The notes under the pieces are model-generated. The model saw only the letters and a program-made list of their open reading frames with translations. It was not told the DNA's origin and searched no databases. A DNA stretch of 36,020 nt from contig JAUJMG010000004.1 in NCBI GenBank assembly GCA_030446955.1, positions 1,393-37,412 of the forward strand. Reading direction: 5' to 3'. Positions 1 through 36,020 of this stretch are shown here, piece after piece. Each line of letters opens with the position of its first letter. The first letter of the stretch is position 1. The stretch is from Thermomicrobiales bacterium. Lineage in GTDB: Bacteria; Chloroflexota; Chloroflexia; Thermomicrobiales; UBA6265. Position numbers and translations under genes: made by a program.

Positions 1-478
1 GGTGACGATTCCTCGCTGCCCGTCCTCACGCTTGGGGAGTGAGTTCGGTTGGACCCCTCAAGTGGGCACCGGACAACCTCCTTGCCTGGTCCTGCCGGCT
101 CCGTTCCCCCTTGTAGTACGCGCAGATCGCCGATATCCAACGCGGGCGGCGACTATGCCAAAGCGAATAGCCCATGGTGCGGAGCCACGAAATCCGGAAA
201 GTCCCGTTGCCCTGGGTGAGTGACCGGGACAGTGGGTGAGCGCAAGCGGGCGCGCCGGGGAGGGCGCGCCGCGCATCTCCTGCGGCCTGTCGGACCGAGC
301 ACGGTCTGTCCTCGTCCGAGAGGACGAAGCCGAGCGTCCCCACGGGGCGCGATCCCGGCGTGCCTCTTGCCGGAAAGGCCGCGGCTGCGAGAGGTCGAGC
401 CGCCGCGACCAGTCGGCTGCCCTATTCCTTCCCGCTCATCGGTCCCGATGAGAACTTCGGGGGGAGAAAGGTGGGCGG

Positions 479-487
479 TGCTATGAT
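479..487 (+). promoter_or_regulatory. candidate extended -10 element (TGcTATGAT) about 160 nt upstream of the DUF5679-like gene
   Basis: TG at 479-480, one spacer nt, then TATGAT at 482-487. No convincing -35. Sequence match only. Confidence 0.2.
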
Positions 488-646
488 CCCTGGGGGAACC
501 GCTGATTCGGCGCCGGCTACCGGAGTGCTGGCACCCGACGTGCGTCCGAACTCGCGGGACTCAAGCCGAGCGGCTGCGCGCCCACCGCTCGGGACAACCC
601 GGTGCGGCGGTTCGGCGCACGGCGAGAGCAGAGGGAGGTGCGAACT

Positions 647-817
647 ATGGCGACGGCGACCACCGAAGCGTACTGCGTCAAATGCCGCGAAAAGCGGGAG
701 ATCCAGGACCCGGAAGAGGTCACGATGAAGAACGGCCGCAATGCCATTCAGGGCAAGTGCGGGGTCTGCGGCACCAAGCTCTTCCGGATGGTCGGCAACA
801 AAGACAAGACAGGTTAG
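647..817 (+). CDS. small zinc-ribbon protein, DUF5679-like (56 aa)
   Basis: ATG at 647 follows GGGAGGTG by 7 nt. Two CxxC pairs (CVKC ... CGVC) in 'YCVKCREKREIQDPEEVTMKNGRNAIQGKCGVCGTKLFRMV', which I recognise as the DUF5679 pattern. The upstream part of track ORF 602-817 has no RBS. Confidence 0.6.
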   Translation: MATATTEAYCVKCREKREIQDPEEVTMKNGRNAIQGKCGVCGTKLFRMVGNKDKTG

Positions 818-890
818 GGACCCCGCGCGGGTGCGGTCCCAATCCAGCCAGCCATGATCGTTCCTGGTTGATACCGCCACTGACGTCAAC

Positions 891-920
891 AGGAGGCCGG
901 CCCTGGTGGGCCGGCCTCCT
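891..920. terminator. bidirectional stem-loop terminator between convergent genes
   Basis: Perfect 13-bp stem AGGAGGCCGGCCC / GGGCCGGCCTCCT with a 4-nt loop (tggt). It lies between the + gene ending at 817 and the - gene ending at 993. There is no U-tract. Confidence 0.5.
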
Positions 921-992
921 CCGTGTCGCGGCTGCTTGGGCTCGTGGCGGCGGACCGGATCCTCCGGTGTCCCGGGCCGCCCCCGAACTGGC

Positions 993-1994
993 CTACCGCA
1001 TCGTCTCGCCCAGCATTGTCGCGAGGAGGCCAACGGCCGTCTCCACGCTCCGTCCGGTCGGGTCCAGCGTGGGGTTCAACTCCACCCAGTCGACCGAGCG
1101 CACGGGGCCGTCCCAGGCACGCAGGCGACGTAGGACCTGGGAGGCTTCCCGGTAGGTGAGCCCGCCGGGGATCGTGGTCCCCGTGCCGGGAAGCACCAGC
1201 GGGTCCAGGACATCCAGGTCGAACGAGACGTGGACCGCCCCAACGCCTTGGCGCTCTAGATAGGTCAGGGCATCGCCCAGCCCGGAGAGGATCCCGGCGT
1301 CAGACCACTCCTCCATCGTAAGCAGCCAAACCCCCTGCTCCCGAATCAACTCCCGCTCGCCTGGGTCGATGTCCCGTGCGCCGAGCAAGCAGATGTGCTC
1401 CGGCCGCAGCTTCGCGCCCGGCCGCCCCAGATCCGTCAGCGCCGGCTCCCCCAGTCCCAGGGACGCCGCCAGCGGCATCCCGTGGACGTGGCCGCTCGGG
1501 CTGCTGGCCGCGGTGTTCAGATCCGGGTGGGTGTCCAGCCAGAGTACGCCCAGCGGCTCGGGCGCCGCCGCCAGCGCCGCCCCGGCGATGCTGCCTGCCG
1601 AGAGTGCGGGGTCCCCGCCAAGGATCAGGGCAAGCTCGCCTTCCCTAATCGCCACCGCCACTTCGTCCGCCAGCCGCTCGCACGCCTCCGCGATCTGGGG
1701 CAGGAACGTCAGCGACCGTTGGTTCAGCCGCTCCCGCGCGTCCGGCGGCACGTCCACGGGTACGGTCACCGCCGGTGCGAAGCGTCCCTCAAGGTGCGGG
1801 AGGCCGCGCGGGAGCCAACGCGCCCGCAGCCCGGTGTCCAGCGCCGCGGGGCCGAGTTCCACGCCCGGGCGCTCCGCCCCAAGCCAAAGCGGAACGCCAA
1901 TCGGCCGCACCGGACCCACGAGCCGATTGCCCCACCCCTCGCCGCGCGAGGCGCCGGGGTCGGTCCGCACAAGGTGATCTGTTTCGATGGCCAT
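993..1994 (-). CDS. arginase/ureohydrolase family protein (arginase-like; first metal-ligand His replaced by Pro)
   Basis: Aligns by eye along its length with Bacillus arginase. It has 'LWLDTHPDLNT' (DxHxD), 'SPSGHVHGMPLA', 'SFDLDVLDP' (DxD) and 'GGLTYRE'. It reads 'GGDPALS' where the family has GGDHS. Confidence 0.85.
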   Translation of the reverse strand: MAIETDHLVRTDPGASRGEGWGNRLVGPVRPIGVPLWLGAERPGVELGPAALDTGLRARWLPRGLPHLEGRFAPAVTVPVDVPPDARERLNQRSLTFLPQIAEACERLADEVAVAIREGELALILGGDPALSAGSIAGAALAAAPEPLGVLWLDTHPDLNTAASSPSGHVHGMPLAASLGLGEPALTDLGRPGAKLRPEHICLLGARDIDPGERELIREQGVWLLTMEEWSDAGILSGLGDALTYLERQGVGAVHVSFDLDVLDPLVLPGTGTTIPGGLTYREASQVLRRLRAWDGPVRSVDWVELNPTLDPTGRSVETAVGLLATMLGETMR

Positions 1995-2101
1995 TCTGGT
2001 CCCTCGCCGTCGTCGGCGTTCCTGCGCCCGAACCGCGTCGTCCCGGGCGCCAGGCGATGCTCTTAGCCCCGCGAGCCGTTCGCTGAGTTGATCTGGTCGT
2101 C

Positions 2102-2872
2102 CTAATCTTGCTCGTCGTCCGCGCCGGCCCGCGTCGGAGTGGCCAGGAGGGCTGGCTCACTACCCTCGCGGCTGGCCAGATCCGCCCGCTCAAGCTCTGT
2201 GAAGCCGTCGATCATGGTCCGGTAGACGCGCTCCACCAGGTCTGGATCGATGCTGCTGTCCCTGGCGAAGCCTCGTACCCCGGCGATCACCTGCTCGACT
2301 CGTCGGGGCGCCGCCGCCTCCTCGGGACTCTGCTTGAACCCGGCCGCCTGGCGCACGTAGGCGCCGCGCTCCGCCAACAGATCGACGAGTTGTTCGTCGA
2401 CCCGATCGATATTGGCCCGGGCGTCCTCCAGGGTGGCGCACTCCATGACGCGGCCGTTGCCCCGCCGGGGCAGCAGGTTCCGTTGTCTCAGCTCAGAGCG
2501 CAGTCCGCTTGGCATCCCCCGCGCCGCCGGCAGGCGGACGAAGTTCCGTACCGCGCGGTACTGCGCCGCGAACCCGGCTTCTTCCACGCCGAGTGCTCGC
2601 AGCAGCCCCTCCGCTGTCGGCGGCTGGATCTCCCACCGCGGCGCGCGCTTATCCATGTGGCGGAAATCGTTCGGTGCCCGCTCGACCGGCGGCTTCGGGG
2701 CGCGCGTCGCTGGGCGTGGCGGCGCGCCCGGTCGGAAGCCGCCCTGATGCGGTGCCGCCGGCTGCCGGGGTTGAGTCGGCCGGTTCTGGCGCGGCGGCCC
2801 CGGCGACCGCGGCGGAAATCTGTCTCGGCGGTCCATCCTCATCCCCCTCATCAGGTCGCTGACCCGGCTCAC
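2102..2872 (-). CDS. chorismate mutase (AroQ-type) domain protein with a long Pro/Arg-rich N-terminal region
   Basis: The C-terminal ~110 aa ('LEDARANIDRVDEQLVDLLAERGAYVRQAAGFK ... PRRVEQVIAGVR ... VERVYRTMIDGFTELE') look like AroQ chorismate mutase. G/C dominates codon third positions through the N-terminal part, so the long form is plausible. An alternative start is ATG 2446 (114 aa). Confidence 0.55.
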   Translation of the reverse strand: MSRVSDLMRGMRMDRRDRFPPRSPGPPRQNRPTQPRQPAAPHQGGFRPGAPPRPATRAPKPPVERAPNDFRHMDKRAPRWEIQPPTAEGLLRALGVEEAGFAAQYRAVRNFVRLPAARGMPSGLRSELRQRNLLPRRGNGRVMECATLEDARANIDRVDEQLVDLLAERGAYVRQAAGFKQSPEEAAAPRRVEQVIAGVRGFARDSSIDPDLVERVYRTMIDGFTELERADLASREGSEPALLATPTRAGADDEQD

Positions 2873-2992
2873 CGCACGGCCAGGAACCGCCCCGCTCGGC
2901 GCGCTACCTTTCCAGGCAACCCGCGTGCCGCCGCCCCGCGCCCGCCCTCTGGCCTCTGACTACAGGCGTCTAGCGTCCGGCATCTACCGCCT

Positions 2993-5302
2993 CTACATAA
3001 CCGCCGGGGCTTCGATGCCGAGCAGATCCAGGCCGTTGGCCAGGGCCTGCCGCGTCGCGGCCACCAGCGCCAGCCGCGCCGAGCGGGTCGGCTCGGGGGA
3101 CTGGAGCACCGGGCAGGCGTGGTAGAAGTCGTTGAAGCGCTTGGCCAGCTCGTAGACGTAGTTGGTCAACAGCAGCGGACGGTACTCCGCCGCCGATCGC
3201 TGCACCTCCTCCGGCAGCGCCGCCACCGCCTGGAGCAGTCCCAGTTCCGTCGCTTCCGGTTGCTCCGAACCGAAGTCCAATCCATCGGCAAAGCCGAGAA
3301 GGTGCTCCTCGGTTGCGCCCGCGTGCTCCAGGATGCGGCAGGCGCGGGCATGGGCGTATTGCACGTACGGGGCGGCGTGGCCGTCGAAGGAGAGCGCCTC
3401 CTCCAAGTCGAAGACGACCACCTTGGTGATGTCCCGCGCCAGCATCGCGTACTTGAGAGAGCCAATCCCCACTTGCCGGGCCACCTGCTCTTTCGCCTCG
3501 CTCGACAGGTCCGGGTTCTTCTCTTCGATGATCTCCCGCGCCCGGACTAGCACCGCGTCTCGGATGTCGTCGTAGATCGGCACGTTGCCCTTACGAGAGG
3601 AGATCACCCCTTCCGGCAAGCGCACCATCTCGTACCCGATGTGCTGCGCCTGCGCGGCCTGGTCGAACCCGGCCAGCTCCAGGATCTTGGCGATCTGCTG
3701 GAAGTAGAGTGACTGTCGCACGTCCACCACCCAGAGCGCACGGTCGACCCCGTACTCCTCGAACTTGAGCTTGGTGAGCGCGAGGTCCTTGGTGGAGTAG
3801 AGGGTGGTGCCGTCAGAGCGCAGGATCGGCAGGGTGCGGTAGGTCTCCGTCTCCAGCCCCAGCTTGGCGTCGATCTTCACCACCGGTAACCCGTCACTGA
3901 TCTCGGCCAGTCCCTGTTCGAGCATCTCCTGGACCATCCGGCGTCCTGGCTCCTCCACCTGGCTCTCAAAGAACCAGACGTCAAAGCGGGCGCCCAGTTC
4001 GGCGAAGATCCGCTCGAAGTCGGCCAGGCTCCAGCCGCGCGTCTCCTGCCAGAGCGCGACAAATTCCTCGTCCTGCCGCTCCCAGCGCTGGAAGGTCTCC
4101 TTGACCTCCTCCCGCCACGCGGGCACCTGCGGCCACCACTCGTCCATCTGTGGGGCGAGCGCCTCCCACCGGGCCAGCCGCTCTTCCGGCGTCGTGGTCG
4201 GTTCGGGTACGCCCTCAACGGGGACGTAGGGCTTCTGGTTCTCCACCTCGTCCCGGAGCTGGGCCCCGACGATCGGCCAGAATTTGGGGATCACGTCCTC
4301 CTCGCGCAGGAGGTCTTCCTTGATCTCCTGCGCGTGGGTCATCCGTCCGAGCAGGTAGGCGATGTCCTCCCCCTCGGTGTTCATGCGCCAGAGGTACTTC
4401 AGCAGGCGGTCGATCGCCGCCACGAAGACCTGATCCTCGCGTGCCAGCAGGTGGAGCAGATCCAGGACATCCTTGCGGAAGTTGAGGCGCGCGTCGGACT
4501 CGGCGTAAATCTCGCCCAGCCAGCGACCGCGTGCCGCCGGGTCGGCCGGCTCCTCCCCCCGATGGAATCGCTCGTAGCACCAGAGGCACTTGATCACGTG
4601 CATGCCGATGTCGCCGATGTAGGTCGCGTCCTTCACAGGGTAGCCGGCGGCCGCGAGGATGCGGCTCGTGGCGACCCCGAGGCAGGTGTTGCGCAGGTGC
4701 CCGACGTGGAACGCCTTGTGGGTGTTGGGCTGGGAGTGCTCCACCATCACCACCTCACCGCGGGGCCCTCCCCGGCCGTAGGCGACTCCCTGCCGCAGCA
4801 CCTCTCCGACGAGCCGGGCCGCGACCGCGTTGGCGTCAAAGGAGATGTTGACGTACCCGCTGACCGCCTCCACCCGCGCGAATCCATTCTGCCCCGCCGC
4901 AATCCGAACCGCGACCTGCTCGGCAAGGTCCTGCGCCCGCGTCGGAACGGCCTCGTTGACCTTCTTCTTGGACTCTTTCTTGGAGAGTCCCTCCAGCGCG
5001 CCGGTCGCCTCCAGTTCACGCAGCACGACCTCGCTGGCGAGCGCCCGGCAGACGGAGGAAGCGGCGCCCCATGTGCCGGCAAAGGGGATGGCACGCAGCT
5101 CCACCGGCCGCTCCCCGAACCCCAATTCTGCAAGCGCCGCCGTGATCGCCGCGGCCGCCTGGCGCTCCTCTTGCGCCACGATCCCAGTCTCTGAGGCCGG
5201 CGCGGGGTGCGTCGTCCCAGTGGCGACCGGAGCGGCGGTCGTCGCTTCCTCGGCGTCACCAGCGCCGTTTGACATCGTTTGAAGGTCGCGTGGCTCGCTC
5301 AT
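2993..5302 (-). CDS. argS: arginine--tRNA ligase
   Basis: 769-aa ORF with the class I HIGH motif 'HSQPNTHKAFHVGHLRN', the ArgRS N-terminal domain and a DALR-type anticodon-binding C-terminus ('YVQYAHARACRIL'). There is a long insertion between the HIGH region and the catalytic core. The exact start is uncertain (M1 or M10). Confidence 0.93.
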   Translation of the reverse strand: MSEPRDLQTMSNGAGDAEEATTAAPVATGTTHPAPASETGIVAQEERQAAAAITAALAELGFGERPVELRAIPFAGTWGAASSVCRALASEVVLRELEATGALEGLSKKESKKKVNEAVPTRAQDLAEQVAVRIAAGQNGFARVEAVSGYVNISFDANAVAARLVGEVLRQGVAYGRGGPRGEVVMVEHSQPNTHKAFHVGHLRNTCLGVATSRILAAAGYPVKDATYIGDIGMHVIKCLWCYERFHRGEEPADPAARGRWLGEIYAESDARLNFRKDVLDLLHLLAREDQVFVAAIDRLLKYLWRMNTEGEDIAYLLGRMTHAQEIKEDLLREEDVIPKFWPIVGAQLRDEVENQKPYVPVEGVPEPTTTPEERLARWEALAPQMDEWWPQVPAWREEVKETFQRWERQDEEFVALWQETRGWSLADFERIFAELGARFDVWFFESQVEEPGRRMVQEMLEQGLAEISDGLPVVKIDAKLGLETETYRTLPILRSDGTTLYSTKDLALTKLKFEEYGVDRALWVVDVRQSLYFQQIAKILELAGFDQAAQAQHIGYEMVRLPEGVISSRKGNVPIYDDIRDAVLVRAREIIEEKNPDLSSEAKEQVARQVGIGSLKYAMLARDITKVVVFDLEEALSFDGHAAPYVQYAHARACRILEHAGATEEHLLGFADGLDFGSEQPEATELGLLQAVAALPEEVQRSAAEYRPLLLTNYVYELAKRFNDFYHACPVLQSPEPTRSARLALVAATRQALANGLDLLGIEAPAVM

Positions 5303-5433
5303 GGCAGTCGTCCTCGGCTGATCGCTGTCAACGCGTCGCTTTGCTGATTGTCCACAGCACGACGCGCCCCCGGCAACCCGGCGGCGCGTCTCCGGTGCTC
5401 GGTCCCCGTACGGAGCCGATGGGGCTGGCTCCG

Positions 5434-5685
5434 CTATTCCGCCGGCTCGACCGGCTCGTCGTTAGCCCCCTCGGCTCTCGGCTGGAACAACCAGGCCGCC
5501 CCGATCAGGAGCAACACCAGGCCGGCAATCGCCGCGATGAGCTGCTTCCAGCCGAACCCGGTCCCGCCCCCGCTCAGGTTAAGCTGATCGGCGAACACAG
5601 CGCCCATCATCAGCAGGGTACCTCCCACCATGAGGGCGAGGGCGAGCACGCGGGAGGCGGGGAAAGCGGGGGACCGCGTGTCCAT
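5434..5685 (-). CDS. small hypothetical membrane protein (83 aa, 2 predicted TM helices)
   Basis: ATG 5685 is preceded by AGGGGAG. Two hydrophobic stretches: 'VLALALMVGGTLLMMGAVF' and 'LIAAIAGLVLLLIGAAWLF'. The longer track ORF (to 5850) has no RBS. Confidence 0.45.
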   Translation of the reverse strand: MDTRSPAFPASRVLALALMVGGTLLMMGAVFADQLNLSGGGTGFGWKQLIAAIAGLVLLLIGAAWLFQPRAEGANDEPVEPAE

Positions 5686-5943
5686 GACAACGACTCCCCT
5701 CGCCCCGGTGGGGCGCAACGTTTTGGTCGGCTTGCGCGCGTGCGCGAGAGTATAGCACGGGCAGGATAGGATTCCGGAAGGGGCGGGACGGCTCAGAATT
5801 GGAGCGCGGTTGCGAGGAAACCACCCCTGCTCCGCGCTCGATACCCACACTGCTCATCTGCCGGCAAGCCGGTGCTTTGCCTCGCTCCCGCCGCTACATC
5901 GTGCCCTGATGCCGGAGCAGATCCTACGGATATCTTGACCAGC

Positions 5944-5972
5944 ACCGGGTGCTCCGGTATACGTTCCCCGCA
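5944..5972 (+). promoter_or_regulatory. candidate sigma70-type promoter of the cta operon
   Basis: TTGACC (5944-5949), 17-nt spacer, TATACG (5967-5972), about 45 nt upstream of the ctaC ATG. Sequence match only. Confidence 0.3.
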
Positions 5973-6016
5973 ACGCTCATTGGGTGGGTGGTGGAGGCAG
6001 GGTGCGGGGAGGCGAG

Positions 6017-7213
6017 ATGGAACGGCGGGACCAGGACGACCAGAGCCCAACGCCGAGGCGGCGCTCGTTCGCCTTCCGGATCGTGAGCCTCACCGCGTTG
6101 GCCCTGGTTGTCGGGTTGGTGCTGGTGGGTTGCGGCGGGGACAACAATCCCTACAGCCACATTTCGCCGCGCTCCTCAACCACCCGGGACATCCAGAGCC
6201 TCTACAAGCTCGTCTTCTGGATGGCCCTCATCGTCTTCATCGGCGTCCAACTGTTCATCGTCTACACCGCGCTGCGCTTCCGTCAGCGCGGCAACGAAGC
6301 TGACCGGCCGGCCCAGATCCATGGCAACAAGCGCCTTGAGATTGCCTGGACTCTGATCCCGGCCGCCATCCTCCTGGTCATCCTGATCCCGACCATTCAG
6401 ACCATGTTCGAGTTCTCCGCCGACGCCCAGGAGGGCGAGTACGTCATCGATGTCTACGGCAAGCAGTGGTGGTGGGAGATCCACTACCCCGGCCTCGGCC
6501 CCAACGGCGGCCCCTTGATCACCGCCAACGAGGTTCGCCTGCCCGAGGATCGCAAGATCAAGCTCCAGCTCCACTCCAACAACGTCATCCACTCCTTCTG
6601 GGCTCCGCAGCTCTTCGGCAAGCACGACGTGATTCCCGGTCACGTCAACGAGATCGGCTTCACGCCAGAGAACCCCGGCATCTACTACGGCGAATGCACG
6701 GAATTCTGCGGCGTGGCCCATGCCTTGATGCGCTTCACCATGGTTGTGGATCCGCAGGAAGAGTTCGATGCCTGGGTGGCCTCCTACAACACCGAGCGCC
6801 CGGCGTTCGACGCGAATCCCCAGACGGGGGACGTGTCTGAGGCACCGCGCTCCTTCGGCATCTGCATCGGCTGCCACGCTATCAACGGCACCAATGCGGT
6901 GGCGGCCCAGGCCGGACTGACGGGCAACCCCTACAGCGTGGGCGCTGCACCCAACCTGACCTTGTTCGGCTGCCGCGACTTCATTGCCGCTGGTGCTCTG
7001 GCAAACACGCCGGAGAACCTGGCCATATGGCTGCACAACCCCGCTGGGGTCAAGGAGGGCAACTACATGGCCCTCCAGATCAAAGAAGGGACACTAACCC
7101 AAGAACAGATCAACGAGCTAGTCCCATACTTGCTCAGCCTGAAGCCGGCTGGCGGGTGCCCCGAGACGGCTCGGCAGGAACAAAACCTCCACATGGAGCA
7201 GGGCGAGGAATAG
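6017..7213 (+). CDS. ctaC: cytochrome c oxidase subunit II with fused C-terminal cytochrome c domain (caa3-type)
   Basis: CuA motif 'HSFWAPQLFGKHDVIPGH ... CTEFCGVAHALM'. C-terminal heme-c site 'CIGCH'. Lipobox-like 'LVGC' in the signal region. ATG 6017 is 4 nt after GGGGAGG. Confidence 0.9.
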   Translation: MERRDQDDQSPTPRRRSFAFRIVSLTALALVVGLVLVGCGGDNNPYSHISPRSSTTRDIQSLYKLVFWMALIVFIGVQLFIVYTALRFRQRGNEADRPAQIHGNKRLEIAWTLIPAAILLVILIPTIQTMFEFSADAQEGEYVIDVYGKQWWWEIHYPGLGPNGGPLITANEVRLPEDRKIKLQLHSNNVIHSFWAPQLFGKHDVIPGHVNEIGFTPENPGIYYGECTEFCGVAHALMRFTMVVDPQEEFDAWVASYNTERPAFDANPQTGDVSEAPRSFGICIGCHAINGTNAVAAQAGLTGNPYSVGAAPNLTLFGCRDFIAAGALANTPENLAIWLHNPAGVKEGNYMALQIKEGTLTQEQINELVPYLLSLKPAGGCPETARQEQNLHMEQGEE

Positions 7214-7274
7214 CGGGCGATTCGGCGAACCGGGGATCGGCCGCGCGGTGGCCGGGCGAGGGTAGGAGCAGGCG

Positions 7275-9281
7275 ATGGCATCGGTAGCGCAGCCGGCGGG
7301 AGCGGGAGCAGGGACGCAGACGGTTGCCCGTCCGGCGTTCAAGAAGGAATCCGGCCTCTGGAGCTGGATCACGACGGTCGACCACAAGCGGATCGGCTTG
7401 CTCTATGGCGTGACCGCCATCGTCTACCTGCTCATCGGCGGGTTGGAAGCGCTCGTCATCCGCACCCAGTTGATCGAGCCCAATAACGACTTGATCACCC
7501 TCGAGCGGTACAACGAATTCTTCACCATGCATGGCACGACGATGATCTTCCTCGCCGTCATGCCGCTCAGTTCCGCGTTCTTCAATTACATCGTCCCGCT
7601 CCAAATCGGTGCCCGGGATGTCGCCTTTCCCCGTCTCAACGCCTTCAGCTACTGGGTCTTCTTCTTCGGCGGCGCCATTCTCAGCCTGAGCTGGCTGGCC
7701 AACGCCGCCCCGAACATGGGCTGGTACGGCTACGCCCCTCTCACTGAGAGAGGGTTCAACTTAGGGCGTAACGTGGACTTCTGGGCGCTCGGCCTCCAGG
7801 TCCTCGGTATCGCCTCCGTTGCAGCCTCCCTCAACTTCATCATCACCATCCTGAATATGCGTGCCCCCGGCATGACCCTGATGCGGATGCCGCTCTTCAC
7901 CTGGAACGCGCTGATCGTCTCGATTCTGATCGTGATGGCCTTCCCCGCGATCACCATCGCCCTCGCGCTGCTCAGCTTCGATCGCTTCGCCGGCACCAGC
8001 TTTTACATCCCCTACATCTACGATGAGGCCACCCGGCAGATCGTGGCGCGCGGTGGTGATCCGCTGCTCTGGCAGCACCTGTTCTGGATCTTCGGCCACC
8101 CCGAGGTCTACATCCTGATCTTGCCGGCCTTCGGCATCATTTCCGAACTCATCCCGGTCTTCTCCCGCAAGCCCCTCTTCGGCTACGCGGTCATGGTCTA
8201 CGCGACCGCGACCATCGCCTTCCTCGGCTTCGGCGTCTGGGTCCACCACATGTTCACGGTCGGGCTCGGCCCGGTCCCCAACTCCGTCTTCTCCGCCAGT
8301 ACGATGCTGATCGCGGTGCCAACAGGAGTAAAGATCTTGAACTGGACCTCCACGATGTGGGGGGGGCAGCTCAACTTCACGACGCCCATGCTCTTTGCGG
8401 TCGGTCTCGTCTCCCAGTTTGTGATCGGCGGCATCTCCGGCGTCATGCACGGATCCCCGCCGATCGACCAGCACCACAACGACACCTACTTCGTGGTGGC
8501 CCACTTCCACTACGTGCTCTTCGGTGGCAGCATCTTCGCCCTGCTGGCCGGCATCTACTACTGGTTCCCCAAGTTCACCGGCCGCATGCTGAGCGAGAAG
8601 ATCGGCAAGTTGCACTTCTGGGTCACCTTCGCCGGATTCAACATCACCTTCTTCCCGATGCACTTCCTCGGCCTGGAGGGGATGCCCCGCCGCTATGGCA
8701 CCTACGGTGAAGGCAGCGGACTCCAGTTCTGGCACGTGGTCAGCAGCCTCGGCTCCTACCTGCTCGGGTTCTCGTTCCTAATCTTCATGTACAACATCGC
8801 GGTTAGCCTGCAGCGCGGTAAGAAGGCAGGCAACGATCCGTGGGATGGGGCTACCCTAGAGTGGTCGATTCCCTCCCCGCCGCCGGTTTACAACTTCGCC
8901 ACCATTCCCGTCGTGCGGCACCGGGATCCGCTCTGGGAGGAGAAGTACGGCCAATACGAAGGAGAGGGTCACACCGAGGAAGAGACGGTCGAGACGACCA
9001 TCGCCGGCTTCAAGATTGGCGAAGGCCAGGCTCCCGACGAGGACGCGGTGGAGCAGGCCGAGCGCCGCGCTGAGGCTGGAGACGAACACAATATCCACCT
9101 GCCCAACCCATCGTTCTGGCCGGTGGTGGCCTCCCTTGGTATCTTCTTGGCCGCCATGGGGCTGCTCTTCAGCTACCCACGGATCCCCATCGGTGCCCTG
9201 GATCTGCCGCTGCTTACTGCTGCCGGGATAGTCACGCTTATCGCCGGCATTTACGGATGGTCTCTGGAGCCGGCAAGCTAG
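7275..9281 (+). CDS. ctaD: cytochrome c oxidase subunit I with a C-terminal two-helix extension
   Basis: Canonical heme-copper oxidase subunit I sequence ('WITTVDHKRIGLLY', 'LFWIFGHPEVYILILPAFG', 'HHMFTVG', 'VVAHFHYVLFGG'). 668 aa, longer than the usual length. Confidence 0.95.
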   Translation: MASVAQPAGAGAGTQTVARPAFKKESGLWSWITTVDHKRIGLLYGVTAIVYLLIGGLEALVIRTQLIEPNNDLITLERYNEFFTMHGTTMIFLAVMPLSSAFFNYIVPLQIGARDVAFPRLNAFSYWVFFFGGAILSLSWLANAAPNMGWYGYAPLTERGFNLGRNVDFWALGLQVLGIASVAASLNFIITILNMRAPGMTLMRMPLFTWNALIVSILIVMAFPAITIALALLSFDRFAGTSFYIPYIYDEATRQIVARGGDPLLWQHLFWIFGHPEVYILILPAFGIISELIPVFSRKPLFGYAVMVYATATIAFLGFGVWVHHMFTVGLGPVPNSVFSASTMLIAVPTGVKILNWTSTMWGGQLNFTTPMLFAVGLVSQFVIGGISGVMHGSPPIDQHHNDTYFVVAHFHYVLFGGSIFALLAGIYYWFPKFTGRMLSEKIGKLHFWVTFAGFNITFFPMHFLGLEGMPRRYGTYGEGSGLQFWHVVSSLGSYLLGFSFLIFMYNIAVSLQRGKKAGNDPWDGATLEWSIPSPPPVYNFATIPVVRHRDPLWEEKYGQYEGEGHTEEETVETTIAGFKIGEGQAPDEDAVEQAERRAEAGDEHNIHLPNPSFWPVVASLGIFLAAMGLLFSYPRIPIGALDLPLLTAAGIVTLIAGIYGWSLEPAS

Positions 9282-9305
9282 CACCGGATTCGAGCAAGCC
9301 GGGGC

Positions 9306-9351
9306 GTTGGGAAGTCGAGATGCGACATCCGGTTCTTCTTGACTTCCCAAC
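9306..9351 (+). other. intra-operon stem-loop between ctaD and ctaE
   Basis: GTTGGGAAGTC (9306-9316) pairs perfectly with GACTTCCCAAC (9341-9351), giving an 11-bp stem and a 24-nt loop. Confidence 0.35.
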
Positions 9352-9389
9352 CCACTCGACCTCTTGACTGATGACCGAAGGGAGTCCTC

Positions 9390-10112
9390 ATGGCGACGGC
9401 CGTTGAACTGGAGCGCGCGCACGGCGCCGGACACGGGGACGATCATGGCCATGCGGATCATCCGCCCACCAGTACCGGGTTGGACCACCGCAAGCTGCTG
9501 ATGTGGGCGTTCCTCGCCTCGGACTGCATGTTCTTCGGATCGTTGATCGCGACCTACATGATCTACCGCGGCCGGGCTGAGGATCTGGGCTTCGCACCCT
9601 TCCCGAGCGAGATTCTCGACATTCCCTACACCTCGCTCAGTGCCTTCGTGCTCCTCATGAGCAGCCTCACGATGGTGCTGGCGCTGTCGGCGATCCAGAA
9701 GGGAGACCATCGCGGCCTGCGGATCTGGCTTGCGGCTACCGCGCTGCTCGGCTCCATCTTCCTTGGCGGTCAGTACTTTGAGTTCACCGAGTTCTATCAC
9801 GAGGGTCTCTCGCTCCAGACCAACATGTTCGGGGCATCGTTCTTCGTGCTGACCGGGTTCCACGGCGCCCACGTGACCATTGGGGTGATCTGGCTGCTGA
9901 CCCTGCTCTTTCTGTCTCTCCGGGGCGGCGTGAAGCAGGAGGACAGCCTGGACGTGGAGTTAGCCGGTCTCTACTGGCACTTCGTCGACATCGTCTGGAT
10001 CGTCATCTTCACCCTCGTCTACCTGATCCCGTACGAGGAAGTCTCGGAGACGCAGACCGGTGCGTTCGCCCTTCTCGGGGGAATCCTCCGGAGCGTCGCG
10101 GCCATCTTCTAA
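9390..10112 (+). CDS. ctaE: cytochrome c oxidase subunit III
   Basis: 240 aa, multi-TM, with 'FFVLTGFHGAHVTIGVIWL' and 'YWHFVDIVWIVIF', typical of subunit III. RBS GAAGGGAG precedes the ATG. Confidence 0.9.
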   Translation: MATAVELERAHGAGHGDDHGHADHPPTSTGLDHRKLLMWAFLASDCMFFGSLIATYMIYRGRAEDLGFAPFPSEILDIPYTSLSAFVLLMSSLTMVLALSAIQKGDHRGLRIWLAATALLGSIFLGGQYFEFTEFYHEGLSLQTNMFGASFFVLTGFHGAHVTIGVIWLLTLLFLSLRGGVKQEDSLDVELAGLYWHFVDIVWIVIFTLVYLIPYEEVSETQTGAFALLGGILRSVAAIF

Positions 10113-10183
10113 GCGAATCGGCGAATGATCTCGCCCGGCGCCCTACCGCGGTTCCGGTGGGGTGGGGGCAGGAGGGAGCGAAG

Positions 10184-10618
10184 ATGGCGCACCAGGCACA
10201 CGGTGGGTCCTACATCGGTCCGGTTGAGAGCCAGGGGCCGGGCACGAAACCCGGCACCGACCACCAGGTGGACAACCACGAGCACCACCCGGGTGCGCGA
10301 ACGTATATCGAGGTGGCGGTGGTGCTGGCGATTATCACCGCCGTTGAGGTCGCCATCTATTACATCCCAGCGCTCGAATCGGTCCTCGTACCCTTGCTGA
10401 TCATCCTCTCGATCGCCAAGTTCGTCGCGGTCGTGGGCTTCTTCATGCACCTCAAGTTTGACGACCGCCGCTTCCGGTTCATGTTCATCGGTGGGCTGGT
10501 GATCACCTTCTCGGTCTTCATTGGTCTGCTCGCGATGCAGACCTTCAAGGAGTTCGAGGTCGCAGACATCCCCATTCCCGCCAACCGGGAAGGGGCGGAA
10601 GAACCTGCCGGGCACTAG
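10184..10618 (+). CDS. ctaF: cytochrome c oxidase subunit IV family protein (prokaryotic COX4-type)
   Basis: 'YIEVAVVLAIITAVEVAIYY ... IAKFVAVVGFFMHLKFD' matches the bacterial subunit IV pattern. ATG 10184 is preceded by GGAGGGAG. Confidence 0.8.
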   Translation: MAHQAHGGSYIGPVESQGPGTKPGTDHQVDNHEHHPGARTYIEVAVVLAIITAVEVAIYYIPALESVLVPLLIILSIAKFVAVVGFFMHLKFDDRRFRFMFIGGLVITFSVFIGLLAMQTFKEFEVADIPIPANREGAEEPAGH

Positions 10619-10671
10619 CAGCCTGCCGGCCTCGTTCCCCGCCCCGGCCCTCACAGGCTAACGGAGCCAGC

Positions 10672-11565
10672 ATGTCGCTCATCTCTTTTCCGGTCCTGCC
10701 CCCGCTCCACGGTGGAGCGGGTGTCCCGACCGGCCCGCTCAACAGTCATTGGTACCTGGAGCCCACCATCGGCCTTGGCGTCTTTGGCGCCGCGGTCGCC
10801 TACCTGCTCTGGGTTGGGCCGCTCAATCGGCGTCGCCCGGGCGCGGCGGAGCGGCCGGTGACGGGGGGGCAGGTTGCCTGCTTCCTCGGCGGATGCGCGA
10901 CGTTGCTCGTTGCCCTCGGGCCGCCTCTGGACGACTGGTCCGACTACTATCTGCTCAGTGCCCACATGGTCCAGCACTTGCTGCTGGTCCTGTTGGCGCC
11001 CCCGCTGCTGCTGCTCGGCCTCCCTGCCTGGGTGCTCCGACCGCTACTGCGCTGGCGGCTCGTGGCGCGCACCGGGTACCTGCTGACGCGGGCCGTTCCG
11101 GCCTTTGGCATCTCCGCTGCCGTCATGGTCGTCTGGCATGCGCAGCCGTTCTACGATGCCGCGTTGGGCAGCGCCCCGATCCACATCCTGGAACACCAGC
11201 TCTTTTTGGCTTCGGCCTTGCTGGCCTGGTGGCCGGTCGTCGGACCATTGCCGGAGTGGCCGCGCCTGGCGCTGCCGTTGCAGTGCCTCTACCTCTTTCT
11301 CCAGACCCTGCCCGGCGGCGTTGTTGGCTCCATCATCACCATGGCCGCACCGGGCCTCTACGAGCACTACCGCGACGCGCCTCGCTGGGGAATGAGCCTG
11401 GCGACGGATCAGGAGGTGGCAGGCCTCCTGATGTGGGTGGGCGCGTCCACGATCTACCTGATGCTGATTTCCGTCATCTTTTTCCGCTGGGCTGCTCAGG
11501 AGGAAGCGAAAGAAGGGCAGCCTCCGGCCTCCGTTCGCCCGCGCTCGGTTGCCACCCGTCCGTGA
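10672..11565 (+). CDS. ctaG: cytochrome c oxidase assembly factor CtaG (caa3_CtaG-type membrane protein)
   Basis: 297 aa, polytopic, with 'SAHMVQHLLLVLLAPPLLLLGLP' and 'ILEHQLFLASALLAWWPVVGP', typical of Bacillus-type CtaG. It is the last gene of the cta operon. Confidence 0.8.
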   Translation: MSLISFPVLPPLHGGAGVPTGPLNSHWYLEPTIGLGVFGAAVAYLLWVGPLNRRRPGAAERPVTGGQVACFLGGCATLLVALGPPLDDWSDYYLLSAHMVQHLLLVLLAPPLLLLGLPAWVLRPLLRWRLVARTGYLLTRAVPAFGISAAVMVVWHAQPFYDAALGSAPIHILEHQLFLASALLAWWPVVGPLPEWPRLALPLQCLYLFLQTLPGGVVGSIITMAAPGLYEHYRDAPRWGMSLATDQEVAGLLMWVGASTIYLMLISVIFFRWAAQEEAKEGQPPASVRPRSVATRP

Positions 11566-11722
11566 TCCTATTACAAGAGTGGGCGACGCCGGGACGTGCC
11601 GGATACAGCGAGACCTCCCTGGTGCCTCTATACTGTGCCGATTCCGAAGCATGAGGCTGCCCGCGCACGGTCCCTTGCAAGGCATCCTGTCGTCGGTGGC
11701 TGACCTCTGGAGTCTCTCGGCC

Positions 11723-12085
11723 ATGGTTGCGAAGTCGCCTCCCCGCCTACCTGCCCTCACCGCCTCAGAGGCCGAGGCTAAGCGCGAGCAGGAGGAGATG
11801 AGTGCCGCCTGGGCCTTCATCTGGATCCTCTTCGCCTTCAAGATGGCCACGGTCTTCCTGATCTACTGGGCGTCCCAGTCCTACGACACCGGCATGTTCC
11901 TCGTCGCCACCACCTGGTTCTGGCTCATCATCCCGGTCATCGCCTGCGCCGCTCCTCTCCTGTTCCGCTATCGCCTGCTCAAGGTTCGCCGGCGCCGCGC
12001 CCAGCTCCGTCGCTCGGAGTGGCTGCTCGATGACGACCTCCCTGACCCTCAAGCGGGAACGCCGGCGGCAGGCGCGCGCCGCTAG
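11723..12085 (+). CDS. hypothetical small membrane protein
   Basis: Two hydrophobic helices ('AWAFIWILFAFKMATVFLIYW', 'FLVATTWFWLIIPVIACAAPLLF') followed by a basic tail. The start is uncertain: ATG 11723 has GGAG 11 nt upstream, and other in-frame starts exist. Confidence 0.4.
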   Translation: MVAKSPPRLPALTASEAEAKREQEEMSAAWAFIWILFAFKMATVFLIYWASQSYDTGMFLVATTWFWLIIPVIACAAPLLFRYRLLKVRRRRAQLRRSEWLLDDDLPDPQAGTPAAGARR

Positions 12086-12237
12086 CGTCCTCCTCGCGCG
12101 CAACCACGGGACCGGGAAGATGTGCCTATCATGGGCATCCGGGGGCGCTGGACAACCAGGGCCGGTGCCGCGAAACTGTGGTGAGATGAGGGGCCGCCGG
12201 GTTAGCGGCGGTCGCGCCGGGTGACGAGGGAGAAGGT

Positions 12238-12867
12238 ATGGTCGCCAAGCTGAAGCGCCAATTCATCACGCCGACGCTCATGCCGATCGCGGTCGCGATC
12301 GTCGTCGCCGTCATGATCATCACGATCGGCGAGATGCTACTGGCCTTGTACCAATCCGGGCGGCCAGAACTGCAGCGTGTCGAGTTGTGGGTCGGCACTC
12401 TGCTTTCGCTGGCCATCCTTGGCGTGGCTGCATTCCTCTCCACCCGGCCGGCGGGGCGCCTCGGACCCCTGGATCGCGAGGTTGCGATTGGCAAGCAGGA
12501 GTTCTTTGCTCCGGAGTTGCCGCCGGTGGATGTTGCCGCCCGCAACGGCCCCCTTGGCACCGTGGATGACATCACCGCGGGGTACATGCTCTACGCCCGC
12601 AACGGCGCCCTTGCCCGGGTGGTCGGCATCATCCCGGGGTCGGAGGAGTTTGGCCGCCGCTTCCGCGGCTTCATCTATGCCCAGGGCGTTCATGGGGCGA
12701 GCGACGAACTCTGGATTCCCTATGAGGCAGTAATGGCCGTCTACCCCGAGACCCAGTCTGCCTTTCTCGCGATCAAGGGGGATGAGACCGAGCACTTTGG
12801 TTGGAATCGTGCTCCCGCCAGCATGCGCCGCGGCGGGCACCCCAATCATTTCCCATCGGCAGGATAG
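12238..12867 (+). CDS. hypothetical membrane protein (2 N-terminal TM helices, soluble C-terminal domain)
   Basis: ATG 12238 follows GGGAGAAGG. TM helices 'LMPIAVAIVVAVMIITIGEMLL' and 'WVGTLLSLAILGVAAFL'. I did not confidently recognise a family for the C-terminal domain; it may be PRC-barrel-like. Confidence 0.55.
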   Translation: MVAKLKRQFITPTLMPIAVAIVVAVMIITIGEMLLALYQSGRPELQRVELWVGTLLSLAILGVAAFLSTRPAGRLGPLDREVAIGKQEFFAPELPPVDVAARNGPLGTVDDITAGYMLYARNGALARVVGIIPGSEEFGRRFRGFIYAQGVHGASDELWIPYEAVMAVYPETQSAFLAIKGDETEHFGWNRAPASMRRGGHPNHFPSAG

Positions 12868-13089
12868 GGCCGGAGCCTGAGAGCTTATCGACTGATTTGG
12901 AGCCGTCGGCTAGCGAGGAGACCGCGCCTCGCGGCCGCCGGTGCCGGCTCTCTCTCAGTCTGCATCCACTCCTACTTTGGCTCACTGCCGGGCTGAGCCT
13001 CCGGTAGCGCGCTGCTGTGCTCCGCCGCACGGGAGTATCCAAGCCCGTGTCATCTTCCCTCGCCCGCGCCGATCGTCCAAGGACGTCCG

Positions 13090-13884
13090 ATGCCGCCGCT
13101 AGACCTGCGGACCGTAACCGCCACTCGCTACGTCACCCCGCTCCGGGAGGGCGGCTCCCTGCCCGCGATTGTCGAGGCGGACGACGACGGGCTCTACGTC
13201 CTCAAGTTTCGCGGCGCCGGCCAGGGGCCGAAGGCCCTGATCGCGGAGTTGGTCGCCGGGGAGATCGGCCGCGCACTCGGCCTGCCCGTGCCGGAGATCG
13301 TGCTGGTGGAACTGGACCCCGTGCTCGGGCGAGCGGAGCCGGACGAGGAGGTCCAGGATCTCGTCAAGGCAAGTGCCGGGCTCAACCTGGCTCTGGATTA
13401 CCTGCCGGGGTCCCTCGCCTTCACCCCGGCGGCCAAGCCGCCCCCGGACCCCGCCCTCGCCTCCGCGGTGGTCTGGTTCGACGCCTACGTCACCAACGTT
13501 GATCGCACCCCGCGCAACACGAACCTGTTGCTCTGGCACCGCCGGCTCTGGTTGATCGACCACGGCGCCGCACTCTATGTTCACCACGCCTGGGGCGACT
13601 ACCTAGCCCGCAGCGCCTCGCCGTTCCCCCAGGTTCGAGACCACGTCCTGCTCCCGTTCGCCGACGAAGTTTCGACCGCCGACGCCGACCTCCGGGACCG
13701 TCTGACGCCCGAGTTGCTGACGGGCATCATCGAAGCCATCCCTGATACCTGGATGCTGCCTGACCCGGCTTTCGCTGGTCCGGATGCCCAGCGCGCTGCC
13801 TATCTTGCGTACCTGCTCGCGCGCCGGGATGCCTCCCGTGCCTTTGTGGAGGAGGCGGTACGTGCTCGCGCGCAACTCGTTTGA
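13090..13884 (+). CDS. HipA-like protein kinase family protein (single-domain, no HipA N-terminal domains)
   Basis: 'RYVTPLREGGSLPAIVEADDDGLYVLKFRGAGQGPKALIAE', catalytic-loop-like 'TNVDRTPRNTNLLLW', and 'LWLIDHGAAL'. AAGGA lies 7 nt before the ATG. Confidence 0.75.
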   Translation: MPPLDLRTVTATRYVTPLREGGSLPAIVEADDDGLYVLKFRGAGQGPKALIAELVAGEIGRALGLPVPEIVLVELDPVLGRAEPDEEVQDLVKASAGLNLALDYLPGSLAFTPAAKPPPDPALASAVVWFDAYVTNVDRTPRNTNLLLWHRRLWLIDHGAALYVHHAWGDYLARSASPFPQVRDHVLLPFADEVSTADADLRDRLTPELLTGIIEAIPDTWMLPDPAFAGPDAQRAAYLAYLLARRDASRAFVEEAVRARAQLV

Positions 13885-14263
13885 GTACTCCATTATCCGG
13901 ATCGTGCCCCGGGTGGAGCGCGGCGAATTCGTCAACGCTGGAGTCGTGCTCTTTTCTCGGCCGCGGCGCTTCCTGGATGCTCGTGTCCACCTGGACCCCG
14001 CCCGCCTCGCCGCCCTCGCGCCGGACCTAGACCTGGCCGCCGTGCGTTCCCACCTGGAGTTGATTCCCCGGTTGTGTGCCGGCGATGGGGAGGCCGGTCC
14101 CATCGCCCGGCTCTCCCAGGCGGAGCGCTTTCACTGGCTCGTCGCCCCCCAGAGCACGATCGTCCAGCCCTCTCCGGTCCATTCGGGGCTTTGCGACAAC
14201 CCCTCCGACGCCTTGGAGCGCCTCCTAAAGAGCATGGTCCTCCCACCCATGGCCTCCTCGTGA
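13862..14263 (+). CDS. DUF3037 domain protein
   Basis: GTG 13862 is preceded by GGAGGAGG (13848-13855) at 6 nt and overlaps the kinase gene by 23 nt. 'FEYSIIRIVPRVERGEFVNAGVVLF' is the signature I associate with DUF3037. Confidence 0.75.
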   Translation: MLARNSFEYSIIRIVPRVERGEFVNAGVVLFSRPRRFLDARVHLDPARLAALAPDLDLAAVRSHLELIPRLCAGDGEAGPIARLSQAERFHWLVAPQSTIVQPSPVHSGLCDNPSDALERLLKSMVLPPMASS

Positions 14264-14293
14264 GAGCCAGTTGGCCTGGTGACCCACTGGCTC
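14264..14293 (+). terminator. stem-loop immediately after the DUF3037 stop codon
   Basis: GAGCCAGT (14264-14271) pairs with ACTGGCTC (14286-14293), giving an 8-bp stem and a 14-nt loop. The region is convergent. Confidence 0.35.
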
Positions 14294-14438
14294 ATACCGA
14301 ATCCAGCTGCAGGTTGTCCTTTTCCCCGGTGTCGACGTCCCGGTGCTCCGGGAAGAATCTCTGGGCTCATCCCACGAAGCCCCTCCAGGGCTGAACGCGG
14401 GCGGCCAGGCAAGCTCAGGAAGCCATCCGGGATCCGTC

Positions 14439-16346
14439 TTACCCCGCTTGCCCCGCTCGCCCCCTGATCCCTCCGCGGCCTCCTTGGCCTGGCTCGGCGG
14501 CCGCGCCTGGGAGCCCACTCTGGTCCCGCTCCGGGTCCAGAGCAGTGCCTGAAATCGTTGGAGATGCCGGGGGAGGTGATGGATTGATAGGGCTCCATTG
14601 CGGCGGCGCGGCCATGCCAGACAGCTGTACGCTGTCATGGTCACGGGGAAAAACCTCGTCGGTGCTCTTGCCAACGACATCGATGATCGTGGAGGGCGTC
14701 CATGTATCGGCGGAGGCGGCGAGCAGTGCCCTCCCGTCGGGTGACCAGGTCAGGTGACCGGCGAGTGGCCCGGGAGCGTCGATCCAGATCTCACCGGTCC
14801 CCAGGGTGCGAATGCGTACCTGTATCCCATTCTCCACGTAGGCGAAGCTTGTGCCGTCGGGGGACCAGGCCGGCATTTCCGCGTCCGTGTCATTAGCGCT
14901 CACCGGCGTCAAATCGCCCGTGCTGAGATCCAGGAGGTGGACGGAAGAGAGCTCCGAGCCATACCCCGCGTTCGCCTGGAGGGCTAGCACGAGGAGCCGT
15001 TCTCCCACCGGCGACCATGCCAGCCGAAAGGCGTCCGGCAGACGCCCGCTGGTGACGCTGTGTGTCTCGCCAGTGGCAAGCGTCATCACTTGCACGTCGC
15101 CATCGCCGAACCGCGCTCCACGCCCCGAGTCCTCGTCAACCTCGGTCCGGTCGAGGCCACGACTGACAAAGGCGAGCCGGTCTCCGCCTGGCGACCAGGT
15201 AGGTGGACCGGCATAGGCGAATCGGCCGCCAGTTAGGTCCGTCTCGATCCCCGTGCTGGTGTCCACCACCCGGGCGCTGATCCTGCCCTCGAACAGGTTT
15301 TCATCAAACGCGGCGAGACTTGAGTAGGCAATCTTGGTGCCGTCCGGGCTCCAGGCCGGCCACCAGCGCAGCAGGACCCGATCGGCGAACTTGGTCAGAC
15401 CGGTGCCATCGCTGCCAACGACGTAGAGTGCCCCGGCGAGCGAGGAGGGATCGGTCCGATCAGCGGCGACGAAGGCAATCCGACTGCGATCGGGACTCCA
15501 GACGGGCCAGGCGGCAAAGCCCGTGCTGGCGAGGAGCCGCTCATCGTTGCCGTCAGGTCCGGCCAGGTAGACAGAGCCGTCACGCGTGAAGACGATGGGC
15601 GCATGCTCACGTCGAATCGCCGCCAGGCGGTCAACGAGGGCATCATCGGGGGCGACGGCAACAAGGGCTGCAAGGGCTCGCTCCGCCCCGAGCCAGTCCC
15701 GCTGGGCCTCAGCGACGTCCACCCGGCGCCGGAGATCGGCGTCGCGGCCCGCTCGTGCCTGCTCCAATAAGGTTCGGGCTTCCTGGTCTGCGGGAAGGTC
15801 CCGGGCCACCGGCGTCAGGAGCGTGATCGCCTCGTCATAACGCTGCGCGTCCAGCGCCGCCCGCCCTTGCCGAACCGCGTCTTGGTATGGAGCGAGGATG
15901 TCCGCTCTCCGCGCTTCGGCGTCGCGATAGCCGGCGGCGCTGGCATACGCGGCAAGCGCGACGGCGGGATGGCCCGTTGCCGCTGCTTCATCGGCGCACG
16001 CGTACCAGCGGGCTCGCTCCGCCTGCTCCGCCCGGTACTCCGCTCCGAAGGCGGCACTCACCCCCAGAAGCATCACCAGCGTCGCGGCGTAGAGCGCGCG
16101 GAGGCGCCTTCCGCCCCTCGGCGTTCGGTGGCTCCTCTGTCGTTGCCGTTGCCGTTGCGCGTCGCCGCCTGGCAGGACCCCGACGACATCGCGACGAGCG
16201 CCGTCAGTCCCCGCACTAGCAGAGGGCGCGCTGCTGACCGCCCGCCAGGATGGGCGGCCGTGTCCAACCGTCGGGAACGGCAAGGCGCAGTTCACGCAGC
16301 GGTCAGTGAGAGATGAGTTCGCGGTGCCGCAAGCGGTGCAGAACAT
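14439..16346 (-). CDS. zinc-ribbon / TM / TPR-like / TolB-type beta-propeller (PD40 repeat) protein
   Basis: N-terminal 'CTACG...CVNC' zinc ribbon, one TM helix ('LYAATLVMLLGVSAAFGA'), a helical Ala/Arg-rich region, then repeated 'W(S/A)PDG..IAF/AY' PD40-like blades ('WPVWSPDRSRIAFV', 'WPAWSPDGTKIAYS', 'PTWSPGGDRLAFV', 'LAWSPVGERLLV', 'PAWSPDGTSFAYV', 'LTWSPDGRALL'). Confidence 0.75.
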   Translation of the reverse strand: MFCTACGTANSSLTDRCVNCALPFPTVGHGRPSWRAVSSAPSASAGTDGARRDVVGVLPGGDAQRQRQRQRSHRTPRGGRRLRALYAATLVMLLGVSAAFGAEYRAEQAERARWYACADEAAATGHPAVALAAYASAAGYRDAEARRADILAPYQDAVRQGRAALDAQRYDEAITLLTPVARDLPADQEARTLLEQARAGRDADLRRRVDVAEAQRDWLGAERALAALVAVAPDDALVDRLAAIRREHAPIVFTRDGSVYLAGPDGNDERLLASTGFAAWPVWSPDRSRIAFVAADRTDPSSLAGALYVVGSDGTGLTKFADRVLLRWWPAWSPDGTKIAYSSLAAFDENLFEGRISARVVDTSTGIETDLTGGRFAYAGPPTWSPGGDRLAFVSRGLDRTEVDEDSGRGARFGDGDVQVMTLATGETHSVTSGRLPDAFRLAWSPVGERLLVLALQANAGYGSELSSVHLLDLSTGDLTPVSANDTDAEMPAWSPDGTSFAYVENGIQVRIRTLGTGEIWIDAPGPLAGHLTWSPDGRALLAASADTWTPSTIIDVVGKSTDEVFPRDHDSVQLSGMAAPPQWSPINPSPPPASPTISGTALDPERDQSGLPGAAAEPGQGGRGGIRGRAGQAG

Positions 16347-16463
16347 TGGCCGCCTCGACTGATCAGGGCGGAGCGCGATGATCGGCCAGTAGCCTATCGT
16401 ATCACTGCGGTTCCAGTGCCCGCGGCTTCCATCCCGGCGTTGGGAGCAAGCGCCGCTTGCGGC

Positions 16464-17381
16464 TCAGCGGGCGGGATGGGACGGTGGTAACCCTGCGTTC
16501 ACCACCGCCGGCTTGATCAGGGCACTGGGTGGTTCGGAGGCAACCTCGTCACCGCGTGGTCCGTCGTACCCTGGGTAGCCATACGTTTGTCCGTCCCGAG
16601 CGCTTTGTTGGTTGAGTACCGCGCCCACGACACGGGCAGAGCCGTGGTGCAAGGCACCAACGGCTCGACGCAGTGCCTCGGTTCGGGTGCGCCCGGCCTG
16701 GCAGACGAGAATGACGCCATCGGCGCCGGTCGCCACGACAAGCGGGTCACTGACGGCGAGGATCGGCGGGGTATCGATGAGCACGATGTCTGCCGTCCGG
16801 GCGATCTCCGTCACAAGAAGGCGAAATCGATCCAGGCTGAGCAAATCGGCCGGGTTCGGGGGGAGGGGACCGCTCGGGATCAGCGCCAGGTGCGTATCGA
16901 CCATCACCTTGAGGTCCTCCCACGGCGGCGCTTCACGGTGGGTGAGCAGAGTCGTCAGTCCACGGTCGTTGCGGACGCCGAAGATCCGGTGTTGATTGGG
17001 CCGGCGGAGGTCGGCGTCGATGATCACCGTCGCGAGCCCAGCCTGGGCCATCGCCACGCCGAGGTTGGCGGTGACGGTGCTCTTACCCTCCCCGGGACCA
17101 GGGCTCGTGAGACAGAGGCTGTCAATCTCCTTGGTCGCTGCGGCGAACTCAATGTTGGTCCTTAACAAGCGGATTGACTCCGCTTGGGAGGAGACGGGCT
17201 GCTCCCGCAGAAAGAGTTGGTTCCCATTCCCGCGCACCTTCGGCAGGGTTCCGATAGCAGCTAGAAGCGGCGCCCCGATCAGGGCCGGAAAATCCGTATC
17301 GGCCCTGACTGTGTTGTCTAGGAATTCCAGGGCCGCCATCGATCCGGCGCCGAGGAGAAGCCCGGCTAAGGCCGCCAGCAC
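16464..17381 (-). CDS. BY-kinase (CpsD/CapB/Wzc-type tyrosine autokinase) cytoplasmic domain fragment
   Basis: Walker A 'SPGPGEGKST', 'VIIDADLRRP', 'DIVLIDTPP'. Only a GTG at 17381, inside a hydrophobic helix and without an RBS, is available as a start. It is in frame with the upstream Wzz fragment across a single TGA. Confidence 0.8.
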   Translation of the reverse strand: MLAALAGLLLGAGSMAALEFLDNTVRADTDFPALIGAPLLAAIGTLPKVRGNGNQLFLREQPVSSQAESIRLLRTNIEFAAATKEIDSLCLTSPGPGEGKSTVTANLGVAMAQAGLATVIIDADLRRPNQHRIFGVRNDRGLTTLLTHREAPPWEDLKVMVDTHLALIPSGPLPPNPADLLSLDRFRLLVTEIARTADIVLIDTPPILAVSDPLVVATGADGVILVCQAGRTRTEALRRAVGALHHGSARVVGAVLNQQSARDGQTYGYPGYDGPRGDEVASEPPSALIKPAVVNAGLPPSHPAR

Positions 17382-17429
17382 CGTGAAGAAGGGGACCCGC
17401 GGCGCATAGGGCTCATCGGGCGGGGCCGC

Positions 17430-18125
17430 TCACTCGGCGACAGTGACCCGGGCCTGCGCGGCGGCGTTGCTCAGGTCGATCTCATTGAGTGTCAGCAACA
17501 GATCATCGGAGCGTGCCTGGAGCCGCGCCAGGCTGTCCCGGAGCGCGGGGAGCTGCGCCCGGGCCTCGGGGTCAGTTGGGGCCGCCGCGCTGAGATCCGC
17601 AATCTGCCGCTCAACCTCAGTGACGCGGCTCTGGGTATCTCTGATCTGGGCCGAAATCGCTTCACGCGGCTCGCTGCTGAGCTGTGCGGCTTGCTGAGCG
17701 ATAAAGACGTTGAACTGCTCCGCGATTGCGTTCGCGATCGCCGCTGCCCGATTCGGCTGGGTGTCCGAGACCCAGACCGTGATCAATTGTGTCTCCCGTC
17801 CGGCGCGCGCTGAGACGTTGCCCTGCAACTCCTCAACACGGTACGGCAGCCGAAGCTGATCGATCACCGGCTGGAGCACATCCCGGGTCGTCAGAAGTTC
17901 CTCGTACGTTGCCGCGAGACTCTGGCTTCCTCGGATCGCGTTGAAGTCCCACGAGTCGGAGCCGCTCTGTCCGGCGTTGATGAAGAGCCGGGCGCTGGCC
18001 GCGTAGACGGGTTGCTGCTGAGAACTAACCCAGAAAGCGCAGCCCGCCGACGCCACCGCCAACAGCAGGGGCAGCCACCACCAACGGCGAGCCATCCGCA
18101 CGAGTTGCTGGGGACCGATCTCCAA
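17430..18125 (-). CDS. Wzz / chain-length-determinant N-terminal domain fragment of a Wzc-like protein
   Basis: 'LVRMARRWWWLPLLLAVASAGCAFWV' (TM1), then a coiled-coil periplasmic region. The likely start is TTG 18125, 6 nt after GGAGG (18136-18132). ATG 18095 and the track start 18248 are alternatives. It ends at TGA 17432-17430. Confidence 0.75.
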   Translation of the reverse strand: MEIGPQQLVRMARRWWWLPLLLAVASAGCAFWVSSQQQPVYAASARLFINAGQSGSDSWDFNAIRGSQSLAATYEELLTTRDVLQPVIDQLRLPYRVEELQGNVSARAGRETQLITVWVSDTQPNRAAAIANAIAEQFNVFIAQQAAQLSSEPREAISAQIRDTQSRVTEVERQIADLSAAAPTDPEARAQLPALRDSLARLQARSDDLLLTLNEIDLSNAAAQARVTVAE

Positions 18126-18272
18126 CTGGAACCTCCAGCCGATGCTCGGGAGCGCAGTCCTATCCCTCAGGGCGGGCCAGGGGACCCGGGGATAAAAACG
18201 CGAGAAGGCAACAGTGTACTGCCACTTCGCAGCGGTCGCTGGGCCCAAACTGAGAAAAGGGTCGGGGCCGCC

Positions 18273-19382
18273 TCACCATCCGGCGGAGTAGCTCGCGAGA
18301 CTCTCCCGATAGACGCCGAGGGTGCGCTGGAACATGCGATCGAAGGTGAATGCGGCTTCGTACCGGCGACGACCTGCCACGCCCATCTCCTGGCGGCGCG
18401 CGGCGTTGCCGGCCAAGGCGACCAGTCTCTCCCGAACCGCAGCCACGTCGCCCCGCGGTACGACGTATCCGGTCACGCCTTCCTCCACCGCCTCCGCTGC
18501 CCCGCCCACATCTGATACCACCACTGGAAGGCCGGCGCGCATCGCTTCCAGCGTGGAGCGTGGGAACCCTTCCCAGTGGGAGATCAGGGCGAAGACCTGC
18601 GCCCGTGCCAGCACCTCCGCCACGTCGCTCCGCTCGCCCAGAAAGCGGACCCGGTCAGCCACGCCGACCTCGTGAGCGAGAGCGCGCACCGTTGCTCCGC
18701 TCGGCCCGCCCCCGACCAGGTCCAGGTGCACACCGTCGATGTCGCGGAGCGCCCGGAGCAGCGTGGCATGGTCCTTCTGCCGATCCATGCGGGCCACCAT
18801 CGCGATGCGGACCGGGTCTCCGGCCCCGGGCCGTGCCCTCAGGCTGGCGCACACATCCGGCATCCCGTTGTGGATGGTTACCAGTTGATCTGGTGCCATC
18901 CCGGCCGCGACGCCGATGCGTCGATCATGCTCGGAGACGCAGACGATCGTGGCCGCAAGTGGCGCCGCTGCCCGTTCCAGCAGCCGGTAGGCCGTCCGCT
19001 GTGGCTCGCGGACCCCATGGGTGAAGGCCCAGCCGTGGGCCGTGAAGAGACACGGGACGCCGGTCGCCTTGCCCGCCAATCGTCCGAGCCAACCGGCCTT
19101 GCTGGAGTGGGTGCTGATGAGGTCCGGCCGGAAGGCTCGAATGGCTCCCCGGAGCGCGACGAACGCGCGCGCATCTCGGCCGGGTCGAATCTCCCGGCCG
19201 AGATGCCGGCAGGCCAGGGTGCGGACCCCAGCAGCGGTCAGGGCGTCCGTGTAGGGGCCGGCTTCTCCAGTGATAACCAGCGGCTCGTGCCCATCCTCGA
19301 CCAACCGCCTTGCCAGGTCTCGCACGTGAATCTGGGCACCGCCGATGGTATCCGATCGGGTGATCAGGAACGCGATCTTCAT
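18273..19382 (-). CDS. glycosyltransferase family 4 (GT-B, GT1/GT4-type)
   Basis: 'MKIAFLITRSDTIGGAQIHVRDLA' N-terminus and a C-terminal 'EGFPRSTLEAMRAGLPVVVSDVGGAAEAV' EX7E-type motif. RBS GAAGGGAAGG. Confidence 0.85.
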   Translation of the reverse strand: MKIAFLITRSDTIGGAQIHVRDLARRLVEDGHEPLVITGEAGPYTDALTAAGVRTLACRHLGREIRPGRDARAFVALRGAIRAFRPDLISTHSSKAGWLGRLAGKATGVPCLFTAHGWAFTHGVREPQRTAYRLLERAAAPLAATIVCVSEHDRRIGVAAGMAPDQLVTIHNGMPDVCASLRARPGAGDPVRIAMVARMDRQKDHATLLRALRDIDGVHLDLVGGGPSGATVRALAHEVGVADRVRFLGERSDVAEVLARAQVFALISHWEGFPRSTLEAMRAGLPVVVSDVGGAAEAVEEGVTGYVVPRGDVAAVRERLVALAGNAARRQEMGVAGRRRYEAAFTFDRMFQRTLGVYRESLASYSAGW

Positions 19383-19630
19383 GCCGCCTTCCCTTCGGCT
19401 ATCTCACCCTGTCCGTCCGCGCCGCTTAGGCTCCTCCGTCCACCTGGTGCCTGGCATTGCTGTCCAGGTGTGATTTGCTTGCTACCCTTGGCGCCGCGTG
19501 GCCCCCGCCGTTCCGCACTCTAATACTCCTCCCCGCGGCAGGATCGGACGTCGACTGGGGTACCCCCCGCACGTTCGCGGTTGACTGCGGCGGGGGTAGC
19601 GCGTCGGGGATAGGGGAAAGGAGCGCTTCG

Positions 19631-20167
19631 GTGGTTCAGGTGTGGCGGAAGGTTGGCCGGAACGTCGACATCATCGGCCGCGACACGTTCGTCAACGCGA
19701 TGGCCGGCGCCGTCTTCATGCCCTACCCGTTGCGCTACGCGATTTACCGCCTCTACGGGGTTCAGACGCAGACGGCCCGCATTCGGGCACGTTGCTGGTT
19801 CAACGGGTCCAACGTCAGCATCGGCCGCGGGTCGTTCGTCAATTACGGCTGCTTCTTCGACGCCCGGGCGCGCATCGAGATCGGCACCCGCTGCAGCATC
19901 GCGATGGAGGTCATGTTCTGCACGTCGTCGTACATCATCGGCGGTGCGGAGCACCGGGCCGAAACTGGCGTCGGATATCCGATCACGGTCGGGGATGGCT
20001 GCTGGATCGGGGCGCGTGCTCTGATCCTGCCCGGTGTCACGATCGGCGATGGCTGCGCCATCGCTGCCGGGTCGGTCGTGACGAAGGACTGCGAGCCCCA
20101 CGGCCTCTACGCGGGCGTCCCCAGCAAGCGCATCCGTGACCTGCCAACGGCGTCGCCCCATCTCTAG
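19631..20167 (+). CDS. hexapeptide-repeat (LbH) O-acetyltransferase
   Basis: GTG 19631 is 7 nt after AAAGGAG. Left-handed beta-helix repeats: 'ITVGDGCWIGARALILPGVTIGDGCAIAAGSVV'. It is the only plus-strand gene inside the polysaccharide locus. Confidence 0.8.
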   Translation: MVQVWRKVGRNVDIIGRDTFVNAMAGAVFMPYPLRYAIYRLYGVQTQTARIRARCWFNGSNVSIGRGSFVNYGCFFDARARIEIGTRCSIAMEVMFCTSSYIIGGAEHRAETGVGYPITVGDGCWIGARALILPGVTIGDGCAIAAGSVVTKDCEPHGLYAGVPSKRIRDLPTASPHL

Positions 20168-21351
20168 GCCGACCCTGCCGCGGCCTCGCGGAGGAGTCCG
20201 GCCAGCCTCGCCGCGGCGACCTGGAGGCAGTAAGACCGCTCGACCCGGTCCCGGCCTGCCGCTCCCATCCGCCGTCGCAGTTCCGGATCCGACCGCAGGG
20301 CGCCGAGTGCCCCAATCCACTCCTCCGAGGTCGTCGCCTTGAACCCGTTCACCCCGGGCTCGATCAGGTCGTCGTTGACCCCAACTGGGGAGCCCACGAC
20401 TGGGCGCCCGCAGGCCATGTACTGGATCAGCTTGAAGCCGCACTTGCCGCGCTCAAAGGGAGAGTCCGGCAGCGGCATGATCCCGACATCAATGCCCTGC
20501 AGGTCCGCAACCTCCGTCGCCGCAGACCATGCCCGGACCTCAACCGGCACCCGCCAGCCCAGGTCACCGGAGCCAATGGCCACCAACCGGGTCGTGCCGC
20601 CCGCCCAGAACGTTTCCAGCGGGCCACGGATCGTCTCCAGGTGCTGCCGGGCGGTCACGGGGGTGCCGATCCAGCCGATCGTGAAGGTCCCATTATTCGT
20701 GGCCGGAACCGGCGGGTACCGCTCCAGATCGACGACGGTCGGCAGGATCGCCACCCGCCTCGCCCCAGCCGCCTCGGCTCGGGCCGCGAGGTAGCCGTTG
20801 CCTGCGATCACCAGCGCCGCGCCTCGCATCACCCGGTCGATCTTCCTCCCGAGCAGCGCCCGCACCGCCCATGAGGGGTGCTGGTCGTACCGGTGGAAGA
20901 GGGCATCGTCGTAGTCGACCACGTAGGGCGCCCCAGTCGCGAGGAGGGAGGCTTCAATCCCGCTCGGTAACCAAGGAAGTGCCTCTTTCTCCAGCCAGAC
21001 AAGGTCGAACCGCCGCGATCGGAGCAACTGTCCCAGCCGCCGCCCGTAGGCTGCGGCGACGCTCCGGCGCGACACCCCTTTGCCGGCGTAGCGGGCCCGC
21101 AGGTAGGTGTCACCCAGCAGGGGCACGGCTTGGACCTCAAAACCCTGCCCCTGCAGATAGGGAAGGAATTGGTAGGAGCGGTAACGGCTGCTCGCGCCCA
21201 TCGGCCCGTAGCGCGTCAGCAGGAGGACCCTCGGTCCAACCGCCGCCCGATGCGAACACGACTCCCCACGCCCTCGCCCGGGGAGAGGGGGCAGGGGATG
21301 AGGATTGCACGTTCGGTGACCACCACAACGTTCAATCAGAGTTCGCATCAT
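20164..21351 (-). CDS. glycosyltransferase family 1/4 protein
   Basis: 'RVLLLTRYGPMGASSRYRSYQFLPYL' N-terminus and C-terminal 'ERGKCGFKLIQYMACGRPVVGSPVGVNDDLI'. The ATG overlaps the upstream GT2 stop as ATGA (21351-21348). Confidence 0.85.
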   Translation of the reverse strand: MMRTLIERCGGHRTCNPHPLPPLPGRGRGESCSHRAAVGPRVLLLTRYGPMGASSRYRSYQFLPYLQGQGFEVQAVPLLGDTYLRARYAGKGVSRRSVAAAYGRRLGQLLRSRRFDLVWLEKEALPWLPSGIEASLLATGAPYVVDYDDALFHRYDQHPSWAVRALLGRKIDRVMRGAALVIAGNGYLAARAEAAGARRVAILPTVVDLERYPPVPATNNGTFTIGWIGTPVTARQHLETIRGPLETFWAGGTTRLVAIGSGDLGWRVPVEVRAWSAATEVADLQGIDVGIMPLPDSPFERGKCGFKLIQYMACGRPVVGSPVGVNDDLIEPGVNGFKATTSEEWIGALGALRSDPELRRRMGAAGRDRVERSYCLQVAAARLAGLLREAAAGSA

Positions 21352-22301
21352 TCCGATCCGTCACCTTGCTGGACGAGCGGACGCGAAATAGCGCCCCAGA
21401 GCATCGCGTACCCCTGCAGCGTCTCCTTCGCGCTGCACGGTGAGCGCCGGGCCGCGGCCAGCCCAAGGCGACTCAGCGGCTCTAACAGAAGTGTCCCCAG
21501 CGCCAACCCGACGGCGGACGGCCGCCCAAAGTGCTTGAAGCCGTACCGGATGCGGCTCTGCAAGGAGTAACAGAGCCGCATTGCCTTCACCTGCTCCGAG
21601 GAGCCGCCACCGCGGTGCACCGCCCGTGCCTCGGCAAGGTAGTAAGACGACCACCCGGCGCGCGCCGCCCGGTAGGAGAAGTCCACCTCCTCGAAGTAGA
21701 CGAAGAACCTTTCGTCGAACCCGCTCAGTTGCTCAAAGAGGGACCTCCGGATCAGGAAGAAGGCTCCGATCACCTGATCGACGCAACGGCTCTCCCCGTG
21801 GTCCCACTCCGTCATCGCATGGTTGGGGAAGACCCCCGGCAGCCAGCGCGTCAGCCCCAGCATCTTGCCGACGAACATCCTAAGGGTCGGGAACCGGGCG
21901 CAACTGCGGTCGACCAGGCCGCTTTCGTCCACGAGTTGGATGCCGCAGATTCCGATTCGGGCGTTGGCCGGCTCCACCATGAACCGGATTGGCCTGGTGA
22001 GCGAATCAGGATAGAGCCGGACATCCGGATTGAGGAACAGCAGGTAATCTGCGTCACTCTCCCTGGCGCCCTGGTTGCAGGCGGCGGCGAAGCCTCGGTT
22101 CTCCCGGTTACAGATCAGCGTGAGCGGGAGCGGAAAATCCCCCAATCCTTCCGCCGACCCGTCCCGAGATCCGTTATCCACGACGACCACGCGGTTGAGC
22201 GCGAAGCTGTGCCGTGTTGCCGCGGCAATCGAGGCGAGGCAGTCCCGCAACTGGTCCCCGGTGTTCCAGTTGACGATCACGATGTCCAGGGAGAGAGTCA
22301 T
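21348..22301 (-). CDS. glycosyltransferase family 2 protein
   Basis: 'LDIVIVNWNTGDQLRDCLASI ... VVVVDNGSRDGS ... GFAAACNQGARESDADYLLFLNPDV' is a classic GT-A/GT2 N-terminal domain with DxD. ACGGAG lies 7 nt before the ATG. Confidence 0.9.
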   Translation of the reverse strand: MTLSLDIVIVNWNTGDQLRDCLASIAAATRHSFALNRVVVVDNGSRDGSAEGLGDFPLPLTLICNRENRGFAAACNQGARESDADYLLFLNPDVRLYPDSLTRPIRFMVEPANARIGICGIQLVDESGLVDRSCARFPTLRMFVGKMLGLTRWLPGVFPNHAMTEWDHGESRCVDQVIGAFFLIRRSLFEQLSGFDERFFVYFEEVDFSYRAARAGWSSYYLAEARAVHRGGGSSEQVKAMRLCYSLQSRIRYGFKHFGRPSAVGLALGTLLLEPLSRLGLAAARRSPCSAKETLQGYAMLWGAISRPLVQQGDGSE

Positions 22302-22475
22302 GCGGAACTCCGTTGTTCGCGTGGCCGCCCGTGGCCGGCCGTGCTCAGCCCTAGAGGCCCTTCGTGGGGTGAGCCCGGGGATGCGTCCCCGGGCACGAAG
22401 ACGGATGCCTGGGGGGCGAACAACCGAGCGGACAGATTTGGTATTAGGATCTCCTCCAGGACTACTCGGCGAGGC

Positions 22476-23831
22476 TCAGGCATGTGAGAAGGGCGAGCCG
22501 CCGAGAGCAGACTCGGGACGAGGCGAGCCGGCAACCGTCCGCGCTCGCGGTGCCCCGACCCGGAGCGCCTCCTGGAGGCCCAACAACGAAAAGAGGAGGA
22601 GGTTTGTCGCGACCGCCGTCGCCGGCTGGATCATGCCCATGAGCGTGTAACAGATGATCCCCACGGATAAGGCCGGCCCCCGCAGAGACAGCCCCGGCGC
22701 CTCGTCGCGTCGCCTCCGGAATCCCGCTCCGATCCCATGCAAGGTGAGCCCTGCCAGGCAAATCGCCGCCGGGATGCCGACCTCGCCGGCCGTCATGAGC
22801 AGGATATTCTCCGGCGAGAAGGTGCTTTCCTCTCGGCTGGCGCCTCTCACCCAGTACGATGCGGCGTAGACATCTGAGAAGTTGTCGGGGCCGACGCCAA
22901 GCAAGGGGTGATCCGCGATGACGCGAAGTGCCGCCCGGATCACGTAGCCCCGCTGGGTCGCGCTGTCGGACGCGAGGATGCCACCGGCAGCCCGCTCCTG
23001 GATCACCGTCGTCGCGCCGGACAACCACACCACCGCAGCGACGACCCCCACGGCCACGAGCGCCGGGATCAACGACCAGGTTCTCCCCGAGCGCAGCAGA
23101 ACCACCAGCGCGACCCCGGCGACCAGCCGTGCCGACTTCGATCCCGTGACGATCATCGCGATTGGCAGGAGCCCAAGCATAACCAGATAGAACCGTTGGG
23201 CTCGGCCTCCCTGCGTTCGGACGAGCGCCGCCGCGAACCCGAGGAACGGGGCAAGGTAGGTCACCAGCTCCAAGGGGTTGCCCATCGAGCCCCAGACTCG
23301 GAACTTGCCCGTCTCTCCATAGAGGTTGGCCCAGGGCGGCCCCCAAGACCAAAACCAGGCTGCATTGGGGCCGAGCCGCCACTGCACCAGCGCAAACGCA
23401 ACCGCGATGGCGCAGCCGGTCCAGAGCCCCACCACGAGCGCCGCTCTGGTTCGGGCGTCTCGAGCGAGCACGAAGATGGCGAGATAGGCGGCAAAGTATT
23501 CGAGCGGGCGGATCACCCCGTCCGGGCGCACCTGCTCCGCGATCCCGAGGTCGGCGGCACCATGCCAGAACCATGCGGCCAGGGAGAGCAGAACGAAGGA
23601 GCCCATTAGGACCACGGACCTGGAAACGACCAGTCCATCCTCCATGATCGCGACCACGGCCACTCCCGTCATCCCGAGCAAGAGCACCTCCGCGCCTGAT
23701 CCCGTGCCGCCCAGGAAGGAGCGCGAGACGTTCGTCAGCGGGATACTGGCGGCGAACAGGAACACCAGCAGCCGCGCCAGGCTCCTCATCGTCGCCACCG
23801 GTTCGTGTCCTCCCTCCAGCCGGATCATCAT
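22476..23831 (-). CDS. wzy: O-antigen polymerase/ligase family membrane protein (Wzy-like)
   Basis: 451 aa with about 10-12 hydrophobic helices and a large loop containing 'TGSKSARL'. It sits between the flippase and the GTs. The overlapping 528-aa ORF in another frame is rejected. Confidence 0.75.
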   Translation of the reverse strand: MMIRLEGGHEPVATMRSLARLLVFLFAASIPLTNVSRSFLGGTGSGAEVLLLGMTGVAVVAIMEDGLVVSRSVVLMGSFVLLSLAAWFWHGAADLGIAEQVRPDGVIRPLEYFAAYLAIFVLARDARTRAALVVGLWTGCAIAVAFALVQWRLGPNAAWFWSWGPPWANLYGETGKFRVWGSMGNPLELVTYLAPFLGFAAALVRTQGGRAQRFYLVMLGLLPIAMIVTGSKSARLVAGVALVVLLRSGRTWSLIPALVAVGVVAAVVWLSGATTVIQERAAGGILASDSATQRGYVIRAALRVIADHPLLGVGPDNFSDVYAASYWVRGASREESTFSPENILLMTAGEVGIPAAICLAGLTLHGIGAGFRRRRDEAPGLSLRGPALSVGIICYTLMGMIQPATAVATNLLLFSLLGLQEALRVGAPRARTVAGSPRPESALGGSPFSHA

Positions 23832-23837
23832 GGCTCC

Positions 23838-25322
23838 CTACTGGGCCCACGATCGCCGGGGAAGGGCCGCCTGGGACAGGCGCTGGACGAGCGGGCGCTC
23901 CTCCAGCGTCAGGAGCCACGTCCAGGCTGCGACCGCCGCGCAGGGAAGCGCCACGACAAGGAAGGCCACCTCCAACGCGGGCGCTGCGGGCTGCGCCGCG
24001 AAGCCGAGGGCGAGCCCAGGGGCGACTAGGATCAACAGCCCCCGCCACGGCAAGGTCGTGGGACCGGGCAGGAGACGCCCCGTCGCGGCGAACAGGAGCG
24101 CCATGTCGAGTGCCGCACGCAGGCTCCAGGCGATGGCCGCGCCCTCCAGGCCCAAGAAGTTCACCAGCGCCCAGAGTGCCGCCACGTAGAGCGGCAACTC
24201 AATCAGGTGAAAGCGCGCCGTTAGGTCGGCCCGGCCCGTCCCCTGCAGCAGCGCGAACGGGATCTGGGCGAGGCTGTTGAAGAGCACGCCGATGGCGAGC
24301 CACTGAAGCACGCCCGTCCCTTTGGCGGCAAAGCCCTCGCCTAGCCACAGCCGAAGACCGGTTTCGGCCAGCACCACGATCGTCAGGACGCAGGGGAAGA
24401 TCGCCAGCAGCACCCACCGCACCGCCCGGTCGAGCAGCCGCCGCGCTTGGGCGGCGTCCTGGCCGAAGCCGGCCGCGAACGCCGGAAAGAGCACCCCGGC
24501 CAGCGCCGACGGCACGATCAGCAGCTTGGTCACTAGGTCGAACGGGGTGGCGTAGTAGGTGACCGCGCTCAGCGAGACCAGGCCGCCGAGGAGGAACCTG
24601 TCCAGCGTCGCCATCAGCGGGCTGACGACGTTGGAGACCGTCATCCAGCCCCCCGTCCGCAGCAGAGGTCCGATCGACGCCCGCACGATCCTCCGCCCGC
24701 GCCCCAGCGCGGGCATCGTCCGCAAGCACAGCGCAAGGTGGATGGCCCAGGCCACGATCCTCCCGGCAAGCAGCGCGGCGACGATCGGCACCAGGCTCCG
24801 GGAGAAGGGCAACACCGCCACCGGGGCGACGAATGTGAACAGCCCCATCCCGGCCCGCAGCGTGCCGGTCAGCCGGAACCACTGCCGCGCCTCCAGGGTC
24901 CCCCGCAGCCCCGCGGTCGTGATCGTGACCGGGATCGAGAGCGCCAGCAGGTAGAACGCCCCGCGCGTCTCCTGCCGTAGATCAGCTGGGATCTTCAGCG
25001 CCGAGTTCACGAGCCACGCCGACGCAGTGATCCCGGCCGCGCACCCCGCCACGCCCAGGCCGAGCATCAGCAGGAGGGCGGTCCAGAAGAGGGCCGGAAT
25101 CTCCTCCTCCCGCCCCGTCCCCAACTTCTCCGCGACCACCCGCGTCAGCGCCCGCCCCAGCCCGAAGTCGAACAGGCTGAAGTACCCCACCGCCATCCAG
25201 GCGAGGTTGAGGAGGCCGAAACGCTCGGTGCCGAGTTCCCGGATCAGGATCGGGATGGTGACGAGCGCCACCAGCATCGGTCCGCCCGTCCCCGCCAGGT
25301 TCCAGAGCGTATTCCGCGCCAT
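23838..25322 (-). CDS. wzx: oligosaccharide flippase (Wzx / PST family)
   Basis: 'MARNTLWNLAGTGGPMLVALVTIPILIRELGTERFGLLNLAWMAVGYFSLFDFGLGRAL' is a typical Wzx N-terminus. Polytopic. An alternative start, ATG 25358, overlaps the rmlC stop by 8 nt. Confidence 0.85.
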   Translation of the reverse strand: MARNTLWNLAGTGGPMLVALVTIPILIRELGTERFGLLNLAWMAVGYFSLFDFGLGRALTRVVAEKLGTGREEEIPALFWTALLLMLGLGVAGCAAGITASAWLVNSALKIPADLRQETRGAFYLLALSIPVTITTAGLRGTLEARQWFRLTGTLRAGMGLFTFVAPVAVLPFSRSLVPIVAALLAGRIVAWAIHLALCLRTMPALGRGRRIVRASIGPLLRTGGWMTVSNVVSPLMATLDRFLLGGLVSLSAVTYYATPFDLVTKLLIVPSALAGVLFPAFAAGFGQDAAQARRLLDRAVRWVLLAIFPCVLTIVVLAETGLRLWLGEGFAAKGTGVLQWLAIGVLFNSLAQIPFALLQGTGRADLTARFHLIELPLYVAALWALVNFLGLEGAAIAWSLRAALDMALLFAATGRLLPGPTTLPWRGLLILVAPGLALGFAAQPAAPALEVAFLVVALPCAAVAAWTWLLTLEERPLVQRLSQAALPRRSWAQ

Positions 25323-25350
25323 TCCCGGACTGCCTGGGGCCAGCGCGGGG

Positions 25351-25914
25351 TTAGCCATCAACGCCGTAGCGGGGAAGCTGGCCCGGCGACACATCCCGCA
25401 GGAGCGGGGCGGCCGCGTCCTTGGGGGAGAGCACGGGCGCCGCCACGGGCCAGGCGATGGCGAGGTCCGGGTCGTCCCAGCGGATGCTCCCCTCGGCCTC
25501 CGGCCGGTAGAAATCGGTGCACTTGTAGGCGAAGAGCGCGCGCTCGCTCGTCACCGCGAACCCGTGGGCAAACCCTTCCGGCACGTAGAGCCGGCGCTGG
25601 TTCTCCGCCGAGAGCGTCACCCCGACCCAGCGGCCGTAGGTCGGCGACCCAACCCGGATGTCGACCGCCACGTCGAAGACCTCGCCCTCGATCACGGAGA
25701 CCAGCTTGCCCTGCGGGTTCGGGTGCTGATAGTGGAGGGCCCGGATCACGCCCCGCGTGGAGCAGGAGAGGTTGTCCTGCACGAACCGCGTCGGCAGCCC
25801 AGCCGCGCCGTACGCCGCCTCGTTCCAGGTCTCCAGAAAGTAGCCCCGGTCGTCTCGGAAGACCCGTGGCTCGACGATCACGACCCCCGGCAGGTCGGTT
25901 TCGACCACGTTCAC
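25351..25914 (-). CDS. rfbC: dTDP-4-dehydrorhamnose 3,5-epimerase
   Basis: '[10 protein letters not shown] ... [10 protein letters not shown] ... [20 protein letters not shown] ... [11 protein letters not shown]'. GTG 25914 overlaps the rmlA stop as GTGA. The rest of the 517-aa track ORF is an alternative-frame artefact over rmlA. Confidence 0.9.
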
Positions 25915-26786
25915 CAGCCGCCCCCGTTCCGCGCCACGGACGCCAGGTAGCTGCCGTACTCGTTCCCCATCCCCGCCGCCAGCGTCTCCAGTTCCTCCGC
26001 CCCGATGTAGCCCATCCGGTAGGCCACCTCTTCCGGGCAGGCCACCTTCAGCCCCTGCCGCTCCTCGATGATCTGGATAAAGCTGGAAGCCTGCTGCAGC
26101 GCCTCCGGGGTGCCGGTGTCCAGCCAGGCCACCCCTCGCCCCAGGATCGCCACCCGCAGTTGGCCCCGCCGCAGGTACTCCAGGTTGACGTCGGTGATCT
26201 CGTACTCGCCCCGGGCCGAGGGCCGAAGCTCCCGTGCGATCTCCAGCACCCGGTTGTCGTAGAAGTAGAGCCCCGTCACGGCGTAGTGGGACTTGGGGAC
26301 CGCCGGTTTCTCCTCCAGGCCGATCGCCACGCCGGCGGCGTCGAACTCCACCACCCCGTAGCGCTGCGGGTCCTTGACGTAATAGCCGAAGACGGTCGCC
26401 CCCACCATCTGCGCCGCGCCTTCCTGGACCGCCTCCGGAAAACCGTGGCCGTAGTAGATGTTGTCGCCCAGCACCAGCGCCACCGGGTCGTTGCCGACGA
26501 ACTCCCGCCCGATCACGAAGGCCTGGGCGAGTCCCTCCGGGCGCGGCTGGGTCGCGTAGCAGATCCGCAGGCCCCACTGGGACCCGTCCCCCAGCAGGTC
26601 CGCAAAGCGGGGCAAGTCCATCGGCGTCGAGATGACGAGGATCTCCCGGATCCCGGCCATCATCAGGGTGCTGAGCGGGTAGTAGATCATCGGCTTGTCG
26701 TAGACCGGCAGCAGTTGCTTGCTCAGCACTCGGGTCAGCGGGTAGAGGCGGGTGCCGGATCCCCCCGCCAGGATGATCCCCTTCAC
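25911..26786 (-). CDS. rfbA: glucose-1-phosphate thymidylyltransferase
   Basis: '[52 protein letters not shown]'. The GTG start overlaps the rmlB stop as GTGA (26786-26783). Confidence 0.95.
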
Positions 26787-27850
26787 GCCGTCCGCCCCGC
26801 CGCCAGCCCCAGCCGCTCCCGACCGTAGGCGCCGCCGAGCACCGTCTCCGCCCAGGTCCGGTGCTCCGCGTACCAGGCCACCGTCTTCCGCAGGCCCGAA
26901 GCAAAGGTCTCCGCCGGCCGCCAGCCCAGCTCCCGCCCGACCTTGCTCGCGTCGATCGCGTAGCGCAGGTCGTGGCCCGGCCGATCGGCCACGAACGCGA
27001 TCAGGTTCGCGTGGGGGACGTGGGGGGAGTCCGGCACCAGCTCGTCCAGGATGGCGCAGATGGCGCGCACCACCGCCAGGTTGGTCTGCTCGTTGTGCCC
27101 GCCCACGTTGTAGGTCTCGCCGGGGCGGCCTCTCTCCAACACGGTTCGCAGCGCGCGGGCATGGTCCTCCACGTAGAGCCAGTCGCGCACGTTGTCGCCG
27201 CGCCCATAGATCGGCAACGGCTCCCCCGCCAGGGCGTTGCCGATGGTCAGCGGAATTAGCTTCTCGGGGTACTGGTACGGCCCATAGTTGTTGGAGCAGT
27301 TGGTGATCAGCGCCGGCAGGCCGTAGGTGTGGTGCCAGGCCCGGACCAGGTGGTCAGAGCCCGCCTTGGTCGCCGCGTAGGGGGAGTTCGGCCGGTACGG
27401 CGTCTCCTCGGTGAAGAACCCCTCAGCCCCCAAACTCCCGTAGACCTCGTCCGTCGAGACGTGCAGGAAGCGGAACGCGCCCCACGCCTCGGCTGGGACC
27501 CCCGCTCGGTAGGCCTGGGCCGCCTCCAGCAACGCGAACGTGCCGACGATGTTGGTGGAGACGAACGCGGCCGGCCCGTCGATGGAGCGGTCGACGTGCG
27601 ACTCGGCCGCCAGGTGCATCACCGCCGTCGGCTTGAACCAGTCGAAGGCGTGCCGAACCGCCCCAGCATCGCAGATGTCGGCCTCGACGAAGTGGTAGCG
27701 GGGGTTGCCGGCGACCTCGGCGACCGAGGCCAGGTTGCCGGCGTAGGTCAGCTTGTCAAGGTTGAGCACCTCGGCGTCCGTCTCGCGGAGGAGGTGGCGC
27801 ACAACGGCCGAGCCGATGAACCCCGCGCCCCCCGTCACGACGATCCGCAT
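26783..27850 (-). CDS. rfbB: dTDP-glucose 4,6-dehydratase
   Basis: '[21 protein letters not shown] ... LDKLTYAGN ... [11 protein letters not shown] ... STDEVYG ... [11 protein letters not shown]'. ATG 27850 is preceded by GGAGGG. Confidence 0.93.
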
Positions 27851-27919
27851 CACACCCTCCCCGCTGCCCGGCCGGCCGCGATCAGTCTCTGCTCCCGGCC
27901 CGCGCCCCGCTGCCATCCG

Positions 27920-28927
27920 TCAGACCCCGTGGTAGTTTCGATACCAGGCCACGAACCGCGCCACCCCTTCCTCAATCGACGTTGAGGGGGCAAAGCCCAT
28001 CTCGCGGCAGAGGTCCGCCACGTCCGCAAATGTCACCGGGACATCACCCGGCTGGGGCGGGCACAAGCGCGTCTCCGCCCGCCTGCCGAGGCATGCTTCC
28101 AGCACCCCGACGAAGCGGCGCAGTTCCACCGGTTCGCCGCGACCGATGTTGTAGAGCCGGTACGGAGCGCTGCTGACGCCCGGATCGGGCGCATCTCCGC
28201 TCCAGGCAGGGTCCGGCGCCGGGGGGTGGTCCAGCACCCGCAGCACTCCCTCCACCGCGTCGTCGACGTAGGTGAAGTCACGCTGGGCCTGCCCGTGGTG
28301 AAACAGCTCAATCGGACGCCCTGCCAGGATCGCCTCCGTGAACAGGAAGTAGGCCATATCCGGCCTGCCCCAAGGCCCGTAAACGGTGAAGAATCGCAGC
28401 CCGGTTACCGGCAGCCCGTAGAGATGGCTGTAGGTGTGGGCCATCAGCTCGTTCGCCTTCTTCGTCGCCGCGTAGAAGCTCACCGGGTGATCCACGTTGT
28501 CATGGACCGAGAACGGCACCTTGGTATTCGCGCCATAGACGGAGGAGGAGGAGGCGAAGACGAGGTGGCTCACCGCGGCGTGGCGGCACCCCTCCAGCAC
28601 GTTGCCGAACCCGACCAGATTGGCGTCCACGTAGGCGCCCGGGTCCTCCACCGAGTGCCGCACCCCCGCCTGCGCCGCCAGGTGGACCACCGCCTCCGGC
28701 CGCTCCACCGCGAAGAGATCTGCCACCGCCTCCCGGGCGGCCACGTCTAGGCGGCAGAACCGGAACCCCGGGCAGCCTTCAAGGCGCCCCAGACGGGCCT
28801 CCTTCAGCCGAGGGTCGTAGGACCCGTTCAGGTTGTCGAGCCCGATCACCTCGTCGCCCCGCTCCAGCAGGCGGGCCGTGACGAACGAGCCGATGAACCC
28901 GGCGGCGCCGGTGACCAGGACCCGCAT
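27920..28927 (-). CDS. NAD-dependent epimerase, UDP-glucuronate 4-epimerase-like
   Basis: '[16 protein letters not shown] ... GLDNLNGSYDPRLKEARL ... SSSSVYG ... YAATKKANELMAHTYSHLYGL ... LQ/PQPGDV' resembles Cap1J/Gla-type UDP-GlcA epimerases. It lies directly downstream of ugd with a 1-nt overlap. Confidence 0.8.
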   Translation of the reverse strand: MRVLVTGAAGFIGSFVTARLLERGDEVIGLDNLNGSYDPRLKEARLGRLEGCPGFRFCRLDVAAREAVADLFAVERPEAVVHLAAQAGVRHSVEDPGAYVDANLVGFGNVLEGCRHAAVSHLVFASSSSVYGANTKVPFSVHDNVDHPVSFYAATKKANELMAHTYSHLYGLPVTGLRFFTVYGPWGRPDMAYFLFTEAILAGRPIELFHHGQAQRDFTYVDDAVEGVLRVLDHPPAPDPAWSGDAPDPGVSSAPYRLYNIGRGEPVELRRFVGVLEACLGRRAETRLCPPQPGDVPVTFADVADLCREMGFAPSTSIEEGVARFVAWYRNYHGV

Positions 28928-30288
28928 CAGGTGCCGCCAACCCCGGGCGCCGTCCCGTCACGACCCGTCCCCAGGCCGATCCCGTGGTAGGAAATCCCCT
29001 CCGACGCCAGGCGCACCGGGTCGTAGAGATTGCGCCCGTCGAAGACGATCGGCCGCTTGAGCTTGGCCTTGATCGCCCCGAAGTCCGGGCTCCGGAAGAC
29101 CCGCCACTCCGTCACGATGATCAGCGCGTCCGCGTCCTCCAGCGCTTCCTCAGGATTCTCGTAGAGACGCAGATCCGGGCGCTCGCCGTATAGGCGGCGC
29201 GCCTCGTTCATCGCCTCCGGGTCGTGTGCCTGCACCGTCGCCCCGGCCGCCCAGAGCGCCTCCATCAGGGGCCGGCTGGGCGCCTCCCGCATGTCGTCCG
29301 TGTTGGGTTTGAAGGCCAGCCCCCAGAGCGCGAAGACGCGGCCGCGCAGGTCGTCGCCGAAGTGGCGGCGGATCTTGCCCGGCAGCACGAGTTTCTGCCG
29401 CTCGTTGACCGCCTCCACCGCCCGCAGCAGTTCCGCGTCGTAGCCCACCTCGACGGCGGTCCGCTCCAGCGCCCGCACGTCCTTCGGAAAGCAGGATCCC
29501 CCGTAGCCGGCCCCCGGGTAGATGAAGTCGTAGCCGATTCGGGGGTCGGAGCCGATCCCCACCCGGACGTGCTCGATGTCCGCTCCCAGCCGTTCCGCCA
29601 GGTTGGCCAGCTCGTTCATGAAGGAGATCTTGGTCGCCAGCATCGCGTTGGCGGCGTACTTGGTCAGCTCCGCCGAGCGGACATCCATCACCAGCATCCG
29701 GCCGTGGTTCCGATTGAACGGCGCATAGAGTTCCTGGAGGATCTCGATCGCGCGCGGCGACTCTGCCCCGACCACGATTCGATCCGGCTTCATGAAGTCG
29801 TCGATCGCGTCGCCTTCCTTCAGAAACTCGGGGTTGGAGACGACGTCGAAGACCAGGTCGAGGCCGCGGGCGGCCAGCCGTTCGGTCAGGATCGCCCGCA
29901 CCCGGTCCGCCGTCCCGACCGGCACGGTGGACTTGGTGATGACCACCTTCTCTTCCTGCATCGCATCGCCGATGCTGGTCGCCACCGCCTCCACAAAGCG
30001 GATATCTGAGGAGCCGTCCTGGCTTGGCGGGGTCCCAACCGTGATGAAGAGACAGCAGCCGTGGTCCACCGCGTGCTGGACGTCGGTCGTGAAGCAGAGC
30101 CGCCCCGCCCGCGCGTTGCGCTCCACCATCTCCGCCAGCCCCGGCTCGAAGATCGGGATCCCCCCGCCGTTCAGCAGGTCGATCTTCTGGCGGTCCACGT
30201 CCAGGCAGACGACCTCGTTGCCCACGTCCGCCAGGCACGCGCCCGTGACCAGGCCGACGTAGCCTGTGCCGAAGATGGTGACCTTCAC
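28927..30288 (-). CDS. ugd: UDP-glucose 6-dehydrogenase
   Basis: '[31 protein letters not shown]', 'GGSCFPKDV' with the catalytic Cys, 453 aa. GTG start at 30288. Confidence 0.93.
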
Positions 30289-30462
30289 CCTTGTTCTGCC
30301 TCTCCCGTGGCGTGGGCGCCCGTCCGCGGCCCACTAGCACCAAGCCTGACGATCGTACGGTCGACCGGGTCCGACGGCCATGGGACGATGAGGCCGGATG
30401 TCGTGAGCGTCGCCGCGATCGGATAATGATACAGAGGACCGGCTGCTTCGCGCCCCGGTGTG

Positions 30463-31518
30463 TTAGGCAACCTCCACCTCCGCCCGCGGCTTGATGTTCC
30501 TTCGCCGCTCACCCCGAAGGTCACCCTCCTCGCGCCCGGTCCAGATTGCGAACCCGACCAGCACTGCCGCCACGGCAAGAAGGATCAACGCTTGCGTTGG
30601 CCGCGCTCCACGGGTGTATGCCTCGGCCGCGATCCCGCCCAGCGCGGCTCCCATGGCGTAGAGGATGGCGACGGTCCGATGACTCCAGCCGGCCGTTGTA
30701 AGTCGCTGGTACAGGTGACCGCGGTGCGGGGTGAAGGGGCTTTCTCCAGATCGCAGTCTGCGTAGAAGCGTGAAGGCGGTGTCGAAGAGGAACGGGGCGA
30801 ACAGGAGCAGACCGGGAATAAGCTCCACAGTGCCGTCCATCGGTAGCAGAAACATCCCAGCCAGAGCGAAGCCGATGAACTGGCTCCCGCTGTCTCCCAT
30901 GAAAATGGAGGCGGGATGGCTGTTCCAGGTGAGGAAACCCGCGCTCGCGGCCGCCAGCGCAACCAGAAGCGGCAGGGCGTCCGCCTGGACGAACGGGACC
31001 AATCCGACCGCCGTCACTGTCGCCAGACCGGCCACGATGCCATCGATGCCGTCTATGAAGTTGACCGCGTTGGCCAAGCCACACAACCAGACGACGCCGA
31101 AGAGAGCAGCCAGCGCCCCGGGAAGACGACCAGACCATCCCGGCAGATCCATCTCGACATCCGGACGGACCACGGCGACCAGCACGATCGCCATCATCAA
31201 CTGGACCCCGCATTTCCTGGCCGCCCCCAACGGCCTCAGGTCATCAATCAGGCCCATGGCGAAGAGCACCAGTGCGGTCCCGAGAAGGGCGGCCACCTGG
31301 CGCTGAAAGATGCCATCGACCAACACCACCCCAGCGAGCGTGCCAAGTCCGATGGCCACGCCGCCGAGGCGCGGCACCGGAGCACGATGCGAGCTGCGAG
31401 CGTTGGGGTGATCCAACAGCGCACGGCTGACCGCGAGGTGACGGACGAGCATCGTGCCGCCGGCCGCACACAGGAACCCGAGTAAGATCGGTAAGGACAA
31501 CCTATCGGTCATCGACAA
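30463..31518 (-). CDS. polyprenyl-phosphate HexNAc-1-phosphate transferase (MraY/WecA/WbpL family, GT4 PNPT)
   Basis: 351 aa, polytopic, with 'HPNARSSHRAPVPRLGG', 'GLIDDL', 'NAVNFIDGIDG' and 'FMGDSGSQFIGF', typical of WecA/WbpL initiating transferases. Confidence 0.85.
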   Translation of the reverse strand: MSMTDRLSLPILLGFLCAAGGTMLVRHLAVSRALLDHPNARSSHRAPVPRLGGVAIGLGTLAGVVLVDGIFQRQVAALLGTALVLFAMGLIDDLRPLGAARKCGVQLMMAIVLVAVVRPDVEMDLPGWSGRLPGALAALFGVVWLCGLANAVNFIDGIDGIVAGLATVTAVGLVPFVQADALPLLVALAAASAGFLTWNSHPASIFMGDSGSQFIGFALAGMFLLPMDGTVELIPGLLLFAPFLFDTAFTLLRRLRSGESPFTPHRGHLYQRLTTAGWSHRTVAILYAMGAALGGIAAEAYTRGARPTQALILLAVAAVLVGFAIWTGREEGDLRGERRRNIKPRAEVEVA

Positions 31519-31628
31519 GAAATCCTGCTCGCACGCTCAGCGAAACGGTGGCGCCCAAAGGCGGCCGAGGACAATCTTCGAGTTGGCCGGCCCCGTGTTC
31601 TCCCTCGGCTCGGGAGATCGTTCCGTGT

Positions 31629-33557
31629 TTAAATAGCGACTTCTGCGGCGTCCATCATCGACGGTTGGCCCGGTTCAATCTCACCGGCAGTGATGAGGCG
31701 GAAGAGGAGCGCCCGGATGCCGTCGATGGTGCCCTCCTCGGTCACCCGCTCAAGTTGTTGGAGCGCCCCTGGCATCATCATCGCCACCTTCAAGAGGCAG
31801 CGGGCTGGCTCAACGAGGCGGTGAATCTTCGGGTGGGCCGTCGGCTGAGCCATCTCCGTCACCAGGGCCAGTTCTTCGCGGAGCTTCTCGCCGGGACGTA
31901 GGCTGCTGAAGACGATTTCGATGTCGCGACCGACCCGTAACCCGCGGAGGCGGATCATCCGCTCAGCCAACTCGACGATCGGCACCTCCTCACCCATGTC
32001 CAGCATGTAGATTGCGTCACCGTCCCCGAACGCCCCAGCCTGGATAATGAGATGCGCTGCCTCTGGGATGGTCATGAAAAACCGGCGCATCTCCGGGTGC
32101 GTCACGGTCACCGGCCCGCCGGCGTCGATCTGTCGCTCGAATGTCGGAAGCACGCTGCCGCGACTGCCGAGCACGTTCCCGAACCGGACACAGCACGCGG
32201 AGAGTCCTGTCTCGTGCGCCACGGTCTTCACAGCCAGTTCAGCGACGCGCTTCGTCGCGCCCATCACGCTCGATGGCTGGACGGCCTTATCGGTCGAGAC
32301 CAGGACGAATCGGCTTACCCCTGCGGCAGCCGCCGCGCGAGCCAGGTTGTACGTCCCGATCGCATTGGTCACCACAGCTTCTTCGGGGTGCTCCTCCATC
32401 AGCGGCACATGCTTGTACGCCGCGGCATGGAAGACCACGTCGGGCCGGTAGCGCGCGAAGATGGTCTCCACCCGGCGCACATTCGTCACCGACGCGACGA
32501 CGGGCTGGAAGTCGCGCCCAAGCAGCGGCCTCAGCTCCTGCTGGACATCGAAGAGGCCGCTCTCGTTGATATCGACGGCGATCACCTGAGCCGGGGAGAG
32601 CTGCGCAATCTGGCGCGTTACCTCTTGCCCAATCGAGCCAGCCGCCCCTGTCACCAGGATCCGCATTCCCGCGAGGAACTGTTGACATCGCTCGACGTCT
32701 GGAACAATCGCCGGGCGCCCAAGCACCTCGCCGATCTCGATCCGGCGCAGCATGGCCGGGGTTGCCTCGCCCCGCAGCAGGGCCCCGATGGGAGGCATCG
32801 CCAGCACCCGGGCTGATGACTGCCGCGCGCATTCGGCGATCCGCGTCATTGCCACTCCGGTGGCGGAGGGAATGGCGATCACGACGACCTCGATTTCCTC
32901 CCGCTGCACGATGGCAGGAATCTGTGAGGTCTGCCCAAGCACCGGGAGCCCGGCGACCCGAGTTCCGGCCGGGCGCCAGCGATCGTCCACGAAGGCGACC
33001 GGGTGGAACCCCCAAGATGGGTTGTCGCGCATCTCGTGGACGAGCAGCCGTCCTCCGTTGCCGGCCCCTACGACGAGCGTTCGCTCCTGCTTGAACGCCC
33101 TGGCAGGGTGCTTCGGTTGACGAGGCCGTGTTGGCCAATCCAACCGCCGGCTCAGACCTGCCACCCTGAGGCTGGGTCGGTGTTCCAGCGCGCCACTCGC
33201 CAGCCGCAGCGCGGTTCCGGCAATCCCAGCCAGCCGCGGGCTGCCCCGCGACCCCCACGACGGCGAGGGCACGACAGAGCGAACCAGGGTCTCGGGGGGC
33301 GGTTCCACGTCGAACCTCCAGACCAGGCTTTGCCGCAACCCCTGTGGGCGGGGCCCGGCACGCGGGATTCCACTGTCCACTGTGAGCGTCGCGTCAGCAT
33401 ACGGGGTGCCTCCGAGGACCACATCACCCAAAAGCACTAATTCCGGCAATCGCATTGAGGTGGTGAAAACCTTAAGGGGACAGCCTTCGTCCCAGCCGTA
33501 GGTGAGGCACTCGGTGTCGACACCGACCTTCGGTGCAGTCCCGGCAAAGCCCGACAA
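31629..33557 (-). CDS. CapD/WbpM/PglF-like nucleotide-sugar 4,6-dehydratase (start uncertain; no membrane domain)
   Basis: From about residue 158: 'TLVVGAGNGGRLLVHEMR ... VAFVDDRWRPAGTRVAGLPVLG ... VVIAIPSA' (linker Rossmann domain), then SDR 'ILVTGAAGSIGQEV ... FHAAAYKHVPLME ... STDKAV ... MGATKRVAE'. The first ~130-160 codons of the ORF have no recognisable features. Alternative starts are GTG 33164 and TTG 33143. Confidence 0.8.
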   Translation of the reverse strand: MSGFAGTAPKVGVDTECLTYGWDEGCPLKVFTTSMRLPELVLLGDVVLGGTPYADATLTVDSGIPRAGPRPQGLRQSLVWRFDVEPPPETLVRSVVPSPSWGSRGSPRLAGIAGTALRLASGALEHRPSLRVAGLSRRLDWPTRPRQPKHPARAFKQERTLVVGAGNGGRLLVHEMRDNPSWGFHPVAFVDDRWRPAGTRVAGLPVLGQTSQIPAIVQREEIEVVVIAIPSATGVAMTRIAECARQSSARVLAMPPIGALLRGEATPAMLRRIEIGEVLGRPAIVPDVERCQQFLAGMRILVTGAAGSIGQEVTRQIAQLSPAQVIAVDINESGLFDVQQELRPLLGRDFQPVVASVTNVRRVETIFARYRPDVVFHAAAYKHVPLMEEHPEEAVVTNAIGTYNLARAAAAAGVSRFVLVSTDKAVQPSSVMGATKRVAELAVKTVAHETGLSACCVRFGNVLGSRGSVLPTFERQIDAGGPVTVTHPEMRRFFMTIPEAAHLIIQAGAFGDGDAIYMLDMGEEVPIVELAERMIRLRGLRVGRDIEIVFSSLRPGEKLREELALVTEMAQPTAHPKIHRLVEPARCLLKVAMMMPGALQQLERVTEEGTIDGIRALLFRLITAGEIEPGQPSMMDAAEVAI

Positions 33558-33595
33558 GCCAGCCGACCAACCCCGCGATGTCGCGTTCCCGCCGG

Positions 33596-33887
33596 GGAGG
33601 CCGCCTGGCGCGTGGTATCGTTCCGGTGACCACCCGGCAGTTCACCCCCACGCTGGAAAAGATCCTTGCCTCGTCCCCACCTCAACCAGAAGCTCGTCGT
33701 GGCCGTCGTCTACGTCTCGGCCATGCTCATGAGTTCCCTCGACTCGACGATCGTCAACGTCGCCCTCGCCACCCTCGGCCGCGAGTTCAACGTGACGCCC
33801 GCCTCGATCGAGGCGGTGGTGATCGGCTACCTCGTCAGCCTCGCCGCCTTCATCCCCGCCTCCGGCTGGCTCGGCGACCGCTTCGGC
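33596..33887 (+). repeat. copy A of duplicated MFS leader plus first 69 codons
   Basis: Direct repeat of 34992-35289. The first 27 nt are nearly identical, the middle of the leader has diverged, and the coding part differs at 4 of 192 nt over codons 6-69. Confidence 0.9.
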
Positions 33888-33890
33888 TAA
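33666..33890 (+). pseudogene. truncated 5' fragment of a DHA2 MFS transporter gene (74 codons, TTG start, TAA at the junction)
   Basis: 'NQKLVVAVVYVSAMLMSSLDSTIVNVALATLGREFNVTPASIEAVVIGYLVSLAAFIPASGWLGDRFG' is identical in protein to residues 6-69 of the intact gene at 35083. The ATG is replaced by CTC. Reading stops at TAA 33888-33890, exactly where similarity ends. Confidence 0.8.
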
Positions 33891-33912
33891 CCCGGCACGT
33901 TGTCGCCGCCCC
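33891..33912 (+). repeat. direct repeat R1 flanking the two-gene cassette (left)
   Basis: CCCGGCACGTT (33891-33901) plus GTCGCCGCCCC (33902-33912). Compare R2 at 34570-34603. Confidence 0.6.
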
Positions 33913-33940
33913 TAACCCCGTCCAGGTTCACAGGAAGGTG

Positions 33941-34276
33941 ATGATGCCTGAGGGGACAAAGGAGTTCTTCCGTCCAGTCGGCCCTTCAGGTGACACCCTC
34001 CGTGTCCAAATCACCACTGAGCGAGGCGAGGTCACGGCCTTCGTGATCCAATACGAGGCGTGGATCGAGGGGGCTCATCGTCCAGTGGTACGCTATGACA
34101 CAGCGCATGGCAAGGCGCACCGGGACACGCTGGACTGGAATGGCAACACGATTGATAAGGCATGGGCATGGGACGGTACGGACCTGTCCTATAAAGAAGC
34201 CCTGATGTCGGCGGCCTCGGATCTCATCCAAAACTGGGCCGCCTACCGAGAGGCGTTCCTCAGGAGAAAGCCATGA
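33941..34276 (+). CDS. hypothetical protein (111 aa), first gene of the lower-GC cassette
   Basis: ATGATG at 33941 follows AGGAAGGTG. 'RVQITTERGEVTAFVIQYEAWIEGAHRPVVRYDTAHGKAHRDTLDWNG'. The part of the 247-aa track ORF upstream of 33941 overlaps the MFS fragment out of frame and is Arg-rich nonsense. Confidence 0.65.
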   Translation: MMPEGTKEFFRPVGPSGDTLRVQITTERGEVTAFVIQYEAWIEGAHRPVVRYDTAHGKAHRDTLDWNGNTIDKAWAWDGTDLSYKEALMSAASDLIQNWAAYREAFLRRKP

Positions 34277-34548
34277 GCATCGAGACCGAAGCGCAGGCCA
34301 CGGCGTCGACCAATCTGGAGACTCAAAACATTCGGCTGTCGATGGATTTCCTGATGCAGGTTGGGGACGAGCCGGCGATCCTGGACGGCATCCCAGATGG
34401 GGTGACCCTGATCCTGCTGACAGGCAACGACCCGGCGCTCGACGCAGCGAATGTCGAACTGGGTCTAGCGCAGGTCCGCGCAGGCAAGGATGTGCTGTTC
34501 CGGCTGCTCCCGGCCCCAGCGCGAGCCTTCTCCGCGCTGCCTGCGTAG
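34273..34548 (+). CDS. hypothetical acidic protein (91 aa), second gene of the cassette
   Basis: The ATG overlaps the upstream stop as ATGA (34273-34276). 'NIRLSMDFLMQVGDEPAILDGIPDGVTLILLTGNDPALDAANVELG'. From memory it resembles small proteins annotated DUF5647; this is unverified. Confidence 0.6.
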   Translation: MSIETEAQATASTNLETQNIRLSMDFLMQVGDEPAILDGIPDGVTLILLTGNDPALDAANVELGLAQVRAGKDVLFRLLPAPARAFSALPA

Positions 34549-34569
34549 CGCCGTTCTTCCGTCTATCTC

Positions 34570-34603
34570 CCCGGCACGTTCCCGCCGACCGTCGCCGCGC
34601 CCC
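34570..34603 (+). repeat. direct repeat R2 flanking the two-gene cassette (right)
   Basis: CCCGGCACGTT (34570-34580), a 10-nt insert cccgccgacc, then GTCGCCGCGCCCC (34591-34603). It starts 21 nt after the cassette's second stop codon. Confidence 0.6.
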
Positions 34604-34991
34604 ACGTTCATCGGCACCTGCATCCCTGATCGCTGCGTGACTCGACCCGCGTAGCCGGCGGTCATCTTCTCGCGGCAGACCGCCGTTGGTGGCACTGCAC
34701 CTCCTGGAGGTGGTCGTCGCGGTCTAGGATGGCCACTTGTTTGGAGACCCGCGATCCATCGTTGGTGATCGAGTCGACGCCGGGGAACAGCACGCTCAGC
34801 CGGTCCGCGCGTCGCGCCACCGGCGGGCTCAGTCCACGAACCTATCGGGGCAACGCAGGTGTCGTGTCACCCTGCTACCGGTTTGCGGACCGGTATCGGC
34901 GGTGGTGATCGGCCGCGCCACGTTGTCCATCCCGATGGCAAAGGTCGCGAGCGGGCAGATCACCCACAAGCACGAATCCGAGGCTTCGCGA

Positions 34992-35289
34992 GGAGGCCGC
35001 CTAGCGCGTGGTATCGTTGCCACGACCTCACGGCGGTTCGCCCCGCCCCCCGCCATGGAAGGGATTCGTGCCTCGTCTCCAGATGAACCAGAAAGTGGTC
35101 GTGGCCGTCGTCTACGTCTCGGCCATGCTCATGAGTTCCCTCGACTCGACGATCGTCAACGTCGCCCTCGCCACCCTCGGCCGCGAGTTCAACGTCACAC
35201 CCGCCTCGATCGAGGCGGTGGTGATCGGCTACCTCGTCAGCCTCGCCGCCTTTATCCCTGCCTCCGGCTGGCTCGGCGACCGCTTCGGC
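34992..35289 (+). repeat. copy B of duplicated MFS leader plus first 69 codons (part of the intact gene)
   Basis: See copy A. Similarity ends at GGC 35287-35289, after which the intact gene continues 'TKRIFLVALG'. Confidence 0.9.
35008..35023 (+). promoter_or_regulatory. operator-like imperfect palindrome in the MFS leader
   Basis: GTGGTAT-CG-TTGCCAC has half-sites GTGGTA / GTGGCA (reverse complement). It overlaps a TGgTATCGT extended -10-like element (35009-35017). Only the left half is kept in copy A. Confidence 0.3.
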
Positions 35290-36020
35290 ACCAAACGCAT
35301 CTTCCTCGTCGCGCTGGGCCTCTTCACCGTCGCCTCCGCGCTCTGCGGCCTCGCCCAGAGCCTGAACCAACTGATTGCCTTCCGCGTTCTCCAGGGCGCC
35401 GGCGGCGGACTGCTCACCCCCGTCGGCATGGCCATGCTCTACCGCGCCTTCCCGCCGGAGGAGCGAGTTCGGGTCTCGCGCATCCTCATGTTCGCGCTCA
35501 TCCTCGGCCCCGCCTCGGGACCGGTCCTGGGCGGCCTCCTGATCGAGCGCCTCTCCTGGCGCTGGGCCTTCTACGTCAACATCCCCGTCGGCCTCGCCGC
35601 GCTCGCGTTCGGCCTCCTCTTTCTTCACGAACACCGGGAGCCCGCCGCGGGACGCTTCGACCTGCCCGGCTTCCTGCTCGCCGGGAGCGGTCTCGGGCTC
35701 TTCATGTACGCCCTGAGCGAGGGACCGGCGCGCGGCTGGGACTCGCCCGTCATCCTGCTCTGCGCCATCGCGGGCGCCCTCCTTCTGGCCGCGTTTGTCG
35801 TCGTGGAGCTGCGCGTCGCCGCGCCGATGGTCCAGCTCCGGCTGCTCGGGAACCGGCTCTTCCGCACCACCCTCCTGGTCTCCCTCTTCGCCACCGCCGG
35901 ATTCATCGGCGTCCTCTTCCTCGTCCCGCTCTTCCTCCAGGAGGCGCGCGGCGCCTCCCCCCTCGCCTCCGGCCTGACCACCTTTCCCGAAGCCCTCGGC
36001 GTCGTCCTCTCGACCCAGGT
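35083..36020 (+). CDS. DHA2-family (EmrB/QacA-type) MFS efflux transporter, 5' partial (continues past the window end)
   Basis: Open frame from ATG 35083 to the window end, absent from the track because it has no stop. 'LDSTIVNVALATL', 'GWLGDRFGTKRIFL', 'FRVLQGAGGGLLTP', 'WRWAFYVNIPVG'. An in-frame GTG at 35068 is an alternative start. Confidence 0.9.
   Translation, partial: MNQKVVVAVVYVSAMLMSSLDSTIVNVALATLGREFNVTPASIEAVVIGYLVSLAAFIPASGWLGDRFGTKRIFLVALGLFTVASALCGLAQSLNQLIAFRVLQGAGGGLLTPVGMAMLYRAFPPEERVRVSRILMFALILGPASGPVLGGLLIERLSWRWAFYVNIPVGLAALAFGLLFLHEHREPAAGRFDLPGFLLAGSGLGLFMYALSEGPARGWDSPVILLCAIAGALLLAAFVVVELRVAAPMVQLRLLGNRLFRTTLLVSLFATAGFIGVLFLVPLFLQEARGASPLASGLTTFPEALGVVLSTQ

Follow-up and report, generated by a model that had tools for sequence, protein, structure and literature searches.

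A translationally coupled HipA_2-type kinase and DUF3037 protein pair as a putative minimal relative of HipAD-type anti-phage modules

What might a HipA-type kinase do when the small protein made with it is not HipB but a protein of the DUF3037 family? The question is raised by two overlapping genes in a 36,020-nucleotide stretch of DNA from a Thermomicrobiales bacterium of the Chloroflexota (assembly GCA_030446955.1, contig JAUJMG010000004.1), the whole of which is called the window below. The original prediction, made from the letters of the window, described a translationally coupled kinase and DUF3037 pair, read it as toxin-antitoxin-like or as a kinase/substrate module, and held that neither protein family had an experimentally defined role. 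The last statement is out of date. The pair type is already known, as the candidate defence system PDC-M66 of PADLOC and through two validated members, HipAD/DS-6 and a system linked to Retron-Sda1.

Two studies of 2025-26 found distant homologues of the pair to be stand-alone anti-phage systems in E. coli (PMC12548924, PMC13092281). A HipA-like plus DUF3037 pair encoded beside Retron-Sda1 does not need the retron to protect E. coli from phage Bas51; deletion of its kinase gene abolishes defence and deletion of its DUF3037 gene is toxic, which the authors read as a kinase toxin neutralised by DUF3037 (PMC12548924). The DefensePredictor study of 2026 validated DS-6, renamed HipAD, and reported that a catalytic mutant of DS-6A loses defence (a D139A mutant strain is given in the supplement) and that AlphaFold3 models the DS-6 A-B complex with an ipTM of 0.76-0.79 (PMC13092281). 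The HipAD system is attributed to Brenes & Laub 2025, as cited in PMC13092281. The toxin-antitoxin-like reading of the window pair thus fits the published experiments on its distant homologues (PMC12548924, PMC13092281). Our search of the literature found no experimental test of the short form seen in the window, in which the partner is a single domain.

Results

The kinase and DUF3037 genes overlap

Both proteins are encoded as originally described (Table 1). The 264-aa kinase-like reading frame holds the motifs YVLKFRGAGQGPKALIAE, TNVDRTPRNTNLL and LIDHG, and the GTG start of the 133-aa partner, with GGAGGAGG upstream, can be read directly within the end of the kinase gene. An upstream in-frame ATG at 13784, which would give a partner of 159 aa, was rejected as the start site: position 1 of the DUF3037 HMM coincides with the GTG, the gene caller applied to the source contig gave the 133-aa product, and the 23-nt overlaps of homologous pairs (see below) likewise favor the GTG.

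Table 1 Features of the kinase and DUF3037 locus (window positions)
Feature	Position	Strand	Remarks
Shine-Dalgarno-like AAGGA	13079..13083	+	6 nt before kinase ATG; read from sequence
HipA_2-type (PF20613) kinase-like gene	13090..13884	+	264 aa, pI 4.8; ATG start; predicted toxin/effector
Lys39 codon (YVLK), predicted ATP-binding lysine	13204..13206	+	invariant in 26 homologues; putative role
Catalytic-loop codons Asp138-Asn143 (DRTPRN)	13501..13518	+	D138, R139, T140, R142 and N143 invariant in 26 homologues
Asp157-His158-Gly159 (LIDHG), predicted Mg-binding motif	13558..13566	+	invariant in 26 homologues; putative role
GGAGGAGG, Shine-Dalgarno for the DUF3037 gene	13848..13855	+	within kinase codons F-V-E-E-A; 6-nt spacer to GTG
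23-nt overlap, both reading frames (translational coupling)	13862..13884	+	read from sequence
DUF3037 (PF11236) gene	13862..14263	+	133 aa, single domain, pI 7.9; GTG start; predicted kinase-binding inhibitor (antitoxin-like)
Hairpin directly 3' of stop codon	14264..14293	+	8-bp stem, 14-nt loop, no U-tract

The pair had also been credited with its own terminator hairpin. The hairpin is a real inverted repeat, GAGCCAGT...ACTGGCTC, with a predicted fold of -22.2 kcal/mol. The terminator half of the claim did not hold up: the stem is not followed by a U-tract, the fold is no better than that of shuffled sequence (z -1.2), and a terminator scan around the pair gave no terminator-like site. The hairpin is a possible but unproven transcript end. 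No canonical sigma-70 promoter was found around the pair.

Family assignment and predicted structures

In Pfam searches the kinase matched PF20613 (HipA_2) with an E-value of 8e-21 and 74.8 bits (cut-off 27), and the partner matched PF11236 (DUF3037) over its entire model (positions 1-118 of 118; E 2e-44, 151 bits), and so the HMM check proposed with the original prediction bore out both assignments. Neither protein was matched by the NCBIfam models. PF20613 belongs to the Pfam kinase clan CL0016 and is merged with HipA_C (PF07804) in the KINtaro classification. Both PADLOC component models of PDC-M66 were matched in part: residues 5-165 of the kinase align with profile positions 9-176 of 270 of PDC-M66A (E 2.5e-21) and the partner aligns with profile positions 2-128 of 281 of PDC-M66B only (45%; E 5.5e-12).

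PF20613 was the sole Pfam match of the kinase at E <= 0.1, with no match to PF07804 or to the HipA N-terminal domains, the absence of which had been correctly noted. An hhalign profile comparison of the kinase with E. coli HipA gave no alignment (probability 1%), and thus the link to HipA rests on the Pfam family and clan plus weak fold matches. PDB sequence searches returned nothing meaningful for either protein. Across 26 homologues K39, D138, N143 and D157 of the kinase are invariant, and in the homologue alignment its N-terminal 60 residues are invariant or nearly so. Ser98 of the DUF3037 protein is invariant and Thr99 is near-invariant.

The AlphaFold2 model of the kinase is of moderate quality (pLDDT 75.8) and matched kinase-like folds only. 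Its best PDB match was CtkA (E 4.7e-3, TMq 0.48-0.51), and the others included HipA (4pu4, E 0.046, probability 0.85), HipT (8ezr, E 0.14), Fam20A, golgi casein kinase, VPS34, CotH and amicoumacin kinase; none of these PDB matches reached E <= 1e-3. The DUF3037 protein was modeled as a small alpha/beta fold with pLDDT 92.2 and pTM 0.86. This fold had no significant match in the PDB; HORMA domains, the best matches there, were discarded as fold relatives because their scores are insignificant (E 0.44, TM 0.24). Four phage proteins in BFVD, all of them uncharacterised, have this fold (E 1e-4 to 8e-4, TMq 0.51-0.61).

Short-form pairs are widespread, obligatorily adjacent and coupled

Each protein has about 8,000 or more homologue clusters at 90% identity. 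Among the best 120 homologues of each that were examined, most are about 260 aa long for the kinase and 130-140 aa for the DUF3037 protein, and a few calls are longer. In a scan that took one genome from each species, the short form was present in at least 597 species, among them members of the Chloroflexota, Acidobacteriota, Cyanobacteria, Myxococcota, Gamma- and Betaproteobacteria, Bacteroidota, Rubrobacter, Ignavibacteria and Abditibacteria.

A gene-neighborhood survey established that adjacency and the kinase-first order are conserved. The short-form DUF3037 gene lay directly downstream on the same strand at all 80 genome loci found via the kinase, and the kinase lay upstream at all 76 metagenome loci that were found via DUF3037 and had upstream room, giving an adjacent partner at 156 of 156 loci examined. 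Translational coupling, claimed originally for the window alone, likewise extends across the clade: the genes overlap in all 81 surveyed pairs, by exactly 23 nt in 58 of them. RefSeq annotates the identical 23-nt overlap in Bacteroides finegoldii, and gene callers place it likewise in sibling MAGs.

An internal GGAG or GAGG motif was present at 70 of 72 non-Bacteroidota loci versus one of nine Bacteroidota loci (Fisher p 1e-8). Translation in the Bacteroidota mostly starts without a Shine-Dalgarno sequence, and the near-absence of the motif from this phylum marks it as a functional overlay on the kinase codons.

Kinase identity among the 81 loci has a median of 61%, with means of 64% within phyla and 60% between phyla, and the nearest kinase neighbor came from the same phylum in 62 of the 81. 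The identity matrices of kinase and partner are correlated (r 0.67), indicating co-inheritance. Of the 1,782 clusters that DUF3037 forms at 50% identity, only 41 match the window protein at E <= 1e-30, so the short clade, though numerous, is very compact. No conserved third gene was found within 5 kb, the largest cluster of neighbors being present at 16 of 81 loci on mixed sides and strands. The 209-aa ORF upstream of the window pair was rejected as a third component, since a relative with a 77%-identical kinase has unrelated genes upstream.

These data bear directly on the notion that the pair is an inert remnant, or a chance pair of reading frames, with no current function. Both frames are full length, the catalytic residues are invariant, homologues are conserved in their thousands and the overlap geometry is conserved across phyla. 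The conservation data refute such an explanation, to which we give almost no credence.

The pair resides in a non-mobile, housekeeping setting

The locus was placed by the original prediction between a respiratory operon and a polysaccharide locus, and this is where it lies. Upstream are a caa3 cytochrome oxidase operon (COX2, COX1, COX3, CtaG) and then two ORFs (11549-12085 and 12238-12867), neither of which has a Pfam domain, in keeping with the statement that no HipB-like helix-turn-helix (HTH) gene is adjacent. Downstream are a convergent PD40 beta-propeller gene and then the polysaccharide locus (Wzz, ParA-like, GT4). The window shows no shift in GC content and contains no tRNA and no Rfam match. 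In five sibling assemblies the position of the pair, between the cta operon and the PD40 gene, is fixed. Synteny is retained within lineages, for example in Rubrobacter; the relative with the 77%-identical kinase carries the pair at a different genomic place.

Searches of mobile elements were largely negative. Among 50,697 phage records there was no close relative and only two distant matches of the HipAD type, and a pattern scan of 2.9 million viral contigs gave no confirmed relative. Matches were found in nine of 72,556 plasmid records; seven of these are close, and all seven reside on non-mobilizable plasmids of 131 kb to 11.9 Mb. At 52 loci, the 208 genes nearest and second-nearest to the pair are a mixture of housekeeping, transport and sensory genes, only a handful of which match defence models, and no integrase or transposase was present among the 25 most frequent neighbor families. 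A defence-island or mobile-element setting was rejected given the housekeeping neighbors, the absence of a tRNA and of a GC shift, and the lack of close phage or viral relatives.

Discussion

It seems somewhat probable that the window pair is a self-contained, translationally coupled module composed of a HipA_2 kinase toxin and a DUF3037 inhibitor, a minimal form of the HipAD kind. The elements of such a module that can be observed are the gene structure, the family membership, the intact and conserved catalytic residues, the obligatory pairing and the conserved coupling. By analogy with the distant homologues, the kinase would be toxic, DUF3037 would neutralise it and the pair would act in phage defence.

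In the mechanism we propose, the 264-aa protein would be an active protein-kinase-like enzyme that relies on Lys39, Asp138/Asn143 and Asp157 and whose free activity would arrest growth. The DUF3037 protein would be translated from the shared mRNA, ribosomes gaining its start codon within the last part of the kinase gene; owing to this coupling the kinase would never be made without its partner, which would bind and silence it. If the partner were displaced or outrun, as may occur upon phage infection in the relatives, the kinase would phosphorylate a cellular target, probably a highly conserved one, and growth would stop. DNA-binding autoregulation is not expected here, because the C-terminal domain of DS-6B, the part predicted to contact DNA, has no counterpart in the window partner. 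That the window pair has a specifically anti-phage role strikes us as rather doubtful.

Several observations run counter to a HipAD-like module. The predicted DUF3037 fold is compact and well ordered (pLDDT 92), which typical labile antitoxins are not. The kinases evolve very slowly for components of a defence or toxin-antitoxin system, being about 60% identical between phyla. Identity to the validated members is 26-27% only; the partner aligns to just 45% of PDC-M66B and has no C-terminal domain of the DS-6B kind. Moreover, the clade does not look like defence cargo, whether judged by the phage, viral and plasmid scans, by the neighbors, by the fixed position or by the even GC content.

Slow evolution, lack of a mobile context and stable position fit a housekeeping growth-control function at least as well as they fit defence cargo. 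The pair could be a conserved housekeeping or stress-signaling kinase with a DUF3037 regulatory subunit, the chemistry of kinase and partner being unchanged but the module being stably inherited and regulating a core process such as translation during starvation or development, rather than serving as phage-defence cargo. We consider this unlikely but take it seriously, since the kinases are 58-66% identical between phyla with the N-terminal 60 residues almost invariant, the close DUF3037 relatives collapse to the 41 clusters at 50% identity (E <= 1e-30) versus at least 7,911 clusters at 90%, the nearest neighbor lies within its own phylum for 62 of the 81 kinases, and synteny is kept within lineages. 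The neighbors are housekeeping genes, and the clade is absent from the phage and viral collections and from mobilizable plasmids, in contrast to the validated HipAD, which is accessory in E. coli and phage-borne beside cI. However, the pair has no fixed genomic partner pathway, its context varying between phyla, and mean kinase identity is only slightly higher within phyla (64%) than between them (60%), a pattern compatible with repeated horizontal transfer, so that the defence reading stays in contention. Furthermore, the sole experimental data for this pair type, obtained with long-partner homologues, concern defence and toxicity. A bolder version, which we offer tentatively and also think unlikely, is that the short clade is an ancient, slow-evolving growth-control module, present in at least 597 species of about ten phyla, that acts on a universally conserved cellular target and is not phage-defence cargo, with the phage-borne HipAD systems a derived, weaponised offshoot whose partner protein gained a C-terminal domain.

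The kinase/substrate alternative deserves separate comment. The kinase might have DUF3037 as its substrate or as an activating cofactor, or it might act on a small molecule, so that the pair would be an enzyme with its substrate or a two-subunit enzyme. Fixed 1:1 co-expression also suits an obligate heterodimer, the invariant Ser98 and near-invariant Thr99 of DUF3037 are in line with a substrate, and the structural neighbors of the kinase include the lipid and small-molecule kinases VPS34 and amicoumacin kinase, while the stable DUF3037 fold has no solved relative and its activity is thus unconstrained by precedent. Nevertheless, loss of the Sda1-linked DUF3037 protein is toxic, the behavior of an inhibitor rather than of a substrate or activator (PMC12548924), Ser98 is replaced by Glu in the alignment with DS-6B, and the best fold matches (CtkA, Fam20, HipA and HipT) are protein kinases or kinase-fold relatives. 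These points make the alternative improbable.

Of the readings weighed here, inhibition of a kinase toxin by the DUF3037 domain alone has the best support. The kinase plus DUF3037 pair is new to the anti-phage catalogue, which it entered through two mobile examples that have long partners. The short form appears to be the commoner one, with about 8,000 or more 90%-identity clusters per protein and at least 597 species, and its conservation is at the level of core cellular proteins. If it works like HipAD, the DUF3037 domain alone would be the kinase-neutralising unit and the kinase target would probably be a very conserved host component; a structure of the complex would then reveal a new mode of silencing a HipA-type kinase, new because DUF3037 has no solved structural relative. 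Should defence not be its function, the short form would instead be a widespread and unstudied bacterial signaling module.

Comparison with known systems

The window copy is a variant of the validated system, only 26-27% identical to it, highly conserved, non-mobile and with a single-domain partner. In both the window pair and HipAD/DS-6, a gene for a HipA_2-type kinase of about 250 aa comes first and overlaps the gene for a DUF3037-domain protein (the DS-6 overlap is 4 nt), and neither has a HipB. BLASTP aligns the kinase with DS-6A over 217 aa at 26% identity (E 6e-16). The alignment matches the YVLK, N-x-DRT and LIDH motifs of the two proteins, with LIDHN in DS-6A where the window kinase has LIDHG, and pairs D138 with D139 of DS-6A. 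The partner is 27% identical to DS-6B over residues 7-125 of DS-6B only (BLASTP E 5e-8), and the residue of DS-6B aligned with Ser98 is Glu. Unlike the window partner, DS-6B/HipD is a 275-aa protein with a DUF1829-like C-terminal domain (residues 163-260); the C-terminal extension of about 150 aa present in the validated antitoxins is absent from the window partner. HipAD/DS-6 is an E. coli prophage system, and Escherichia phage PhiR5_1 carries identical copies of DS-6A and DS-6B, annotated there as HipA toxin and HipD antitoxin. Of 5,426 complete E. coli genomes, 284 (5%) carry HipAD, 282 of them at 99% identity or more. HipAD is an accessory system of E. coli, and its place in a lambdoid phage is next to cI; the window clade was not found in the phage collections searched.

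The Sda1-linked system shares the two-gene arrangement of kinase plus DUF3037, but the DUF3037 protein there carries a C-terminal region that resembles retron type III DNA-binding proteins, and the system is accompanied by an HTH gene and a retron; the window locus has none of these. Both component models of the PADLOC candidate PDC-M66 match the window pair, although with the partial coverage given above, the models having been built on the long-partner form.

The relationship to HipBA and HipBST is more distant. The window pair has neither the HipA N-terminal domains nor an HTH-type HipB, its partner gene lies downstream rather than upstream and encodes an unrelated fold, and the kinase has no sequence-level similarity to E. 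coli HipA. Nonetheless, the kinase belongs to the same Pfam clan, and HipA and HipT are among its fold matches, which are weak and none of which reached E <= 1e-3. The logic would also be shared, a kinase toxin restrained by a small partner, which for the window pair we infer from its relatives.

A Shine-Dalgarno sequence embedded in kinase codons

The Shine-Dalgarno sequence of the DUF3037 gene lies within the FVEEA codons of the kinase gene (window 13848-13855). In eight Bacteroidota loci (L047, L053, L058, L065, L066, L074, L075, and L078) other sequence takes its place, for example AAAGAAGC, which encodes V-K-E-A, and yet the 23-nt overlap of the two genes is retained. This is a clean case of a translation signal that constrains protein sequence only in the phyla that use the signal.

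GenBank names two members of the window kinase's (13090-13884) cluster, P0242 and P0243, "aminotransferase class I and II". Pfam gives this identity no support. True PF00155 aminotransferase genes are second neighbors in 3 of 104 cases and may or may not be the origin of the name.

Genes surrounding the pair

Features near the pair and its homologs
Feature	Location	Strand	Remarks
ORF between ctaG and kinase gene	window 11549-12085	+	no Pfam domain
ORF between ctaG and kinase gene	window 12238-12867	+	no Pfam domain
PD40/Tricorn-like beta-propeller protein	window 14439-16346	-	635 aa; convergent with pair
Start of polysaccharide locus	window 16464-19382	-	ParA/MinD-like ATPase, Wzz chain-length protein, GT4 glycosyltransferase
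528-aa protein	L169/L170 2068-3654	-	weak NB-ARC/AAA_16 matches; HTH_77 match
Validated HipAD	L081 (Escherichia phage PhiR5_1) 2441-4014		directly downstream of cI repressor gene

The two ORFs upstream of the kinase gene are probably real lineage-specific genes, because gene calls of 120 aa and of 209/221 aa occupy the matching positions in sibling assemblies of the same lineage. Neither is conserved beside the pair in other lineages. In the Chloroflexota relative whose kinase is 77% identical, the 528-aa protein and a GerE-type regulator are encoded ~2.3 kb upstream of the pair, an arrangement found only in that lineage. Downstream of the window pair, the PD40 protein carries an N-terminal CxxC...CxxC motif (MFCTACG...CVNC) that, judged from sequence, looks like a zinc ribbon. 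The GT4 glycosyltransferase has a PF20706 "GT4-conflict" match (E 3e-11), although generic GT4 models match it far more strongly.

Phage and E. coli counterparts

The DUF3037 fold is common to four uncharacterized phage proteins of the BFVD structure collection (A0A6G5YJM1, A0A516KTX2, A0A6J5NRF1, and A0A516KZK0; probability 1.00, TMq 0.51-0.61), which are 125-287 aa long, one being as short as the window protein. Among 5,426 complete E. coli genomes, 284 carry HipAD, the validated distant homolog of the pair with a long partner. Its location is chromosomal in every case, and identity is at least 99% in 282 of the 284 carriers.
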